A stretch of 64,000 nucleotides of DNA from Pseudolysinimonas sp. GTDB lineage: Bacteria > Actinomycetota > Actinomycetes > Actinomycetales > Microbacteriaceae. The stretch spans positions 1,216 through 65,215 of the forward strand of contig JBDSSQ010000042.1 of assembly GCA_039928695.1 (NCBI GenBank), given 5' to 3'. Positions 1 through 64,000 of the stretch are shown one piece after another; position 1 is the first letter of the stretch, and each line of letters starts with the position of its first letter. The translations under genes were made by a program, and so were the position numbers. The notes beneath the pieces were generated by a model that saw nothing but the letters and a program-made list of their open reading frames with translations, had not been told where the DNA came from and did not search any database.

Positions 1-2296
1 TGAACAGCCGCGCGCCCAGCGGCTCGACCGCCGATCCCGTCGCAGCGCCGAGGTCCTGGTTGAAGTACTCGATGTTCTGGCAGACGTCGAAGATGACGAA
101 GTCGGCCTTGTCCTCGCCAGGTCCGTAGAGATCGGGGCGCAGCCGGGTGCCCCGACCGACCATCTGCCAGTACTTGGTCTTGGAGTAGACCGGCTTGAAG
201 AAGACCAGATTGACCACATCGGGGATGTCAATGCCGGTGTCGAGCATGTCAACCGACACCGCGATCTGCGGCAGCTTGTCGGTCTGCGAGAACTCGTCGA
301 TCAGGTTCTGCACGTAGCTCGTCTTGTACGTGACAACGCGCGCGAAGTGACCGGCGTACTGCGGATAGTTCAGATCAAATCGCTTGACGATGAAGTCGGC
401 GTGCGCGTTACTCCGGGCGAACACGATCGTCTTTCCGAGCTTGTCGCCGCCGGCGACTTTGCGACCGTTGGTCATCAGCTCTTGCAGCACCTTGTCGACG
501 GTGTCCGCGTTGAACAGCCACTTGTTGACCGCCGCGGCATCCACCTCATCGGGCGGGTCGCCATCCTCCCAGTCGAGCAGGTCCCATTGCTCACGCTCTT
601 CGGGGCTGAGCTCGTCGTAACGAATGCCCTGACGCAAGAACTGGGTAGACACCGAGCGACCGACGGGCGGCACCAGGTATTCCTCGGCGATCGCGTCGGT
701 GAGGTCGTAGGAGTCGGTCGGCACGCCGTCTTCGAGGTTGAACAGCCCGTAGGTGTTGTGATCGATCTCGTCTTTCGGGGTGGCCGTCAGCCCGACCACG
801 AGTGCGTCGAAGTAGTTGAAGATCTCGCCGTACTTCTGATACACCGAGCGATGCGCCTCGTCGACCACGATCAGGTCGAAGTAGCCGGGGCCGAAACGCC
901 GGAGTTCGTCTTCGCCCTGATCGATCAGGTTCATGATCGTCGGATAGGTCGAGACGTAGACCCGCCCCTCCGAATCCTTGTCGGTCACCAGGTTGACCGG
1001 GGCGGCATCCGGAAGGTGCTGCTTGAAGGCGTTGGTGGCTTGGTTGACCAGCGCGATGCGGTCGGCGAGAAAGAGCACGCGCTTGACCCAGTTCGCCCGG
1101 ATCAGCAGGTCGGCCAGCGCGATAACCGTGCGCGTCTTGCCGCTGCCCGTGGCCATGACGAGCAGCGCGCGCCGCTCGTGCTGTAGGAATGCCTCGGCGA
1201 CGCGACGCACCGCACGCTGCTGGTAGTAGCGCTCGATGATCGTGTCGCTGATCGGTAGCGAGCCGAGCGGCTTGCGGGTGGTGCGGCGCTGGATCAGCAG
1301 CGCGAGCTGGTCACGCGTGTAGAAGCCCTGCACCGGGCGCGGTGGGTAGCTCGTGTCATCCCAGATCCAGTGCTCGTAGCCGTTCGTGTAGAAGATCACT
1401 GGGCGCTGACCGAACTGCCGCTCGAGCGCATCCGCGTAGAGCTTCGCCTGCTGCTGTCCGACGTTCGCGTCCTTCTTGGTGCGCTTGGCCTCGACCACCG
1501 CGAGCGGAAGCGCGTCGTCGCCCCACAACACGTAGTCGACGAAGCCCTTGCCGCCCTCGGAGTTGTTCGGCATCCCGGTGACCGGGTACTCGATCACGTT
1601 CGGCGCCTTCACATCCCAGCCCGCCTCGCGCAACAGCAAGTCGATGAACCGGTCACGGGTCTCGGCTTCGCTGTAATCGTGGGTGTCGGGCACCTTCGCG
1701 TTCGCGGCCTTCGCGAGCGCGACCTCGGCCTGAAGCGCCGCGACCTCGGCTTCGAGCGACTCGTTACGTTTCTCGGCCGCGGCAAGCTGCGCGTCTTTCG
1801 TCGCCAGTTCATCGGCAAGGGCCTTCACCTGAGCGAGCGTCTTGGCGACCATGCCCGGTTGCGGCTTCGGGATGGATGCCGCATCAAACGTCAGCCCCGC
1901 GGCCGGCCTGTCTTCGACTCTCAGCGCGTATCGCGTGGCGACCCACACCAGCACGTGAAACAGCTCGCGGATCACAGCGACACTGTCGTTCGAGCTCATC
2001 GGCGTCGTGCGGTGAACGGCGAAGTTGCCCTGACGCCGGATGAGATCCATCTTGGTGGCGATCGCCGGCCCGACCAGGCGCTTGAAGGTGGGCTCGAACA
2101 ACATGCTCGAGAGGTCGTCTTTGTAAGGCGGACGCAGGGTGGCGTCCGCCCGATACAGCCAGTTAACGGTGAGCTCGAGAGTGCGGCGCCCGTAGATCAA
2201 CGCCACTCGCGGGTCGGCGTAGGTGCTGCGCTCGGCGAGGCGAGCCTCTTCGGCGAGATCGGGCCATCCGGCGCGCACGAAGTCGAAGTTGCCCAC
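1..2296 (-). CDS. hsdR: Type I restriction enzyme R subunit (HsdR); C-terminal end runs off the left window edge (about 765 codons present)
   Basis: Own minus-strand translation; the ORF is open at the edge, so it is absent from the ORF track. GTG at 2296 is preceded by GGAGGAG (2301-2307). N-terminus is GNFDFVRAGWPDLAEEARLAE...; further in is ...DYSEAETRDRFIDLLLREAGWDV. Helicase motif I LLVMATGSGKTRTVIALADLL lies antisense of ~1100-1160, and the DEAH box DLIVVDEAHRS lies antisense of ~845-875. Plus-strand ORFs 347-1186 and 1370-2335 are Arg/Gly-rich antisense artefacts. Confidence 0.85.
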   Translation of the reverse strand, partial: MGNFDFVRAGWPDLAEEARLAERSTYADPRVALIYGRRTLELTVNWLYRADATLRPPYKDDLSSMLFEPTFKRLVGPAIATKMDLIRRQGNFAVHRTTPMSSNDSVAVIRELFHVLVWVATRYALRVEDRPAAGLTFDAASIPKPQPGMVAKTLAQVKALADELATKDAQLAAAEKRNESLEAEVAALQAEVALAKAANAKVPDTHDYSEAETRDRFIDLLLREAGWDVKAPNVIEYPVTGMPNNSEGGKGFVDYVLWGDDALPLAVVEAKRTKKDANVGQQQAKLYADALERQFGQRPVIFYTNGYEHWIWDDTSYPPRPVQGFYTRDQLALLIQRRTTRKPLGSLPISDTIIERYYQQRAVRRVAEAFLQHERRALLVMATGSGKTRTVIALADLLIRANWVKRVLFLADRIALVNQATNAFKQHLPDAAPVNLVTDKDSEGRVYVSTYPTIMNLIDQGEDELRRFGPGYFDLIVVDEAHRSVYQKYGEIFNYFDALVVGLTATPKDEIDHNTYGLFNLEDGVPTDSYDLTDAIAEEYLVPPVGRSVSTQFLRQGIRYDELSPEEREQWDLLDWEDGDPPDEVDAAAVNKWLFNADTVDKVLQELMTNGRKVAGGDKLGKTIVFARSNAHADFIVKRFDLNYPQYAGHFARVVTYKTSYVQNLIDEFSQTDKLPQIAVSVDMLDTGIDIPDVVNLVFFKPVYSKTKYWQMVGRGTRLRPDLYGPGEDKADFVIFDVCQNIEYFNQDLGAATGSAVEPLGARLF

Positions 2297-2355
2297 TCGA
2301 CTCCTCCCCGATTGCGGCCGTCGCCAGGATACTGACCGACCGCAGCGTCCGGTGA

Positions 2356-2373
2356 AATACTGCTAGCAGTATT
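2356..2373. promoter_or_regulatory. Perfect 18-bp palindrome AATACTGCTAGCAGTATT between the divergent hsdR and vapB starts; candidate VapB operator
   Basis: Read directly. The palindrome ends 11-20 nt upstream of the candidate vapB start codons (2385/2388/2394). Type II antitoxins commonly autoregulate through such palindromes. Confidence 0.45.
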
Positions 2374-2384
2374 GCGAGTCTAGG

Positions 2385-2642
2385 ATGATGGCCATGAAGA
2401 CCACCTTCGACCTGCCCGAGACGCTGGTCGCCGATGTGAAGCGCATCGCCCGCGCCCGCGGCACCACGTCACGCGAGCTCGTGCGCCAGGCGCTGACGCG
2501 GCTGGTCGACGAGGATTCAGCTCCGCCCAAGCCCTTTAAGCTGCGCGACATGAGCGTCAACATCGGTTGGCCTGCCGATCTCGATCAAGCAGAACTCAAG
2601 CGGCTCTACCGTGAGTCAAACGACCGCGAAATCGACTGGTGA
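2385..2642 (+). CDS. VapB-type antitoxin (RHH/DUF2191-like)
   Basis: Track ORF MMAMKTTFDLPETLVADVKRIARARGTTSRELVRQALTRLV... The N-terminus looks like a ribbon-helix-helix fold. The stop TGA (2640-2642) is 1 nt before the PIN gene ATG. The start may instead be ATG 2394 (AGGA at 2382-2385). Confidence 0.7.
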   Translation: MMAMKTTFDLPETLVADVKRIARARGTTSRELVRQALTRLVDEDSAPPKPFKLRDMSVNIGWPADLDQAELKRLYRESNDREIDW

Positions 2643-2643
2643 C

Positions 2644-3075
2644 ATGCGCTCGGTCGATACCAATATTCTCGTGCACGCCTATTCGGCCGAATCCCCTCGG
2701 CACGACATCAGCGCGGCCTTGATCGACTCCTTGGCGGCATCGACCGCCCCTTGGGCTATTGCCTGGCCCTGCATTCACGAGTTCTTTGGGGCGGTCACGC
2801 GTCGGTCGCGCTTCCCGCATGCGCCGGGCCCAGAGGTGGCGCTGGCTCAGATCGAAGAGTGGTTGTCGTCACCCTCGCTCATGCTGCTCTCCGAGTCTCG
2901 AAATCATTGGGCGACACTGTCGCGGCTCGTGCGCGACCACGACGTCACGGGGCCCGTGGTTCATGACGCGAAGATCGCTGCGATCTGCCTCGACAACGGC
3001 GTCGACGAGTTCGTGACCTTCGATCGTGACTTCAGCCGCTTTCCCGAGCTCAAGGTGCGCACCCTCGAGGCCTGA
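2644..3075 (+). CDS. PIN-domain toxin (VapC family)
   Basis: MRSVDTNILVHAY...HDAKIAAICL...VTFDRDF shows the acidic PIN signature residues. It follows the antitoxin directly. I take the start as in-frame ATG 2644 rather than the track start 2611, which overlaps vapB. Confidence 0.8.
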   Translation: MRSVDTNILVHAYSAESPRHDISAALIDSLAASTAPWAIAWPCIHEFFGAVTRRSRFPHAPGPEVALAQIEEWLSSPSLMLLSESRNHWATLSRLVRDHDVTGPVVHDAKIAAICLDNGVDEFVTFDRDFSRFPELKVRTLEA

Positions 3076-3173
3076 AGTTGCGGAATGTCGGTGGCCCCCG
3101 ATGAACTGCTCGACTTGCCACTCGGCGGGTCCCACATCCCCGGATGCGGTGCAGTCACTCGCAAGGAGTCACC

Positions 3174-4151
3174 ATGTCCGACACCAACAGCCCCGAGCCC
3201 GCGGCGACTGAGCCGCCTGTCCCACCCGTGCCCGCTGCGGAGCCCGCAGTCAACGCGCCGCCTGCTCCCCCGAAATCCGGCATCGCCCTAGCCGCCCTGA
3301 TCGTCGGGATCGTGGCGGCCCTCTTCGCCATCATCCCCGGCCCCAGCTTCGGAGCGTTCGTCCCCGCGATCCTGGCCGCCGTGCTCGGGATCGTCGCACT
3401 CACCCGCAAGACCCCGCGCCGTGGTTTCGCGCTGGCTGGCATCATTTTGGGCGCCGTCTCGCTGCTGGTGGCGATCATCGTCAGCATCGCCACGATCGTC
3501 GCGGGCGCCGGGTTGGCGTCGCACAACTCCCTGCTCGGCGACGGCTCGAACGGTAGCGGCGGCTCGGGCTCGTCCTCCTCGAGTCAGGCAGCGAAGCCGA
3601 CGCCCACCCCGACCCAAGCGCCGGTCCCAGCCGACGTGGTGCTCAGCGGCCATGGTGACGCGGTGATCAAGGCGACAGCGCTCGACGGAGCTGACGAGCC
3701 CGGCGTCGCGACGTTCACCCACGACGGTTCCGACAACTTCACCGTCTGGTCGCTCGACGCCAACGTGAACCAGCTCGACCTGCTGGTGAACACAATCGGT
3801 GCGTACAACGGCACCGTGCTCTTCGACAAGCAGTCGAGCCAGCACACCGAGTCGCTGCAGATCACCGCCGACGGCAACTGGACGGTGACGCTGCACTCGA
3901 TTCGCGCGCTGCGCGACTTCGACACCTCGACGACCGGCCACGGGGATAACGTGCTCATCTACCGCGGCAACGCCGGCGCCGCGACCATCAGCCACGACGG
4001 TTCGAGCAACTTCGCCATCTGGACCTACGGCGACCAGACCAACCTCGTCGTCAACGAGATCGGTGCCTACAACGGCACCGTGCGGTGGACGAAGGGGGCC
4101 GAACTGGTGACGGTGACAGCCGACGGCAACTGGTCGATCAAGGTCGGGTAA
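3174..4151 (+). CDS. Membrane protein: Pro-rich N-terminus, DUF4190-like double TM region, Ser/Gly/Thr/Pro linker, and two tandem ~80-aa C-terminal repeats
   Basis: AGGAG is 6 nt upstream of ATG 3174. TM stretches are GIALAALIVGIVAALFAII and FALAGIILGAVSLLVAIIV. The repeats are GHGDAVIKAT..HDGSDNFTVWS..NTIGAYNGTV..TADGNWTVTL and GHGDNVLIYR..HDGSSNFAIWT..NEIGAYNGTV..TADGNWSIKV. Confidence 0.7.
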   Translation: MSDTNSPEPAATEPPVPPVPAAEPAVNAPPAPPKSGIALAALIVGIVAALFAIIPGPSFGAFVPAILAAVLGIVALTRKTPRRGFALAGIILGAVSLLVAIIVSIATIVAGAGLASHNSLLGDGSNGSGGSGSSSSSQAAKPTPTPTQAPVPADVVLSGHGDAVIKATALDGADEPGVATFTHDGSDNFTVWSLDANVNQLDLLVNTIGAYNGTVLFDKQSSQHTESLQITADGNWTVTLHSIRALRDFDTSTTGHGDNVLIYRGNAGAATISHDGSSNFAIWTYGDQTNLVVNEIGAYNGTVRWTKGAELVTVTADGNWSIKVG

Positions 4152-4169
4152 CGAACGAGCGGTTACCAA

Positions 4170-4195
4170 GGCGGCGCGGCGAAAGCTGCGCCGCC
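4170..4195. terminator. GC-rich hairpin with GAAA tetraloop between convergent genes (candidate bidirectional terminator)
   Basis: GGCGGCGCGGC-GAAA-GCTGCGCCGCC forms an 11-bp stem with one G-U pair. It lies between the stop at 4151 (+) and the stop at 4199 (-). There is no strong U-tract. Confidence 0.5.
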
Positions 4196-4198
4196 GAG

Positions 4199-4456
4199 TC
4201 ACCGCTCGTACAGGTCACGTCGGTGCCCGAGCGTGACGACGACGACCAGGAGCACGTCATCCTGAATCAGGTAGACGATCCGGTAATCGCCAACCCGAAC
4301 TCGCAGCCCCGGCAGGCCTTGGAGCGCTCGAGCCCCCGGCGGGCGTGGATCTTGGCCCAACAAGGCGATTGCCCCGCGGATTCTTTCGCGATCTTCGTGA
4401 TCGATCCGCTTCAACGCGCGAACTGCTGCTGGGCGCAGCTCGATTCGATAACTCAC
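4199..4456 (-). CDS. RelE/ParE-family toxin
   Basis: MSYRIELRPAAVRALKRIDHEDRERIRGAIALLGQDPRPPGARAL...RVRVGDYRIVYLIQDD is a typical RelE/ParE layout. Its GTG start overlaps the antitoxin stop (GTGA, 4453-4456). Confidence 0.8.
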   Translation of the reverse strand: MSYRIELRPAAVRALKRIDHEDRERIRGAIALLGQDPRPPGARALQGLPGLRVRVGDYRIVYLIQDDVLLVVVVTLGHRRDLYER

Positions 4457-4704
4457 ACCCAGCCCAGGTCCGCCTTGACCTGCTGCCAGGGGATGTTGGG
4501 TCCCTCTTCCGCTGCCATCGCCTCATCGAATGCGGCAACATCTTCGGCGTCTTCGAGCGCTTCCATCATGCGTTCATACTGTTCCGGGCTGACGACAACG
4601 GCGGCGCGCCGGCCGCGGCGTTCGATGAAGACGGCTTCGCCCTGGGCTCGGTCGAGCACCTCCGAGAAGTTCTTGCGCGCGTCTGCGACGCTGACAACTG
4701 ACAT
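4453..4704 (-). CDS. Phd/YefM-family antitoxin
   Basis: MSVVSVADARKNFSEVLDRAQGEAVFIERRGRRAAVVVSPEQYERMMEALED matches the Phd/YefM pattern. I prefer ATG 4704 over the track start 4719, which lies inside the operator palindrome. Confidence 0.8.
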   Translation of the reverse strand: MSVVSVADARKNFSEVLDRAQGEAVFIERRGRRAAVVVSPEQYERMMEALEDAEDVAAFDEAMAAEEGPNIPWQQVKADLGWV

Positions 4705-4711
4705 GAGTGAA

Positions 4712-4740
4712 ATGTACATTCGCAGTCAACAAATGTACAT
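4712..4740. promoter_or_regulatory. Two copies of the palindromic octamer ATGTACAT (4712-4719 and 4733-4740), 21 bp centre to centre; candidate Phd/RelE operator
   Basis: Read directly. Both copies lie immediately upstream of the phd start, in the 44-nt gap after the upstream PIN gene stop. Confidence 0.45.
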
Positions 4741-4748
4741 AAAGCTCA

Positions 4749-5186
4749 TCAGCCGAGCTCGAGAAGCGTCAGCCCCGGCGCCCCGCGATAGATGCCGTCG
4801 CCCGAAAGAAGCGGCAATCCTTTGGAAATCGCACACGCCGCTATCCATCGATCGCCCACGTGAATCTTCTCGCCCAGCGCGTGACCGGCGGCACGCGCGT
4901 CGCGGCTCAACGCGGCGAAGGCTTCGACGACGCCTTGGTCGACATCGACGGTAGGGGTGGAATCGAGGCGCTCACGAAGCGCACCGAGGCGCGCCTCGCC
5001 CCAGTGCGCGATGAGCGCGCCGCTCAGAGCTTCCGCTCGAGTCTGAAACGAGACGACAACGCGCGAACCCGTAAGCGCTCGGGCCCAGTCATCAATGGGA
5101 TGCCCCTGACTCTGAGCGGTTGCGCGTGGCGAAACGTAAAGCGCACTGAATACATCGGTATCCAGGAGAACGGCAGACGCCGCCAT
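4749..5186 (-). CDS. PIN-domain toxin (VapC-like)
   Basis: MAASAVLLDTDVFSALYV...GDRWIAACAISKGLPLLSGDGIY has the PIN layout. Its ATG is 2 nt after the stop of the upstream 286-aa ORF. Confidence 0.75.
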   Translation of the reverse strand: MAASAVLLDTDVFSALYVSPRATAQSQGHPIDDWARALTGSRVVVSFQTRAEALSGALIAHWGEARLGALRERLDSTPTVDVDQGVVEAFAALSRDARAAGHALGEKIHVGDRWIAACAISKGLPLLSGDGIYRGAPGLTLLELG

Positions 5187-5188
5187 CG

Positions 5189-6049
5189 TCAGGCCCTCAA
5201 AGCCTCGAGGAACGCGGTGGCTTCGTCGTCGGTCAGACCGGGGAGGCCACCTGCGGTCGGTCCCGGGGCGGCGAGAATCTCGTCGAGCGAGACCGATTCG
5301 CGCAGGCCAGCTGCCGCATCGAGGCCGGGGGCCGCGGCGATCTCAGCGTCACGGATCTCAGACAGACGACCGCGTGAATCCCGGTCAGGTGATCCCGTCA
5401 CGGTGACGTATCCGCCGAGAAGGTGAGCGACCGAGGAATCGTTATCGACGCGCGGCAGGGCGAACTCATTGCCGACGTCGTCCTGAACCTGAAGACGGTG
5501 GGTCTTGAGGTTGACGGCGTAGAGGCGCCCGACAACTGTGACCCTTTCCGAGCTGTCCGCAGCTGGCACGGGCTTCCACGTTTCACGGTGAGTCTCGGCT
5601 GTCCGGAAGGTGCGACGGACTACCCCACCCAAGCTGAACTCGATCTCGGGAGCAGCTTTTTGCAACACTGCAACGAGATCGGCCGTGGTCTCAGCAAGGG
5701 TGTCGCTCACCTCAAGCGGCCGCTCATCATCGCCGATGGCCTCAATAATCGCCGCGAACCGGGCATCGAAACCACTTTCGTGGTCAAGGTCGAAGTCGAG
5801 CGTGCCGTCTTCTTCGACTCGCTCCACCTGAATGACCGTGCTGCCGCCTGTGAGCCCGACGAGTCGGAGCTTGGCAACCCGTTCGACCTGTTTGCTCGGG
5901 CGGCCGCGGTCGGCGGCCTCGGTTTCGACCCGACCGATCTTGGTGGCGAGTTCCTGCAGCTTTTGCAGGATTCCGACGACATCATCGACATTGATTTGGC
6001 CCTGCGGCGCATCTGCACCGATGAGGCGTAACTCGAACTGAGTCGACAT
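5189..6049 (-). CDS. Hypothetical 286-aa protein in the antitoxin position upstream of the PIN gene
   Basis: ATG 6049 is preceded by GGGGGTGA. The sequence is acidic: MSTQFELRLIGADAPQGQINVDDVVGILQKLQELATKIG...VTVVGRLYAVNLKTHRLQVQDDVGNEFAL...GLTDDEATAFLEALRA. I recognise no family. The track's extension to 6301 is Arg/Cys/Trp-rich and was not used. Confidence 0.55.
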   Translation of the reverse strand: MSTQFELRLIGADAPQGQINVDDVVGILQKLQELATKIGRVETEAADRGRPSKQVERVAKLRLVGLTGGSTVIQVERVEEDGTLDFDLDHESGFDARFAAIIEAIGDDERPLEVSDTLAETTADLVAVLQKAAPEIEFSLGGVVRRTFRTAETHRETWKPVPAADSSERVTVVGRLYAVNLKTHRLQVQDDVGNEFALPRVDNDSSVAHLLGGYVTVTGSPDRDSRGRLSEIRDAEIAAAPGLDAAAGLRESVSLDEILAAPGPTAGGLPGLTDDEATAFLEALRA

Positions 6050-6371
6050 CGCAATCACCCCCGCTACGTTGATCGTGTCCCTGAGGAACCTGTCGAGGCA
6101 AAGGATGCTTCCCGACCTGGCGCAGTCCGATCGTAGCGGCCACCACCGCGTATCTTCCTCGGCAGCTAACAGGCTTTTCGACTGCGTAGGTAAAGATCTA
6201 CGCGCTCTCTCACTCGCGAAGAACTGCGACGAGTCAAGCCGCTTGATCGCGACCGTGCGCTCGACCGCTACCTCGATGTCGTAATAGTCACACAAGCGCA
6301 TGCGTGTCGCTCCCGCTCATGTCGGCGGCGGTGCATATTGTGAAACCCCCAGATGACTGGAGGTGAGAAAA

Positions 6372-6599
6372 ATGGCAGATTACGACGTCTACAAGACGGG
6401 CGACGGATGGGCTGCGAAGCGTGAGGACGGTGCACGTGCGTCCTCGGTTCACGACACGCAAGCTGCGGCCTACGATGCCGCGCGCAACTATGCCGGGAAC
6501 AACGGCGGTGGTGACGTAAGCATCCACGGGCGTAACGGGCAGATTCGCGAGAAGAACACAATCGCGCCCGGCAACGATCCGCGCAACATCAAGGGGTGA
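6372..6599 (+). CDS. DUF2188-family small protein
   Basis: GGAGGTGA precedes ATG 6372. MADYDVYKTGDGWAAKREDGARASSVHDTQAAAYDAARNYAGNNGGGDVSIHGRNGQIREKNT matches the DUF2188 pattern (W..k..ga.ra...f.tk.eAi..A...A......e..ih..dG.I.). Confidence 0.65.
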   Translation: MADYDVYKTGDGWAAKREDGARASSVHDTQAAAYDAARNYAGNNGGGDVSIHGRNGQIREKNTIAPGNDPRNIKG

Positions 6600-6667
6600 C
6601 GCACCGGATGCGGTACCTGCCAACCCGAGAGGCAGGTGCCGCACTCGTCGCAGCAAGAGGAGACCCA

Positions 6668-7153
6668 ATGAAACGCAGCGAACAGGGCCGCGAGGATCGT
6701 GAGTTGAAGTCACGATTGTGGATAACACGTGAGTTGCTTGCGGAAGTGGATCGGCAGCGGGAGTCTGCGGCAGGACGAACCACGACCATGATCACTCGAC
6801 TCAGCATCCTGATGGCTGCTGCGAGCGTGGCCGGAGGAGCAACCCTGACCCAGAAGGACCCGGGCGTGTTCTTGGTGGCGGCAGCGATGCTTGCGGCAGG
6901 AGCAGCGGTGACGGGTGTCGTCGCGCTTGTGCCACGCGGCGTCGGCGAGAACGGTATCGAAGAGACGCAGCGCGAGATGTGGAATGTCAACGAGCCGCGC
7001 GCCCTGCACGTTTTTCTCTCCCGCAAGCTCGAGACGCTGCGAGACGAGGAGCGATTGCTCGACTTCCGTGCATGGTGCGCTCGCATAGGTTTCATGCTTC
7101 TCACACTGTCGTTGGTCGCTATCGCGGCTGGCATTTTCGAAAAGACGCTCTAA
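6668..7153 (+). CDS. Hypothetical 3-TM membrane protein
   Basis: GAGGAG is 6 nt upstream of ATG 6668. An N-terminal charged helix is followed by TM1 ITRLSILMAAASVAGGATL and TM2 VFLVAAAMLAAGAAVTGVVALV, then a ~50-aa soluble loop and TM3 IGFMLLTLSLVAIAAGIF. The family is unknown. Confidence 0.55.
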   Translation: MKRSEQGREDRELKSRLWITRELLAEVDRQRESAAGRTTTMITRLSILMAAASVAGGATLTQKDPGVFLVAAAMLAAGAAVTGVVALVPRGVGENGIEETQREMWNVNEPRALHVFLSRKLETLRDEERLLDFRAWCARIGFMLLTLSLVAIAAGIFEKTL

Positions 7154-7166
7154 GAAATGAGGATCC

Positions 7167-7265
7167 ATGGCCGACACGCCGACACCGCCCGCTGCGCCCC
7201 CGAGACCGGAGCCGAAGGTGATTGTGACTAAGGGCAGCGGAATACCGATGGAAAAGCGCGGCTGA
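7167..7265 (+). CDS. Candidate 32-codon ORF (MADTPTPPAAPPRPEPKVIVTKGSGIPMEKRG)
   Basis: GAGGA is 4 nt upstream of the ATG. It lies directly after the 3-TM gene and is a twin of the next ORF. Pro-rich short ORFs arise easily by chance in high-GC DNA. Confidence 0.2.
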   Translation: MADTPTPPAAPPRPEPKVIVTKGSGIPMEKRG

Positions 7266-7268
7266 GAA

Positions 7269-7367
7269 ATGGCCGACAATCCTGCCCCTGTGCCGCCGAA
7301 GGTTCCAGAGCGTCCAGAGCCTCCGCGACGCATTCAGGAGGGCCAGAGACCCCCTCGTCGCCCTTAG
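7269..7367 (+). CDS. Candidate 32-codon ORF (MADNPAPVPPKVPERPEPPRRIQEGQRPPRRP)
   Basis: It has the same length as the preceding ORF, the same MAD.P.P start and the same RPEP core, and begins 3 nt after the preceding stop. The RBS is weak. Confidence 0.2.
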   Translation: MADNPAPVPPKVPERPEPPRRIQEGQRPPRRP

Positions 7368-7449
7368 ACCTCGCGCTGCCACGCTTCTCCGCGCGCTCGA
7401 GGGCATCCCCGCGCGCTCGCCAACGCAAAGGAGATCGCAGGGGTGCTGT

Positions 7450-8601
7450 TCAGGGCTCTCTCCCAAACAGTTGGGCTTGTAAAGCCCGAAACATCTCATC
7501 GAGTTTGACCAAGTGGCGGTGGTGTTTCTCGCGAACCGTCGAGAGCGCAGTAACTGCGGACGCGAACCGTTCCTGTAAGTCGAGAGGAGGCAAAGGCACT
7601 TGAATGCCGTTCACGACCTCCTGATTGACCTTGTATGTGCCATTCGTCGTTCGAGCACCCGATTCAATCTGTCTCCGAATCTCAGTGCGCTGCCAGACAG
7701 CCTCGAGATAGGCCCCCACTACGCATTCGGCCAAGCGCGCCGCGATGATCGTGTCCGGGAAGGCCACAGCTGGCATGGTTTCTGTAGCCAGCACCCCCAC
7801 TCCTACCATCGACTTGTTCCCGTTCCCTCGGCAGATCAGGAAATCTCCGGCACGGACGGTCTGACGAACATCATGCAGAGCTGCGAAGGTCGACTCTTTG
7901 ACAGCGCTTGCGTCAAACGACCCTCTAGTGATCGCCGAGAGGGTGAGCACCTTCCCCATGTGCTTTCCGGATGCTGAAGGGGAAATCCCATTCCTCAGGG
8001 GCTCGGCGAGAAGGTCTGAAAGGAGCACGGTCGACCACTGTCCGCCCAAGAACGAACTCTCGAACAGGGCGGTTTCGATCGCGTGAATCAGTTCTAGGGC
8101 ATGGCGGCGCTTGGCGCGGGGCTCGTCCGCTCGGTCGAGGGTGGCTGCGATTCGGCGTTGTTCGGGGAGGGGTGGGAGGGGGATCTCGACCTCACGAACG
8201 ATGCCTTCCGACACGGCCGGATAGCTTGCCCCAGTCGCACGTCGCACCAGCTGACTGACGAAATTGGGAGACCTTACGAATTGAAATAAGTAGCGAGAGT
8301 CGAGTAGTTCGGCTTTCGCTCTTAGAACGGAGAAACCCGTCGACGCAATGGCGTCGCCAAGGTGCTCCGGCACGACCGCCACGCCGTTTAAGTTTGGCCG
8401 CACAGTCGACACCAAAATGTCCCCAGCGCGGACTCGCTGACGCGCTCGGCTCGGAGCGTCGGCAACGGCGACATTGCTCGGCGCGACAACCTGCTTGAGT
8501 TCGGAATTTACGGAGGACAAGTCGATGTAAATGAAGGCGGGGCTATCAGGATCAGGACCGGCCTTCGAGACTGGCTGGACCAGGGTGCCGAGAGGCGTCA
8601 C
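7450..8601 (-). CDS. hsdS: Type I R-M specificity subunit (HsdS), two target-recognition domains
   Basis: The conserved spacer motifs ...IPLPPLPEQRRIAATLD... and ...VPLPPLDLQERFASAV... each follow a variable TRD. The GTG start overlaps the hsdM stop (GTGA, 8598-8601). Confidence 0.9.
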   Translation of the reverse strand: MTPLGTLVQPVSKAGPDPDSPAFIYIDLSSVNSELKQVVAPSNVAVADAPSRARQRVRAGDILVSTVRPNLNGVAVVPEHLGDAIASTGFSVLRAKAELLDSRYLFQFVRSPNFVSQLVRRATGASYPAVSEGIVREVEIPLPPLPEQRRIAATLDRADEPRAKRRHALELIHAIETALFESSFLGGQWSTVLLSDLLAEPLRNGISPSASGKHMGKVLTLSAITRGSFDASAVKESTFAALHDVRQTVRAGDFLICRGNGNKSMVGVGVLATETMPAVAFPDTIIAARLAECVVGAYLEAVWQRTEIRRQIESGARTTNGTYKVNQEVVNGIQVPLPPLDLQERFASAVTALSTVREKHHRHLVKLDEMFRALQAQLFGREP

Positions 8602-10106
8602 GGCGCCGCGCTCAACGTCCTGGCCAACGCTGCCGTCGCATCCATGATCTCCTGCTCCAGCACCATCAACTCAGCGAGGATTTCCTCGGGCGGGCGGTGC
8701 TCGACGACCTCGTGCTCGACTTCCTTGTAGCGGTTGAGCGACAGGTCGTAGCCCTGGGCGACGATCTCGTCGTGCGGCACCAGGAACGACTGCGCGGTGC
8801 GCGGGCGCGACAGCTCGGGGCTCTCGGGGCTGGCGAGGGTCTGCCACCGGTCCACGACATCCGGCAGGTCGTTCGCCTCGATCGGGGTTCGCTTGTCGTC
8901 GAGGGTGAAACCGTCGGCCTGCACCTCGTAGAACCAGACGTTGTCGGTGCCGCCCGAGCTGGTCTTCTGGAAGAGCAGGATCGCCGTCGAGACTCCGGTG
9001 TACGGCTTGAAGGTGCCGCTCGGCAGCTTGATCACCGCCTCGAGTTTGTGGTCGTCGACCAGCATCCGGCGCAGCGCTTTGTGCGCGTTGGATGACCCGA
9101 ACAGCACACCGTCGGGCACGATCACCGCGGCGCGTCCGCCGTTCTTGAGCAGTCGGATCATCAGCGCCAGAAACAGCAGCTCGGTCTTCTTCGTCTTCAC
9201 GATCTGCAGCAGGTCTTTGGCCGTCGTTTCGTAGTCGAGGCTGCCGGCGAAGGGCGGATTCGCGAGCACGAGGGTGTAGCCGCCCTCAGCCAGCGCGTGC
9301 TCTTCGGCGAGCGAGTCGCGGCGCTCGATCGTCGGGTTCTCGATGCCGTGCAGCAGCATGTTCATGCTTCCGATCCGGCTCATGGACGCGTCGGAGTCGT
9401 AGCCGGTGAACGCGACCCGGTTGAAGTGGTCGCGGCTGGCAGCATCCCTCCAGATCTCAGGATGGTGGTCGCGCAGGTAATGCGCCGCCTCCATCAAGAA
9501 GCCCGCCGTGCCCGCGGCCGGGTCGATGATCTTGTCACCGGGGGTCGGCGCCGTCATGTCGACCATCAGCTTGATGATGTGCCGCGAGGTGCGGAACTGC
9601 CCGTTCTGCCCCGAGGTCGCCAGCTTGCTCAGCATGTATTCGTAGATGTCGCCCTTGGCGTCGATGTCATCCATGGGGATGTCATTGAGCAGGTCGACCA
9701 CCTTGCTCAGCAGCGCGGGGGTCGGGATGGTGAAGCGCGCGTCTTTCATGTTCGTCGCGAAACTCGACCCCGCCTCGCCCATCCCGCGGATGAACGGGAA
9801 CACGTTCTGGTCGATGACGTCGTACATGTCTTGCGGCGGAAAGTTCTTGAAGTGCGACCAGCGGAGGTCTTGGAAGGGGCGTGGGCGCCGGCCGGAGTCG
9901 TCGGTGCCGTCGGGGAAGACGGGGTTCTCGATCGGGGCCTTGAGCGTGTTCGCCTTGTTCTCGGCGAGGGTGTGCAGCTCGTCGAGACGCTTGATGAACA
10001 GCAGGTAGGTGATCTGCTCGATCACCTCCATCGGGTTGGCGATGCCGCCGCTCCAGAAGGCGTTCCAGACCTTGTCGACCTGGGACTTCAGCTCACCGGT
10101 GACCAT
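8598..10106 (-). CDS. hsdM: Type I R-M N6-adenine DNA methyltransferase (HsdM)
   Basis: It has the HsdM N-terminal domain (VWNAFWSGGIANPMEVIEQITYLLFIKRLDE), the SAM motif IIDPAAGTAGFL and the catalytic motif LANPPFAG. Confidence 0.92.
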   Translation of the reverse strand: MVTGELKSQVDKVWNAFWSGGIANPMEVIEQITYLLFIKRLDELHTLAENKANTLKAPIENPVFPDGTDDSGRRPRPFQDLRWSHFKNFPPQDMYDVIDQNVFPFIRGMGEAGSSFATNMKDARFTIPTPALLSKVVDLLNDIPMDDIDAKGDIYEYMLSKLATSGQNGQFRTSRHIIKLMVDMTAPTPGDKIIDPAAGTAGFLMEAAHYLRDHHPEIWRDAASRDHFNRVAFTGYDSDASMSRIGSMNMLLHGIENPTIERRDSLAEEHALAEGGYTLVLANPPFAGSLDYETTAKDLLQIVKTKKTELLFLALMIRLLKNGGRAAVIVPDGVLFGSSNAHKALRRMLVDDHKLEAVIKLPSGTFKPYTGVSTAILLFQKTSSGGTDNVWFYEVQADGFTLDDKRTPIEANDLPDVVDRWQTLASPESPELSRPRTAQSFLVPHDEIVAQGYDLSLNRYKEVEHEVVEHRPPEEILAELMVLEQEIMDATAALARTLSAAP

Positions 10107-10172
10107 GGGTCGAGTGTTGCAGATTGGCGGAGGTCGATCGCGCTTCGAGCAGACTCAATGGGTTTGGTCGAA

Positions 10173-11390
10173 CTAAACGCGCGCAAGGCGACGCAGGAGC
10201 TTGGAATACTCGGCAATGAAAAAGTCAGCTCCCTTGTAGTCCCCGTAGAACGCCTCTGCGTCCACGCCGTGCTCCAGGTCCAACATGAGATCCTTCCGGA
10301 TCTTCTTCACCACCGATCGGGGCACCTCACGACCGTCACCTGTATTCGTGTAGTAAGCGTCGAGAACCTGGTATCGACGCGCACCCAGGAAGCGTCTACG
10401 TAGCTCGAAGGTCCGCCGAATTCGATACTTCTCGCCACGCAACTTCGTGATTTCGCAGTCCTTCTGAGACCTCTGTCTTAGTTTGCGTTGCAAGTCACGC
10501 CAAGTGACGGACCTCTCTTCGGTGCGAATGAGGTGAGTTCGATCGCGCAGCCAATGCGAGATGACGTCTACCTCCCGATCGGGAACCTGGTCGTAGACAA
10601 AACCGGCGGGCAGCAGATCATGCGCCGCGACTTTGACCATGAAACGGAAGAGTTCTTCCTCGGTCGAGTCGAGCATCAAGTCGTGTCGGTCGAGGAGGAC
10701 CAGTGTGGCGACTAAGGCGGTTCGCTTGTTCCCGTTGTGGAACGGGTGATTGTGCACCACGGAATGGAGCAAGGCAGCAGCCGCCGATTCGATCGTGGGG
10801 TACTTGGCTTCGTCGCCGTAGCTGGTAGAAGACCTGCCGGCGGCGCTCTCAAGAAGGGCCTGGCTCTTAACGCCCGGAGGCGCGATGGGGTCGTCGGTTT
10901 GAAGGAATTCCGACGTCAACGCGATATGGACGGTCAGGATTTCCTTGGCCGTCAGGTGAACGCACTCACGATGAGTCCCGATCGCACGCCAGATAAAGGG
11001 CTCGGCTGCTTTCGGAACGCTCCGCTCCTCGAGTTCCGGGGCCTGCGAGAACTGAACGCTGTCAAGGCTGTAGTGAGCACGAAGCCTCCGAATGGCTCCC
11101 TTCGGTAGCGTGTTCGCCTTTGGATGCAGCGAGAGTTCGTACTCCTTGAGGACTGCCGCGAGCTCGTCTCGGGTGATGTTCAGTTCCGTCAGCCAATAGG
11201 CGATTCGTTTGTGACGGTTGCTAGCAAGGCCCACCGCTCGCTCCGCGATGCCGATGTCGGCTGGCCGGATTCTGGACGACGGCTCGAGCGGATATTCCAC
11301 TCCTTCGGACCACAAGGCGACAAGGATTTGCTCGACATCGAGATCGGCTGCAGTGGCCAAGCTCGCCACTGTCCAAGTCCGTCGTCTCAA
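10173..11390 (-). CDS. Multi-domain Fido protein with a Doc-type motif (HPFHNGNKRTA)
   Basis: The central segment ...ESAAAALLHSVVHNHPFHNGNKRTALVATLVLL... carries the Doc-subfamily HxFx(D/N)(A/G)NKR motif. About 190 aa N-terminal and about 130 aa C-terminal flanks are of unknown family. The gene sits 66 nt upstream of hsdM on the same strand. Confidence 0.75.
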   Translation of the reverse strand: MRRRTWTVASLATAADLDVEQILVALWSEGVEYPLEPSSRIRPADIGIAERAVGLASNRHKRIAYWLTELNITRDELAAVLKEYELSLHPKANTLPKGAIRRLRAHYSLDSVQFSQAPELEERSVPKAAEPFIWRAIGTHRECVHLTAKEILTVHIALTSEFLQTDDPIAPPGVKSQALLESAAGRSSTSYGDEAKYPTIESAAAALLHSVVHNHPFHNGNKRTALVATLVLLDRHDLMLDSTEEELFRFMVKVAAHDLLPAGFVYDQVPDREVDVISHWLRDRTHLIRTEERSVTWRDLQRKLRQRSQKDCEITKLRGEKYRIRRTFELRRRFLGARRYQVLDAYYTNTGDGREVPRSVVKKIRKDLMLDLEHGVDAEAFYGDYKGADFFIAEYSKLLRRLARV

Positions 11391-11473
11391 GATCGTCTCC
11401 GTTCAAGATCTCAAACGTAGCGAAAGCGTCCGATCTTCTGAGCTGCGACGCCGCTCGCACCCCTTGCCGCGAG

Positions 11474-11938
11474 CTACCCCTCCCGCGCAGCCCGCGCCGC
11501 AATGGCGTCCCCCGCGGGACGCCCCGCCACCACCCGCTCGAGCACCGCGATCACGGTCGCGAGTTCGGCATCCGTGCCCACCGCATCCAGCTCGGCGTAC
11601 ATCGCCTCCTCGATCTGGCGCACGGCGGCTTCGCGCTCGCGACCGGCGGCCGTCAGTCGCAGGATGACCTGGCGGCGGTCGCCGCCATCCGGAGTCGCGC
11701 GGTCGACCAGGCCGAGGTGGACCATGCGATCGACGAGGCGGCTCGGGTTGGTTCCGCTCTCGCAGACCAGCAGTTCGCCGAGGCCGGTGAGGGTCAGCGG
11801 CGCGCGGTCTCCGAGCAGACGCAGCACCTCCGACTGGGCGGGCGTCAGGCCGAGCGGACGCAGCGCGGCGGCGAGACTCCTGTTGCCTTCGCGTTGGGCG
11901 GCGAGGGCCAGGTAGCGCAGCTTCTCGGCTCGTCTCAT
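11474..11938 (-). CDS. MarR-family transcriptional regulator
   Basis: MRRAEKLRYLALAAQREGNRSLAAALRPLGLTPAQSEVLRLLGDRAPLTLTGLGELLVCESGTNPSRLVDRMVHLGLVDR...RRQVILRLTAAGRE is a winged-HTH MarR pattern. ATG 11938 overlaps the upstream stop (ATGA). Confidence 0.85.
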   Translation of the reverse strand: MRRAEKLRYLALAAQREGNRSLAAALRPLGLTPAQSEVLRLLGDRAPLTLTGLGELLVCESGTNPSRLVDRMVHLGLVDRATPDGGDRRQVILRLTAAGREREAAVRQIEEAMYAELDAVGTDAELATVIAVLERVVAGRPAGDAIAARAAREG

Positions 11939-12813
11939 GAGCGCTCCTTTGCAGCCACCGCGTCGGCGAGCAACCCAGCCGCGGCCGGGTCGTGCGCGGC
12001 AAGCACGACGAGTCCGGGATGCCGTTCCCACAGGGCCAGCACCGCCCGGGTCGAGGCGAGCAGCCCCTTCTTCTCGCCGACTCCTGGCAGGTGCTCGCCG
12101 GCCAGCAGGTTGACGTCATAGGTCAGGTCGCCGACCAGGAGGAGGGGCGGCATCCCCTCGGCGCGAACCAGCATCGACATCGATCCCGGTGAGTGTCCAG
12201 GAGTCGGCAGCAGCAACAGGCTGCCGTCGCCGCGCAGGTCGAGGGCGTGCGTGAAGGGCGCGATCGCGGCCTGGGTGGCGGCATCCGTCGCTTCGGGGAT
12301 GTCGACCGGTCGATAGTTCACACCGGGCAACCGCACGTGGTCGGCCATCACTCCCTCGAGCAGGGCGCCGCGGCTGTCAACCTCGGCCCAGTCGATCGCG
12401 TTGACCACGATCTCGGCGTTCGGCAATTCGGCGATACCGCCGATGTGGTCCTGGTGCAGGTGTGACAGCACGGCCGTTTTCACGTCGGATGCCCGATAGC
12501 CGAGCGCGGCGAGCTGCGCCGTGAGGGTGTCGCCCGCTCCGATCGCGAAGTGGGCCAGGCGGCGGTAGAAGAAGCCCATGATCCCGGCGGGAAAGTAGTG
12601 CGGATCGGTGACCGAGCGGCGGTCCTGCCCGGTGTCGAAGAGCACCAGCCCATCGCGGTGCTCGATCACGTAGACGTTGATCGGGCGCGGCGCGGTCCAG
12701 CGGCGGGCGGTCAGGAGCCACCAGAACATGGGCGAGCCGGTTCCGCGCACGTGTTGGGGGCGGATCGCGACGTTGCCCGTGCTGAGGATCGCGACCTTCG
12801 TGATGGGGTTCAT
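11935..12813 (-). CDS. MBL-fold metallo-hydrolase (lactonase-like)
   Basis: It has the HxHxDH motif (LSHLHQDHIGG) and a later TPGHSPGS. The start is taken at ATG 12813 (MNPITKVAIL...), downstream of the operator palindrome. Confidence 0.8.
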   Translation of the reverse strand: MNPITKVAILSTGNVAIRPQHVRGTGSPMFWWLLTARRWTAPRPINVYVIEHRDGLVLFDTGQDRRSVTDPHYFPAGIMGFFYRRLAHFAIGAGDTLTAQLAALGYRASDVKTAVLSHLHQDHIGGIAELPNAEIVVNAIDWAEVDSRGALLEGVMADHVRLPGVNYRPVDIPEATDAATQAAIAPFTHALDLRGDGSLLLLPTPGHSPGSMSMLVRAEGMPPLLLVGDLTYDVNLLAGEHLPGVGEKKGLLASTRAVLALWERHPGLVVLAAHDPAAAGLLADAVAAKERS

Positions 12814-12825
12814 GGAGTCCACTAT

Positions 12826-12852
12826 ATGTCGTGTCATTTGATTACACGACAT
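12826..12852. promoter_or_regulatory. 9-bp perfect inverted repeat ATGTCGTGT-N9-ACACGACAT; candidate MarR operator of the MBL-marR operon
   Basis: Read directly. It lies 13-39 nt upstream of ATG 12813, in a locally AT-richer stretch (tatatgtcgtgtcatttgattacacgacatgttta). Confidence 0.55.
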
Positions 12853-12909
12853 GTTTATGGAATCGATCTCGACGAGCAGTTGTGCGCCCGCGTCGACTAG
12901 GTCGCGCGC

Positions 12910-13152
12910 CTAGGGTCGGCTCCCGTTCACCGGCGCATCCGGATAGATGCTGCGGGTTTCGGATCGGCGGTTGGCTCCCTTGAACCAGTCGCCGACGTAG
13001 ATTTTGGGCAAGATCTTCGCGACCGCCAGCGCCACGTAGACGATCGTGTTGATCGCAACGAACGCCGAGAGCACCACGAAGAAGGGTGACTGCAAGAACG
13101 ACTCCGGAATCAGGATTCCGGTCGGAACCAGGTGGGTCAGTCCGCTCGTCAT
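12910..13152 (-). CDS. Small (80-aa) 2-TM membrane protein, translationally coupled to the GT2 synthase
   Basis: MTSGLTHLVPTGILIPESFLQSPFFVVLSAFVAINTIVYVALAVAKILPKIYV... Its ATG overlaps the GT2 stop (ATGA, 13149-13152). The track's extension to 13341 is Arg/His-rich and overlaps the GT2 gene. Confidence 0.6.
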   Translation of the reverse strand: MTSGLTHLVPTGILIPESFLQSPFFVVLSAFVAINTIVYVALAVAKILPKIYVGDWFKGANRRSETRSIYPDAPVNGSRP

Positions 13153-14612
13153 GCCTCGCCCGTTTCGATTGGCACTGGGTTCTCGGGCAGCGGGTTCTCG
13201 AGCAGTGCCTTCTTGGTCTGGCCCCACGCCGCCTTTCTGCCGAAGGTGATGTCGATGTTGCCCTTGATGAGCACGGTGTTGAGGAACATGTCGTACAGCA
13301 GCTCCGGAACGATCAGCACGGCGAGCGCGCGTGCTCGCCATCCGCCTTTCCAGACCGTGAACACCCGCTCAACCACGAAGACCGAACCGATGCCGAGCCA
13401 GAACGGGAACCAGATCCAGGTATCCACCGACACGAACATGAGCAGCATGAGAAGCACGAAGGCGCTGAGCGCGAAGACGCCATAGCCGAGCCCCAGCTGC
13501 TGCGCCCAATAGCGCAATGTCGCCGGCGTCATCCCGTAGGCGCCGATGTTCTCGAGTGCCCCGCGTTGCCAGCGCAGCCGCTGCCGCCACAGCATGCGCA
13601 CGGTGGGCATCACCTCCGTGACGACCGTGCATTGCATCGGAGAAATGAGCAGGGCGCCCAACGACTTCAACGCGATGGTGATCTCGTTGTCTTCGGTCAG
13701 GGCCGCGGTGTCGTAGACGTCGCCCGGCGTCCCGGGAATCATGTCACCACGATTCGCGGCGACCGCGCGCAAGGCGACGGGCCGGAAGATGGATGCCGTG
13801 CCCGTCAACACGAACACCCGGCCCCGGCGGCGCTTCATGTCTCTGGCGTAGCGAATGTACTCATTGCGCTGGAACTGCCCGAGCAGCCCGGCTCCCTCTT
13901 CTCCGTAGAACAGTCCGCCCACCGCCATCAGCGCCCGATCATTCGTGAAGCGGATGACGGCCGCCGCGAGAAAGCCGTCGTCGAGAGTGGTGTCGGCATC
14001 CATCACCATGACGAGGTCGTTGTCGCCCTGCTGCGGAAGAACCGTCACGAGGGCTTGATTCAGGGCACCGGCCTTCTTCTGGGTGTTGCCCTGCGACTCG
14101 ATGACCTCGACGCCGTGCTGCCGAGCGATCGCCACGGTCGCGTCTGTGCAGTTGTCGGCCACGACGATCACCCGGTCGGGTCTGCGCGACTGGGCGAGCA
14201 GCGAGGTGAGCGTGCCCGCCAGCATGCCCTCCTCGTTGTGCGCGGGGACCAGCACCGTCAGGGTCACCGGGCCGGCGAAGACGCCACGCGTTTGCTGCAT
14301 CACGAATCGTGCTGCAAGTGGATAGAGGTGGCGAGCCGTCGACCGGCGCGCCCTATTCGACACCCGACGCTCGAGCAGCGCCAGCCCCGCGGCGAAGAGC
14401 AATCCCACGGCAATCGCCACGAGAATCGCTGGGAGCGGCGGGGCAGTGGTGTTGTAGAACACCGTCCAGATACCCACGACGAAGCCCTCGTTCGGCCGAT
14501 TACCGGAAGTCACTCCGACCGAGGCGACGGCGAACCAGAGCAGGAGGGCTCCGCTCAGAGCCGTCAAGCCGATGACAACACCGACGGCCCGGTCGAACCG
14601 ACCCTTCCCCAT
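13149..14612 (-). CDS. Membrane-embedded processive family-2 glycosyltransferase (PgaC/IcaA/cellulose-synthase-like)
   Basis: N-terminal TMs are followed by VLVPAHNEE...VVADNCTD...MDADT...LTEDNE...RQRLRWQRGALEN (the D, DxD, TED and QxxRW signatures) and by C-terminal TMs. Confidence 0.85.
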   Translation of the reverse strand: MGKGRFDRAVGVVIGLTALSGALLLWFAVASVGVTSGNRPNEGFVVGIWTVFYNTTAPPLPAILVAIAVGLLFAAGLALLERRVSNRARRSTARHLYPLAARFVMQQTRGVFAGPVTLTVLVPAHNEEGMLAGTLTSLLAQSRRPDRVIVVADNCTDATVAIARQHGVEVIESQGNTQKKAGALNQALVTVLPQQGDNDLVMVMDADTTLDDGFLAAAVIRFTNDRALMAVGGLFYGEEGAGLLGQFQRNEYIRYARDMKRRRGRVFVLTGTASIFRPVALRAVAANRGDMIPGTPGDVYDTAALTEDNEITIALKSLGALLISPMQCTVVTEVMPTVRMLWRQRLRWQRGALENIGAYGMTPATLRYWAQQLGLGYGVFALSAFVLLMLLMFVSVDTWIWFPFWLGIGSVFVVERVFTVWKGGWRARALAVLIVPELLYDMFLNTVLIKGNIDITFGRKAAWGQTKKALLENPLPENPVPIETGEA

Positions 14613-14762
14613 TTGCCGATGATAGCAGCGCGGATTTTAGCTTCACCTGTGCGGTCTCGCAAGCCGGCGCCACGGCGGTGGTAAGCGGCACCGCTTGCTT
14701 ATCGCAACGCGCCGTCCCACTATGGGGAGCGTGATACGACCACAGGCGGCTTCAGGTCAGAG

Positions 14763-16727
14763 TTGCGGCTGACGAAGCGCCAGCGGGCCGAACAACACGC
14801 ACAGAGCCTCGACTCAGAGTCCTTGCTCGCCTGCGCGCTCGGGGAGGTGTCAGACGGCGCTCTCATCAGCGACGCCGGCGGCACCGTCATCTATGCGAAC
14901 GCTGCGTTCACCGAGATCACGGGATATCAGCGATCAGAGATCGTCGGCGCGAACTGCCGAATCCTGGAGGGCCCCTCCACGTCACCGGACGAGGTGCAGC
15001 GGATGCGGAACGCGCAAGACGCGGCCGAACCGTTCCAAGGCACGTTGCTCAACTACCGCAAAGACGAGACCTCGTTCTGGAACCACCTGACCATCACCCC
15101 TGTGAAGGATGCCGCCGGGGCACTCACCCATTTCGTGAGCGTGCACCGCGATGTCACCGACATCGTCGAAGAGCGCAAGAAGCTCACGCACGCGGACAGC
15201 CACGATCTGCTGACCGGTCTGCCCAATCGCGAAGCGCTGCGTCGCCACCTTCGAACCGAGTTCAGCGATGCCGCAGAAGACGGCAGCCTGGTCGCACTGG
15301 GGTTGATCGATCTCGACGACTTCAAGGTCGTCAACGACCAGCACGGGCGCCAATCCGGCGACGCCGTTCTCGTGCAGTTCGCCGCCAGGGTGAGCAAGTT
15401 GCTCCGACGCGAGGACTACGTGGCGCGGCTGGGAGGTGACGAGTTCGTCGTCGTGATCCCGGATCTCTCCCCGGCCGAAACGTCGAGCGAGCTCGCCGGC
15501 ATTCTGGAACGCATCCACGCCGCCGTCGAGAAGCCGTTCGACGTCGACGGCGGCACGTCGGTGTCGGTCGGCATGAGCATGGGAATCGCCCTGTTCCCGA
15601 GTGATGGCGTCGCTGGTCGCGACCTGCTGCGCACGGCGGATGCGGCACTCTTCCGGGCTAAGAGCGCACGCGGCAGCGGGCCGTGGTGGCAGGTGGCGCG
15701 GCCAGAAGACGCCGTCAGCACCGACAGTGTCGCCGAGTCGATGGGAGCTGTGTCGCACAGCGGGGATCTGGTGATGTTCATGCAGCCCATCGTCGGCCTG
15801 CGCACCGGGCTCGTGGGCCAAGTCGAAGCGCTGGCACGCATCCGCAGGCCAGACGGCGGCATCGAGCCCCCCGAGAGCTTCCTCCCGTACTACTCCAGGG
15901 AGCAGCTCGTCGAGTTGTTCAAAGAGGGGCTCGATCAGTCGTTGGCCTGGGTCTCTCGGTGGGAGGGCGAAGGGGTCGAACTCAATGTGTCCGTGAACAC
16001 TCCGGCGGAACTTCTGAGCGCACCCGACAGTGCCGACTGGGTGAGGGATGCCCTGACCCGCCACCGTCTTGCGGCGCACCGCCTGAGTCTCGAACTTCTG
16101 GAAACCCAAGAGCTCGACCTGGCGACGAGCGATCGAACCGTCGCCGAGTTGGTGCGCCTCGGGGTGAAGATCCATCTCGATGACTTGAGCTCCGGATTCA
16201 GCACGCTCAAGCGGATCACCGACATCCCCTTCGATGTGATCAAGATCGACCGCCGAATCTTCGATCGGGCTCACACCCGCCCGCTGCAGGTGCTCATCGT
16301 CTTGGCCGCAATCACCGCACTGGGCTCGGAGTCCGGATATGGCGTGGTAGTCGAGGGCATCGAGGATCGCGAGCGGCTCGAGGTGAGCATGGCGCTGGGC
16401 GCCGAGTTCGGTCAGGGATACCTGTTCGCCCGCCCGATGCCACCGGAAGACATCGCGCAGTGGCTGGCGACGTTCACGATGCCATACCGTGACGGCGCAG
16501 TGACCACCCCGCTCGGCGCGCTTGCCTATCACTGGGGCCATAGCCGAGAAAACGGCCAGACCCACCCGTCACGGGAGGAGTGCCCACTCACGGAGTATTT
16601 CTCCCATGCGGATCCGCGCATCGCGAGTCTGCACGATTCGCTGCACTCGGCTGCGGGCACGGAAAACCCGGCAAGCGCCGAGCTCACGGCGTGGCTCGTC
16701 GGCCAGGTGCAGGTAGCGCATGGCTGA
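14763..16727 (+). CDS. PAS-GGDEF-EAL c-di-GMP turnover protein
   Basis: PAS domain: GALISDAGGTVIYANAAFTEITGY...NCRILEG. GGDEF domain: RRED-YVARL-GGDEF, with a canonical RxxD I-site. EAL domain: QVEALARIRRP, DDLSSGFS, KIDRRIF, VVVEGIE, GQGYLFARP. The start is a TTG and is uncertain. Confidence 0.88.
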   Translation: MRLTKRQRAEQHAQSLDSESLLACALGEVSDGALISDAGGTVIYANAAFTEITGYQRSEIVGANCRILEGPSTSPDEVQRMRNAQDAAEPFQGTLLNYRKDETSFWNHLTITPVKDAAGALTHFVSVHRDVTDIVEERKKLTHADSHDLLTGLPNREALRRHLRTEFSDAAEDGSLVALGLIDLDDFKVVNDQHGRQSGDAVLVQFAARVSKLLRREDYVARLGGDEFVVVIPDLSPAETSSELAGILERIHAAVEKPFDVDGGTSVSVGMSMGIALFPSDGVAGRDLLRTADAALFRAKSARGSGPWWQVARPEDAVSTDSVAESMGAVSHSGDLVMFMQPIVGLRTGLVGQVEALARIRRPDGGIEPPESFLPYYSREQLVELFKEGLDQSLAWVSRWEGEGVELNVSVNTPAELLSAPDSADWVRDALTRHRLAAHRLSLELLETQELDLATSDRTVAELVRLGVKIHLDDLSSGFSTLKRITDIPFDVIKIDRRIFDRAHTRPLQVLIVLAAITALGSESGYGVVVEGIEDRERLEVSMALGAEFGQGYLFARPMPPEDIAQWLATFTMPYRDGAVTTPLGALAYHWGHSRENGQTHPSREECPLTEYFSHADPRIASLHDSLHSAAGTENPASAELTAWLVGQVQVAHG

Positions 16728-17739
16728 TCGCCGCGCCCCGCTCGACCTCCCGTCGCTGTGGCATCGCCCGTGGGCCAGCGGGGCTCGGGAGGTGTTGGCC
16801 GATCCCAACATCATCGCGGCGATCTTTCCGGCGGCAGCAACAGCAGCCGGGCTGTCACTAGTCCTCGTGGGTCACTGGACGATCCCGGAGCTGGTCTTCC
16901 TATGGAGCGGCATCGTCGTCGGATTGGTGTTCACGGCATTGCCCCTGGCTTTGAGATGGCGGCTTCCCAGGTGGGGCCTGCACCTGGAGGCCGGGATCGG
17001 CAACCTGTACCTGGCCGCCGTCGTGATCGTTGCCGCAACCCAGCAGATCGACATGGCCAACCTCTTCCTGTTGAGCGCGACGGCGGCCATCCTGCTGTTC
17101 TCCGTCCCCGCCGCCGCCGCTCACGTTGGGGCATCCGCCGTCTACTACGCAGCCGTGCTCGCCTTCGGACCGGCGACCCCCGGTTCACCGATCATTGCCT
17201 GGCTGGCGATCTTCGGCACCACGGCAGTGGTCGGAGCGGTCGCCGTCGGACTCGTCGGGGTGCTGCGCCTGGCCGCAACCGCCGACCCACTTACCGGACT
17301 CGCCAACCGCCGAGCATGGGACGACAGACTCGATCAAGAGATGCAACGGTCCCGACGCACCGGCACGACACTGACGATCGCGATGATCGACCTCAACGGT
17401 TTCAAGGCGATCAACGACCGCGAGGGGCACGCGGCCGGAGACCAGTTGCTCAAGACCCTCGCGCGGGCCTGGCAGGCAGAGATCCGTGGCGGCGTGGACT
17501 TCCTCGCCCGAATCGGCGGTGACGAGTTCGCCGCACTCACCTCGGGCCCGGACGAGATGGCGATGCGCCGCCTCATCAAACGCTTCGAGGAGGCGACACC
17601 GGCCGTGGTGAGCTTCTCCGCTGGCGAAGCCACCTGGGACCACGCGGAGCGGGACTCCGACCTCCTGCACCGAGCCGACCTCGCCATGTACACGGCGAAA
17701 CTCAAGTACCGACGCGACGCCAACCCGCACATCGCGTAA
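16720..17739 (+). CDS. Membrane-anchored diguanylate cyclase (multi-TM N-terminus + GGDEF)
   Basis: ...DPLTGLANRRAWDDRLDQEMQRSRRTG...IDLNGFKAINDREGHAAGDQLL...ARIGGDEFA... The ATG overlaps the upstream stop by 8 nt. Confidence 0.85.
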   Translation: MADRRAPLDLPSLWHRPWASGAREVLADPNIIAAIFPAAATAAGLSLVLVGHWTIPELVFLWSGIVVGLVFTALPLALRWRLPRWGLHLEAGIGNLYLAAVVIVAATQQIDMANLFLLSATAAILLFSVPAAAAHVGASAVYYAAVLAFGPATPGSPIIAWLAIFGTTAVVGAVAVGLVGVLRLAATADPLTGLANRRAWDDRLDQEMQRSRRTGTTLTIAMIDLNGFKAINDREGHAAGDQLLKTLARAWQAEIRGGVDFLARIGGDEFAALTSGPDEMAMRRLIKRFEEATPAVVSFSAGEATWDHAERDSDLLHRADLAMYTAKLKYRRDANPHIA

Positions 17740-17794
17740 GTCGCCGAGGAATCCGTCACACCACGGGTCTACGGTTGAGGCAACGTGCTGGGCG

Positions 17795-18850
17795 TTGCCC
17801 GGGCGTGGTCGGAGGTGCCGGATGGCTGGTCGCGGCGCTCGGCCGGGCCTCGCCTCGAGGTGGCATCGCCCGTGGGCCAGTCGGGCGCGCGAGATGTTGG
17901 CCGATCCCCACATGATCGCCGGGATCCTTTCGGCGGCCGCATCGGCAGCCCTGCTCTTCATGCTCGCGGCAGCCCACTGGTCGACCCCGGTGCAAGTCCT
18001 GCTGTGGAGCGGGTCTGCCTCGGGGACGGTCTTCGGCGTGGTGACCATCCAGTCGGCGCGACGTCGGCGGACGATCCCTTTGTGGATCCTGCATGTCGGA
18101 ATCGCGTCAGGCAACGTCTTGGTGACGGTCGTCGTAGCCATCGCGGCGACGAAGCAGATCGACATGGCAAACCTCTACCTGTTGAACGTGACAGGGGCGA
18201 TCCTGTTGTTCTCCGTCCGCGCCGCCCTGGTCCACGTGGCCGCGGCTGGCATCTACTACGCGGGCGTGCTCGCCTTCGGACCGGCGACCCCCGGCTCACC
18301 GATCATTGCCTGGCTTGCAGTCTTCGGCACCAGCGCCGTGGTCGGAGCGGTCGCAGTGGGGCTCGTGGGCGTGCTGCGCCTGGCCGCAACCGCCGACCCG
18401 CTCACCGGACTCGCCAACCGCCGAGCATGGGACGACAGACTCGAGCAGGAGATCGAGAGATCCCGACGAACCGGCACAACACTCACCGTTGCGATGATCG
18501 ACCTCAACGGTTTCAAGGCAATCAACGACCGAGACGGGCACGCGGCCGGAGACCAGCTGCTCCGGGCCATCGCACGAGCCTGGCAGAACCAGGTCCGTGG
18601 CGGCGGGGACTTCCTCGCGCGAATCGGCGGTGACGAGTTCGCCGCACTGACCTCGGGCCCAGACGAGATGGGGATGCGCCGCCTCATCAAACGCTTCGAC
18701 GAGGCGACACCCACCGGGGTGACCTCCTCCGCAGGAGAAGCCACCTGGGACCGCACAGAGCGAGCCTCAGACCTCCTCCACCGAGCCGACCTCGCGATGT
18801 ACAAGACGAAACTCAAGTACCGACGCGACCCCAACTCGAACATCGCCTAA
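17795..18850 (+). CDS. Membrane-anchored diguanylate cyclase, tandem paralog of 16720-17739
   Basis: The GGDEF half is near-identical to the upstream gene (ATADPLTGLANRRAWDDRLEQEIERSRRTGTTLTVAMIDLNGFKAINDRDGHAAGDQLL...ARIGGDEFAALTSGPDEM). The leader WHRPWAS.ARE.LADP is also shared. Confidence 0.85.
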   Translation: MPGRGRRCRMAGRGARPGLASRWHRPWASRAREMLADPHMIAGILSAAASAALLFMLAAAHWSTPVQVLLWSGSASGTVFGVVTIQSARRRRTIPLWILHVGIASGNVLVTVVVAIAATKQIDMANLYLLNVTGAILLFSVRAALVHVAAAGIYYAGVLAFGPATPGSPIIAWLAVFGTSAVVGAVAVGLVGVLRLAATADPLTGLANRRAWDDRLEQEIERSRRTGTTLTVAMIDLNGFKAINDRDGHAAGDQLLRAIARAWQNQVRGGGDFLARIGGDEFAALTSGPDEMGMRRLIKRFDEATPTGVTSSAGEATWDRTERASDLLHRADLAMYKTKLKYRRDPNSNIA

Positions 18851-18904
18851 TACGGTTCGCCGTATCGAGGCGCGGCTTCGCCGGGGTTGCGGGGCGCCGC
18901 CTTC

Positions 18905-19180
18905 TAGGTGATCAGGGCGTCGCGATCCATCGGCGTGATGAGGGCGTTGAGCACGATCACCGCGGCCAGGACGATGGATGCCGCCAGCCACCCGGCGGCG
19001 AACACCGCCGCCGCCGCGCCCAGAAGCAGAGCGGTTCTGAGCACCATCAGCGGAACCTTGGGCAGCCTCACCACGGCCTTCGGCGCGCAGAACAGCGCCG
19101 AGGGCGAGTTGAGCGGCGAGATTCGGGCCCGCGCGGAGGCCCCAGACGGCCAAGCCGGCGAGGGCGGCGAGTTCGAGCAA
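18905..19180 (-). pseudogene. DUF2568 (YrdB-like) small membrane protein gene, apparently frameshifted or internally deleted
   Basis: One frame reads ...ANEALAF(L)LELAALAGLAVWGLRAGPNLAAQLALGAVL. A second frame continues ALFCAPKAVVRLPKVPLMVLRTALLLGAAAAVFAAGWLAASIVLAAVIVLNALIT*. Together they follow the DUF2568 pattern (..FlLEl.aL.al..WG...APKa..rl..), with the junction near 19090. Confidence 0.4.
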
Positions 19181-19239
19181 GAAGGCGAGGGCCTCGTTCG
19201 CGAGGTGCAGGGGGCGCGGGATGGGGTTGCGGGGGGCGT

Positions 19240-19320
19240 GGTTGTCGGCTTGGTTGTCGGCTTGGTTGTCGGCTTGGTGGTCGGCTTGGTGGTCGGCTTG
19301 CGTGGTCGGCTTGCGTGGTC
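19240..19320. repeat. Imperfect 12/13-bp tandem repeat (GGTTGTCGGCTT x3, GGTGGTCGGCTT x2, GCGTGGTCGGCTT x~1.6)
   Basis: Read directly. It lies in the intergenic region between the DUF2568-like remnant (-) and the HNH gene (+). Confidence 0.85.
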
Positions 19321-19427
19321 ACGGAATGAGTATGGTTCCTTTCCTCCACAGGTGCCGCTCTGACGAGTTATAAACCGATGCTGATCAGCATATTTACTGT
19401 TGTGGAGTGGTCTGTCAGACTTGCTTC

Positions 19428-20792
19428 ATGACCCCCTTCGACGACGTTCTCAAGCACGCGACGCGCGTGCTCGCGGGCGCGCCATCGGCGGGTTTGGCTG
19501 CCCTTCGTGACGAAGATCTGCTGGTTCATCTGGCCGATGTCGAACAGCTCGGCCGCCTCGTCGACGCCCTGCGCGTTGCTGCTGCGGGCGAGGTCGATGC
19601 GCGCTCGGGGCGAGAGCGGGGTGACGACAGCCTCAGCCGCCATCACCAGTGCACGACGGCGGCCCAGTTGGTCGAACTCGTCACCCTGACCTCGGCGGCC
19701 GAAGCTGCTCGGCGCGTGCGAGTCGGTCGCGGGATCACCGCGTCGCCCACCCTGGTGGGGGCACCGCTTCCGGCGGCGTTCGAGCACGTCGCCGCAGCCC
19801 TGTCGGCCGGGCGTCTGGCGGTGGATGCTGCCGCCGCGATCATCCGACACCTCGGCGAGGCCTCCCGCACCGCATCACCCGCGACGATCCGAGATGCTGA
19901 GGCTCTGCTGGTGTCGCAGGCTGCGACGTTGCCGGCCGAACTGGTCGCCCAGTTAGCGCAACGCACCTGCGCGACCCTCGACCCCGACGGGGTGCAACCA
20001 CGTGAGAACGAGTTACGGCGCCAACGCCGCTTCCACCTCGGCCGCGAGGTCAACGGCATGACCCCGTTCAGCGGACTCGCCGACCCCCTCAACGCCGGCC
20101 TGCTGCGCGCCGCCCTCAGCGAGCGCACGGCGCCGTCACGGCTGCCGCGGTTCGTCGACCCCGACGACCTCGATGACGTCCCCGATTCGCTTGAACAGCA
20201 TCCCCTTGACCCGCGCACGCGCGAACAGCGCGCATTCGACATCGTCTTCGGACTGCTCACCGCCGGCATCCGCGCCGACAACGACGCGGTCGGCAGCCTT
20301 CACGGCACCGCGACGGTGAACGTCGTGGTCACCGCACACGACCTGATCGCCGGCACCGGTGCCGCGTGGATCGACGACATCCTCTCCCCCGTCGCCACCT
20401 CCACCACCCGCGAGATCATCTGCGACGGCGGCGTGCGGCTGCAGATCGAGGGCGACAAGGGCGAAATCCTCTGGGAGGGCCTCCGCCAGCGCTACTTCAC
20501 CCCCGCCCAACGACGAGCCTTGGCCGTTCGAGACGGTGGATGCCTCGGCCCCAACTGCACCGCGCCGCCCTCCTGGTGCCATGCTCACCACGTGGTCGAG
20601 TGGGAACACGGTGGCCCCACCAACGTGGACAACGGGGTACTGCTCTGCTCGTTCCACCACCATCAACTGCACTCGGGCGGGTTCCAACTCAGGATGAATC
20701 GCGGCGTGCCCGAGATGCTCGCGCCACCCTGGCTCGACCGAGAACAGCAGTGGAAGCCGCTCACCAAGTCCCGGCTCGCGCGCGCCGCCTAG
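19428..20792 (+). CDS. DUF222-domain HNH endonuclease (actinobacterial 13E12-like family)
   Basis: The long Ala/Leu-rich DUF222-type N-terminal region is followed by the C-terminal HNH motif CLGPNCTAPPSWCHAHHVVEWEHGGPTNVDNGVLLCSFHHHQLH. The start is ATG 19428 or GTG 19407. Confidence 0.8.
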   Translation: MTPFDDVLKHATRVLAGAPSAGLAALRDEDLLVHLADVEQLGRLVDALRVAAAGEVDARSGRERGDDSLSRHHQCTTAAQLVELVTLTSAAEAARRVRVGRGITASPTLVGAPLPAAFEHVAAALSAGRLAVDAAAAIIRHLGEASRTASPATIRDAEALLVSQAATLPAELVAQLAQRTCATLDPDGVQPRENELRRQRRFHLGREVNGMTPFSGLADPLNAGLLRAALSERTAPSRLPRFVDPDDLDDVPDSLEQHPLDPRTREQRAFDIVFGLLTAGIRADNDAVGSLHGTATVNVVVTAHDLIAGTGAAWIDDILSPVATSTTREIICDGGVRLQIEGDKGEILWEGLRQRYFTPAQRRALAVRDGGCLGPNCTAPPSWCHAHHVVEWEHGGPTNVDNGVLLCSFHHHQLHSGGFQLRMNRGVPEMLAPPWLDREQQWKPLTKSRLARAA

Positions 20793-20894
20793 GGTGCGTG
20801 GGCCCTTCGACCCTGTTGCTCCGCGCCGTCGAGCGGTTGAGTCAGATCACCAGATGGCGCAGGCCTCACGCCACTGAACGGCAAAGGAGCCGCC

Positions 20895-21326
20895 ATGAGC
20901 GACAAGGACTTCCCGATCACCACCATCAGTGACGCCGAAGCCTGGGAACTTCTCCGCATGACCCAGGTGGCGCGCCTCGCAACCCACGCAGCCGGCGAGG
21001 TCGACATCTTCCCGATCAACTATGTCGTTGACGGGTCCACCCTGATCTTCCGCACAGCACCCGGCACCAAGCTGCTCGAACTCACCCTTCACCATGCGGT
21101 CGCCCTCGAGATCGATGGGTGGACCGAGCACAGCGCCTGGGCGGTGGTCGTGAAAGGCACCGCAGAAGAACTGCAGCATCAGGCAGACGTCGACCACGCC
21201 GAGAAACTTCCGCTCGTGCCATGGATCCCCACTTACAAAGATCGCTACGTGCGCATCACGCCGAACTCGGTGAGCGGACGACGCTTTCCGCGAGGTCCCG
21301 AACCGGAGGCCTCGAACGACTACTGA
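20895..21326 (+). CDS. Pyridoxamine 5'-phosphate oxidase-family (FMN/F420-binding split-barrel) protein
   Basis: AAAGGAG RBS. ...ISDAEAWELLRMTQVARLATHAAGEVDIFPINYVVDGSTLIFRTAPGTKL...AVVVKGTAEEL is a typical PPOX-class pattern. Confidence 0.7.
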   Translation: MSDKDFPITTISDAEAWELLRMTQVARLATHAAGEVDIFPINYVVDGSTLIFRTAPGTKLLELTLHHAVALEIDGWTEHSAWAVVVKGTAEELQHQADVDHAEKLPLVPWIPTYKDRYVRITPNSVSGRRFPRGPEPEASNDY

Positions 21327-21396
21327 TCACGAAGCCTGACACCCGTGGGCCTTTCGACCCTGCCGCGGCAACCGGTCACGAGGTTCAGTGGCACCC

Positions 21397-21822
21397 ATGA
21401 CCTTCTTCGACGCCATCAAAACCGTGTTCCGCAAGTACGCGACCTTCGAGGGGCGAGCCACGCGTCCCGAGTTCTGGTGGTTCATCCTCTTCAGCACGCT
21501 CGTCAGTGCCGCGCTCAACGCGATCAGTCTGCCGATGTCTGGAGTGATGTCTGGGCGCATCTTCGAGATCGGCGCGACCGCGAGCAGCGCGTATGGGTAC
21601 GCCAGCTTTGCGGGCCTGTGGGGCATCGCGGTGCTGCTGCCCACCCTCGCGGTCACCGTGCGTCGTCTGCGTGACGCCGGTCGTGGCTGGGGCGAATTGT
21701 TCTGGGTGCTGCTGCCGATCGCCGGCATCATCATTCTCATCGTGCACCTCTGCGAACGCAGCATCGCCACCCCCGCCGCACCGGCACCGGTGGTCGATAC
21801 GGTGACGAGCGGAAAGAGCTAG
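21397..21822 (+). CDS. DUF805-family inner-membrane protein
   Basis: MTFFDAIKTVFRKYATFEGRATRPEFWWFILF...TVRRLRDAGRGWGELFWVLLPIAGIIILIV carries the DUF805 signature. Confidence 0.75.
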   Translation: MTFFDAIKTVFRKYATFEGRATRPEFWWFILFSTLVSAALNAISLPMSGVMSGRIFEIGATASSAYGYASFAGLWGIAVLLPTLAVTVRRLRDAGRGWGELFWVLLPIAGIIILIVHLCERSIATPAAPAPVVDTVTSGKS

Positions 21823-21903
21823 AACTCACCGACCCACCCGCCGGTCACGGTTCGCTCGGCAGTTCCGGGCGAACTTCGGGCCGGCATCCGTCAGACTGGA
21901 TGG

Positions 21904-23091
21904 ATGGTGGCCGCCCGACTCATCGACGTTCTCGTCGTGATCGTCCTCTTGGTCTACCTGGGCGAGGGGTGGCGCAGTGGATTCATCCGCAGCCTGAGCG
22001 CCATCGTCGGCCTGATCGCGGGGGCCGTCGCCGCGTTCTTCCTGATCCCCGTCATCGGCACCGTCGTTCCCGATCCGTTCTGGCGCACCTTTCTGGTGGT
22101 GTCGTCGGCTGTCGCATTAATCATCCTGGGCAGCATGGCCGGCGCCGGCATCGGCCGCGTTCTGCGCGGGCGGGTCGACAAGACGCCGCTGCGTCCGCTC
22201 GACCGAGTGGGCGGCGCGATCGCGAACCTCGTCATCGGCGCACTCATCACGGCTCTGCTTGCCGGCAGCGTGGCATCCCTCGGCATCCCGGTGCTGAGCG
22301 CCGCTGTCAGCAACTCGTGGGTGCTTCAGACCATCACGGCGGCGACCCCCGAGCCCGTGACCGCGGCGCTCGCGCGTCTGCGATCCGCCGTGCTCGCACA
22401 GGGGCTCCCGGTGATCTCGGGGGGCTTCTCGGGGATCACCAAGTCCCCCGGCATTCCCAAGGTCAACACCGGCACCTCGTCGCTGGCCGCCGCCGCCGCC
22501 TCGGTGGTACGGATCAACGGCACCGCGTACGCCTGCGGCCAGAACCAGTCAGGATCCGGCTTCGTCATCGCCAAAGATCGGATCGTCACCAATGCGCACG
22601 TCGTCGCCGGCGTGCAGCAGCCGATCATCCAGGCGCCGAACGGCCAGACCCTCGACGGCCGCATCGTCTACTTCGACCCGCAGAACGACCTGGCCGTGAT
22701 CGCGGTCTCCGGCTTGCGCGCCCCGGTGCTGGGTCTCGGTGCCACGCTCGCGGTCGGCGACGACGCAGTAGTCGACGGCTACCCATACGGCGGCCCGTTC
22801 ACCACGGGCGGAGCTCAGGTGCTTGCCCGTTCCACCGAGAGCGTCGAGAACATCTACAACTCGGCGCGCACCAATCGCGAGCTGTACACGATCGCCGCGG
22901 CCATCGAACCGGGCAACTCCGGCGGCCCGCTGCTCGAAACGAACGGCTCGATCGCGGGAATCGTCTTCGCCAAGAGCTCGACGGATGCCGACCTCGGCTA
23001 CGCCATGACCGACACCGTGCTCGCACCCGTTGTGGCCCGGGCGGCCGGGCTCAGCGCCCCGATCAGTTCCGGGGCGTGCGTGCAGGGTTGA
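21904..23091 (+). CDS. marP: MarP-type membrane serine protease (CvpA-like TM domain + trypsin-like domain)
   Basis: The CvpA-like N-terminus is LIDVLVVIVLLVYLGEGWRSGFIRSLSAIVGLIAGA. The catalytic triad context is TNAHVVAG / NDLAVI / GNSGGPL. The alternative-frame ORF 21900-23135 is an Arg-rich artefact. Confidence 0.85.
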   Translation: MVAARLIDVLVVIVLLVYLGEGWRSGFIRSLSAIVGLIAGAVAAFFLIPVIGTVVPDPFWRTFLVVSSAVALIILGSMAGAGIGRVLRGRVDKTPLRPLDRVGGAIANLVIGALITALLAGSVASLGIPVLSAAVSNSWVLQTITAATPEPVTAALARLRSAVLAQGLPVISGGFSGITKSPGIPKVNTGTSSLAAAAASVVRINGTAYACGQNQSGSGFVIAKDRIVTNAHVVAGVQQPIIQAPNGQTLDGRIVYFDPQNDLAVIAVSGLRAPVLGLGATLAVGDDAVVDGYPYGGPFTTGGAQVLARSTESVENIYNSARTNRELYTIAAAIEPGNSGGPLLETNGSIAGIVFAKSSTDADLGYAMTDTVLAPVVARAAGLSAPISSGACVQG

Positions 23092-23118
23092 CCGCTGGGG
23101 GCAGCCGCGTGGGGCGAT

Positions 23119-23158
23119 TAGTGCTGGGCGCCTAGTGCTGGGCGCCTAGTGCTGGGCC
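23119..23158. repeat. 14-bp tandem repeat TAGTGCTGGGCGCC (about 2.9 copies) spanning the stop codon of the minus-strand gene
   Basis: Read directly. The copy containing CTA at 23146-23148 supplies the stop codon (…AQH*) of gene 23146-23655. Confidence 0.85.
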
Positions 23159-23655
23159 AGGAACATCAAGAACGTCGCCGTGAGCGAACCGGCGAGCACG
23201 ACACCCACCAGCCCCGACACCACGATGCTCAGCACAGCCCAGTTGCGTCGACCGAGCCGACCGCCTCTGGTCTCGCGGATGCCGCGCACTCCATATGAGA
23301 TCGACGCGGCCACCAAGCCACCGACCACCAAGAAGTGCAGAACCTCGAGAGCGAGTGCCGCATTGACCAGGTTCTTCGTGTCGGACGTCAGCACAACGAC
23401 ACCGAGCGCCAGGGCGCCGACGACGATGTTGGCGACGATCCCGAGGATGGCCAGCTGCAGACTGCGGGTCGCGGCAAGGTCGACGGGCCGACCTTTGCGA
23501 TCTGTGGCGACCGCGTGAGCGGCGCCGCAGGTGGAGCAGTATGCACTGCTCGGGGCGAGACGTGCGCCGCACAGGGCGCACGAGAAACGGGTGATGGCGA
23601 CAGCGGTCTGGGGGAAGACCGTGACGGCGTGGGGGGCGACCGACATGTCCCCCAT
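23146..23655 (-). CDS. Zinc-ribbon + multi-TM membrane protein (hypothetical)
   Basis: The N-terminus ...FSCALCGARLAPSSAYCSTCGAAH has CxxC...CxxC. TM stretches follow (LQLAILGIVANIVVGALALGVVVL etc.). The start is ATG 23655 or 23646. Confidence 0.55.
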   Translation of the reverse strand: MGDMSVAPHAVTVFPQTAVAITRFSCALCGARLAPSSAYCSTCGAAHAVATDRKGRPVDLAATRSLQLAILGIVANIVVGALALGVVVLTSDTKNLVNAALALEVLHFLVVGGLVAASISYGVRGIRETRGGRLGRRNWAVLSIVVSGLVGVVLAGSLTATFLMFLAQH

Positions 23656-23950
23656 CCTAGGGACATTCGGCTGCGTGCAGGGTACGAGTTTTTTGGCGCC
23701 ATTCCTGGGTGTCGGCTGTGCGTATCCGGTGCTGGTGTGCGTGAACGTGTCCCCCGAACTAGGGTCGTTTCGCACAAGAGTGGGGGCTCACATGACCGGT
23801 GGATACAACTCTCGATTCGAACGCCGAGACCTGGTTCTGGCCACGATCACCGCCATCTTCGGCGCCGCCGCCGTCGTGATGGCGGGCGCTGGAGTCCTGA
23901 TGCTGATCGGGTGGCACCTGTAGCAGTTGCTGCTGGCCAGTGCCTCGCAC

Positions 23951-25204
23951 CTATGCCGCCGGGCCCGCCGTCAACGTGACCGTCACCTGCTGCGAGGCCC
24001 CCGACGCGTTCGTGTAGGTGATCGCAACCTGGTCGCCGATCGCGTGAGCCTTGATCAGCGAGCTCAGTGAGTCTGCCGATGTTGCAGCGACTCCGTTCAC
24101 CGCCGTGATCGTGTCGCCCGCCGCGAGACCGGTGCCCGCCGCAGCGCTTCCGGCGATGATGCCGCTGATCAGCACGCCCGATCCGGTCTGTGATGTGGCG
24201 AGTTCGACCCCGAGGAACGCCGGCAGGCCGATCACGATGCTCGAACTCGCCTCGCCGTTGACGATCTTCTTCGCGATCGAGACCGCCGTCGTGATCGGAA
24301 TCGCGAAGCCGGTGATGTTGCGTGATCCGCTCGAGGCGGCGGTCACCACGCCAGCCACCGCGCCGTGCTTGTCGATCAGGGGGCCGCCGGAGTCTCCCGA
24401 GACGACGTCGGCATCCGTCTCGATGAGTCCGGTGAGGTTCTCGTCGGCGCCGGTGATGTCGTTGGCGACCGTGATCGACTGATCGAGCGCGGTCACCGTC
24501 CCGCTGGCGGCGACCAGGTCGCCCGTCCCCTCGGCGTTCCCGACCGAGATCACCGCGTCGCCGGCCGACAGCGTGCCGGTCTGGAGGGTGGCCTTGGTGA
24601 GACCGGTGACATCCGCGCCGCTGCTGTCGACCAACTGGAGCACAGCGATGTCGTCGGTGGCGTCGGTTCCGACGACCTTTGCTATGTAGCTGGCGCCGGT
24701 GGATTCCACCGTCACCTCGATCGCGGTCGAGCCCTGCACCACGTGATTGTTGGTGAGGATCTCGCCCTGCGAGGTCAGGATGATGCCGGTTCCGGCCGCC
24801 TGAGCATGAGAGTCGTAGTCGAGGGTGGAGACGATCGTCACCACTCCGACCTTCTGGGCGGATGTTGCGGCCGTCGCATTCACGGATGCGGCTCCCGGTC
24901 CAGTGAAGGTGCCCTGCCGGCCGCTGCCGCCGGAGCCGCCGCTGCCGCCGTTCTGCGTCGAGCCGGGACCGGTGGCTTGACTGGTCGAACTCGCCGGCAG
25001 ACCGGCCAGCCCGGCTCCGAGACCGACGCCGCCCGCTCCGATGCCGAGCGCGATCACGGTCGCGCCGCCGATGAGGAGACCGCGGTAGCGGCGAAATGCG
25101 CTGGGTGCCTGAGACTGCGGTAGCGGAGACTGCGGTGCCTGAGACTGCGGTGCCTGAGACTGCGGTGCCTGGACCTGCGAAGGCTGGGGGTCGTTGTCGC
25201 TCAT
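23951..25204 (-). CDS. HtrA/DegP-like trypsin-fold serine protease with C-terminal PDZ domain
   Basis: A QAPQS-repeat N-terminus and one TM are followed by TNNHVV, DIAVLQL, GDSGGPL and a PDZ-like tail (GVLISGIIAGSAAAGTGLAAGDTITAVNG). Confidence 0.85.
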   Translation of the reverse strand: MSDNDPQPSQVQAPQSQAPQSQAPQSPLPQSQAPSAFRRYRGLLIGGATVIALGIGAGGVGLGAGLAGLPASSTSQATGPGSTQNGGSGGSGGSGRQGTFTGPGAASVNATAATSAQKVGVVTIVSTLDYDSHAQAAGTGIILTSQGEILTNNHVVQGSTAIEVTVESTGASYIAKVVGTDATDDIAVLQLVDSSGADVTGLTKATLQTGTLSAGDAVISVGNAEGTGDLVAASGTVTALDQSITVANDITGADENLTGLIETDADVVSGDSGGPLIDKHGAVAGVVTAASSGSRNITGFAIPITTAVSIAKKIVNGEASSSIVIGLPAFLGVELATSQTGSGVLISGIIAGSAAAGTGLAAGDTITAVNGVAATSADSLSSLIKAHAIGDQVAITYTNASGASQQVTVTLTAGPAA

Positions 25205-25325
25205 GTGCTCAGTTGAGGCCCGGATGCTCGGAACATCCTATGAATGGGCTGCACGCCAGCGCCCAGAACGCTCGGTGCGCGCTGCGTGATGCACGCCGGG
25301 GGCCGTGAGCTGCGGAGCCGAGGCC

Positions 25326-25706
25326 CTACTTGGAACCCGGCCGCTTCATCCACCACTCGGTGAATGACGTCGCCCGTCCATCGGCGGCGAGCCGGACCAC
25401 CCAGAGATTGTCGAACAGTTGCCCGTCGCTGTAGTCGACCTTGCCCTGCACGAAGGCCAAGTCGCCGTCGATGCCGACGACATTCCAGCTGAAGGTGGTG
25501 TCGTCAGGCCCCTCTGCTCGCGAGAGCCAGGTCGCCACGATCGCGTCGACGCCGTGCACCGGCTCTTCGCTCGGCCCGAACAGATAGTCGGCATCGTCGG
25601 TGAACAGCGCCCGGATGTCGGCATCGAGGTTGCTGCCCCACGCCGTGCGGTAGGCGGTCACCCAATGTGAAACGGTCGCAGTCGTAACGGTCGCAGTATC
25701 GGTCAT
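25326..25706 (-). CDS. NTF2-like/SnoaL-like small protein
   Basis: Its size (126 aa) and pattern fit: ...VSHWVTAYRTAWGSNLDADIRALFTDDADY...GDLAFVQGKVDY...WVVRLAADGRATSFTEWW. Confidence 0.55.
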   Translation of the reverse strand: MTDTATVTTATVSHWVTAYRTAWGSNLDADIRALFTDDADYLFGPSEEPVHGVDAIVATWLSRAEGPDDTTFSWNVVGIDGDLAFVQGKVDYSDGQLFDNLWVVRLAADGRATSFTEWWMKRPGSK

Positions 25707-25746
25707 GGCTCCGTTGTAGCGGACTCCCCCGACATGCCTGCGCTGA

Positions 25747-26667
25747 TCACGACGCGGTGATCACGACCTTGCCGCGCAGGTGGCCCGTCTCCAGCCGGCG
25801 GAATGCCTCGTCGACCCGCTCGAACTCGAATGACGCAGCGATCGGCAGCTCGAGGTCGCCGCTGACCACCAAAGCGGCAAGCGCATCCAGGGTCGGGATG
25901 CTGGTGGGACCGCGCCCGACGCGACGAATCCCGAACTCCTGAGGATCCATGGCGTTCGTGTTGATCCGGTGCGGCGGAATCCCGAGCTCGAGAAACTGCC
26001 GAACCGTGTCGGCACCTTGCAGATCGAACGCGGCCGTGATGCCCTCGGGAGCGAGCTCGCGCACGGCGTCGACCAGGCTCGGGCCGTACTCCACCGGTTC
26101 GATTCCGCGCGAGCGAAGCCAATCGTGATTGCCGGCCGACGCGCTCCCGATGACGCGGATGCCGCGCAGCACCGCCAGCTGCGACAAAATGCCGCCCACT
26201 CCCCCTGCTGCCGCGCTGACCAGGATGGTCGGGCGCGCCCCGGCATCGCCACGCTCAACGGGCTGGGATGCCAGCGCGTCCCATGCGGTCTGGCCGACGA
26301 GGGCGAGGCCGCCGGCAACGGGCCACGGCAGCGGGGCGGGCTTGCGCGCGAAGAGGCTCGCGTCGGCCACGAGGTGCGTCTGGAACGCGCCATCCGGAAC
26401 CGTGCCGAACACCTCGTCGCCGATGGCCAGGCTGGCAACGCCGCGGCCTACGGCCTCAACGACGCCGGCCAGTTCACGCCCGATGCCGGTCGGCAAGGTG
26501 ACGGCGTACTGCGGTCCACCCTCGCGGCGCTTGTAGTCCGCGGGGTTGAGGCCCGCGGCTCGCATGGCAACCCGCACCTGGCCAGGGCCGGGCTCCGTGA
26601 GCGGCTCGTCGACGAGCTCGAGCACCTCGGGGCCGCCGAACCGGTCGAACCGGACCGCACGATTCAT
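25747..26667 (-). CDS. NADPH:quinone oxidoreductase / MDR-superfamily zinc-type dehydrogenase
   Basis: MNRAVRFDRFGGPEVLELVDEPLTEPGPGQVRVAMRAAGLNPADYKRREG... plus the cofactor loop VSAAAGGVGGILSQLA. Confidence 0.8.
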   Translation of the reverse strand: MNRAVRFDRFGGPEVLELVDEPLTEPGPGQVRVAMRAAGLNPADYKRREGGPQYAVTLPTGIGRELAGVVEAVGRGVASLAIGDEVFGTVPDGAFQTHLVADASLFARKPAPLPWPVAGGLALVGQTAWDALASQPVERGDAGARPTILVSAAAGGVGGILSQLAVLRGIRVIGSASAGNHDWLRSRGIEPVEYGPSLVDAVRELAPEGITAAFDLQGADTVRQFLELGIPPHRINTNAMDPQEFGIRRVGRGPTSIPTLDALAALVVSGDLELPIAASFEFERVDEAFRRLETGHLRGKVVITAS

Positions 26668-26722
26668 CTCACGATCGTATGTTGACCTAGCGCCCCTACG
26701 GGTGCACGCTGGAGTCAGAACA

Positions 26723-26810
26723 ACTCATCGCCCAGAAGCGCCGGAGTCAATGACCCGCCACTGGGCGATGAGTCTGTCGGGCGATGAGTCTGTTGGGCGA
26801 TGAGTCTGTT
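26723..26810. promoter_or_regulatory. Iteron-like array: three tandem 16-bp units GGGCGATGAGTCTGT(C/T) (26763-26810) plus one inverted half-site ACTCATCGCCCA (26723-26734)
   Basis: Read directly. It lies in the 172-bp divergent intergenic region and ends 29 nt upstream of ATG 26840. Confidence 0.5.
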
Positions 26811-26839
26811 TAGCCAAGTTTCTGTCTAGATTTGGCTGC

Positions 26840-27901
26840 ATGGCGGTTCGAACCCTCGACTACTCCGCGCTGACGGCGCCGGTCTCACGCGCCGACATTG
26901 CGGCCTGGCGCGCCCAGGCACGCGCGTCGGGGCTCCCCTGGGCTCGCGATGCCATGTCGGTTGGCTCCATCGTCGGCGTCGGACTGTTCGTGCTGATCTT
27001 CTTCTTCGTGTTCGGCGGGGTGTTCACGTCGTTCGTGACCGAGGGCATTCGCAACGGCAACGTGGTCGGCGTGATCTTCCCCTCGATTTTCGTGGTGGTG
27101 ATCGCGTTCGTGACGATCGGCGCGGTGCGCACTCGGGTCACTCGCGGGGGGAAATGGGAGCAGTGGTTCCGGCTCGACCGGTTCGCCACGGCAAACGGCA
27201 TGCTGTTTCGGCCGATGGACTTTCCACCTGCTTATCCCGGCGAGATCTTTCACATCGGGCGCAACCCGGTGGTGACCGAACATCTCGAGACCAGCGGTCG
27301 CTTTCTGGATATCGGCAACTTCAGCTACATCACCGGATCTGGCAAGAGCCAGACCACGCACAACTGGGGCTTTCTCGCTCTGTATCTCGATCGAGCGATG
27401 CCCAACATCGTGCTCGACGCGAAAGCCAACAATTCGCTGTTCAGCAGCAACCTGCCGATCGCGCTCGACAGGAAGCAGATTTTGCACCTCGAGGGCGACT
27501 TCGACAAGCACTTCTCGCTGTATTGCCCCGCGGAGTACGAGCAAGATGCGCTCTACATCTTCACGCCCGACCTGATGGCACTGCTCATCGACGAGGCGTC
27601 ACCGTTCGATGTCGAATTGGTCGACCAGTGGATGTTCGTCTACTCGTCATTCCCGTTCGCGCTGACCGACCCCGCGGTGTTGGAGCGGCTGTTCACCATC
27701 GCAGACACGGTGGGAGCGAAAGCCGTCAACCAGACCAAGCACTACGCCGACGACCGGGTCGGCGACCCCGCTGCCAATATCGTCGCGCCGCAGGGGATGC
27801 GACTCAAGCGCGGCGCCTCGGTGATCGGCGTGGTGCTGGTCGTCGCGTTCATGAGCTTCTGGGGCTGGACGTTCTTCAACAGCTTCTTTCTGACGCCCTG
27901 A
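26840..27901 (+). CDS. DUF3137-like membrane protein
   Basis: Two N-terminal TMs are followed by ...NWGFLALYLDRAMPNIVLD...LHLEGDFDKHFSLYCPAEYEQDALYIFTPDLMALLIDE... This resembles the DUF3137 pattern (lEs.eF...F.vy......A.yilTP.lM..l). A C-terminal TM is present. Confidence 0.55.
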   Translation: MAVRTLDYSALTAPVSRADIAAWRAQARASGLPWARDAMSVGSIVGVGLFVLIFFFVFGGVFTSFVTEGIRNGNVVGVIFPSIFVVVIAFVTIGAVRTRVTRGGKWEQWFRLDRFATANGMLFRPMDFPPAYPGEIFHIGRNPVVTEHLETSGRFLDIGNFSYITGSGKSQTTHNWGFLALYLDRAMPNIVLDAKANNSLFSSNLPIALDRKQILHLEGDFDKHFSLYCPAEYEQDALYIFTPDLMALLIDEASPFDVELVDQWMFVYSSFPFALTDPAVLERLFTIADTVGAKAVNQTKHYADDRVGDPAANIVAPQGMRLKRGASVIGVVLVVAFMSFWGWTFFNSFFLTP

Positions 27902-27930
27902 GCCCTGACCCGTGGTGTTGACTATCCCTC

Positions 27931-29112
27931 GTGACCGATCGTGTCGTCGACTACTCGCCGCTAACCACCCCTGTCTCACCTCAGGAGGTGGATGCCTGGC
28001 GCGCCGCTGCCAAAGCGTCGGGTGCAAGTTGGGCGCGCATCTCGAAAGTCGTCACGTGGCGCATCGTCGTCACTCTCCTACTGGGCTGCACCCTCATGTT
28101 TGTCGCCTCGGGCATCTTCCTGGTACTGGCGCTCCCGACCAGTCCGGACTACTACAACCCCCAGTTCTTACCAGGGTGGTTTCTCGCGGGGGTGGGCTTC
28201 GACCTGGTCGTCGGTGGCGGCATCCTGATCTGGATCATCCGAATCATCCGTCGAGAGCACCGCCACTGGGAGCGCTGGGTTCGGATGGACCACTTCGCCC
28301 GCATCAACGGATTCAACTTCAGCCCCTCGCAGAGCGACCCGGACTACCCGGGAGCGATCTTCAGCCGCGGCGTTGTCCGCGCCGCTCAGGATCATTTCGA
28401 CACCACGAGCGGTCGTTTTCTCGATATCGGCAACTTTGCCACGACCGAGAGTGAGCGGTTGGGGCCGAAAACGACGACATGGGGTTTTCTCGCACTCAGC
28501 CTGGATCGAGTTCTGCCGCAGATGCTCTTGATCTCGCACGACCAGCACGGCGTGCTCGACGATCGCCTCCCGATAACGCCGGTTCAGAGTCAGGCCCTGC
28601 ACCTCGAGGGCGACTTCGATAAATACTTCACTCTGTACTGCCCGCCGGACTACCAGGCCGACGCGCTCTACGTCTTCGCCCCGGATCTGATGGCTCTGCT
28701 GATCGATGAACTGGGCATCCTCGACGTCGAGATCATCGACCGCTGGATGTTCGTCTACTCGCCGACCCCCTTCGACATGACGAGCCCGGCGGTGCTGCAG
28801 CGGCTTTTCCGGATCGCCGACACCGTCGGTGCCAAGACGCTGTCGCAGACCGAGCACTACTCAGACGCGCACGCCGCCGCCGCACCGACAGTGGTCGCGC
28901 CCGCGGTGGTCGGGCCGACGGTCGCCGCGCCCTCAGTCGCCGCGCCCACAGTCGCCGCGACCTCAGTCGCCGCGCCCACGGGCGCTCGGTTGAACACACG
29001 GTTCCCGCTGCGGTTGCGAGTCTCCCTCATCGTCGTCGGTGCGCTGGTCGGCCTTCAGGGCGTGGCCGCGCTCGCCTTCGTGGTATTGCTTGCCGTCCAT
29101 GGTCCGAAATAG
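27931..29112 (+). CDS. DUF3137-like membrane protein, tandem paralog with an Ala/Pro/Val-repeat insert
   Basis: The architecture is collinear with the upstream gene: TDRVVDYSPLTTPVSPQEVDAWR.., TWGFLALSLDRVLPQMLL, LHLEGDFDKYFTLYCPPDYQADALYVFAPDLMALLIDE. The repeats AAPTVVAPAVVGPTVAAPSVAAPTVAATSVAAPTG precede the last TM. The start is a GTG. Confidence 0.55.
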   Translation: MTDRVVDYSPLTTPVSPQEVDAWRAAAKASGASWARISKVVTWRIVVTLLLGCTLMFVASGIFLVLALPTSPDYYNPQFLPGWFLAGVGFDLVVGGGILIWIIRIIRREHRHWERWVRMDHFARINGFNFSPSQSDPDYPGAIFSRGVVRAAQDHFDTTSGRFLDIGNFATTESERLGPKTTTWGFLALSLDRVLPQMLLISHDQHGVLDDRLPITPVQSQALHLEGDFDKYFTLYCPPDYQADALYVFAPDLMALLIDELGILDVEIIDRWMFVYSPTPFDMTSPAVLQRLFRIADTVGAKTLSQTEHYSDAHAAAAPTVVAPAVVGPTVAAPSVAAPTVAATSVAAPTGARLNTRFPLRLRVSLIVVGALVGLQGVAALAFVVLLAVHGPK

Positions 29113-29138
29113 GCGAAGAGCTTCGCGCGACTGGTGAA

Positions 29139-30368
29139 CTAGATCGCCGGAGCCGGCCCCGCACCCGGCGTGCTCGGCGCCGAGGCGAGCGCAGCCACCA
29201 GCGCGCCGCGCTCCGCGGTGATCTTGCCGAGCAGCACTGCTTCGTCGGCCTGGGCGGCCGCATGGTCGCGCTGGGTGACGATGCGATTGCGCACGAAGGC
29301 CAACTGCGTGACATCCCGGATGTAGGTCTTCATCTGCTTGCCCTGCCCGCGACCCTTCGCCCAGGTCAGCGAGCGTCGACGCCCCGCCGGTGTGGCGAGC
29401 GACTGCACCTCTGCCTCGTTGAACCATCCGGCCGCCGCGTATTCCCCGAGCCGCATCTGTGTCAGTTTCACTTCTCGCCGTCGCAGCAGCACCACCCCCA
29501 CCAGCGCGATCACGAACAGCGGCACCTGCACGATCGCGTAGTAGCCGTAGAAGTCGTAGACGACTCCGAGGGCTCCGTTCCAGAGCGCGTGCAGCAGGAT
29601 CGCCGGGATCAGCCCGACGAAGAACAGCCCGATTCCGAGGATGCGGTTGCCCTGGCGGGCCGCGATCCCGATGAACAGGCCGGTCATCGAGGTGAACATG
29701 ACGTGCGCGAACGGTGAGAGCAGCCCGCGGATGAAGAAGATTTCGGCCACCGAGCCGTCGAAGCCGCCCTCGCTCGAGATCTGCACCCCGAAGTACTGGA
29801 TGTTCTCGCTGAAGGCGAAGCCGGCCGCGACCGTCGCGGCATAGACGATCCCGTCGACGGGGCCGTCGAAGTACTTGCGGGCCACCAAGAAGATCAGCAG
29901 AACGCCGAAGCCCTTTGCCGACTCTTCGACGATCGGCGCCTGCACGACGGACTGCAGCAGATCGGTGGCGTCGGAGGGCCCACCCCCCGCGCCGATCGCG
30001 CCCGACACGCCGACATCGACGGTAAGCGCCAAGACGATGGAGACACCGGCGCCCCAGAAGAACGCGAACAGCAGGATGCCGAACGGCTCCGGCTCCCAGC
30101 GGTCGATCCAGCGGATGCCGATCAGCACGATCGTCAGCGGAACGAGCGCGAGGATCCCCCCGACGAAGGTGAGACCCGGCCCCAGGAACGACAGGAAGTA
30201 CACGACGACGATCAGTGCAGCAATCCCGACGATCAGAAAGCCGATGATGCCGACGATCAGCAGCGTCGAGCGGTGCTGAACCGGTTGCGGAAGCTGAGGA
30301 TGCGGCGGCTCAAGAGTCGCCGTCTGCACCTCGGCTGGAGCCTCGGGGGCCGTGATGCCTGCTGTCAT
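29139..30368 (-). CDS. prsW: PrsW-family intramembrane glutamic/metallo-protease
   Basis: It is multi-TM with IVEESAKGFGVL and AILLHALWNG, the PrsW EExxK / HxxxN-type motifs. Confidence 0.75.
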   Translation of the reverse strand: MTAGITAPEAPAEVQTATLEPPHPQLPQPVQHRSTLLIVGIIGFLIVGIAALIVVVYFLSFLGPGLTFVGGILALVPLTIVLIGIRWIDRWEPEPFGILLFAFFWGAGVSIVLALTVDVGVSGAIGAGGGPSDATDLLQSVVQAPIVEESAKGFGVLLIFLVARKYFDGPVDGIVYAATVAAGFAFSENIQYFGVQISSEGGFDGSVAEIFFIRGLLSPFAHVMFTSMTGLFIGIAARQGNRILGIGLFFVGLIPAILLHALWNGALGVVYDFYGYYAIVQVPLFVIALVGVVLLRRREVKLTQMRLGEYAAAGWFNEAEVQSLATPAGRRRSLTWAKGRGQGKQMKTYIRDVTQLAFVRNRIVTQRDHAAAQADEAVLLGKITAERGALVAALASAPSTPGAGPAPAI

Positions 30369-30390
30369 GGCTCACACCCTACTGGCGTCA

Positions 30391-31173
30391 TCACCTCTGC
30401 TGCTCACGCAGGATCGCCAGCGCACGCGCGACGCGCGTACCGAGCCCCGGCACCCGCCCCCGCGCCGGGATCCGGGCGCGTTCGAGCAGCGAGGCCACCT
30501 CTGCACGCTGGGTGTTGAGCACGGCGTCCAGGGCCGCGTTCGCGATCACCCGTGCCCGAAGTGAGACCACGAATGCCGCGATTCCGAGCAGGGCGCCGAC
30601 GCCGAACCCGACAGCAACGAGGGGCGAGAAGAGCAGGGCGGCCAGCACCGTCAGGCCCGCGAGCACCACCACGCCGACTGCGCGCAGCACGGTTGCCGCC
30701 TGCGAGCGTCGGGTGCGACTGCGGTCGGCCCGGTCGAGCCGCTCCTCGAACTCGAGCAACTCGGGGCGCTCGAGCGTGAATGACGAGCGGTCGCGCAGGT
30801 CGCGCCGGATGCGCGCGTAGGTCGGACGCTCGCGGCGCACCACCGCCACGACCGCCGTGATGCCGATCAAAAAGGTGAGCAGCGTCAGCGCCAGCAGAAT
30901 GGATGCCCCGACGATCGGCCGGTTGTCGTTCCAGACCAGCCGTGCTGCCGAGTCCACGCCGAAGGCCACGATCACGGCAAGCGCCGCGGTGACGACCACC
31001 GTCCAGCTGAGTTCGCGCACGCGCACCCGGGTGAGGGTGTCCGGCTCGCTGTCGTCGTCGGCGCTGAGGGCGCGACGCGCCTCGATGACGCCGCCAATGG
31101 CATCCGCGATCATCAGGCCCAGCACCACGCCGCCGATGAACAGGGCGCTCGTGAGCAGGGCGGGAATGTTCAC
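30391..31173 (-). CDS. Hypothetical multi-TM membrane protein
   Basis: The 260-aa ORF has at least 5 hydrophobic segments and an Arg-rich central loop. I recognise no family. Confidence 0.5.
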   Translation of the reverse strand: MNIPALLTSALFIGGVVLGLMIADAIGGVIEARRALSADDDSEPDTLTRVRVRELSWTVVVTAALAVIVAFGVDSAARLVWNDNRPIVGASILLALTLLTFLIGITAVVAVVRRERPTYARIRRDLRDRSSFTLERPELLEFEERLDRADRSRTRRSQAATVLRAVGVVVLAGLTVLAALLFSPLVAVGFGVGALLGIAAFVVSLRARVIANAALDAVLNTQRAEVASLLERARIPARGRVPGLGTRVARALAILREQQR

Positions 31174-31182
31174 GGTCTGACT

Positions 31183-32475
31183 TTACGTCGTCGCCACGAG
31201 CGTGGTGCGTCGCGTGATGCTCACGCTGACCACCGCCGCCACCACGCACAGCCCGGCAGCGCCAAACCAGGCCCAGGTGTAATCGCCGAGTGCATCGCGG
31301 ATCACGCCGGCGGCCAGCGCGGCCGACGCCGCACCGATCTGGTGCGCTGCGAACACCCAGCCGTAGACGACCGCGCCGTCTTTGCCGAACACCTCGCGGC
31401 ACAGCGCGGCGGTCGGCGGCACGGTGGCCACCCAATCGAGCCCGTAGACCACGACGAACAGGATGATCGGCGGCTGCAGGGTTCCCGCCGAGATCGCGTT
31501 CAGCAGGAATGGCAGCAGCAGCAGCGAGATGCCCCGGCCCGCGTAGTAGGCCGCAAGCAGGATGCGCGGGTTGATCCGGTCGGTCAGCCAGCCAGAGGCG
31601 ATCGTGCCGACGACATCGAAGATTCCGACCACCGCGAGCAGGCTCGCCGCCGTGGTCTCACCGATCCCGTGGTCGTGCAGGCTCGGGATGAAGTGGGTTC
31701 CGACCAGTCCGTTGGTGGTAGCCCCGCAGATGGCGAAGCCGGCGACGAGCGCCCAGAAGGTCCGCACCTTGGCGGCCCGGCCGAGCACCTGGATCGCACG
31801 CTTGGCCGGATTGACCGGGCTGCGCTCCGGAAAGGTGGGCACGGCATCCAGCGGCGATCCATACGGTGTCATGCCGAGCTCTGCCGGCGAGTTGCGCAAG
31901 AAGATGGCGACGATCGGAACCACAGCGAGCGCGAGCGCGGCGATCAGCAGTGACGCCCAGCGCCAGCTCTCGTTCTGCGCGATCGACGCGACGATCGGCA
32001 GAAAGATCAGTTGGCCGGTCGCGCTGCCCGCCGTCAGCACACCGGTGATCAGGCCCTTGCGCTTCAGGAACCAGCGGTCGGCCACCATCGCCGCGAACAC
32101 CAGGGCCATCGACCCGGTGCCGAGTCCGATCAGCAGTCCCCAGGTCAGCAGCAACTGCCACGACTGCGTGACCAGGGTGCTCAGGGCCGAGCCGGCCGCG
32201 ATGAGCACGAGAGCGGTGCTGGTGACCTTGCGCAGGCCGAAGCGTTCCATCAGCGCTGCGGCGAACGGGGCGGTCAGCCCGAACAACAGGATGTTGACCG
32301 ACACCGCCGCCGAGAGCTCTGTGATGCTCCAGCCGAACTCGGTCTGCAGCGGCACGATCAGTGCGCTGGGAGCCGAACGGAATCCCGCGGCTCCGACCAG
32401 GGCGAGAAAGGCGACGGCGGCGACGATCCACGCCGGGTGCACCCTTCTCGTTCGTCGCAATGGGGAGGTCGTCAC
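31183..32475 (-). CDS. MFS transporter
   Basis: The 430-aa protein has about 12 TM segments and an MFS loop motif (LMERFGLRKV). Confidence 0.8.
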   Translation of the reverse strand: MTTSPLRRTRRVHPAWIVAAVAFLALVGAAGFRSAPSALIVPLQTEFGWSITELSAAVSVNILLFGLTAPFAAALMERFGLRKVTSTALVLIAAGSALSTLVTQSWQLLLTWGLLIGLGTGSMALVFAAMVADRWFLKRKGLITGVLTAGSATGQLIFLPIVASIAQNESWRWASLLIAALALAVVPIVAIFLRNSPAELGMTPYGSPLDAVPTFPERSPVNPAKRAIQVLGRAAKVRTFWALVAGFAICGATTNGLVGTHFIPSLHDHGIGETTAASLLAVVGIFDVVGTIASGWLTDRINPRILLAAYYAGRGISLLLLPFLLNAISAGTLQPPIILFVVVYGLDWVATVPPTAALCREVFGKDGAVVYGWVFAAHQIGAASAALAAGVIRDALGDYTWAWFGAAGLCVVAAVVSVSITRRTTLVATT

Positions 32476-32549
32476 CCTTCGAGTATCGCGCTCACGCGAC
32501 TCGCGACGCTGGGGATCGACGTCGAGATCCTGCCGTTGTGCGGCCGGAT

Positions 32550-33056
32550 TCAGTCGCTGGGCACCTCGCCGACCACGGTCACCACGCAGACGGCGACCAT
32601 GAGCCCGGCGAACGCGCTGAGCAGCAGACGCAGCTTGGGCTGAAAGGTCGCCTCCACTGCATCGCTCAATTCAGTGGGGATGGATGCCGCGCCCGCCCCC
32701 AACGCTCGGCCCCAGTCGATGAGCAGCCGTTCGGCCTCTGTCACGTGCGGATCGATCGGATCGTCGCCGGCCAGTTCGAGCTCGCGCCGGAAGAAGGTGG
32801 TCGGGTACGGCGCCGGATACCCGTCGCTGATCGCGAAGCAGAACAGATTGACCGCTCGCTCGCCGAGGAAGGGGATCAGTTCATCCCGCAGCGCGAACCA
32901 CGCGGTGTACGAGGTGAAGGCGGGAGCCGAGGCGAGCAGCGTGCGGTCGAGATTCGAGAGCGGGCCGGGATGCGATGCGAGAAACTTCTGGGCAGCCTCT
33001 GCCGCGTCCGGAGTCAGTTCGTCGTCGCTCGGCAACGCCAGGAAGGCCATGTGCAC
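32550..33056 (-). CDS. Carboxymuconolactone-decarboxylase/AhpD-like family protein (tentative)
   Basis: The 168-aa protein reads ...LSNLDRTLLASAPAFTSYTAWFALRDELIPFLGERAVNLFCFAISDG.. The similarity to the family is weak, judged by eye. It has a C-terminal hydrophobic tail. Confidence 0.35.
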   Translation of the reverse strand: MHMAFLALPSDDELTPDAAEAAQKFLASHPGPLSNLDRTLLASAPAFTSYTAWFALRDELIPFLGERAVNLFCFAISDGYPAPYPTTFFRRELELAGDDPIDPHVTEAERLLIDWGRALGAGAASIPTELSDAVEATFQPKLRLLLSAFAGLMVAVCVVTVVGEVPSD

Positions 33057-33090
33057 AGCCTACGATGCCGCCGGAAGCGGGCAGGCAGGA

Positions 33091-33804
33091 TTACGCGGCG
33101 ATGCTGCGTGCGGAGCCGGCGGACTGTACGGGCTCGCCGCTGACCAACTGCACAGAGTCGAACACGCCCGCTCGGATCGCCTGGAACACCTCGACGGCCG
33201 CCTGAGCGAGCTTGCCGTGGCTGCCGAGCACCGTCTTGCGGATGCGCGGCTCGTCGTGGATCGACACCCGAGCGGTCTGCGTCGCACCCTCGGCCGCCGG
33301 GTCGACGATGCTGGCACCGAGCGAACGCGCCCACGCGGCGGTCATCTCGGCCACCACGCGGTCGGTCGACACGATGCGCACCTGGTCTCCGCGGGCGAAG
33401 GGGCGGGTGCGGACCAGTGCACGCGCGATGAGTCCCGGGCCGAGGTAGCTGATCGCCTGCTCGTCGGTGATCCACGAGGGCACGCCGAGCACGTCGTCCT
33501 GGTCGATCAACAGCAACTCGTCGAGCTGATCGGCGCCATGATCGGCGCCCTGCACCCTGTCGCGCCACGCCACCCGGTCACGAGGGGCGAAGCCATTGGT
33601 GTCGGGACCAGCGGCGTCCACCGATCCGACGATGAAGCCGCGACCGCGGAGTGCCGGACGCAGCCGAAGCCGACCGACGGTCGGGCGCGGCACAGGCGCG
33701 CGTGTCAGCGCGGGGACACGAGACAAGGGCGCGCCAGGAGTGTGAACGCCAGCGTGGGTCTCTGTCGTGTGGGATGCAGTCATCGAAGTCATCTGAATAG
33801 TCAC
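33091..33804 (-). CDS. Hypothetical protein (weak resemblance to a degenerate MDR dehydrogenase C-terminal half)
   Basis: Track ORF. Its composition is less biased than the overlapping alternatives. The start is uncertain. Confidence 0.35.
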   Translation of the reverse strand: MTIQMTSMTASHTTETHAGVHTPGAPLSRVPALTRAPVPRPTVGRLRLRPALRGRGFIVGSVDAAGPDTNGFAPRDRVAWRDRVQGADHGADQLDELLLIDQDDVLGVPSWITDEQAISYLGPGLIARALVRTRPFARGDQVRIVSTDRVVAEMTAAWARSLGASIVDPAAEGATQTARVSIHDEPRIRKTVLGSHGKLAQAAVEVFQAIRAGVFDSVQLVSGEPVQSAGSARSIAA

Positions 33805-33878
33805 CTTGCTCGATACAACTCATGGGCAGGCATGACTATTCCTGGGAAAACGCCGAAGAATGCCTGGCCAGGAGCGGG

Positions 33879-35291
33879 TCAGAAGATCTTGCCGGGGTTC
33901 AGAATTCCGAGCGGATCGAAGACCTGTTTGAGCTGCTTCTGCAGGGCGAAACTGTCGTCGCCGAGCTCGTCGCGCAGCCAGCGTTTCTTGAGGATGCCGA
34001 CCCCGTGTTCACCAGTCAGCGTGCCGCCGAGACGCAGGCAGTCGAGAAAGAGCTCATCGGCCGCCGCCCACACGTGCTCTGGCACGTCGACGTGTCCCTC
34101 GACCTCCTCGGCGTCAAAGACAAAGTTCGGGTGCAGGTTTCCATCGCCCGCGTGCGCGACGGTCGGGATGCTGATCCCGTACTTCGCCTCGATCCGCTCG
34201 ATCGCGGCGAACATCGAGGGCAGGGCGCTGCGGGGCACCGCGACATCCTCAATGAGAACCGTGCCACGAGCCACCATGGCCGGATGAAACGAGCGCCGGA
34301 TGGCGAACAGCTTCTCGCCCTCTGCCCGGTCGGTCGTCAGCTCGGCCTCGCCACCGAGCGACCGGATGACCGCGAGCGCGTCGTCGGCCTCGACGTCGGC
34401 TCCCATGCCGTCGGTCTGGATCAGCAGCTGGGCACCACGACCGCCCAGGTCGATGCCGAGGTAGGCGCCGATGCCCTCGAGCGCCGTCGCATCCAGAAGC
34501 TCCATGATCGCCGGCTTGATGCCGCTCGACACGATCACCGCCGCTGCCCGCGCCGCCAGCTCGACGCTCGCGAAACTGGCGCTGATCGTGGCCACCGTGC
34601 CCCTGGGCAGCGGGCGCAACTTGAGGGTCGCCTCGACGACGACGCCCAGCGTGCCCTCTGACCCGATCATGAGCGCCGTGAGGTCGTACCCGGTGACGCC
34701 CTTCACCGTCCGGTGGCCCATGCTGATCAGTCGACCGTCGCTGAGCACGACCTTGAGACCGAGCACAGCCTCGCGGGTCACGCCGTACTTGGCGCACAGC
34801 AGGCCGCCGGCATTGGTAGCGATGTTGCCGCCGATGGTCGAGATCGCCTTGCTCGCCGGATCGGGCGCCCACCACAGGCCCCTGTCGGCCAGCTGGGCGT
34901 TGAGGTCGCCGTTCAGCACTCCCGGCTCGACGACGGCGAGTTCGTCGTCCACCGACACCTCGAGAATCCGGTCCATGCCGCGAGTCGACAGCACCAACTC
35001 GCCCTCGCCGCCGATCGCGGCGCCCGCCAGACCGGTGCCGGCTCCACGGGGCACGACCGGCACCTGATTCGCCGTCGCGAACCGCATCGTGGATTGCACA
35101 TGCTCGACCGTCGTCGCTTCGATCACCGCCAACGGGCGGCTCGGCGAGACCTGGCCAGACCGGTCGGCTCGCGCCGCGTTCAGCGTCGCGTCGTCGGTGC
35201 GCACCACAGCGCCCAGTTCGGCCCGCAGCGCGGCAAGCCGAGGATCGGGCGGCAGCTCCGGCGCGACCGCGCTGCCGATCACCGTGGTCAT
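33879..35291 (-). CDS. FAD-linked oxidase (GlcD / D-lactate dehydrogenase family)
   Basis: The FAD-binding PCMH pattern is ...VVPRGAGTGLAGAAIG...VEPGVLNGDLN... The C-terminal FAD-oxidase domain reads ...GHAGDGNLHPNF...GGTLTGEHGVGILK. Confidence 0.88.
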   Translation of the reverse strand: MTTVIGSAVAPELPPDPRLAALRAELGAVVRTDDATLNAARADRSGQVSPSRPLAVIEATTVEHVQSTMRFATANQVPVVPRGAGTGLAGAAIGGEGELVLSTRGMDRILEVSVDDELAVVEPGVLNGDLNAQLADRGLWWAPDPASKAISTIGGNIATNAGGLLCAKYGVTREAVLGLKVVLSDGRLISMGHRTVKGVTGYDLTALMIGSEGTLGVVVEATLKLRPLPRGTVATISASFASVELAARAAAVIVSSGIKPAIMELLDATALEGIGAYLGIDLGGRGAQLLIQTDGMGADVEADDALAVIRSLGGEAELTTDRAEGEKLFAIRRSFHPAMVARGTVLIEDVAVPRSALPSMFAAIERIEAKYGISIPTVAHAGDGNLHPNFVFDAEEVEGHVDVPEHVWAAADELFLDCLRLGGTLTGEHGVGILKKRWLRDELGDDSFALQKQLKQVFDPLGILNPGKIF

Positions 35292-35410
35292 GCCGTCAGG
35301 TTATCGGATGCTGCCTACAGGGCTTTGCTGCTGGGCCTCGGCCGCCGAGGTTGGGCGGTCGTGTCCGATTTCCGCTGACCGGCGTCGGCGGGGCGTGCGA
35401 GGGTTGAGGG

Positions 35411-36928
35411 GTGGATGACCTGGATTTCGCTCACAAGTACGGTGCGCTCGCCTCGCGCGACGCGCGCTTCGACGGCCAGTTCATCGCCGGCGTGCACACC
35501 ACGGGCATCTACTGCCGGCCCAGTTGCCCTGCCGTCACGCCGAAGCCCGGCAACGTCAGCTTCTACCGGACCGCCGCAGCAGCCCACGAGGACGGGCTGC
35601 GCGCATGCAAGCGCTGCCAGCCGGATGCCGTGCCCGGCTCGCCCGACTGGAATCTGCACGACGATCTGGCCTCGCGCGCGATGCGTCTGGTGCACGACGG
35701 GGTCGTGGAGCGCGAGGGCGTCGAGGGGCTCTCCCGCCGGCTCGGCTACTCCTCCCGTCATGTGACGCGGGTGCTACGGGCCGAGTTGGGCGCTGGTCCG
35801 CTGGCACTGGCACGGGCGAATCGCGCCCAGACCGCGCGCTCGCTGCTCGCCGCCACCGAGTTGCCGGTGACCGACATCGCCTTCGCGGCCGGTTTCGGCA
35901 GCCTTCGGCAGTTCAACGAGACGATTGCAGAGGTCTACTTATCTACTCCGACCGAGCTCCGCGCGCTCGCTCGAAAGGGGAAGGCCATTTCTGGCCTTCC
36001 CCGCGGCGCCAGCGCCGATCCCCGTCTCGGGGATCGGGTCACAGGCACCCCGTTGAATCTTCGACTCCCCGCCAGGTCGCCTTTCGACGGCAGCGGCCTG
36101 ATGCGCTTCTTCGCAGACCACGCCATCGCCGGGCTCGAGACCGCGGCGGGCGATTCGGTGGGTGACGCCTCCTTTGCGCGACCGCTCGCCCTGCCCCATG
36201 GCCGCGCCGACGTGACCATCCGCCTGGATCCGGAGCGCGCGGGCGTTGTCGTCACCGCCAAACTGGCGAATCTTGCCGACCTGCCGGCGCTGTCATCCCG
36301 AGTGCGGCGGATGTTCGACCTCGACGCAGACTCGGTGGCAATCGACGAGGCGCTCGCCTCAGACCCTGTGCTGGCGCCGTTGGTCGCAGCTGTGCCCGGC
36401 ATCCGCATCCCGGGCAGTGCCGACGGGGCGGAGACGCTGTTCCGCACCCTGATCGGTCAGCAGATTTCGGTGGCGGCGGCCCGCACGGTGGTCGGGCGGC
36501 TGGTGGCCGATCTCGGCGAGGCGGGGCCAGAAGGAGGGGCCATGTTCCCCACGGCCGAAGCCATCGCCGAGCGAGGTGGAGCCGTGCTGCGCGGGCCGGC
36601 GAACCGGGTGGCCACCATCATCCGGGTCGCGGATGCCGTGGCGAGCGGCCAGCTGCGTCTCGACGTCGAGACTCCCGCCGCCGAGTTGCGCGAGCGCCTG
36701 CTTGCGCTGCCGGGCGTCGGACCGTGGACCGCCGACTACCTCGCCATGCGCGTGCTGGGCAACCCAGACACCTTCCTCGAGACCGATCTCGTCATCCGCC
36801 AAAGCGCCGAGGCGCTTGGCCTGCCAGGCGCACCGAGGGCACTCGCGCAGCGGGCGGCTGCATGGGCGCCGTGGCGCAGTTACGCGAACCTGCAACTGTG
36901 GCGTCATCGCCCTTCCCGCTCAGAGTAG
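35411..36928 (+). CDS. Ada(N)-AraC-AlkA fusion: methylphosphotriester-sensing regulator / DNA-3-methyladenine glycosylase II
   Basis: The Ada Zn domain is DARFDGQFIAGVHTTGIYCRPSCPA...ACKRCQPD. The AraC HTH is LSRRLGYSSRHVTRVLRAELG. The HhH-GPD region is LPGVGPWTADYLAMRVLGNPDTFLETDLV. This architecture is like M. tuberculosis Ada-AlkA. Confidence 0.85.
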   Translation: MDDLDFAHKYGALASRDARFDGQFIAGVHTTGIYCRPSCPAVTPKPGNVSFYRTAAAAHEDGLRACKRCQPDAVPGSPDWNLHDDLASRAMRLVHDGVVEREGVEGLSRRLGYSSRHVTRVLRAELGAGPLALARANRAQTARSLLAATELPVTDIAFAAGFGSLRQFNETIAEVYLSTPTELRALARKGKAISGLPRGASADPRLGDRVTGTPLNLRLPARSPFDGSGLMRFFADHAIAGLETAAGDSVGDASFARPLALPHGRADVTIRLDPERAGVVVTAKLANLADLPALSSRVRRMFDLDADSVAIDEALASDPVLAPLVAAVPGIRIPGSADGAETLFRTLIGQQISVAAARTVVGRLVADLGEAGPEGGAMFPTAEAIAERGGAVLRGPANRVATIIRVADAVASGQLRLDVETPAAELRERLLALPGVGPWTADYLAMRVLGNPDTFLETDLVIRQSAEALGLPGAPRALAQRAAAWAPWRSYANLQLWRHRPSRSE

Positions 36929-36976
36929 GGTGATGTCCGCCCAGCCATCCCGGAGCGGGGCAAGTGGAGTGGACGC

Positions 36977-37747
36977 ATGCTCGTCTCCGTGGTGATTCCG
37001 GCCCGGAATGATGCCGAAATGCTCGAGACCTGCTTGGCGGCGCTCGCGCAGCAGAGCGGCCTGCCCACCTCGGTCGATGTCGAACTGGTCGTCGTCGACA
37101 ACGGCAGCACAGACTCGACAGCCCAGGTCGCGCACGACGCTGGTGTCCGGGTGATCACCGAGCCGATCCCCGGGATTCCGCAGGCAGCATCCGCCGGCTA
37201 CGACGCCGCACGAGGCGAACTCATCGCCCGCGTCGATGCCGACTCGGTCTGCCCACCCGATTGGCTCGCACGAGCCGTCGCGATCTTCGCGCACGACGAC
37301 GAGCTCTCGGTGCTGACCGGAACCGGCGAGTTCTATGGCGCGAACGAACTGGTGCATCGGATCGGCAAGGCCTGGTATTTGGGAGGCATGTACTGGTCGA
37401 TGACCGGCTATCTGGGGCATCCGCCGATCTTTGGTTCGAACTTCGTCATGCGGCGCGAGGTGTGGGCCGAGTTGCGCAACGAGGTGCATCGCAACCAGCG
37501 CACCATTCACGACGACCTCGACCTGAGTCTGCACATCAAGCCGTGGATGACGGTGCGCTACGACCCCGACTTCGTCGTGCAGATCTCGGCCAGGCCGTTC
37601 TCGAGCTTCAGCGGATTGCGCCGCCGGCTGTCGTGGGTGCTGCCGACCCTGCTCAATCACTGGCCGAGCGACAGCCCGTGGGCGCGCCGTGCCGCGCGAC
37701 GACGCTGGGAAAAAGGTGACCAGGAGCGTCAGGAAGCCGTGGCATAG
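36977..37747 (+). CDS. Family-2 glycosyltransferase (soluble)
   Basis: MLVSVVIPARNDAEMLETCLAALAQQS...VVDNGSTDST...RVDADS carries the GT2 motifs. Confidence 0.8.
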   Translation: MLVSVVIPARNDAEMLETCLAALAQQSGLPTSVDVELVVVDNGSTDSTAQVAHDAGVRVITEPIPGIPQAASAGYDAARGELIARVDADSVCPPDWLARAVAIFAHDDELSVLTGTGEFYGANELVHRIGKAWYLGGMYWSMTGYLGHPPIFGSNFVMRREVWAELRNEVHRNQRTIHDDLDLSLHIKPWMTVRYDPDFVVQISARPFSSFSGLRRRLSWVLPTLLNHWPSDSPWARRAARRRWEKGDQERQEAVA

Positions 37748-38604
37748 AGCCGGAGCAGGTCTCGCGACAGCTGGTACGGGGTGGTCTCGCACGGGCTGTG
37801 CCCGGTGTCGTAGACCGCGAGTTCTGCGCCGATGCGCTCGGCGAACTCCGCGTGAAGTTCGACCCGCCATAGATCGTGCGAGCCGACGGCGACCAGCTTC
37901 GGGATCGCGGCATCCCGCAGTTGAGGCCGCAGCTCGGGAGCTCGCTTCATCAGCGTGATGATGTCGGCCACGCTGCGCATCGACGTCTTCTGGAACCGCA
38001 GCCGGACGAAGTCGAGCCGGGATTGCGACACCTTGTTCTTGTTCGTGACGATGCCCCAGCGCATCAACGATGCGCCCACTCCCCCGGTCGCCATCCAGGT
38101 GAACGGGCCGAGGATCTTGACTCCCCGAAAGCCGTTGTGCGGCTCGGGCGGGGTCGCGAGCAGCGTGAGGCTGAGCACCAGCTCAGGGCGTTGCACTGTG
38201 ACGATCTCGGCGATCGTGCCCGCGAACGAGTAGCCGAGCAGATGAGCGGGCCCGCCCGCCTCGAGAAAGGCGATCATGTCGTCGGCGAAGAGCTGGTAGG
38301 TGTAGTGGTCACCCGGCTGCGGAGCCGCGTCGGCCGACTCGTAGTTGCCCGCCAGGTCGTAGCTCTGTACGTAGTATCCGGATGCCGCAAGCACCGGCAG
38401 CACGAGCGCGAAGTCCTCTTTCGATCCCGAAACGCCGGGCACGAGCACGACGCGGGCGTCAGCGGGGTCGCCGAGCGACACCACGGCGAGTTCGCCGCTG
38501 GGCGCCGCAAACCGCGAGGGCACGGATCCCGCCGGCGGGATGGTCCAGTCGATGTCGTGCGGCAGTTCGGCATCGAGGCGCGCGGCATCGGGCTGAACGG
38601 TCAC
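37729..38604 (-). CDS. Alpha/beta hydrolase
   Basis: ...VVLVPGVSGSKEDF...LLGYSFAGTIA (nucleophile elbow GxSxG)...GSHD. I take the start at in-frame GTG 38604, because the track start 38721 would overlap the ku 3' end. Confidence 0.7.
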   Translation of the reverse strand: MTVQPDAARLDAELPHDIDWTIPPAGSVPSRFAAPSGELAVVSLGDPADARVVLVPGVSGSKEDFALVLPVLAASGYYVQSYDLAGNYESADAAPQPGDHYTYQLFADDMIAFLEAGGPAHLLGYSFAGTIAEIVTVQRPELVLSLTLLATPPEPHNGFRGVKILGPFTWMATGGVGASLMRWGIVTNKNKVSQSRLDFVRLRFQKTSMRSVADIITLMKRAPELRPQLRDAAIPKLVAVGSHDLWRVELHAEFAERIGAELAVYDTGHSPCETTPYQLSRDLLRLYATAS

Positions 38605-38620
38605 GCGCGAAATCCTAGGG

Positions 38621-39487
38621 CTATGCCGACTTCTTCTTCGCGGGCGCCTTCTTCGGCGCTGCCTTGGGGCTCCCAGCCTTCGGTGCGGCGGCCTGCTTGT
38701 TCTCACCGCGCTGGTTTTCAACGCTTCGGCGCAGCGCCTCCATCAGGTCGAGCACCTCGCCGCCGCCCTGGCCCTCCGCGCGCCCGAAGGTCGCCTCGGT
38801 GTCGAGGGCGTCGCCCTGCTCGAGCTTGGCCTCAACGAGCGTGCGCAACTGCGCCTGGTAGTCGTCGGTGAACTTCTCGGGAGTGAAGTCGCTGGCGAAA
38901 CTCTCGACCAGCTGCTTGCTCATCTTCAGTTCGGCATCCGTGATCTTCGGCGACTCGTCGAGCTCGGGGAACCGCGCCTCGCGCACCTCGTCGTCCCACA
39001 GCAGCGTCTGCAGCATCAGCACGTCGTCGTGCACGCGCAGAGCCGCCAGGCGGGTCTTCTGCCGAAGCGCGAACTGCACGATCGCGGTGCGATCCGTCGA
39101 CTGCAGGGTCTGGCGCAGCAGCACGTACGCCTTGGTCGACTTCGAGTCTGGCGCCAGGTAGTAGCTCTTCTCGAACATGATCGGATCGACCTGATCGCTG
39201 GGCACGAACTCGACAACGTCGATGTCTTTGCTGCGCTCGGCAGGCAGAGACGCCAGGTCTTCTGGAGTCAGGATCACGGTCTCGTCGCCGTCGACGTATG
39301 CCTTGGCGATGTGCTCGTAGTCCACGATCTCGCCGTCGATCTCGCAGCGACGCGAATACCGGATGCGTCCGCCGTCTTTGTCGTGCACCTGGTGCAGGGG
39401 AACGTCGTGGTCTTCGGTCGCGGCGTACAGCTTCACGGGCACGTTGACGAGACCGAAGCTCAGGGAACCCTTCCAGATGGAGCGCAT
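38621..39487 (-). CDS. ku: Ku protein (bacterial NHEJ)
   Basis: MRSIWKGSLSFGLVNVPVKLYAATEDHDV.LHQVH..DGGRIRY... is a canonical bacterial Ku, with a Lys/Ala-rich C-terminal tail. Confidence 0.93.
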   Translation of the reverse strand: MRSIWKGSLSFGLVNVPVKLYAATEDHDVPLHQVHDKDGGRIRYSRRCEIDGEIVDYEHIAKAYVDGDETVILTPEDLASLPAERSKDIDVVEFVPSDQVDPIMFEKSYYLAPDSKSTKAYVLLRQTLQSTDRTAIVQFALRQKTRLAALRVHDDVLMLQTLLWDDEVREARFPELDESPKITDAELKMSKQLVESFASDFTPEKFTDDYQAQLRTLVEAKLEQGDALDTEATFGRAEGQGGGEVLDLMEALRRSVENQRGENKQAAAPKAGSPKAAPKKAPAKKKSA

Positions 39488-39507
39488 CCTGTCATTTTCC
39501 TCCGTGC

Positions 39508-42087
39508 ATGTGGACGATGTACACCCCCGTGGCTACCGTGGCCGGTATGGCGAAGGCGGAGGGCGCGGACAGTTACGTGAATGTCGGGGGTCACCGGCTG
39601 CGGCTGACCAACCTCGACAAGGTGCTCTATCCCGAGACCGGCACGACCAAAGCCGACGTCATCGACTACTACTCGCGCGTTGCCGACGCGCTGATCTCGC
39701 ACGCGCGCGACCGGCCAGCCACCCGCAAACGCTGGGTCTCGGGCGTTGGCACCGCCGAGAAGCCGGGGCAGGTGTTCTTCGAGAAGAACCTGCCGGACTC
39801 CGCGCCCGACTGGATCACCCACCGGTCGATCCAGCACTCCGACCACGTGAACGAATACCCGCTCGTGAACAACCTGGCCACCCTGGTCTGGATCGCGCAG
39901 CAGGCCGCTCTCGAGATCCACGTTCCGCAGTGGCGGTTCGGCCGCAACGGCGCCCGCAAGAATCCGGATCGCATGGTGCTCGATCTTGACCCCGGCGAAG
40001 GCGCTGGGCTGGCCGAGTGCGCAGAGGTCGCCAAGCTCGTGCGCGCGCTGCTCACCGGGATGGGGCTCGACCCGATGCCCGTGACCAGCGGAAGCAAAGG
40101 CATCCATTTGTATGCGGCTCTCGACGGTACTCAGTCGAGCGACGAGGTCTCGGCCGTCGCGCACGAGTTGGCGCGCGCACTCGAGGCCGACCACCCCGAC
40201 CTCGTGGTCAGTGACATGAAGAAGGCGGTGCGGGGCGGCAAGGTGCTGCTGGACTGGAGCCAGAACAACGGCGCCAAGACGACCGTCGTGCCGTACTCGC
40301 TGCGCGGCCGGTTGCGGCCGACGGTCGCCGCCCCACGCACCTGGCGCGAGATCGCCTCACCGGGGCTGAAGCATCTGGAGTTCACCGAGGTCTTGAAGCG
40401 TTTCGAGAGCAAGGGAGACCCGCTCGCCGACCTGTCGGCGGGCCATTTAGCGGCGCAGACCGGTGAAGACCTCGCCGAGTATCGCCGGATGCGCAACAAG
40501 TCGGTCACGCCCGAGCCGTTCGGCGACGTGCCGGGCAGCGACCCGAGTTGGACACCGGACCCCGAGCACCCGCACTTCGTGATCCAGGAGCATCACGCCA
40601 GCTCGCTGCACTACGACTTCCGGCTCGAGCGCGACGGGGTGCTGGTCAGCTGGGCGGTTCCCAAGGGAGTGCCCACCGATCCGAAGCAGAACCACCTCGC
40701 CGTTCACGTCGAGGATCACCCCTTCGAGTACGGCACATTCGAGGGCGTCATTCCCAAGGGCGAGTACGGCGCGGGCGACGTCGCGATCTGGGACCGCGGC
40801 CGCTACGAGCTGGAGAAGTGGCGCGAGGAGGGCGACAAGGGCGGCGGCGAGGTGATCCTCACCATCCACGGCGAGAAGCACGGCTCTCACCGGCTCGCGC
40901 TGATTCAGACCAAGCAGGCCGACAATCCCAAGAACTGGATGCTTCACCTGATGAAGAGTCAGAATCCGGTCGATTGGGATGCCGAAGGCGGCCCCGTCGA
41001 CACGGTGACCGGCAACAAGTGGCACGGTCATGCCGCCGTCTCGACCGGGCGAAAAGGCCTCGGCACGCCGAAGAAGACCATCGTCGGATCGCGGATCGCG
41101 AGCGACTCGATCCACCCGATGCTCGCGACGCTGGGTGCCATCACGGGGGTCGACCGGTTCCGCGGCGGGGACGACCCCGCTCATCCGATCTGGGCGTACG
41201 AGATGAAGTGGGATGGCATCCGGGCGATCGCGACCATCCGCGGCGACGAGCTGAGCCTGCGCAGCCGCAACGGGCTCGACCTCACGGCGAGCTACCCGGA
41301 ACTGGCCGAGCTTCTCAACGCGGTGAAGGGAGATGCCGTGCTCGACGGCGAGATCGTCGCCCTCGACGCGAAGGGGCGGCCGAGCTTCGGAGCGCTGCAG
41401 CAGCGGATGGGGCTCACCAGTCCGCGCGACGTGGAGCGCGGGCGACTCAAGACGCCCGTGCACTACTTCGTGTTCGACCTGCTGCGCCTGGGTACGGTCT
41501 CGCGCGAAAAGGATCCGTATGAGAAGCGCAGAGCACTTCTGCTGAAGAGCGTCAAGGATCGAGGTCCGATCGTCGTACCCCCGGAAGCGAGCCGCGATCT
41601 CGACGAGGCCCTGGCCACCAGCAAGAAGCTCGGCCTCGAGGGCGTGATGGCGAAGCGGCTCGACAGCCCGTACCGCGAGGGCAAGCGAAGCCGTGACTGG
41701 ATCAAGCTCAAGCACACCCTCACCCAGGAGGTCGTGGTCGGTGGCTGGCGCCCGGGCACCGGCCACCGCTCGAACAGCGTCGGATCGCTGCTGGTGGGGA
41801 TCCCGGATGCCGATGGCCTGCGCTACGTCGGCCGGGTCGGCACCGGCTTCACCGATCGACAGCTCACCGAGTTGCGCACCCGGCTCGACGCGTTGGCCAG
41901 CGCGAGCAGCCCCCTGATCGACGTGCCGAGCGCCGATGCGCGCGACGCCAACTGGGTGACTCCGACCATGGTGGGCGAGGTGGAGTTCGCCGAGCTCACC
42001 AGCGACGGGCGGCTTCGGGCTCCCGCGTGGCGGGGATGGCGTCCCGATAAGAATCCGGACCAGGTGGTGCGCGAGGTCGCGGACTAA
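39508..42087 (+). CDS. ligD: Multidomain ATP-dependent DNA ligase LigD (Pol - phosphoesterase - ligase order)
   Basis: The Pol domain is VGGHRLRLTNLDKVLYPETGTTKADVIDYY. The PE domain is PHFVIQEHHASSLHYDFRLE. Ligase motif I is YEMKWDGIRA. The gene is divergent from ku. The start may be ATG 39547. Confidence 0.92.
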   Translation: MWTMYTPVATVAGMAKAEGADSYVNVGGHRLRLTNLDKVLYPETGTTKADVIDYYSRVADALISHARDRPATRKRWVSGVGTAEKPGQVFFEKNLPDSAPDWITHRSIQHSDHVNEYPLVNNLATLVWIAQQAALEIHVPQWRFGRNGARKNPDRMVLDLDPGEGAGLAECAEVAKLVRALLTGMGLDPMPVTSGSKGIHLYAALDGTQSSDEVSAVAHELARALEADHPDLVVSDMKKAVRGGKVLLDWSQNNGAKTTVVPYSLRGRLRPTVAAPRTWREIASPGLKHLEFTEVLKRFESKGDPLADLSAGHLAAQTGEDLAEYRRMRNKSVTPEPFGDVPGSDPSWTPDPEHPHFVIQEHHASSLHYDFRLERDGVLVSWAVPKGVPTDPKQNHLAVHVEDHPFEYGTFEGVIPKGEYGAGDVAIWDRGRYELEKWREEGDKGGGEVILTIHGEKHGSHRLALIQTKQADNPKNWMLHLMKSQNPVDWDAEGGPVDTVTGNKWHGHAAVSTGRKGLGTPKKTIVGSRIASDSIHPMLATLGAITGVDRFRGGDDPAHPIWAYEMKWDGIRAIATIRGDELSLRSRNGLDLTASYPELAELLNAVKGDAVLDGEIVALDAKGRPSFGALQQRMGLTSPRDVERGRLKTPVHYFVFDLLRLGTVSREKDPYEKRRALLLKSVKDRGPIVVPPEASRDLDEALATSKKLGLEGVMAKRLDSPYREGKRSRDWIKLKHTLTQEVVVGGWRPGTGHRSNSVGSLLVGIPDADGLRYVGRVGTGFTDRQLTELRTRLDALASASSPLIDVPSADARDANWVTPTMVGEVEFAELTSDGRLRAPAWRGWRPDKNPDQVVREVAD

Positions 42088-42968
42088 CCGGCTCGCTTGG
42101 ACAGCGCACGCAGAGTTACCGCCGCCCAGGTGCGGAACGGTCGCCAGGCCTCGGCGACCTTCTCGAGTTCCGCGTCGGTGGGCGGGTGATCGAAGCCGTA
42201 GTGTTCGCGCACGAGCTCGCGGGTGTGGTCTTCCTGAACCGACAGAACGTCGGTGAGCCCCATGGCGCGGATCACGATCAGCGCACTGTAGAACGGGCCG
42301 ATGCCCGGCAGTTGCTGCAGGTCGAGCATTGCCGCCTCGGGCGGCATCGCACGAAGCCGCTCGACATCGAGCAGCCCGTCGTGGGCGGCGTTGGCGATCG
42401 CGTGCAGCCTCGGGATGCGATCGGCCGGCAGCCCGGGAAAGCTCGTGATCGACAGCAATTGACTGGGGGTCGGGATGGCGGCCTCGTCGCGCCCAGCCAG
42501 GCTGAAGCTGCGGCCATATGCCTCGGCCATCTTGCGCCGGAGGGCGATGCCCTGGGCTCGAGCACGACGCGCCGAGATGATCGACCAGACCGCCGCTTCG
42601 TACGGCGAGTAGAAGTTCGAGGGCCGAAACCCAGGTGCGATCGCGTGCACCCGGGCCAGCATCGGATCTGCGGAGCAAATCTTGTCCCACGCCACGCCGT
42701 CCGCATCGGCCGAGACCACCCGGGCAACCTGAGCGGTGACGGCGTCGAGGTCCCCATCGCCGTGCACCACCAGCTCGAGGTGATCGCCGGCCTGTCGCAC
42801 CTCGACACCGACCTGTTGCTCGCCGCCCTCGAGGCAGAAGGCGAGCCGCATCACCCCATCGAACGACGACTCGTTGCGATGCCCGAATCCCATGAGCGCG
42901 ACCTCGGCAAGGTCGTAGGGTCCGCGCAACGGGATGCGAGCGGTTCGAATGTCATCTGCGGCAGGCAC
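42084..42968 (-). CDS. HhH-GPD DNA glycosylase (AlkA-like, DNA-3-methyladenine glycosylase 2 family)
   Basis: It has an AlkA-like N-terminal domain plus LQQLPGIGPFYSALIVIRAMGLTDVLSVQED. Its stop codon overlaps the ligD stop (CTAA, 42084-42087). Confidence 0.7.
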   Translation of the reverse strand: MPAADDIRTARIPLRGPYDLAEVALMGFGHRNESSFDGVMRLAFCLEGGEQQVGVEVRQAGDHLELVVHGDGDLDAVTAQVARVVSADADGVAWDKICSADPMLARVHAIAPGFRPSNFYSPYEAAVWSIISARRARAQGIALRRKMAEAYGRSFSLAGRDEAAIPTPSQLLSITSFPGLPADRIPRLHAIANAAHDGLLDVERLRAMPPEAAMLDLQQLPGIGPFYSALIVIRAMGLTDVLSVQEDHTRELVREHYGFDHPPTDAELEKVAEAWRPFRTWAAVTLRALSKRAG

Positions 42969-42975
42969 GCGCTCA

Positions 42976-43881
42976 TCATGCCGCAGCCGACCGACGGCGG
43001 CGACGACGTGATCGAAGTCGGAGCGGCAATATCACCCCGACCACCGGAACGAACAGAAGCAGCCACGGCCAGAAAGGGGCCGCGACATCCATCTTGTGCG
43101 GCGCCAGCGTGACGCCGGCCAACGAGCGGATCGTGGTCTGAAGGTCGGGCTCGGCGGTGGCGCCGACGACATCCACGAGCTTGAGTTGCTCGCGGTAGCT
43201 GCGGGCGAGGGATTGCGCAGGCCGCACGCCGCTTTCTCGACAGACCAGTTGTGCGTGGGCCGCGATGAGGCGGTTATCGCAGGCGTTGGTGGCGCGAAAC
43301 GGGATATCACCGGTGTTGGTGACGACATACCGAAGAGCGCTCGACCTGACCGCAGGCAGCGAGATCGTTCGGGCATTGGGGATGGCGCTCCATTGCCCGG
43401 TGGCGTCGCGCACCTCCCAGCCGGCGTTCCAGTCGAACTGACCGCCCGTGATGGTGCCCTGCACGCCGGTATCGAGGCGTCCTTCGTCGGCCATGAAGTG
43501 AAACAAGAGCCTATTGACGCCCGACGCCACCTGCACGGCGAAGGTGCAGCTCACCTCGTGCGGCGCATCCAGCACGTCAGCCTGGCAATCACCGGGCGTC
43601 ACACCCTGGAACGCATCGGGCGCGTCGAGGTGAGCGAGCCACCGGTGCACAGAGTCTCCATGCAGGTCGACCGTCGCTGTCACCTCCGTCACGGCCCCGG
43701 TCGGTGCGAGATGCGCCCACGCCGGATGAGCAGGATCCAGCAGCGAAACGGTGTGCCCGTCGTTCTGCGTCGTCAAGCTGATCGAGATGGGCACAGCGGT
43801 TGGCAGGTCGGGCTGAGGCGGCCCGACGGGCGCGGTTACCGCGCTGACAGCGAGTAGCAGGGTGACGAGCGCTGTCAGCAT
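42976..43881 (-). CDS. Hypothetical secreted protein with a C-terminal TM anchor and poly-Arg tail
   Basis: The signal-like N-terminus is MLTALVTLLLAVSAVTAPV. The C-terminus is PFWPWLLLFVPVVGVILPLRLRSRRRRRR. There is no LPXTG motif. Confidence 0.5.
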   Translation of the reverse strand: MLTALVTLLLAVSAVTAPVGPPQPDLPTAVPISISLTTQNDGHTVSLLDPAHPAWAHLAPTGAVTEVTATVDLHGDSVHRWLAHLDAPDAFQGVTPGDCQADVLDAPHEVSCTFAVQVASGVNRLLFHFMADEGRLDTGVQGTITGGQFDWNAGWEVRDATGQWSAIPNARTISLPAVRSSALRYVVTNTGDIPFRATNACDNRLIAAHAQLVCRESGVRPAQSLARSYREQLKLVDVVGATAEPDLQTTIRSLAGVTLAPHKMDVAAPFWPWLLLFVPVVGVILPLRLRSRRRRRRSAAA

Positions 43882-43897
43882 CCTGCCGCTCCCATGA

Positions 43898-45490
43898 TCA
43901 ACTCCGGTCCGACTCGGCTTTCGCCTTGGCGATCCTGTCGACCTCGGCCTGAGGAAGCACGATGACGCCGGTCGCCGGCACCACCCCGCTGAGCCGCTCG
44001 GGTGAGAGCACGCGGGCGACCTCGTCGGCCGACATCAGTCCCGCGTCGACGACGAGCTCGGCGATCGACGCATTGGTGGTCAGGGCGGTGTGGGCGAGCG
44101 CCGCCGATGCGGCGTAGCCGATGTAGGGCGTCAGGGCGGTCACGACGCCGACGCTGGACTCCACCTGCTGGGTGAGGCGCGCGGTGTTCGCGGTGATCCC
44201 GTCGATGCAGTTGATGCGGAGCGTGTAGCAGGCGTTCGTCATCCACGAGAGCGACTGCAGCAGGCTGTGCGCGATCACGGGCTCGAAGGCGTTCAGTTGC
44301 AACTGGCCGGCCTCTGCCGCGGCGGTGACCGTGGCATCCGCGCCAATCACGCCGAAGGCGACCTGGTTGACCACCTCGGGGATGACGGGATTCACCTTGC
44401 CCGGCATGATGCTCGACCCGGCCTGACGCGGCGGCAGGTTGATCTCACCGAGACCTGCCTGCGGACCCGACGAGATCAGTCGCAGGTCGTTGCAGATCTT
44501 CGACAGCTTGACCGCGGCGCGCTTCAGGGTGCCGCTCAGGGTCATGAAGATGCCGGCGTCTGCCGTGGCCTCGATCAGGTCGGGGGCGGTCTCTTGCGGG
44601 ATGCCGGTCAGGTCTTCGAGGTGACGGCGCACCGCCTCGGCGTAGCGCGGGTCCGCCGTGATTCCGGTGCCGATCGCCGTCGCGCCCATGTTGATCTCAT
44701 TGAGCCACGGGATCACCTCGCTGAGACGATCGAAGTCCTCCTGCAGCGTGTGCGCGAAGCCGCTGAACTCTTGGCCAAGGGTCATGGGCACCGCGTCTTG
44801 CATCTGCGTGCGACCGACCTTGAGCACGTGCGCGAACTCGACCCCTTTGGCGGCGAAGCTCTCGGTGAGCTTGGCGTGCTCCTCGAGCAGACGCTGCACG
44901 CCGAACACCATCGCCAGCTTGATCGCGGTCGGATAGACGTCGTTGGTCGACTGGCTGCGGTTGACATCGTCGATCGGATGCAGCTCCGAGTAGTCGCCGA
45001 ATTGCAGACCCAGCTGTTTGAGGCCCGCGTTCGCGATGACCTCGTTGGTGTTCATGTTCGTGGAGGTGCCTGCTCCGCCCTGGATCACGCCGACCACGAA
45101 CTGGTCGTGCAGTTCACCGTCGACGATGCGCTGGCAAACCGCGTCGATGACCTCGGCCTTTTTGGGGTCGAGCACGCCGATGTCGCGGTTGGCGCGGGCG
45201 CTGGCCTGCTTCACCCTGGCGAGCGCGCGCACCAGGTCGGGGTAGTTGCTGATCGCGCGTCGGGAGATCGGAAAGTTGATGAGGGCCCGTGCGGTGTGGA
45301 TGCCCCAATACACGTCGGCAGGGATCTCCATCGATCCCAGCGAGTCGCTCTCGGTGCGGGTCGGTCCATCGCCCGCGAGCAGTTCATGAGCCTGGTTTGG
45401 CCCCGTGGTGACGAAATTCTCGTCCCCGTGGATGAACTGTTCGTTGCTGGTCAGTGTTGCCGAGATCTTGAGTCCGGTCGTGTCGGGCAT
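43898..45490 (-). CDS. aspA: Aspartate ammonia-lyase (class II fumarase/aspartase family)
   Basis: AAGGAGG RBS. ...DSLGSMEIPADVYWGIHTARALINFPIS..., GAGTSTNMNTNEVIAN, and the signature loop GSSIMPGKVNP. It has a ~40-aa N-terminal extension. Confidence 0.85.
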   Translation of the reverse strand: MPDTTGLKISATLTSNEQFIHGDENFVTTGPNQAHELLAGDGPTRTESDSLGSMEIPADVYWGIHTARALINFPISRRAISNYPDLVRALARVKQASARANRDIGVLDPKKAEVIDAVCQRIVDGELHDQFVVGVIQGGAGTSTNMNTNEVIANAGLKQLGLQFGDYSELHPIDDVNRSQSTNDVYPTAIKLAMVFGVQRLLEEHAKLTESFAAKGVEFAHVLKVGRTQMQDAVPMTLGQEFSGFAHTLQEDFDRLSEVIPWLNEINMGATAIGTGITADPRYAEAVRRHLEDLTGIPQETAPDLIEATADAGIFMTLSGTLKRAAVKLSKICNDLRLISSGPQAGLGEINLPPRQAGSSIMPGKVNPVIPEVVNQVAFGVIGADATVTAAAEAGQLQLNAFEPVIAHSLLQSLSWMTNACYTLRINCIDGITANTARLTQQVESSVGVVTALTPYIGYAASAALAHTALTTNASIAELVVDAGLMSADEVARVLSPERLSGVVPATGVIVLPQAEVDRIAKAKAESDRS

Positions 45491-45582
45491 CGCAATCCTC
45501 CTTGATCGTGATGAGTGGTTCGGAACGCACGCCTTGTGGGCACCCGAACGATGCTACGAGTCGAAAGCGGCTCGTGGGGGTT

Positions 45583-45789
45583 TCACGGATGCAAGAAGGG
45601 CACGATCAGGTAAATACCGAGAATCACGACGACGGCGCACACGACGAAGAGAGCGACAGAGACCGGGCGGTGCCATGCGGTCGGGCCGTCGTTGAGGCGC
45701 AGTCCGAGCGAGAACAGGGTCACCAATAGGCAGGCCGAGACCAATGAAACCACCAGCACCGTGAGAAACGCCAGCCAGTCGATCGTCAT
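45583..45789 (-). CDS. Small 2-TM membrane protein coupled to pit
   Basis: MTIDWLAFLTVLVVSLVSACLLVTLFSLGL...VALFVVCAVVVILGIYLIVPFLHP. Its ATG overlaps the pit stop (ATGA). The rest of track ORF 45583-46698 is an artefact overlapping pit. Confidence 0.55.
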   Translation of the reverse strand: MTIDWLAFLTVLVVSLVSACLLVTLFSLGLRLNDGPTAWHRPVSVALFVVCAVVVILGIYLIVPFLHP

Positions 45790-46979
45790 GCGCTCGGCTC
45801 CTCTGTTGCCACGGTCGGCGCCGTGGCGACGGTCTGCGCCGGCTTGTTCTTGCGGAGCTTCGGCCGCACGAAGACTCCAGGGGCGGGATGGGTGAAGTGC
45901 CGTGCGTCGATGCGGCGCTGACGGGCGATCAGGTAGACGGTGAGGATCGCCCCCAGGGCGAGCACGACATCCAGGATCACGCCAATCAGCCCGAGCTGCG
46001 AGAGCATGGCCGCCAGGGCCCCGATCACGCCCGATGACGGGATCGTGATGAGCCATCCCAGCGCGATGCGACCCGCGGTACCCCAGCGCACCGACGCGCC
46101 CTTGCGGCCGAGGCCAACTCCGATCACCGAGCCGGAGGCGACCTGGGTGGTCGACAGCGCGAAGCCGAGGTGGGTCGAGGCGAGGATCGTCGCGGTGGTC
46201 GCGGATTCGGCCGCGAAGCCCTGCGCGGGCTCGATGTCGGTGATGTCGCGGCCGAGCGTCTTGATGATGCGCCAGCCGCCCGAATAGGTTCCGGCCGCGA
46301 TGGCCAGCGCGCACGCGCCGATCACCCAGACGGCGGGGCCGCTGCCGGTGGGCTGCATGCCTGCCGCGATCAGGGCGAGCGTGATGACGCCCATGGTCTT
46401 CTGTGCATCGTTCGTGCCGTGCGCGAGCGAGACGAGTGACGAGGTGAAGATCTGGCCGACCTTGAACCTGTGGCGCTCGCGCTTGCGGGTGATCCGGTAG
46501 GCGATCTTGGTCGCCAGGAACGACACGAGTCCCGCCGTCAACGGGGCGAGCGCCGCGGGAATCAGCACCTTCGACACCAGAACCCCGCCGTCGATGGCGC
46601 CGAATCCTGCGCCGACGATCGCGGCGCCGATCAAGCCGCCGAACAAGGCATGGCTCGACGACGATGGCAGCCCGAGCAGCCAGGTCACCAGATTCCACAC
46701 GATGGCGCCGATCAGCCCGGCCAAGATCAGCGCCGGCGTGATTTGCACGCCGCCGTCGCCCTCTTTGATCAGGCCACCGGAGATGGTCTTGGCCACCTCG
46801 GTAGACAGGAACGCGCCGACCAGGTTGAGCACGGCGGCGATCGCCACAGCGACCTTCGGCTTCAGAGCACCCGTCGCGATGGGGGTCGCCATCGCGTTGG
46901 CTGTGTCATGAAAGCCGTTGGTGAAATCGAAGATCAAGGCCAACGCGATGACGAGCGCGACCAACAGGGTGACGTTCAC
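45786..46979 (-). CDS. pit: PiT-family inorganic phosphate transporter
   Basis: ...FDFTNGFHDTANAMATPI... and ...SLAHGTNDAQKTMGVI... are the duplicated PiT signature GxNDxxN/K. The start is a GTG. Confidence 0.9.
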   Translation of the reverse strand: MNVTLLVALVIALALIFDFTNGFHDTANAMATPIATGALKPKVAVAIAAVLNLVGAFLSTEVAKTISGGLIKEGDGGVQITPALILAGLIGAIVWNLVTWLLGLPSSSSHALFGGLIGAAIVGAGFGAIDGGVLVSKVLIPAALAPLTAGLVSFLATKIAYRITRKRERHRFKVGQIFTSSLVSLAHGTNDAQKTMGVITLALIAAGMQPTGSGPAVWVIGACALAIAAGTYSGGWRIIKTLGRDITDIEPAQGFAAESATTATILASTHLGFALSTTQVASGSVIGVGLGRKGASVRWGTAGRIALGWLITIPSSGVIGALAAMLSQLGLIGVILDVVLALGAILTVYLIARQRRIDARHFTHPAPGVFVRPKLRKNKPAQTVATAPTVATEEPSA

Positions 46980-47056
46980 TGGCGAGAAGTCTAAGAGGTC
47001 TGCCCCCCGACCTGGGCATCGCGGCGCGGCGGTGCGCGACCGTACGCTGACGGGAC

Positions 47057-47425
47057 ATGGGCGCTGAGCCCTGCATGGCTCCTGGGGGAATCAATATCGT
47101 GCATTCACGCCGCGTTCTCGGTGCCGTCGCACTCGGTGCGATCGTCGTCGCGGCCGTGAGTTTCGGCATCGTCGATGTTTCCATCGCAGACGCGAACAAC
47201 TGCGTAGGCGCGGCTGTCTCGTGCTCTGACGAATCGGTTCCGCCGGTGGCCGTGACCTTCGCGGCGCTGGGAGCGCTGGCGCTGCTGGTCAGCATCATGC
47301 CCACCGTGCACTGGATCGTCGAGGCGATTCAGGCCGGACGCACGAGTAACCGCGACGCCGACATCGAAGAAGCCGTGCTCGCCCGCCGCCGTTCTCGCGC
47401 CCTCGCGCTCGACGACCACTTCTAG
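47057..47425 (+). CDS. Hypothetical small membrane protein
   Basis: The track ORF has two hydrophobic segments (VLGAVALGAIVVAAVSFGIV and VTFAALGALALLVSIM). Start and family are uncertain. Confidence 0.35.
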   Translation: MGAEPCMAPGGINIVHSRRVLGAVALGAIVVAAVSFGIVDVSIADANNCVGAAVSCSDESVPPVAVTFAALGALALLVSIMPTVHWIVEAIQAGRTSNRDADIEEAVLARRRSRALALDDHF

Positions 47426-47669
47426 GTCACCACGATGTCGTCGCAGCGCGCAGCAACTCTTCTCGTTGACGTTCCCGTCGTGCCTGGGACGCATTGCGCG
47501 GGCATCGGGTGCGAGCACGATGAGCTCGCGGGATCCGGCGTCGAGCCGCTCGCGCCCGGCGCGCGCACGACCGCCCGCCATCGCCGCGCTGCCAGCGGAC
47601 GTCGAGCGCGACTGCAGCTCGCACCGGTGGCTGTCTCGCCGCGCGCGGCTCACTGCGCGTGAACCCGGC

Positions 47670-50252
47670 CTAGTCCAGCCGACCGACCCCGAGCACTCGG
47701 ACCACCGCGACGCCCTGCTCGGCCGACCCTGCCAGATCGACCTCGGCGCTGATGCCCCAGTCGTGGTCGCCCGCTGGGTCGTCGAGGATCTGCCGCACAT
47801 CCCATGTCGTCGAACCTTCGGTGATGATCACGCGAGCGGCGCTGCGGGCATCGGGACCGGTGCCGATGGAGTCGTGTTCGTCGAAGTACGCGTCGAGCGC
47901 CGCTGGCCAACCGGCATCCGGATCGAGCGCAACGAGTTCGTCGTCGTTCTGCAAGGCGGCGAGCTGCACGCGCCGCCAGATTTCGTTGCGGACCAGCACC
48001 AGGAACGCGCGACGGTTGGTGAGCACGCTCGGCGGCGTCGGTGGAAGAACTGGCGCATCGAGGGCACCGGTCACATCGAGCTCAGGATGGGTCAGGCTCT
48101 CCCACTCGTCGAGCAGGCTGGAGTCCACCTGGCGCACCACCTCGCCGAGCCACTCGATCAGGTCGCGCAGCTCCTCGGTCTTGGCCTCATCCGGGATCGT
48201 CTGCCGCGCCGCGCGGAACGCGTCGCTCAGGTAGCGAAGCACCAGCCCCTCGCTGCGACCCAGTTGATAGAACGCGACGAACTCGCCGAAACTCATGGCC
48301 CGCTCGTAGAGATCGCGCACCACAGACTTGGGTGACAGCTCGAAGTCGCGCACCCAGGGCTGACTCGATGCGAAGGTCTCGAAGGTCTGCTCGAGCAACT
48401 CGGCAAGCGGTTGTGGCCAGGTCACGTCTTCGAGCAGCTCCATGCGCTGCTCGTACTCGATGCCGTCGGACTTCATGGCCGCCACCGCCTCGCCGCGCGC
48501 CTTGAACTGCTGCTGCGAGAGGATCGCGCGCGGGTCATCGAGCGTCGACTCCAGCACGCTGATCATGTCGAGCGCATACGTCGGGGACGCCACGTCCAAC
48601 AGCTCGAACGCGGCGAGCGCGAACGGCGACAGCGGTTGGTTGAGCGCGAAGTTGGGTTGCAGATCCACGGTGAGCCGGATCGAAGCACTGCCATCGAATC
48701 CTCCGCCGCGCTGCTCGACGATGCCGCCTGCCCGCAGCGTGCGGTAGATGCCGATCGCTCGCCTGGCCAGTTCGCGCTGCCGCGCCACGTCCTCGTGGTT
48801 GTCGAAGACCAGCGAGCGCACGTTCTCGAAGGCGCTGCCTGGCTCGCGCGCCGCGACATCCGAGCCCGGTCGCCCGATCACGTTGATCAGCATGGCCGCG
48901 GTGAGTTGCATCGAGCTGGTCAGGGTCTCGGGAACGGCCGCGATCATCCGCTCGAAGCTCAGCGGCCCCCAACTGACGAAACCATCGGGCGCGCGCTTCT
49001 TCGGCGTGGCTTTCGCACGCTTTCCGGATGCCACGGCGGCGTCGGCCTTCGCCCCGATCCGCGCGTTCTCGATCTCGTGCTCTGGTGCTTCGGCGACGAC
49101 CTCCCCCGCCGTATCGAAGCCGGCTCTCCCAGCCCGCCCGGCGATCTGATGGAACTCGCGGGCGCTCAGCTGCCGCATCTTGCTGCCGTCGAACTTCGTG
49201 AGCCCTGTGAACAGCACGGTACGGATCGGCACGTTGATGCCGACTCCCAAGGTGTCGGTGCCGCAGATCACCCGCAGCAGACCGCGTTGGGCGAGTTGCT
49301 CGACCAGGCGGCGGTACTTGGGCAGCATCCCCGCGTGGTGCACGCCGATTCCCGCCCTGATCAGTCGCGACAGGCTCGCGCCGAAGCCGGCGGCAAAGCG
49401 GAAGCCGCCGAGCTCCTCGGCGATCGCGTCGCGCTGTTCGCGAGTGGCCACCTTGGCGCTCGACAGCGCCTGCGCTCGTTCGACAGCTGCCGCCTGAGAG
49501 AAGTGCACGATGTAGATCGGAGCGAGTCCATCGCCGAGCAACTGCTCGACGGTCTCGTGCACCGGTGTCATCACGTAGCGGTAGTCGAGCGGCACTGGAC
49601 GTTCGACACCGGTGACCTGCGCCACCTCGCGCCCGGTGCGCCGCTCCAGATCGTCGGCGATCGCGCTGACATCGCCCAGCGTGGCCGACATCAGCAAGAA
49701 CTGGGCGCGCGGCAGCATGAGCAGCGGAACCTGCCACGCCCATCCACGGTCGGGGTCGGCGTAGTAGTGGAACTCGTCCATGACGACCAGATCGGCGAGA
49801 GCCGCTGCGCCTTGACGCAGCGTCAGGTTCGCCAGGATCTCGGCAGTGCAGCAGAGGATCGGGGCGTCAGGATTCACGCTGGAATCGCCCGTGACCAGAC
49901 CCACGTTCTCGGCCCCGAACGCCTCGACCAATTGGAAGAACTTCTCACTGACCAGTGCCTTGATCGGGGCTGTGTACCAACTGCGTTGACCCTGCGCGAG
50001 CGCGATCGCGTGCGCGGCCAGCGCCACGAGCGACTTGCCGGTACCGGTGGGCGTCGAGAGCACCAGGTGCTTGCCGAGTACCAGCTCGAGCACCGCCTCT
50101 TCCTGCGCGGGATAGAGCTGGATGCCCTGCTCGCGGACCCACCCGTCGAAAGTGCCGATGAAGTCGTCGGCATCGAACACCTGCCCGACGGCGGACGCCG
50201 CCCCCGAAGGGTGCGGAAGGCGGTCGGCGAGCACGAAGAGAGTCTGCCGCAC
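47670..50252 (-). CDS. Ski2-like DEAD/DEAH-box helicase with a DUF3516-type C-terminal region
   Basis: ...LYPAQEEAVLELVLGKHLVLSTPTGTGKS..., VVMDEFHYY, ...GIGVHHAGMLPKYR..., CGTDTLGVGINVP. I take the start at GTG 50252; the track ATG is at 50339. Confidence 0.85.
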   Translation of the reverse strand: MRQTLFVLADRLPHPSGAASAVGQVFDADDFIGTFDGWVREQGIQLYPAQEEAVLELVLGKHLVLSTPTGTGKSLVALAAHAIALAQGQRSWYTAPIKALVSEKFFQLVEAFGAENVGLVTGDSSVNPDAPILCCTAEILANLTLRQGAAALADLVVMDEFHYYADPDRGWAWQVPLLMLPRAQFLLMSATLGDVSAIADDLERRTGREVAQVTGVERPVPLDYRYVMTPVHETVEQLLGDGLAPIYIVHFSQAAAVERAQALSSAKVATREQRDAIAEELGGFRFAAGFGASLSRLIRAGIGVHHAGMLPKYRRLVEQLAQRGLLRVICGTDTLGVGINVPIRTVLFTGLTKFDGSKMRQLSAREFHQIAGRAGRAGFDTAGEVVAEAPEHEIENARIGAKADAAVASGKRAKATPKKRAPDGFVSWGPLSFERMIAAVPETLTSSMQLTAAMLINVIGRPGSDVAAREPGSAFENVRSLVFDNHEDVARQRELARRAIGIYRTLRAGGIVEQRGGGFDGSASIRLTVDLQPNFALNQPLSPFALAAFELLDVASPTYALDMISVLESTLDDPRAILSQQQFKARGEAVAAMKSDGIEYEQRMELLEDVTWPQPLAELLEQTFETFASSQPWVRDFELSPKSVVRDLYERAMSFGEFVAFYQLGRSEGLVLRYLSDAFRAARQTIPDEAKTEELRDLIEWLGEVVRQVDSSLLDEWESLTHPELDVTGALDAPVLPPTPPSVLTNRRAFLVLVRNEIWRRVQLAALQNDDELVALDPDAGWPAALDAYFDEHDSIGTGPDARSAARVIITEGSTTWDVRQILDDPAGDHDWGISAEVDLAGSAEQGVAVVRVLGVGRLD

Positions 50253-50309
50253 GGTTCTGAGCGCCTGCGGCGGGCGTCCCCAAATGTGCGGACTCCCGCG
50301 CGGGTAGTC

Positions 50310-50346
50310 GTCCCCCAAGGGGGACATTCGTGTCCCCATGTTGGGG
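50310..50346. promoter_or_regulatory. Cluster of mutually exclusive G5/C5 hairpins (GTCCCCC-aa-GGGGGAC; GGGGACA-ttcg-TGTCCCC; CCCCA-tgt-TGGGG)
   Basis: Read directly in the intergenic/leader region between the helicase (-) and the first DUF2510 gene (+). The central hairpin has a UUCG loop if transcribed in the plus direction. Confidence 0.4.
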
Positions 50347-50437
50347 TGAGTGCGGAGAGTATCCTCCGGCCCCCTTTCCCCGTACCATTCAGTAGGGAAT
50401 CAGCGGGACCCAAGCCCAGAGCTCGAAGGAGTGCAGC

Positions 50438-51670
50438 ATGCCAGACGATGACGTGCGCGTTCCCGCTGGGTGGTACCCCGATCCGCTCGGCTTGCCCCAG
50501 TTGCGTTGGTGGGACAACCACGCATGGACCGAGCACATCTCTGACGCGCGTCAGCCGATGATGGCCACCGAGACGGTCACCTCGAAGCTCGCCTTCGCCG
50601 ACGACGACCGCCCATCCAACGAGCGTCCGTTCGCCGATCCCGCAGCCGGCGAGGCCGAGCAAGATCTGAGCCGCCGCGAGCGCCGCGAGCGCGAGCGCCA
50701 GTTCGATGACGAGCCAGCGGAGTCGTCAGGGGCGCATCGCGACCCGATCCCGCCGGCCGCCGCCGCATTCGCCGACCCGATCCGCTCGCTCGAGGCACCG
50801 GAGCGCGACCAGGTTCCGGTGGCAGAGGTGTCTCCCGCCTTCTCCATGGCAACCGGCTTTCTCGACGACGCGCCGACCAGCGCTCCTTTCGACCTCGACA
50901 CGCGCTTCGACGACCTGCTCGGCGAAGCGTCCATTCCGCGCTCCGCATTCGCCCACGTCGGCGAGTCGGCCACCTCGTTCATCCCGGCCACGCCGGCGGA
51001 ACAGTGGCCGTCGCAGCAGTGGCCAGCCGAGAAGCAAGCCCGCGTCATCACCGACGTGCCCACGAACACGGGTCCGGCCTGGATCATCACGCTGATCCCG
51101 CTCTACACGCTGGTGATCGGCTTGCTCCTCTTGCTTTCGGGCGCCGCCGGGTCGACGTCCGTCGTCGCCCTCGTGATGATGTTCGGCATTCCCTATGTCG
51201 CCGGCATCGTGCTCGCGATCCTCGATTACCGCGCCCTGCAGCGAGCCGGAATCGAACAGCCTGCCCACTGGGCCTTCGCGATTCTCACCGTCGGCATCTA
51301 CTTGGTGGCACGGCTGACTCGTACCGTTCGCGAATCGGGCACCGGCTTCGGTCCGCTGTTCACCTTCCTGGCGCTCGGTCTCTCGCTCATCGTGGCGAAC
51401 GTGGCGGTTCCCGGGCTGGTCATCCAGCTCGCGCCGGCGACCTTCGCCCACCAGGCCGAGATCGAGATCGTTCAAAGCGGAGCCTCGCTTGGCATCCCGT
51501 TGGTCGCGACCTGCCCCGCCATGCCACCGCTGATTCCGCAGCAGTCCTTTGTCTGCCAGGCCCACAAGCCAGGGCACGGCACGTACGACGTCACCGTGAG
51601 TCTCCAGCGCTCCAACGGCTGGATCGCGTGGCGCGTCGACGACTGGGGCGTTTTCTCGGCGAGTAGCTGA
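50438..51670 (+). CDS. DUF2510-domain membrane protein (paralog 1 of 4)
   Basis: AAGGAG RBS. N-terminal GWYPDPLGLPQLRWWDNHAWTEH is followed by an acidic/Pro linker, four TMs, and a Cys-containing C-terminal domain (VATCPAMPP...FVCQAHKPGHGTYDVTV). Confidence 0.75.
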   Translation: MPDDDVRVPAGWYPDPLGLPQLRWWDNHAWTEHISDARQPMMATETVTSKLAFADDDRPSNERPFADPAAGEAEQDLSRRERRERERQFDDEPAESSGAHRDPIPPAAAAFADPIRSLEAPERDQVPVAEVSPAFSMATGFLDDAPTSAPFDLDTRFDDLLGEASIPRSAFAHVGESATSFIPATPAEQWPSQQWPAEKQARVITDVPTNTGPAWIITLIPLYTLVIGLLLLLSGAAGSTSVVALVMMFGIPYVAGIVLAILDYRALQRAGIEQPAHWAFAILTVGIYLVARLTRTVRESGTGFGPLFTFLALGLSLIVANVAVPGLVIQLAPATFAHQAEIEIVQSGASLGIPLVATCPAMPPLIPQQSFVCQAHKPGHGTYDVTVSLQRSNGWIAWRVDDWGVFSASS

Positions 51671-51778
51671 GTTTGTGCCGTGACCTCATTAATGGGGACT
51701 CAGAACATACCCCGAATGGGGTCCTGTTCTCGTGGCGACTCGCTCGTAGACTGACAATGCCGTCAAACGAAGGAGGGG

Positions 51779-52753
51779 ATGCGCGTGACTGATCAAGCAA
51801 CGCGCGTCGTGTCGGCGGGCTGGTACCAAGACCCCGCGTCATCTGTTCAGGTGCGCTGGTGGAACGGACTGGCCTGGACGGAACACGTGCGCGAGAAGCC
51901 GACTGTCTCCCCCGTCACGATGGGCCAGACGGCCATCGGCCAGGGCGGCCTCACGGTCGACACCCACGACATCCACGAGACCCACGAGTCGTCCACCGAG
52001 ACCCACGAGCAGCGCATCGCCGCCGTTCGCGACCTCGAGCACCAGTTCGGCATCGGAGCCGTCGAGAACCCGGTCGTCGGCAACAGGACGTCTGACTCGG
52101 CTGCGGGCACCGCGTCGGCAACAGCGCCGGCAACCGGACAGGCGACCACGCACTCCGCGACGCACACCATGTCGATGACCGCCGCACACGCCTCGACGGC
52201 TGCCGCGTGGATGATCTCGCTCAGCCCGCTGCTCGCTCTCGTGGTCGGACTCGCCGCCGCCTACGTCTACTTCTACTTGCTTCCCAGCATCTTCGTGTTC
52301 GTGATCGCCCTCGCGATCCCCTATCTGCTGTGCCTGCTCTGGGCGTTTGCTGACGCTCGCGCACTCCGCGACCGCGGCTACGAGCCTCCGAGCCCTGCCT
52401 TCGCTGCCCTGACCGGTCTGGGCTACCTGATCGTGCGCCGCACCCGGGTTCCGGGATCGGGCCCGGTCGCGATGCTGCTGGTCGTGGGAGTGCTGGCCTT
52501 TGGCAGCCTCCCCATCGCCGGCGCGTTGGGGCAAACGCAAGGGCTCACCAACGCGCTGAACATTCAGAGGACCATCAGCGCGGCATTGATCAAGGAGGGC
52601 AAGGCCGTCTCGGTCAACTGCCCGCCATTCGTCGATGCCGCAACGGTCGGGACGCTGTATACCTGCGATGCCACGACCGCCACCGGTGCACACCGGACGG
52701 TCTGGGTCAGCATCGACGGCCCCGACAAGTTCAGCTACTCGTTCGGCCTCTAA
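51779..52753 (+). CDS. DUF2510-domain membrane protein (paralog 2 of 4)
   Basis: GAAGGAGGGG RBS. AGWYQDPASSVQVRWWNGLAWTEH is followed by TMs and a C-terminal DUF4333-like domain (VSVNCPPFVDAATVGTLYTCDATTATGAHRTVWV). Confidence 0.75.
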   Translation: MRVTDQATRVVSAGWYQDPASSVQVRWWNGLAWTEHVREKPTVSPVTMGQTAIGQGGLTVDTHDIHETHESSTETHEQRIAAVRDLEHQFGIGAVENPVVGNRTSDSAAGTASATAPATGQATTHSATHTMSMTAAHASTAAAWMISLSPLLALVVGLAAAYVYFYLLPSIFVFVIALAIPYLLCLLWAFADARALRDRGYEPPSPAFAALTGLGYLIVRRTRVPGSGPVAMLLVVGVLAFGSLPIAGALGQTQGLTNALNIQRTISAALIKEGKAVSVNCPPFVDAATVGTLYTCDATTATGAHRTVWVSIDGPDKFSYSFGL

Positions 52754-53170
52754 GCACCCTCCCTCGCTCGTTGCGGGTAACGTAGACGGATGGGGAAACA
52801 CGTCAACGCCGACGCTGGGAGCGACGAGGGCGAGGCGCAGGAGTTCGCGGATGCCGAGCTGAGCGCCGATCCGCAGCACGAGCCGGCTCGACACGTCGCA
52901 GAGTCTGGACACCCGCTCGAGCCGCAGGCCGTCATCTCGCCAGACACTCATGTTGGCGTCGGTCCGAGCGCCCCGCCAGCCGGGGCCGCCGACGCGGCAC
53001 CATCACCCGCCAACCCCGACGCGCTGGTCGAGCACGGTCTGGTCGGCGACGGCCACGAGATGGAGTAGTCACCCGCGAAGAGGGGACTCACCCCTCGGGG
53101 CGGCTGTTATTAGGCTGAAAGCGGAGCGCGAGAAGACCCGATTCGAGCGCCCATCGAGGGGGGATCCTCT

Positions 53171-53581
53171 ATGTCATACCCGAATGACGCCCCCGCCGCT
53201 GCTTGGTATCCGGACCCGCAATCCCCCGGACGCGTGCGCTGGTGGGACGGGGCCAATTGGACTGAGCACGTCTCTGTTCCCGCAAACCCGATGCAGTCCG
53301 AGCAGATCGCGATCGAAGCGTCTGTGCCTCAGGTCAACTCTGTGCCTCAGGTCGACTCTGTGCCTCAGGTCGACTCTGTGCCCCAGATCGACGAGGCCGA
53401 CGCGGCTCTTGCCGCTGCCGACGCCGAGCACGCCGCAGCAGACGCCGCGGGAGAGCACGTCACCTACATCGGCCGGCATGCGGCCGGGCCTAACCCCGCG
53501 CCGCGGCAGGCGCCGCGCGTTCCACAGATCCGTCCGCGCCAGCGCGCAGAGGTGCCAGACGGGTCGCTGCTGTCCGCCTGA
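53171..53581 (+). CDS. DUF2510-domain protein (paralog 3 of 4, short, no TM)
   Basis: AAWYPDPQSPGRVRWWDGANWTEH is followed by SVPQV(N/D) x4, encoded by an 18-bp tandem repeat. Confidence 0.65.
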   Translation: MSYPNDAPAAAWYPDPQSPGRVRWWDGANWTEHVSVPANPMQSEQIAIEASVPQVNSVPQVDSVPQVDSVPQIDEADAALAAADAEHAAADAAGEHVTYIGRHAAGPNPAPRQAPRVPQIRPRQRAEVPDGSLLSA

Positions 53582-53676
53582 TCGTTCCTGATCCGACCAC
53601 GGCCCCGAACGGGGGTCTCTGATACCCGACGCCCGCCCCCTACTGTGGGGCCAGGAAACGTTGATGGGGGGAAAAC

Positions 53677-55515
53677 GTGTCCACTGCTTCGTCGACGCCG
53701 GCCGGGGGCTGGTACGCCGATCCGTTGGATGCATCGCTGTTGCGCTGGTGGGATGGTGCCACCTGGAGCAAGCAGACGATGCCGGCCGACCCTGCCCTGA
53801 GCGCGCCCGCCGAGGAGGCCCAACTGGCCCCGGCCGTTACGCCCCCTCTTCTGACGGCCGTCCCGCGCGTAGAAGAACCGTACGTTCCCTCGAACTCGGT
53901 GTTCCGGATGGCCGAAACCGCGGGTGGCGAAGCGTACGTTCCTGAGTGGTCCGGCCTCGTCGACATCTCGGAGGAGGTCGCCAGGAGCGGGGTTCCCGTT
54001 CAACTCGCCCTCACCTCAACGCCCAGCGAGCCGCCGATCCCGATTTCGGCCGACGTCTTTCCGATCCTTCGGGCCGGTGAGCCGATCATCCCTGTCGTGA
54101 AAGACCCGGTCTGGAAGGTAGAAGAACCGCTGGCCGCGCCCGTTGACCAGCTGTTCCCGACCGCAGGGGCCACGCCGGCCACTGCTTTCCCGACTGAGGC
54201 TTTCCCGGCTGCGGCTTTCCCGACGGACGCCTCTCATGCGCCATCACCTGTGCCGCTGCCGTCTGGCGAGTCGTTCCCCGGAATCGTCCCGACCGTTGCG
54301 CCGACCATGTTCGCCGAACCACCAGCACCGACCGCACCGCCAGCTCCCGTCGCACCGATTGCCGTTGCACCTGTTGCACCTGTTGCACCGCCAGCTCCCG
54401 TCGCGACTGTTGAGCCGGTCGCACCGCTGGCTCCCGTTGAGCCGGTCGCGCCGCTCGCTCCCGCGGCTCCGGTCGCACCCGAGCCCACCATCTACGCAGG
54501 GCCGCCGCCCGTTGAGGTCGCGCCCGACCCGGTCGCTCCACCGAACTTCCAACCGTTCGCGGCGAGCACACCGGGCGCCAGCTATGTGCCTGTTGCGCCT
54601 CGGCCGATCCCGCAGCCGCTTCAGCTCGGGGCGCCCTCGATTCCCGCCACGTCCTCCGAGCTCGTCCCGGCGACTCCCTACACGATGCCGACCCCGCCGG
54701 CCGAGTACTGGCCGACCCAAGGGACTCCGCCTCCCGGGGTCCAAAATGAGCCGACTCCCGGCGCCTACGTGCCGTTCGACCCGAGCGCCGTGCACCTGGA
54801 GCCGGTCCCGGTTATTCCGTTCAGTTCACGGGATCCCTTCAACTCGGCCAGCACCGCTCGCCCCGGCATGCGGGCGTACGCCGCAGCTCCCATCGGCCCC
54901 AGCGGCTCGACCTGGACCGGCGGCCTCGCGTTCATGCTCCTGGCTCCGCTGATCTCGACCGCGACGTTCTTCGTCTGGACGCAGCTCACCCCGCTCACCC
55001 AGCTTTCGGTGGCCTCCACTGGCTGGCTGCCCTTCGCCTTCATCGGCATCGGACTGATCGGTCTGGCGTCGGCGCAGTTCGACAGGAACGCTCTGGCGCG
55101 CCGCGGCTACTTCGACCTGGCTTCGCCCTTCTGGGTGCTGCTGATCCCACCCCTGGTCTACCTGATCGTTCGAGCGCTGCGCCTGCGCGGCCAGGGTAAG
55201 GGCGCTGGTGCCGCCATCGGCCTGTTACTGCTGTCGTCGGTTGCGGCCAATGTTCTGATCGGCCTGGTTTCTGTCGGGTGGCTTTCGGCGCCGACCCCCG
55301 AGCGCGTTGCGTACGTCGAGACGACGATGCAGCAGCAACTCGCGGCTAAACAGATCACCGCGAAGGTGACCTGCCCCGCTGTGACGAGCTTCTCGCCCGG
55401 AGCGACCTTTGATTGCACGGCGGTGACTCAAGGGTCGTCCTTGTCGTTCCGCGTGACGGTGGTCGACTGGGAAGGCGACTTCACCGCGGTACCGGTGACC
55501 TCCGCCACGTCCTGA
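53677..55515 (+). CDS. DUF2510-domain membrane protein (paralog 4 of 4) with a long Pro/Ala/Val-rich linker
   Basis: GTG start after GGGGGGA. GGWYADPLDASLLRWWDGATWSKQ is followed by a ~330-aa low-complexity PAV region, TMs, and a C-terminal DUF4333-like domain (KVTCPAVTSFSPGATFDCTAVTQGSSLSFRVTV). Confidence 0.75.
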   Translation: MSTASSTPAGGWYADPLDASLLRWWDGATWSKQTMPADPALSAPAEEAQLAPAVTPPLLTAVPRVEEPYVPSNSVFRMAETAGGEAYVPEWSGLVDISEEVARSGVPVQLALTSTPSEPPIPISADVFPILRAGEPIIPVVKDPVWKVEEPLAAPVDQLFPTAGATPATAFPTEAFPAAAFPTDASHAPSPVPLPSGESFPGIVPTVAPTMFAEPPAPTAPPAPVAPIAVAPVAPVAPPAPVATVEPVAPLAPVEPVAPLAPAAPVAPEPTIYAGPPPVEVAPDPVAPPNFQPFAASTPGASYVPVAPRPIPQPLQLGAPSIPATSSELVPATPYTMPTPPAEYWPTQGTPPPGVQNEPTPGAYVPFDPSAVHLEPVPVIPFSSRDPFNSASTARPGMRAYAAAPIGPSGSTWTGGLAFMLLAPLISTATFFVWTQLTPLTQLSVASTGWLPFAFIGIGLIGLASAQFDRNALARRGYFDLASPFWVLLIPPLVYLIVRALRLRGQGKGAGAAIGLLLLSSVAANVLIGLVSVGWLSAPTPERVAYVETTMQQQLAAKQITAKVTCPAVTSFSPGATFDCTAVTQGSSLSFRVTVVDWEGDFTAVPVTSATS

Positions 55516-55560
55516 TCCTTCGGCGTGCCTGCGTCACCTGTCGTGCCTAGGCTGAAGGGA

Positions 55561-56241
55561 ATGCGACTTCTTCTGATCCGGCACGGGCAAACGCCGGCGA
55601 ACGTGCGCGGCGAGCTCGACACCGCGGCTCCCGGCCCGGCGCTCACCGAGTTGGGCAGGGCGCAGGCGGCCGCCATCCCGGATTCGCTGACATCCGAGCG
55701 GATCGACGGCATCTACGCGTCGCGACTCATCCGCACTCAGCAGACCGCGGCGCCGCTCGCGCGCGTCCGAGGCGAGATGCACCGAGTGGTGCTGCCCGGC
55801 ATCCACGAGATCGAGGCCGGCAAGCTCGAGGGCCGAACAGACAAAGACGCCGTGCGCGCCTACGTCGACGTCATCTGGGCATGGGCTGCCGGCGACCTCG
55901 GGGTGCGCATGCCGGGTGCCGGTGACGGCCACGAGTTCTACGGACGCTTCGACGCAGACTTGGCCGACATCGCCGCCGAGCATGATTCGGATGCCACGGT
56001 CGCCCTGTTCAGCCACGGCGCGGCCATCAGGGTCTGGACCGCCGCCCGCGCCACGAATATCGCCCCTGACTTTCCCGGACGGCAGCACCTCGACAACACC
56101 GGCGTCGTCGCGCTGGAAGGGTCGCCAAGCGCCGGATGGCGCGTCACCAGCTGGGCCGGCGAGCCCATGGGCGGCGCCGACTTGAACGACCCGAATGCCG
56201 ACGACGTGACGGGCGAACCGCTGGATGAGGCGGTCGAGTAG
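55561..56241 (+). CDS. Histidine phosphatase (phosphoglycerate-mutase-like) family protein
   Basis: GAAGGGA RBS. MRLLLIRHGQTPANVRGELD has the RHG motif, and later ...LFSHGAAIR. Confidence 0.8.
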   Translation: MRLLLIRHGQTPANVRGELDTAAPGPALTELGRAQAAAIPDSLTSERIDGIYASRLIRTQQTAAPLARVRGEMHRVVLPGIHEIEAGKLEGRTDKDAVRAYVDVIWAWAAGDLGVRMPGAGDGHEFYGRFDADLADIAAEHDSDATVALFSHGAAIRVWTAARATNIAPDFPGRQHLDNTGVVALEGSPSAGWRVTSWAGEPMGGADLNDPNADDVTGEPLDEAVE

Positions 56242-56243
56242 CT

Positions 56244-57818
56244 TTACTTGCCCTTCAGGTCTTTGCGCAGAATCTTGCCTGCCGCCGACTTCGGCACGGC
56301 CTCGATGAACGACACAGCGCGCACTTTCTTGTGCGGAGCGACCTGCGATGCGATGAACTGCATCACGGCCTCCGCGTCGAGTTCTGATCCGTCTTTCAGC
56401 ACGACGAACGCCTTGGGGATCTCGCCGGCTTCTTCGTCGAGGGCGGCGACCACCGCGGCATCCGCGATCTCGGGATGCGTCAGCAGCAGCGCCTCAAGCT
56501 CGGCGGGCGCCACCTGGTAGCCCTTGTACTTGATGAGTTCTTTGAGCCGGTCGACGATCTGGAACGACCCGTCCTGGTTGACCAGCGCGATGTCACCGGT
56601 GTGCAGAAAGCCGTCGTCGTCGATGGTCTCGTGGGTGGCTGCATCCTGGCCGAGGTAACCGAGCATGACGTTCGGACCGCGCACCCACAGCTCGCCTGCC
56701 TCGCTTGCGCCCTCTGCGGGCATCTCGATCTCGGCCCCGGTCTCGGTGTTGACGAGCTTGCACTCGATGTTGGCGATCGGGAATCCGATCGTGCCGCGCG
56801 AGAGGTCGTCGCGGTCTGGCGGGATGACGTGCGAGACCGGGCTGAGCTCGCTCATGCCGTAACCCTGCTGCATGTGGGTGCCGAGGCGTGCGGTGACCGC
56901 GTTGGCGAGCGCCTCATCCATCGGCGCGGCGCCGCTCATCATGCCGCGGATGCTCGACAGGTCGTACTGGTCGACGATCGGATGCTTGGCCAGCGCCACC
57001 GCGACGGGTGGGGCGATGAACGCGAACGTGCTCTTCTGGTCTTGGATGACCTGCAAGAACTGCGGGAGGTCGAACCTCGGCAGGGTGATCAGCGATGCGC
57101 GACGGTAGAAGGCAAGGTTCAACAGCACGGTCATGCCGTAGATGTGGAAGAACGGCAGGAAGGCCATGATCCGGTCGTCCGCCGTTGCGTCGAGCACGGG
57201 CTTGCACTGCACGACGTTGGCCACCAGGTTGGTGTGGCTGAGTTGCACGCCCTTGGCGAATCCTGTCGTGCCCGATGAGTACGGGATGACGGCAACATGC
57301 GTCGCGGGATCGAAGCTCACCTCGGGCGGCGTCGCACCCTCGCCCAGCAGGTCACGGAGGGCCGTGTAACCCTCGAAGCCGTCGAGTACGACGATCTTGT
57401 CGTCGGGGATCCCCGCAGCCGCCGCAGCGGCGCTGGCGACCGGCAGCAGCGGGATCACCGTGAAGAGCATCTTGGCTTTCGAGTCGGTGAGTTGGCGCCC
57501 CATCTCTTCTGCGGTGTACAGCGCGTTGACCGTGGTGGCCGTCGCACCCGAGCGCAGGATGCCGTGGAACACCGTCGCGAAGGCCGGCACGTTGGGCGAG
57601 TGCAGAGCGATGACGTCGCCCGAGCCGAGCCCGCGGGCCGCGAGCGCCCCGGCCAGCAGGTCGATGTGCGCCTTCAGGGTGCCGAAGTTCGTCTCCGCAC
57701 CGGAGGGGCCGTCGATGAGCGCGACGCGGGCGGCATCCTCCGCGCCCAGATCTTTGAACAAGAAGTCGTAGACGCTGACCTTCGGGATGACCTCGTCCGG
57801 GTACGGGCTCTTGAACAT
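56244..57818 (-). CDS. AMP-dependent acyl-CoA synthetase/ligase (4-coumarate-CoA-ligase-like)
   Basis: AAAGGAG RBS before ATG 57818 (MFKSPYPDEVIP). The AMP-binding motif is IPYSSGTTGFAKGV, followed by ...GYGMSE..., ...TGD...DGSFQIVDRLKELIKYKG.... Confidence 0.88.
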   Translation of the reverse strand: MFKSPYPDEVIPKVSVYDFLFKDLGAEDAARVALIDGPSGAETNFGTLKAHIDLLAGALAARGLGSGDVIALHSPNVPAFATVFHGILRSGATATTVNALYTAEEMGRQLTDSKAKMLFTVIPLLPVASAAAAAAGIPDDKIVVLDGFEGYTALRDLLGEGATPPEVSFDPATHVAVIPYSSGTTGFAKGVQLSHTNLVANVVQCKPVLDATADDRIMAFLPFFHIYGMTVLLNLAFYRRASLITLPRFDLPQFLQVIQDQKSTFAFIAPPVAVALAKHPIVDQYDLSSIRGMMSGAAPMDEALANAVTARLGTHMQQGYGMSELSPVSHVIPPDRDDLSRGTIGFPIANIECKLVNTETGAEIEMPAEGASEAGELWVRGPNVMLGYLGQDAATHETIDDDGFLHTGDIALVNQDGSFQIVDRLKELIKYKGYQVAPAELEALLLTHPEIADAAVVAALDEEAGEIPKAFVVLKDGSELDAEAVMQFIASQVAPHKKVRAVSFIEAVPKSAAGKILRKDLKGK

Positions 57819-58120
57819 GCGATCTCCTTTGATCGGGTTGCCTGAATCCTCGCATTGGGGAGTCGGCATGTCCACGGCGCCCCTGGGTGTTGCCCGCACG
57901 TCGGCGGCGCGGCCTTGCACCTGGCGCGGCAGCAGGGTGGGCTGAACTGGTGTTCATGACCATCCCGCCCGAACCGGGCGCCCCGAACCCCGATGAGCCG
58001 GGTGCGCCCAACCCGCCCGAGCCCGGGATGCCCGACCCGAACGCTGCACCGCCCACCGGCTCAGTCCCCCGCTGAGGAGCGTTCGGTTCGAGAACGGGTG
58101 TTTCCCGGTGGCAGAGTGGA

Positions 58121-58585
58121 TCAGCCGTCGGGGAACACTCGTTTGTACGAGCGACCATCGGGCAACGTGACCATCTCGGCACGCAACTGCCCGCGCGAGA
58201 CGCGGAGGTAGATCGCCTGCGCTGTCACGCCGAGTTGCCCGGCCGCCTCGGCCACCGAGAGCCCCGGCAGTTCGGTCGGTTTGCTGCTCGGTCGCTCGCT
58301 CCGCTTGCGGCCGGCCTCGTGGCGCGCGGCGATCTCGGCGTCATCCCCTTGCCATCGCCATCGGGATGCCGCGGGGCTGAGCTGCGCGGCCTGAGCAACG
58401 TCGCTCCAACTCGCGCCCGCTTCGAGCGCGGCCCGCACGGCGGCCAGGGCAGCTGGATCGGCCTCGAGCTCGGCCAGCACCCCGCGGATCGCGGCAACCC
58501 GCGCGAGCGGTGCAGCGGCGGCATCCTCGTCGAGGGCGAGGAGTCGCTCGAGGGCGGCGCGCGTCGTCACGGCGAGGAAGGTCAT
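58121..58585 (-). CDS. Helix-turn-helix protein (excisionase/MerR-like HTH at the C-terminus), third gene of the PIN module
   Basis: MTFLAVTTRAALERLL...ASWSDVAQAAQLSPAAS...LSVAEAAGQLGVTAQAIYLRVSRGQL. Its ATG overlaps the PIN stop (ATGA, 58582-58585). Confidence 0.6.
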   Translation of the reverse strand: MTFLAVTTRAALERLLALDEDAAAAPLARVAAIRGVLAELEADPAALAAVRAALEAGASWSDVAQAAQLSPAASRWRWQGDDAEIAARHEAGRKRSERPSSKPTELPGLSVAEAAGQLGVTAQAIYLRVSRGQLRAEMVTLPDGRSYKRVFPDG

Positions 58586-58974
58586 GGCGCGATCACATCG
58601 ACAGCCAACCCGTGGGATGCCGTGGCAAGCCGTGAGTCGTTGGTCCACAGTTGCCGGCAGCCCGTGAGTTGGGCGGTGGCGAGGTGGAGGGCATCCGGAG
58701 TCCGCAGCCCTTGCCGGGCTCGCAGCTCGGCAGCCCTGAGGTGCTCGGGCACGCCAGCAACGAGCACTCGGAACTGATCGAACGCGTGGCGATAGTGGTC
58801 CGCCAGCGCCAGATCTTCATGCCGAAACGGCCCGACCAGGCACTCCAGCATCACCAGTGGAGCGATCGCGATCACCTCATCGCCCGCCTCTGCGAGACGT
58901 TGCCGTACAGCGTCGCCACGTGCCGAGTCGTCTTCGACGGCGTAGATGACAATGCAGGAGTCGAGATAGATCAC
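58582..58974 (-). CDS. PIN-domain toxin (VapC-like)
   Basis: (V)IYLDSCIVIYAVEDD...LRTPDALHLATAQLTGCRQLWTNDSRL. The GTG at 58974 overlaps the antitoxin stop (GTGA). The track's extension to 59259 overlaps the antitoxin gene. Confidence 0.75.
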   Translation of the reverse strand: MIYLDSCIVIYAVEDDSARGDAVRQRLAEAGDEVIAIAPLVMLECLVGPFRHEDLALADHYRHAFDQFRVLVAGVPEHLRAAELRARQGLRTPDALHLATAQLTGCRQLWTNDSRLATASHGLAVDVIAP

Positions 58975-59231
58975 TCCCAGTCGGCGCGCTCTCGTGCGAT
59001 GCGTTCGTCGAGATCTGCAGACGAGGCCGCCTCGCGGACCGGGGCTGCGTTGGTTGTCAGCCATCGCGCAGCTGCACTGGCGGAATGGACGACCCCCTCG
59101 GCGGTGACAACGGGGACCAACCGAACCACCGGCGTGCCGCGCTTGGCGATCACAACGTCTTCGCCATTGCCCGCCGCGGTCACCAACTGCGAGAGAGTGT
59201 TGCGCGCATCCAAGATGTTGACCGGCTCCAC
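58971..59231 (-). CDS. Phd/YefM-type antitoxin
   Basis: GGGAG RBS and GTG start. (M)EPVNILDARNTLSQLVTAAGNGEDVVIAKRGTPVVRLVPV. Confidence 0.75.
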   Translation of the reverse strand: MEPVNILDARNTLSQLVTAAGNGEDVVIAKRGTPVVRLVPVVTAEGVVHSASAAARWLTTNAAPVREAASSADLDERIARERADWE

Positions 59232-59256
59232 AATGCTCCCTTCGGCGACCGCAGCA

Positions 59257-59282
59257 CACCTGGCTAGGTCACCTGGCTAGGT
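59257..59282. promoter_or_regulatory. Perfect 13-bp tandem direct repeat CACCTGGCTAGGT x2 upstream of the antitoxin gene (candidate operator)
   Basis: Read directly. It lies 26-51 nt upstream of GTG 59231. Confidence 0.4.
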
Positions 59283-59308
59283 TAGCACTCACTCCGCTCC
59301 CCCGGACT

Positions 59309-59325
59309 CGAACATTCAGTGTTCG
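59309..59325 (-). terminator. Short hairpin CGAACA-ttcag-TGTTCG just downstream of the vapC-like gene (candidate terminator)
   Basis: A 6-bp stem and 5-nt loop lie 22 nt past the TAA at 59347. There is no U-tract, so this is weak. Confidence 0.3.
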
Positions 59326-59346
59326 GGCCCGTTTCGTGTCAGACGC

Positions 59347-59718
59347 TTACAGGGTTCGAACGTCGTACGCCCGGCAGCGCTCGTCAGCGGTCACGAACAC
59401 CAGGTCGTCGGTGATCGCCTGCGAGATCAGCATGCGGTCGAACGGATCGCGATGGTGGTGGGGCAAGGTGAGCAGCGGTGCAGCATGCGCGGCCGTGAAA
59501 GGGAGAGAGTTGGCTCCCCACTCCCCCAATCCGGAAACCAATCCGTCGGGAACTGTGAGCTTGTTCAGCCCGACCTTGATAGCCATCTCGGCAAGAGATA
59601 CGGACGATACGAAGATCGTATTTCGCGCATTTCGGATCGCATCGACTTGCGCTCGCGTCAGCCGCCGCTCGTCGAAGCGCGACCACAGCAGCACGTGCGT
59701 GTCGAGCAAGAGCCTCAC
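59347..59718 (-). CDS. PIN-domain toxin (VapC family)
   Basis: MRLLLDTHVLLWSRFDERRLT...IFVSSVSLAEMAIK...HHRDPFDRMLISQAITDDLVFVTADE is the classic VapC/FitB-like pattern. It overlaps the antitoxin gene by 4 nt. Confidence 0.85.
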   Translation of the reverse strand: MRLLLDTHVLLWSRFDERRLTRAQVDAIRNARNTIFVSSVSLAEMAIKVGLNKLTVPDGLVSGLGEWGANSLPFTAAHAAPLLTLPHHHRDPFDRMLISQAITDDLVFVTADERCRAYDVRTL

Positions 59719-59948
59719 TCGCCGTACCAGTCCTTCTCGTCTTGCTCCGTGAAGTCGTCGAAGTCTTCCGACATCCAGATCTGCCCGGCAAAGTCGCCGA
59801 GAACTCGCGGCTCAGTTCGCTGGACGACGGGCGTCAGCCGAGCAATAGGCCGTCCGTTTCGAGAGATCACCACTTCTTCACCCGCCTCCACTTCGGTCAG
59901 CAGCTTGGACAGCGACGTCTTCGCTTCATACACGCTCACCATCCGCAT
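59715..59948 (-). CDS. Phd/YefM-type antitoxin
   Basis: MRMVSVYEAKTSLSKLLTEVEAGEEVVISRNGRPIARLTPV...GQIWMSEDFDDFTEQDEKDWYGE. Confidence 0.85.
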   Translation of the reverse strand: MRMVSVYEAKTSLSKLLTEVEAGEEVVISRNGRPIARLTPVVQRTEPRVLGDFAGQIWMSEDFDDFTEQDEKDWYGE

Positions 59949-59966
59949 GAGCCGATCTTAGCGATT

Positions 59967-59984
59967 TTGGTCAAATCTGACCAA
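59967..59984. promoter_or_regulatory. Inverted repeat TTGGTCA-aatc-TGACCAA upstream of the Phd/PIN pair (candidate operator), overlapping the stop of the upstream gene
   Basis: Read directly. It lies 19-36 nt upstream of ATG 59948. Confidence 0.4.
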
Positions 59985-60396
59985 CATCTTCCGGCCCGAT
60001 CCACCGCAGACCGGCGTCGTGGCAGATGAGTGGCCCACGCAGTGGCACTCCGGCCAGTTGGCATGCTTCCGCCGCGAGAGCGAGCCACTCGCGGTCAGAG
60101 GTGCTGATCGAATCCGAACCGGGGCGCTCAAGTACGAAGACGACGGATGTGGCATCCAACTCGTCGACAAGGTCGCCGATGAAGTGGGCGATGGTCTCGG
60201 TATGACGTCTGCCGGGACGGCGCGGGATCGACGAGGGCATCAGCAGCGGCAACTGGAAGGACTCCTCGTCGAGAAACATCAACCAGAGTTGCCGCCGCAT
60301 GGCCCGCTCGAGAAGCGCGACAACGCGATCTCGAACGGCGTCATCTGTGTCGAGAGGGATGTTGTCGACATCGGCAAAAGAGGGAGGCGTGTGCAT
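59971..60396 (-). CDS. Hypothetical 141-aa protein; the C-terminal half is laid out like a RadC/JAB (MPN) domain with the HxH metal ligands replaced
   Basis: ...LWLMFLDEESFQLPLLM...ATSVVFVLERPGSDSISTSDREWLALAAEACQLAGVPLRGPLICHDAGLRWIG compares with the RadC pattern ..f.vl.LD..n.l.....a..vIl.HNHPSG...PS..D...T..L..A....gi.llDH.i. The comparison was made by eye. The RBS is weak. Confidence 0.45.
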   Translation of the reverse strand: MHTPPSFADVDNIPLDTDDAVRDRVVALLERAMRRQLWLMFLDEESFQLPLLMPSSIPRRPGRRHTETIAHFIGDLVDELDATSVVFVLERPGSDSISTSDREWLALAAEACQLAGVPLRGPLICHDAGLRWIGPEDVGQI

Positions 60397-60491
60397 CGCG
60401 CCAGCTTTGCGACCGCGATGGTGGGGTATGGGCGAGAGTTTGCCAACTGTGGACGCTCGACAACAGTCGTGCGGTCAGGAGGAACTGAGCG

Positions 60492-61085
60492 TCACTCCCC
60501 CTGGAACCACGGCGGGTACACCGCCACCTTCGGCGCCGCTCCCCCGACATCGGCGAGCAGCTGGCGCACCAGGTCGCGCACCGGGTCGTTGGCGACGCCG
60601 ACCAGGGTGATGGCCGAGAAGGGGACGGGAGCCGCGGCCAGCAGTTCGGCATCCAACAGTTCGGGGTCGAGCGCGTATGTTGCCCGCAGCAACGCGGTTC
60701 CGGCGTCGCCCGCGGCGAAACGGGTGGCGGGAGCCGCCGCATCCCCGTTGGCGAACAGCACGTCGGGGCCGACGGCGCCGGCCGAGGTGACCAGGATCAC
60801 GAACTCGAGCGGGTTCGCCGCCCGCGCAGCGTCGGACCAGTGCACGCCTGCCGCACCGCTGCGCAGCTCGTTCCAGCGCGCGGCGTTCGGGCTGAGCTGG
60901 AACGGCACGCGGTCGGCGACGGTTCCGCCGCTGGCGAGCTCGACACTGCGGCGCAGCTCGCGCGTGGTGGCCGAGCTGACGTCGACCTCGGGTGAGGCAT
61001 CCGCCCGAATGGCCTCATCGATCACGATCGCTTCGAGATTGTGTAGGTGCGTCACGTGGTAGACGCGCTGCGTGTTGAGCAGCAT
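60492..61085 (-). CDS. DarT-like ADP-ribosyltransferase (DUF4433 family); possible N-terminal extension to TTG 61265
   Basis: MLLNTQRVYHVTHLHNLEAIV..., ...VADRVPFQLSPNAARW..., ...LFANGDAAAPATRF..., ...DAELLAAAPVPFSAITLVGV...VAVYPPWF match the conserved DarT blocks (YHiTH..NL..I; VPFYF.PR.PM; FTDRH; AEFLV...P...i..IGV). An in-frame TTG at 61265 has AAGGAG (61273-61278) 7 nt upstream. It would add 60 aa, including AECIHGFEGALCDIC. Confidence 0.6.
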   Translation of the reverse strand: MLLNTQRVYHVTHLHNLEAIVIDEAIRADASPEVDVSSATTRELRRSVELASGGTVADRVPFQLSPNAARWNELRSGAAGVHWSDAARAANPLEFVILVTSAGAVGPDVLFANGDAAAPATRFAAGDAGTALLRATYALDPELLDAELLAAAPVPFSAITLVGVANDPVRDLVRQLLADVGGAAPKVAVYPPWFQGE

Positions 61086-61282
61086 CGTCGGCCGCGAACT
61101 GGTGCGCGGAGCCTGAACGCGCGGCGCCGGCGTGCCATTCGCACTTCGGGATGCTGCGGGGCGACGAGCCGTCGTGGTCGCCGCGCGCCGCACCGGCTCA
61201 GGTGCCTGACGCGGGAAGCAGATGTCGCACAGCGCACCTTCGAAGCCGTGGATGCACTCTGCCAAAGGGAAACTCCTTGTTG

Positions 61283-61296
61283 CTGGAAGATTCCAG
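61283..61296. promoter_or_regulatory. 14-bp palindrome CTGGAAGATTCCAG immediately upstream of the AAGGAG/TTG of the DarT-like gene
   Basis: Read directly. It lies within the ~300-bp gap between the endonuclease stop (61388) and the DarT-like ORF. Confidence 0.35.
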
Positions 61297-61387
61297 GTTA
61301 CGCCAGTGGGGGCGAGGGTGCGTCGGGGCGTCCGTCGGAATGCTCGAGTTCCAGGTGTTCCGTCGAGCTCGCGGTCAGTTCCTCTCG

Positions 61388-62320
61388 CTAGCCAGCAGCT
61401 GGTTCCGGCGACACGGGCACTCCGAGTGCAGTTTGAATGGCCTTCTTGTAGACGTTTTCGTCTGGAAGAGTCACGTTGTTGAAGGCTTCCTGAAGCTTGT
61501 AGACCGTTGTCGATCGCACCGTTTCCGATTTGAGCGGAAGGGACTCGCCATCCACCACCGGCACAAATAGGTCGAGGTCGTAGGCCATGAAGGTGATTGA
61601 CGCCGGTTGGAGCGCGTATGTGATGAGTCCTTCTTGCCCACCCAAGCGCCGCATTATTCGCTCGTAGACGGGAACCGGGCTCACAAAAAACAATCCCTTC
61701 CTGCAAAGCTCTTCGCGCTGAAGCACCTGGCCTTTGTAGATCAACTGGGGAAGGATCCGCTTGTTTACGTTCTCCCAATTCAGTCCCACGCTCGACTTGA
61801 CTACTTCGCGGGATTCAAGCAAGGCATCGCGACTGTCGTGATAGTTGCCGGTCGTATCAATCGTCTGGACTTCGACGGCCACGAACTCAACGAGACGGCC
61901 CATGCCATCTAGGAGGGCCAAGATCCAGTCAACGAAGTACGAGTTCATCCCGTCCTTCTGAGGCAAACGAAGTTCGCCACCCCACCGCTTCCCAAACACT
62001 GCGACAACGGCTGACCCGAGCTTCATTGCCTCGGTGGCCGCAGTTCGTCCAGGTTTCAGGAGTAGCCCAGGCGTGAATGCCCTGTCCGCGACGTCCTGAA
62101 GTATTCGATACTCATTTGCATAGAGCCTGATTGGGCAGCAGATAACTGGAGCCGACGTCACCGGCTTGACGGTACAGACACCTGAGATCGTTCCATCGTT
62201 CAGTGTCTTCTCGCACGTATCCCCAAGGAATGGACACGTTTGCTCATGCGCGCCTTGGGCGGCGATCTCGGATCGGTCCGTGCCGCGGTAGCCGAAAATC
62301 TCGTAGACGGTTCCCGTCAA
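61388..62320 (-). CDS. Type II restriction endonuclease, NotI-family-like (Cys cluster + D...ExQ PD-(D/E)XK variant)
   Basis: ...YEIFGYRG...TCPFLGDTCEKT...SGVCTV...VICCPIRLY..., ...GGELRLPQKDGMNSYFVDWILAL...VEFVAVEVQTIDTTGNY..., ...NVNKRILPQLIYKG. These parallel what I recall of NotI (FFGHRVYP..TCPFL..GVCVV..LVCPNRAL; FSFDWTL..LEIQTMDFHGSY). The TTG start abuts the methylase stop. The region is visibly more A/T-rich than the surrounding DNA. Confidence 0.65.
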   Translation of the reverse strand: MTGTVYEIFGYRGTDRSEIAAQGAHEQTCPFLGDTCEKTLNDGTISGVCTVKPVTSAPVICCPIRLYANEYRILQDVADRAFTPGLLLKPGRTAATEAMKLGSAVVAVFGKRWGGELRLPQKDGMNSYFVDWILALLDGMGRLVEFVAVEVQTIDTTGNYHDSRDALLESREVVKSSVGLNWENVNKRILPQLIYKGQVLQREELCRKGLFFVSPVPVYERIMRRLGGQEGLITYALQPASITFMAYDLDLFVPVVDGESLPLKSETVRSTTVYKLQEAFNNVTLPDENVYKKAIQTALGVPVSPEPAAG

Positions 62321-63526
62321 TCAGACCACACGCCTCAAAACGTTGCGGCTGACTCCCAGAGCAGCCGAGATCGACTGACCGACGGCGGCAGCAAGGAATG
62401 GAGGCACGGCGTTCCCCACCTGTTCGTATTGGTCCACCCGCGACCCAGTGAATCGATACGTGTCGGGGAAGGACTGCAATCTTGCGGCTTCGCGAACAGT
62501 GAACGCCCGGTCTTGCTCGTAGTGGAAGTAGGCGCCCCAGTGCGGATCGCATTTCGTAAGGATCGTTGATGCCAATCCATCGGGATCGACCCGACCGTAA
62601 CGCTTCGTGTGGTCAGATCGACGTGCCCCTTGCATTCCCTTGGGAAGAAGTTCGAACGGGATATCAGTCCAGTTGCCGCCCTGCGGAATGTGCCTCAAAC
62701 GCTCAAGGTTGATCCGGCTAAGTCGAGCAGCCTCATGATTGTGAACTCCATCACTGCCTCCGCGCAGTGCGCGTTGAAAGTCGTTGCTGGCCGGGCCACC
62801 ATAGGACTTGATTCCGTCCCCCGATTCACCGTTCAAGAGGCCGGGGAGATCGCCAATAGCCTCTCGAACTGAGGTATAGCTAGGCAGTTCTACGGACCTT
62901 GGCAACGCCACAATGTTGCGACCGCCAAAGCGAGATGTGAAGTTCACCCGCATTGGAGCGTGACGCTTGGGGTCCGGGAAAGCGGCGAGCGGGTCAGTTC
63001 CGTCGCGAAGTGCAAGGACAATCGTCCTCCAACGTGTTTGAGGAACGCCATAGTGAGGTGCGTAAAGGATTTGGACGTCGGCGCGATAACCCAGATTCTG
63101 AAGGGACTCCATGATTGCGTGGAGAGTTGCACCGCCCTCGAATGAAACGAGTCCCGGCACATTCTCAATAAGAACCGACTTCGGCTGGAACTCATCGACA
63201 AACCGCAAATACTCTTTGAAGAGGTGATTGCGACGATCTTCCGCGCTGCGCTGCGGTGCGTTGATCGAGAACCCCTGACAAGGCGGGCCGCCAGCCATCA
63301 GATCCAACTCGCCCCGATCTAGCCCGAGTTGCTGACGAATTCGTGCGGCATCGACGGTGCGGACATCACTACTATCAACGATCGCGTCCGGGTGATTTAG
63401 GGCGAACGTCGCCGCATAGGTAGGGACGACCTCATTCGCATACAGAGTGCGAAATCCGGCCTCGCTGAGTCCCTCGGACAACCCTCCTGCTCCCGCAAAA
63501 AGGTCGACCATGGTCAGTTCGGGCAT
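62321..63526 (-). CDS. DNA (cytosine-5)-methyltransferase
   Basis: GGAAGGA RBS. Motif I is DLFAGAGGLSEGL, motif IV GGPPCQGFS, motif VI LIENVPGL, motif VIII QTRWR. Also present are ...RLQSFPD... and motif X GNAVPPFL. Confidence 0.92.
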   Translation of the reverse strand: MPELTMVDLFAGAGGLSEGLSEAGFRTLYANEVVPTYAATFALNHPDAIVDSSDVRTVDAARIRQQLGLDRGELDLMAGGPPCQGFSINAPQRSAEDRRNHLFKEYLRFVDEFQPKSVLIENVPGLVSFEGGATLHAIMESLQNLGYRADVQILYAPHYGVPQTRWRTIVLALRDGTDPLAAFPDPKRHAPMRVNFTSRFGGRNIVALPRSVELPSYTSVREAIGDLPGLLNGESGDGIKSYGGPASNDFQRALRGGSDGVHNHEAARLSRINLERLRHIPQGGNWTDIPFELLPKGMQGARRSDHTKRYGRVDPDGLASTILTKCDPHWGAYFHYEQDRAFTVREAARLQSFPDTYRFTGSRVDQYEQVGNAVPPFLAAAVGQSISAALGVSRNVLRRVV

Positions 63527-63627
63527 CAGCTGATCCTTCCGTCGCTAGACACTACGACCGGTGAGCAGGTTCCGCGCGGCGCCAGACGGCGAGTCGACGG
63601 CGCCAAGCTCCCAGGTCTGTCCCGAGG

Positions 63628-63789
63628 CTAGTCGGGCCGTCCGACCTTTGACGGAACGTCGCTCCTACTCGAACTATCGGTGGATCCTTCCCACCGCGCG
63701 AGCTCCTCCTCCGGCAACGGCTCGAAGAAGCTCTCGGGGATCGGCCCGCCCGGCATGAAGCCGAGCTCACGCTTGTCCTCAGCATCCAT
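63628..63789 (-). pseudogene. 53-codon ORF resembling only the C-terminal tail of a Phd/VapB-type antitoxin (remnant?)
   Basis: Own translation; the ORF is under 60 aa and absent from the track: MDAEDKRELGFMPGGPIPESFFEPLPEEELARWEGSTDSSSRSDVPSKVGRPD*. Compare the tail of the 59715-59948 antitoxin (...GQIWMSEDFDDFTEQDEKDWYGE). GGGAGAG lies upstream of the ATG. No toxin gene follows. Confidence 0.25.
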
Positions 63790-63791
63790 GA

Positions 63792-64000
63792 TCAACTCTC
63801 CCGCTTCCCGTACTTGTGGAACCCTTCCCCCGTCGCCACCCCGAGCTTGCCCTGGTCGATGTACTGCTCCTTGAGCAGCTTCGCGAAGGCCTGCGACTTG
63901 GGGCGCGGGTCAGCCATCGCCACGTTGTAGGGCGTCATCAGACCGATCACGTCGTAGATCTGGAACGGCCCAGACGGCGCCCCGGTCGCGATGCGCCAGG
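63792..64000 (-). CDS. 3-hydroxyacyl-CoA dehydrogenase, C-terminal end only (gene continues past the right window edge)
   Basis: Own translation: ...WRIATGAPSGPFQIYDVIGLMTPYNVAMADPRPKSQAFAKLLKEQYIDQGKLGVATGEGFHKYGKRES*. This is the typical HAD C-terminal domain (GPF..D.iGL...; G.LG...G.GF..Y). Confidence 0.75.
   Translation of the reverse strand, partial: WRIATGAPSGPFQIYDVIGLMTPYNVAMADPRPKSQAFAKLLKEQYIDQGKLGVATGEGFHKYGKRES

Follow-up and report, generated by a model that had tools for sequence, protein, structure and literature searches.

The minus-strand gene at 60492-61265 of the window (the whole stretch of Pseudolysinimonas DNA that was analysed, 64,000 nucleotides) encodes a genuine DarT-family protein. 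The best explanation, to which we give a probability of roughly 55%, is that this protein belongs to a resident chromosomal subfamily of zinc-knuckle, DarT2-like ADP-ribosyltransferases that extends across the Microbacteriaceae and is normally antitoxin-less, and that the small gene downstream is incidental cargo, not an antitoxin. To our knowledge, every characterised DarT is a toxin checked by a neighbouring hydrolase gene. Here, a subfamily has apparently been kept by a whole bacterial family beside genes such as tuf and rpsJ, with its catalytic Arg and Glu intact, a zinc knuckle as a new addition and no neighbouring antitoxin. If the protein is active, either DNA ADP-ribosylation would be tamed by regulation or trans-acting hydrolases alone, or the chemistry would be redirected to a new target, and either outcome would widen the known biology of nucleic-acid ADP-ribosylation. 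No description of the zinc-knuckle subfamily was found in the literature on DarT with RadC, orphan DarT or DUF4433.

The gene and its parts are as follows.
60492-61265, minus strand: DarT-like ADP-ribosyltransferase of 257 aa with a zinc knuckle, starting at a TTG (stop codon included in the coordinates)
60495-61085, minus strand: ART (DarT) catalytic domain, residues 61-257, from HMM alignment to 7omv and 7yk3
61086-61208, minus strand: low-complexity linker of Ala/Arg/Pro/Thr, residues 20-60, predicted disordered
61209-61265, minus strand: N-terminal CHCC zinc knuckle, residues 1-19, MAECIHGFEGALCDICFPR
61273-61278, minus strand: Shine-Dalgarno sequence AAGGAG, 7 nt 5' of the TTG, read directly

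The original prediction had seen a DarT-like protein in the shorter frame 60492-61085(-), and profile and structure searches bear this out. The match to PF14487 (DarT/DUF4433) covers positions 1-200 of the 201 in the profile (E 3e-11 and 43.8 bits versus a GA of 22.5 for the shorter frame; E 8.7e-11 for the 257-aa protein), and the PADLOC DarT profile matches with E 1.9e-16. A profile built from the DarT clade finds the M. tuberculosis DarT 7yk3 (3e-11) and the Thermus DarT 7omv (2e-9), with identities to the window protein of only 22-25%; on the NCBIfam model toxin_DarT the window protein scores 42.5 bits, below the equivalog cut-off of 150. The AF2 model has a pLDDT of 83.5 over its whole length and of more than 90 within the ART domain, and its Foldseek matches include Thermus DarT 7omy (E 6.6e-15, TM 0.63/0.77), M. 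tuberculosis DarT 7yk3 (TM 0.69) and DarT1 (TM 0.55, E 8.5e-6). Homologues with 93-95% identity have lengths of 255-258 aa. Gene scoring by GC3 minus GC2 favoured an antisense shadow ORF, 60019-61062(+), and was replaced by clustering of all ORFs followed by Pfam searches with the representatives.

HMM alignment to 7omv and 7yk3 places H70, T72 and N76 in the NAD site, R105 on Thermus R51, and E207, the Glu of the "DAELL" block rightly singled out beforehand as catalytic, on E160 (Thermus numbering from PMC9967889). Four of these residues, H70, T72, R105 and E207, are invariant in 87/87 DarT loci, with the small gene present or absent; N76 was placed under Thermus N19 from the window sequence alone, the conservation count covering the other residues. 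In the same alignment, which is not a structural superposition, Thermus Y71 falls on Q123, in a column that varies in the clade (Q, S, Y, A, F), M78 on R130, H119 on D175, and H65 on A117. Since these four residues are not kept, a DNA-thymidine activity of the window protein is an extrapolation. The M. tuberculosis DarT, which modifies ssDNA thymidine (PMC5179494), is also missing an equivalent of H119 in the HMM alignment.

As judged from the sequence, the TTG at 61265-61263 is the true start of the gene, because homologues of about 250 aa share the N-terminus M-AECIHGFxxGLCDxCFPR. The Shine-Dalgarno sequence (61278-61273) and the Cys/His-containing extension that this start adds had both been pointed out earlier, and both are there; a purine-rich site also occupies the Shine-Dalgarno position in close relatives. 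In the window protein, the knuckle has the spacing C-x-H-x6-C-x2-C. Of the 87 aligned DarT loci, 86-87 carry its ligands C4, H6, C13 and C16, the motif is confined to DarT-like ORFs in all of the sequence examined, and the AF2 pLDDT at the knuckle is about 67; the pattern suggests that the knuckle binds zinc. Residues 23-58 of the linker have a pLDDT below 50 (AF2), and homologues vary in the length and sequence of this part.

Two elements lie immediately upstream.
61292-61305, minus strand: conserved upstream element TGGCGTAACCTGGA, family consensus TG[A/G]CGTA-N-C-[G/C]-T-N-GA
61283-61296, no strand assigned: 14-bp near-palindrome CTGGAA-TC-TTCCAG (CTGGAATCTTCCAG), read directly

The core of the first, CGTANNNT, occurs no more than 90 nt 5' of the DarT start in 71/86 loci, and no control window, taken 310-400 nt upstream, contains it. 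Flanking positions T-3, G-2, C+5, G+9 and A+10 are likewise conserved, and in the Protaetiibacter clade the element ends 6 nt short of a GTG start. It probably serves DarT as the -10 region of the promoter or as an operator. No conserved -35 was seen upstream of it among the aligned DarT upstream regions and, inspecting by eye the region 5' of the element, we know of no fit there to the RecA-NDp or LexA-box consensus. The near-palindrome, already recognised in the original prediction and read here at 61296-61283, overlaps the 3' part of the element and the beginning of the 5' UTR. Related forms (CCTGGAAnnTTCCGG) are found only in the closest relatives (L001, L002, L006, L007, L084, L087 and L150); the sequence is degraded in L005 and absent from other genera. 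A sigma-70 and terminator scan of 59800-61500, which includes the spacer behind DarT, found nothing, such a scan being little informative for a high-GC actinobacterium.

The zinc-knuckle DarT was found in at least 346 species genomes, and the 80 loci inspected belong almost all to Microbacteriaceae. Its chromosomal surroundings are syntenic, for example tuf|DarT|rpsJ, and its immediate neighbours encode EF-Tu/S10/L3, RNase H, an Eis-like GNAT, a GAF protein, an SDR, a 3HCDH or an AMP-binding enzyme. Inheritance across the Microbacteriaceae is apparently vertical. Gene-by-gene Pfam searches found no Macro, NADAR or ARH domain near DarT in L084 (from about 2.8 kb 5' to 4.9 kb 3' of the gene) or in L150 (10 kb on each side), and neither Macro nor NADAR is among the 25 of 61 Pfam families that are listed for 49 window proteins. 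Neither the window nor the fetched DarT loci yielded a SCO6735/TARG1-type macrodomain.

In the window, the gene is flanked by the following.
61388-63526, minus strand: type II R-M cassette, with a C5 methylase (62321-63526) and a NotI-like endonuclease (61388-62320)
58582-59948, minus strand: two Phd/YefM-PIN TA modules (59715-59948/59347-59718 and 58971-59231/58582-58977; Pfam)
58121-58648, minus strand: conserved HTH-like protein, found in synteny downstream of DarT within the Pseudolysinimonas group

Pfam searches thus agree with the R-M and PIN surroundings first described, upstream (DNA_methylase 4.7e-64, NotI 2.4e-10) and downstream. The R-M cassette has been inserted in this genome only: L087 and L150 lack it and have the 3HCDH gene directly 5' of DarT. 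Both Phd/YefM-PIN modules are variably present around DarT in L002, L006, L007 and L084. The HTH-like gene cluster occurs in 13 loci, the window copy, outside the range clustered for the window, being assigned by eye from a shared C-terminal motif; no more than about 50 nt separate its start from the DarT stop in L010, L014, L017, L023, L028, L031 and L052, it lies about 0.9-1.0 kb downstream in L004 and L007, and Pfam gives only sub-threshold HTH matches. DarT has a GC3 of 0.84-0.87, the AMP-binding gene 0.87 and most window genes 0.8-0.9; values are lower in the small gene (0.71), the TA genes (0.72-0.77) and the R-M genes (0.61-0.67). The codon composition of DarT is host-like; an origin as acquired cargo is suggested for the small gene, the two Phd-PIN modules and the R-M cassette.

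The small gene follows DarT on the same strand, with the length and spacing originally given.
60397-60491, minus strand: spacer between DarT and the small gene, 95 nt
59971-60396, minus strand: 141-aa RadC-fold protein ("ERPG" family) that would have no JAB metal site

Its product has no match in Pfam, NCBIfam or PADLOC and hence none to a macrodomain or NADAR, so that the first reading of the neighbourhood as free of DarG and NADAR holds next door. The RadC/JAB-like layout that had been proposed for it reappears in the AlphaFold model (pLDDT 89.1). The top Foldseek match is RadC 2qlc (E 2e-5, TM 0.64/0.70), followed by weaker JAMM/MPN chains, and eight of the best nine viral structure hits bear RadC or MPN names, only the third being unnamed. 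It is the fold comparison only that points to RadC: at the sequence level the window protein does not match RadC PF04002, which 2/50 family members reach at E 0.11, a PDB profile search with the small family gave no significant RadC link, and hhalign of the family against 2qlc, YicR and YeeS was not significant (probability 0.6%, E 0.1). In this collinear, statistically non-significant profile alignment, the JAMM Glu falls on R35 and H-N-H on L89-E90-R91, in keeping with the L-E-R replacement noticed at the outset, and the JAMM Ser and Asp are retained as S98 and D101. With the catalytic Glu and both His replaced, JAMM-type catalytic zinc binding would be impossible. Across the family, E90, R91 and G93 hardly vary; W38, P54, E90-R91, G93, D101 and W104 make up the invariant surface motifs. 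The family comprises 590 cluster representatives spread broadly within the Actinomycetota and has an E-R-P-G signature; DUF4192 matches weakly (E 4e-4) in 2/50 members. Judging by the model, the 141-aa protein is part of a family of its own, defined here as an uncharacterised Actinomycetota family of RadC-fold proteins devoid of the JAB metal site.

What would such an enzyme do, and what would keep it harmless? As a resident DarT2-like enzyme, it would spend NAD+ to ADP-ribosylate a base in ssDNA by DarT2-type chemistry, with R105 polarising NAD+ and deprotonating the base and E207 completing the reaction. Tight transcriptional control via the conserved TGACGTA-type element would keep it harmless, and the knuckle and linker perhaps also restrain it. 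An unlinked hydrolase would reverse the mark; one candidate is a SCO6735/TARG1-type macrodomain, its presence in these genomes being assumed. Thymidine ADP-ribosylation by DarT is reversed by macrodomains of the SCO6735 type, which occur widely in Actinobacteria (PMC9411070). The small gene and the Phd-PIN cassettes, and the R-M cassette on the other side, would be variable cargo gathered around the resident DarT.

The original prediction went further and proposed that the two genes are toxin and immunity partners, the second an antitoxin of a new type; it had itself named a lack of co-occurrence in other genomes as grounds for refutation. Conserved co-occurrence of DarT and the 141-aa protein as a two-gene module was not found, and the proposal is therefore not supported: the small gene lies near only 9/80 DarT loci (within a 4-kb flank), and DarT near only 8/38 informative metagenome loci of the small gene (within a 3-kb flank), these counts covering the fetched flanks and not whole genomes, with unlinked small-gene copies outside their reach. 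Adjacency in one genome is insufficient ground for such an idea. A narrower version, in which the RadC-fold pseudo-enzyme is a non-catalytic neutraliser or modulator of DarT in the window clade and the Protaetiibacter/Homoserinibacter clade only, co-transcribed from the DarT promoter and acting by direct binding or ssDNA competition, is in our view unlikely. In its favour, the two genes share a strand and the toxin-first order of darT-darG, no terminator was found in the 95-nt gap, and a RadC-like gene, yeeS, lies beside the TA genes cbeA/cbtA in the E. coli prophage CP4-44. The confident predicted fold and invariant surface motifs also indicate a real, selected small protein. Every member of two small-protein sub-clades with a readable context is downstream of DarT on the same strand, with a gap of 93-133 nt in 16/18 DarT-linked loci. 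Chance alone would produce less order than this, and the stable adjacency keeps a lineage-restricted functional link within reach; inheritance within the two clades can, however, explain it as well. Against a modulator, the 71/80 DarT loci that have no small gene in the 4-kb flank keep all catalytic residues, and congeners differ by a clean small-gene indel of about 0.5 kb (L033 vs L015, L022 vs L016), with E207, R105 and H70 of DarT intact on either side. The gene is missing in the closest relatives (L001-L008 and L150). Its composition is unlike that of DarT, and most family members, some of them 53-55% identical, are far from any DarT in housekeeping contexts; distant ones adjoin fmt/rsmB/rpe/his genes, BacA/PAC2 or DSBA/YbaK. 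In L084, a PIN fragment splits the pair (gap 518 nt), and about 100 nt 5' of the small gene travels with it; L061, with a gap of 1094 nt, branches apart from both sub-clades.

A resident enzyme might also be retained for some purpose other than toxicity. DarT could place a physiological mark on the cell's own DNA, for example in replication or damage control, switched through its promoter or operator, with the RadC-fold pseudo-JAB recruited in some lineages as a modulator of a new, non-hydrolytic kind; a role of that kind has reportedly been proposed for M. tuberculosis DarTG, and we consider it a doubtful fit here. It is similarly improbable that the zinc-knuckle DarT is no DNA toxin but an ordinary housekeeping or regulatory enzyme, diverged towards a different substrate (protein, RNA or a small molecule) or towards very low activity, for which no antitoxin would be needed, the small gene being unrelated. 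Such a shift would suit the apparently vertical, family-wide retention in core contexts, unlike mobile TA modules, and the replacement of the Thermus DarT residues Y71 (nicotinamide stacking), M78 and H119 (thymine locking); the NCBIfam score far below the equivalog level points the same way, and an added zinc knuckle could redirect targeting. On the other hand, the equivalents of the DarT2-defining R51/E160 and the His and Thr of the NAD site are invariant in all 87 loci, the best fold match is a DNA-bound Thermus DarT (TM 0.77), and the M. tuberculosis enzyme still modifies ssDNA thymidine with no H119 in the alignment (PMC5179494). A resident, normally antitoxin-less DarT2-like enzyme is the reading that we prefer.

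Among known systems, the closest is DarT2 of DarTG2 (Thermus sp. 2.9 and T. aquaticus DarT, and the M. tuberculosis DarT Rv0059), which shares PF14487 and gives the best structural matches. Equivalents of H13, T15, N19, R51 and E160 are present in the window DarT, and the toxin-first gene order and a promoter region of its own are common to both. The window protein differs in its added CHCC knuckle and disordered linker, in its lack of Y71, M78, H119 and H65, and in an identity of 22-25%, far under the NCBIfam equivalog. No DarG macrodomain adjoins it and, whereas DarTG2 is a mobile two-gene module, it occupies family-wide syntenic chromosomal sites, apparently by vertical descent. The DarT1-NADAR system (DarTG1, E. 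coli C7) has an ART of the same Pfam family and sets a precedent for a DarT partner that is not a macrodomain; it is, however, the weaker structural match (TM 0.55), the window's downstream protein matches neither NADAR nor any other family, and no NADAR was found among the neighbouring genes tested. The 141-aa protein shares its predicted fold and order of secondary structure with the RadC/YicR-type JAB (MPN) proteins (2qlc; E. coli YicR and YeeS), but has R35, L89 and R91 in place of the catalytic Glu and both His and falls in its own E-R-P-G family. Finally, stand-alone actinobacterial macrodomains of the SCO6735/TARG1 type (ALC1-like), unlinked hydrolases that remove DarT-made thymidine ADP-ribose (PMC9411070), represent the type of reversal proposed here.

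The minus-strand gene ending at 60492 belongs to the DarT family and presumably works like its members. Read from the ATG at 61085, as in the original prediction of a DarT-like enzyme, it matches Pfam DarT (PF14487) along the whole profile, with E 3e-11 and 43.8 bits where the gathering score is 22.5, the PADLOC DarT model matches the same frame at 1.9e-16, and a profile of 25 relatives from its clade finds the DarT structures of M. tuberculosis (7yk3, 3e-11) and Thermus (7omv, 2e-9) in the PDB. The AlphaFold model has a pLDDT above 90 across the whole ART domain and superposes best on DNA-bound Thermus DarT (TM 0.77), so this part of the prediction holds. Public records for the homologues carry only the labels "DarT family" or DUF4433. 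The gene does not count as a DarT2 toxin equivalog, and its NCBIfam toxin_DarT score, 42.5 bits, lies far under the equivalog cut-off of 150.

Where does the protein begin? Most homologues are about 250 aa long and share the N-terminus M-AECIHGFxxGLCDxCFPR; therefore, judged by this comparison, the true start is the TTG, and the product has 257 aa with a putative zinc knuckle.

61265, minus strand: TTG start codon, read in the sequence, with AAGGAG 7 nt upstream
61292-61305, minus strand: upstream element of DarT, overlapping the left arm of a 14-bp near-palindrome

Both the TTG and its AAGGAG had been pointed out before, together with the Cys/His extension that they imply, and C4, H6, C13 and C16 are indeed kept in 86-87 of 87 aligned DarT loci. 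Throughout the sequence collected in this analysis, the pattern C-x-H-G-x(4-8)-C-x2-C is confined to zinc-knuckle DarT proteins. A variable Ala/Arg/Pro-rich linker joins the knuckle to the ART domain, with residues 23-58 disordered in the AlphaFold model.

The upstream element, TG(A/G)CGTA-N-C-(G/C)-T-N-GA, was found no more than 90 nt ahead of the DarT start in 71 of 86 loci, spread over all clades of zinc-knuckle DarT genes, and in none of the control windows. Its end lies 6 nt ahead of a GTG start in the Protaetiibacter clade, as expected for a leaderless transcript; no conserved -35 was found upstream of it across the loci compared, and we know of no regulator or sigma factor for it. The palindrome pointed out just upstream of DarT is present (61283-61296) and is kept only in the closest relatives. 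In Protaetiibacter-type loci the element sits inside a longer dyad, CCACGC-GTGACGTA-GCGTGG.

A scan of one genome per species yielded at least 346 zinc-knuckle DarT loci, of which the best 80 are almost all from Microbacteriaceae (Pseudolysinimonas, Lysinimonas, Protaetiibacter, Homoserinibacter, Amnibacterium, Frigoribacterium, Salinibacterium, Rhodoglobus, Herbiconiux, Naasia and Frondihabitans among them). No neighbour is universal across the loci compared, and the context varies by lineage. The gene lies between tuf and rpsJ-rplC in Frigoribacterium, ahead of an RNase H gene in Amnibacterium, and between genes for a GAF protein and an Eis-like acetyltransferase in Salinibacterium; in the window's clade the framework is GAF / Eis-like / 3HCDH / DarT / (SDR) / HTH / AMP-binding / His-phosphatase. 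Gene-by-gene Pfam searches found no macrodomain, NADAR or ARH within 10 kb either side of DarT in L150, a close relative, or around DarT in L084, over about 2.8 kb on the upstream and 4.9 kb on the downstream side, nor did any appear among the neighbour genes tested in other DarT loci. DarT is a resident gene, and usually an orphan.

Some neighbours do recur. In 11 loci (L027, L046 and further ones from Amnibacterium), the gene right after DarT, at about +35 to +700, encodes an RNase H (PF00075) whose C-terminus carries a NikA-like ribbon-helix-helix tail. That gene also stands divergently upstream of the 141-aa gene discussed below in 13 loci that lack DarT (-728 to -105 before it in L120, L121 and other metagenome loci), which may reflect an old common chromosomal neighbourhood. 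Another recurrent neighbour is represented in the window.

58121-58648, minus strand: 175-aa protein with a C-terminal HTH-like segment, Pfam hits sub-threshold only

On the basis of a common C-terminal motif, recognized by eye, this product was assigned to a gene cluster with members 3' of DarT in 13 loci; seven of these members start right behind the DarT stop and two (L004, L007) about 1 kb away. The cluster also occurs 1.2-1.8 kb downstream of the 141-aa gene in nine DarT-less loci. The interval from tuf to DarT in 14 Frigoribacterium-type loci (L035-L075) contains a gene for a 70-aa MT0933-like "antitoxin" (PF14013, 9e-8); measured from the DarT stop it is about 2.0-2.2 kb upstream, and it is not adjacent to DarT.

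The original prediction paired DarT with the small gene that follows it, as a possible toxin/immunity or anti-phage pair with a new type of antitoxin.

59971-60396, minus strand: small gene, 141 aa, after a 95-nt gap from DarT

Co-occurrence weakens that pairing. An HMM of the small protein places its gene in 9 of 80 DarT loci (eight at about 100 nt downstream, one at 1.1 kb), and among 63 metagenome loci found with the small protein as query, DarT lies upstream in eight, while about 30 with enough flank have no DarT within 3 kb. By a neighbour-joining tree of the small protein, the DarT-linked genes form two clades, that of the window and that of Protaetiibacter/Homoserinibacter, all other clades being unlinked. 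Within these two, linkage is consistent, with gaps of 93-133 nt, except that L084 has 518 nt, because of a PIN fragment between the genes, and there about 100 nt of sequence upstream of the small gene travels with it; the 1.1-kb case (L061) falls outside both. Homoserinibacter gongjuensis and H. sp. GY 40078 are collinear on both sides of a clean presence/absence of about 0.5 kb comprising the small gene, and two Protaetiibacter species differ likewise. The gene is also missing in the window's closest relatives (L001-L008, L150), whose DarT regions have 76-88% DNA identity to the window's; DarT is followed there by SDR and AMP-binding genes (L005, L150) or directly by a Phd-PIN cassette (L002). 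DarT has intact catalytic residues in each of the 71 loci that lack the small gene. The small protein is not a regular partner of DarT.

As predicted, the small protein resembles neither macrodomain nor NADAR in profile searches: Pfam, NCBIfam and PADLOC give no match, nor does a PDB sequence search. Its predicted RadC/JAB layout with substituted histidines stands as a fold and fails as a sequence relationship. The model (pLDDT 89.1) matches RadC 2qlc (E 2e-5, TM 0.64/0.70), followed by weaker JAMM/MPN chains, and eight of the nine best viral-model matches are named RadC or MPN proteins, the third having no name. Yet Pfam RadC reaches only E 0.11, in 2 of the 50 members of the family alignment, and hhalign gives 0.6% probability against 2qlc, YicR and YeeS; that alignment is collinear over 99 columns and sets R35 under the JAMM Glu, L89-E90-R91 under H-N-H, and the retained S98 and D101 under Ser and Asp. 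The protein is best described, from its modelled fold, as belonging to a family with the RadC fold whose metal site has been lost, rather than filed in the RadC family. Two of the 50 members also match DUF4192, an actinobacterial domain of unknown function, but weakly (best E 4e-4), which may indicate a remote relationship. An exhaustive profile search found 590 representatives of the small-protein family at E <= 1e-3, with a near-invariant signature of W38, P54, E90-R91-x-G93 and G129; named members (Plantibacter, Herbiconiux, Nakamurella) are all annotated "hypothetical protein". Contexts without DarT include DSBA / small / YbaK near proS and dnaG, BacA / small / PAC2, fmt-rsmB / small / rpe-his, and a Nakamurella locus.

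The defence-island surroundings were also as described, with genes for a C5 methylase and a NotI-like endonuclease on the upstream flank and two Phd/YefM-PIN pairs on the downstream one. GC3 is 0.84-0.87 for DarT and 0.87 for the native, flanking AMP-binding gene; it is 0.71 for the small gene, 0.72-0.77 for the TA genes and 0.61-0.67 for the R-M genes. An inverted repeat, TTGGTCA-N4-TGACCAA (59967-59984), overlaps the 3' end of the small gene, from its final codons to the stop, and marks the Phd-PIN cassette boundary there. The repeat also stands before the homologous cassette of L002, a locus with no small gene, and so is probably the cassette's operator. The simplest picture is a resident DarT beside a cargo-collecting hotspot, the R-M cassette lying to one side of DarT and the small gene with two Phd-PIN modules to the other. 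An antisense frame spanning DarT and the small gene (60019-61062, plus strand, 347 aa, GC3 0.78), favoured by a simple GC3-based gene caller, was rejected as a shadow ORF typical of high-GC DNA. Elsewhere, the window holds type I restriction-modification genes (HsdR at 4-2296, and an N6 methylase among the 49 proteins scanned) and, at 4.3-11.4 kb, ORFs of mostly lower GC3 (0.66-0.71; 8598-10106 at 0.92) that may mark another acquired island at the opposite end of the window. In the 11-55 kb region are genes for Ku, for a LigD with primase-polymerase, phosphoesterase and ligase domains, for three proteins each of the DUF2510 and GGDEF types, and for two more PIN proteins. The flanking framework has 83-87% DNA identity to Pseudolysinimonas MAG contigs such as L005, which places the window in a Pseudolysinimonas-like Microbacteriaceae genome.

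HMM alignment to Thermus DarT, in the numbering of PMC9967889, equates H13, T15 and N19 with H70, T72 and N76 of the window DarT, R51 with R105, and E160 with E207; none of H70, T72, R105 and E207 varies in the 87 loci aligned. In contrast, Y71, which stacks on nicotinamide, is replaced by Q123 in a variable column, M78 by R130, H119 by D175 and H65 by A117. Core DarT2 chemistry is therefore plausible, in an active site that, as aligned, is no copy of DarT2's.

How would such an enzyme be controlled? The reading we favour, at a probability of roughly 0.55, is a zinc-knuckle enzyme of DarT2-like type, resident and without an antitoxin, that has a conserved control element of its own; the small gene would be incidental cargo. 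The enzyme would ADP-ribosylate a base of ssDNA, using NAD+, through R105 and E207, and could be controlled by transcription and an unlinked hydrolase, by analogy with the SCO6735-type macrodomains, which are common in Actinobacteria and remove DarT adducts (PMC9411070). That hydrolase in trans is only a candidate, which counts against the explanation, as do the orderly linkage in two clades and the divergent active-site residues. The linkage would suit a small protein acting there as a non-catalytic modulator of DarT, an unlikely reading against which stand the clean presence/absence in congeners and the many intact DarT genes without it. The replaced residues would suit a DarT with another substrate or little activity, hence needing no antitoxin; we doubt this, the four catalytic positions being invariant.

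The window DarT lies outside the DarTG system as defined, because it has no adjacent hydrolase. Neither this subfamily, nor a zinc knuckle on a DarT, nor any link between DarT and RadC is described in the literature searched. An orphan DarT that is conserved, has a zinc knuckle and is preceded by a dedicated element offers a worthwhile and directly testable lead. Among known enzymes its closest structures are the DarT2 proteins of Thermus and M. tuberculosis (TM 0.77 and 0.69), whereas DarT1 is a clearly poorer match (0.55).
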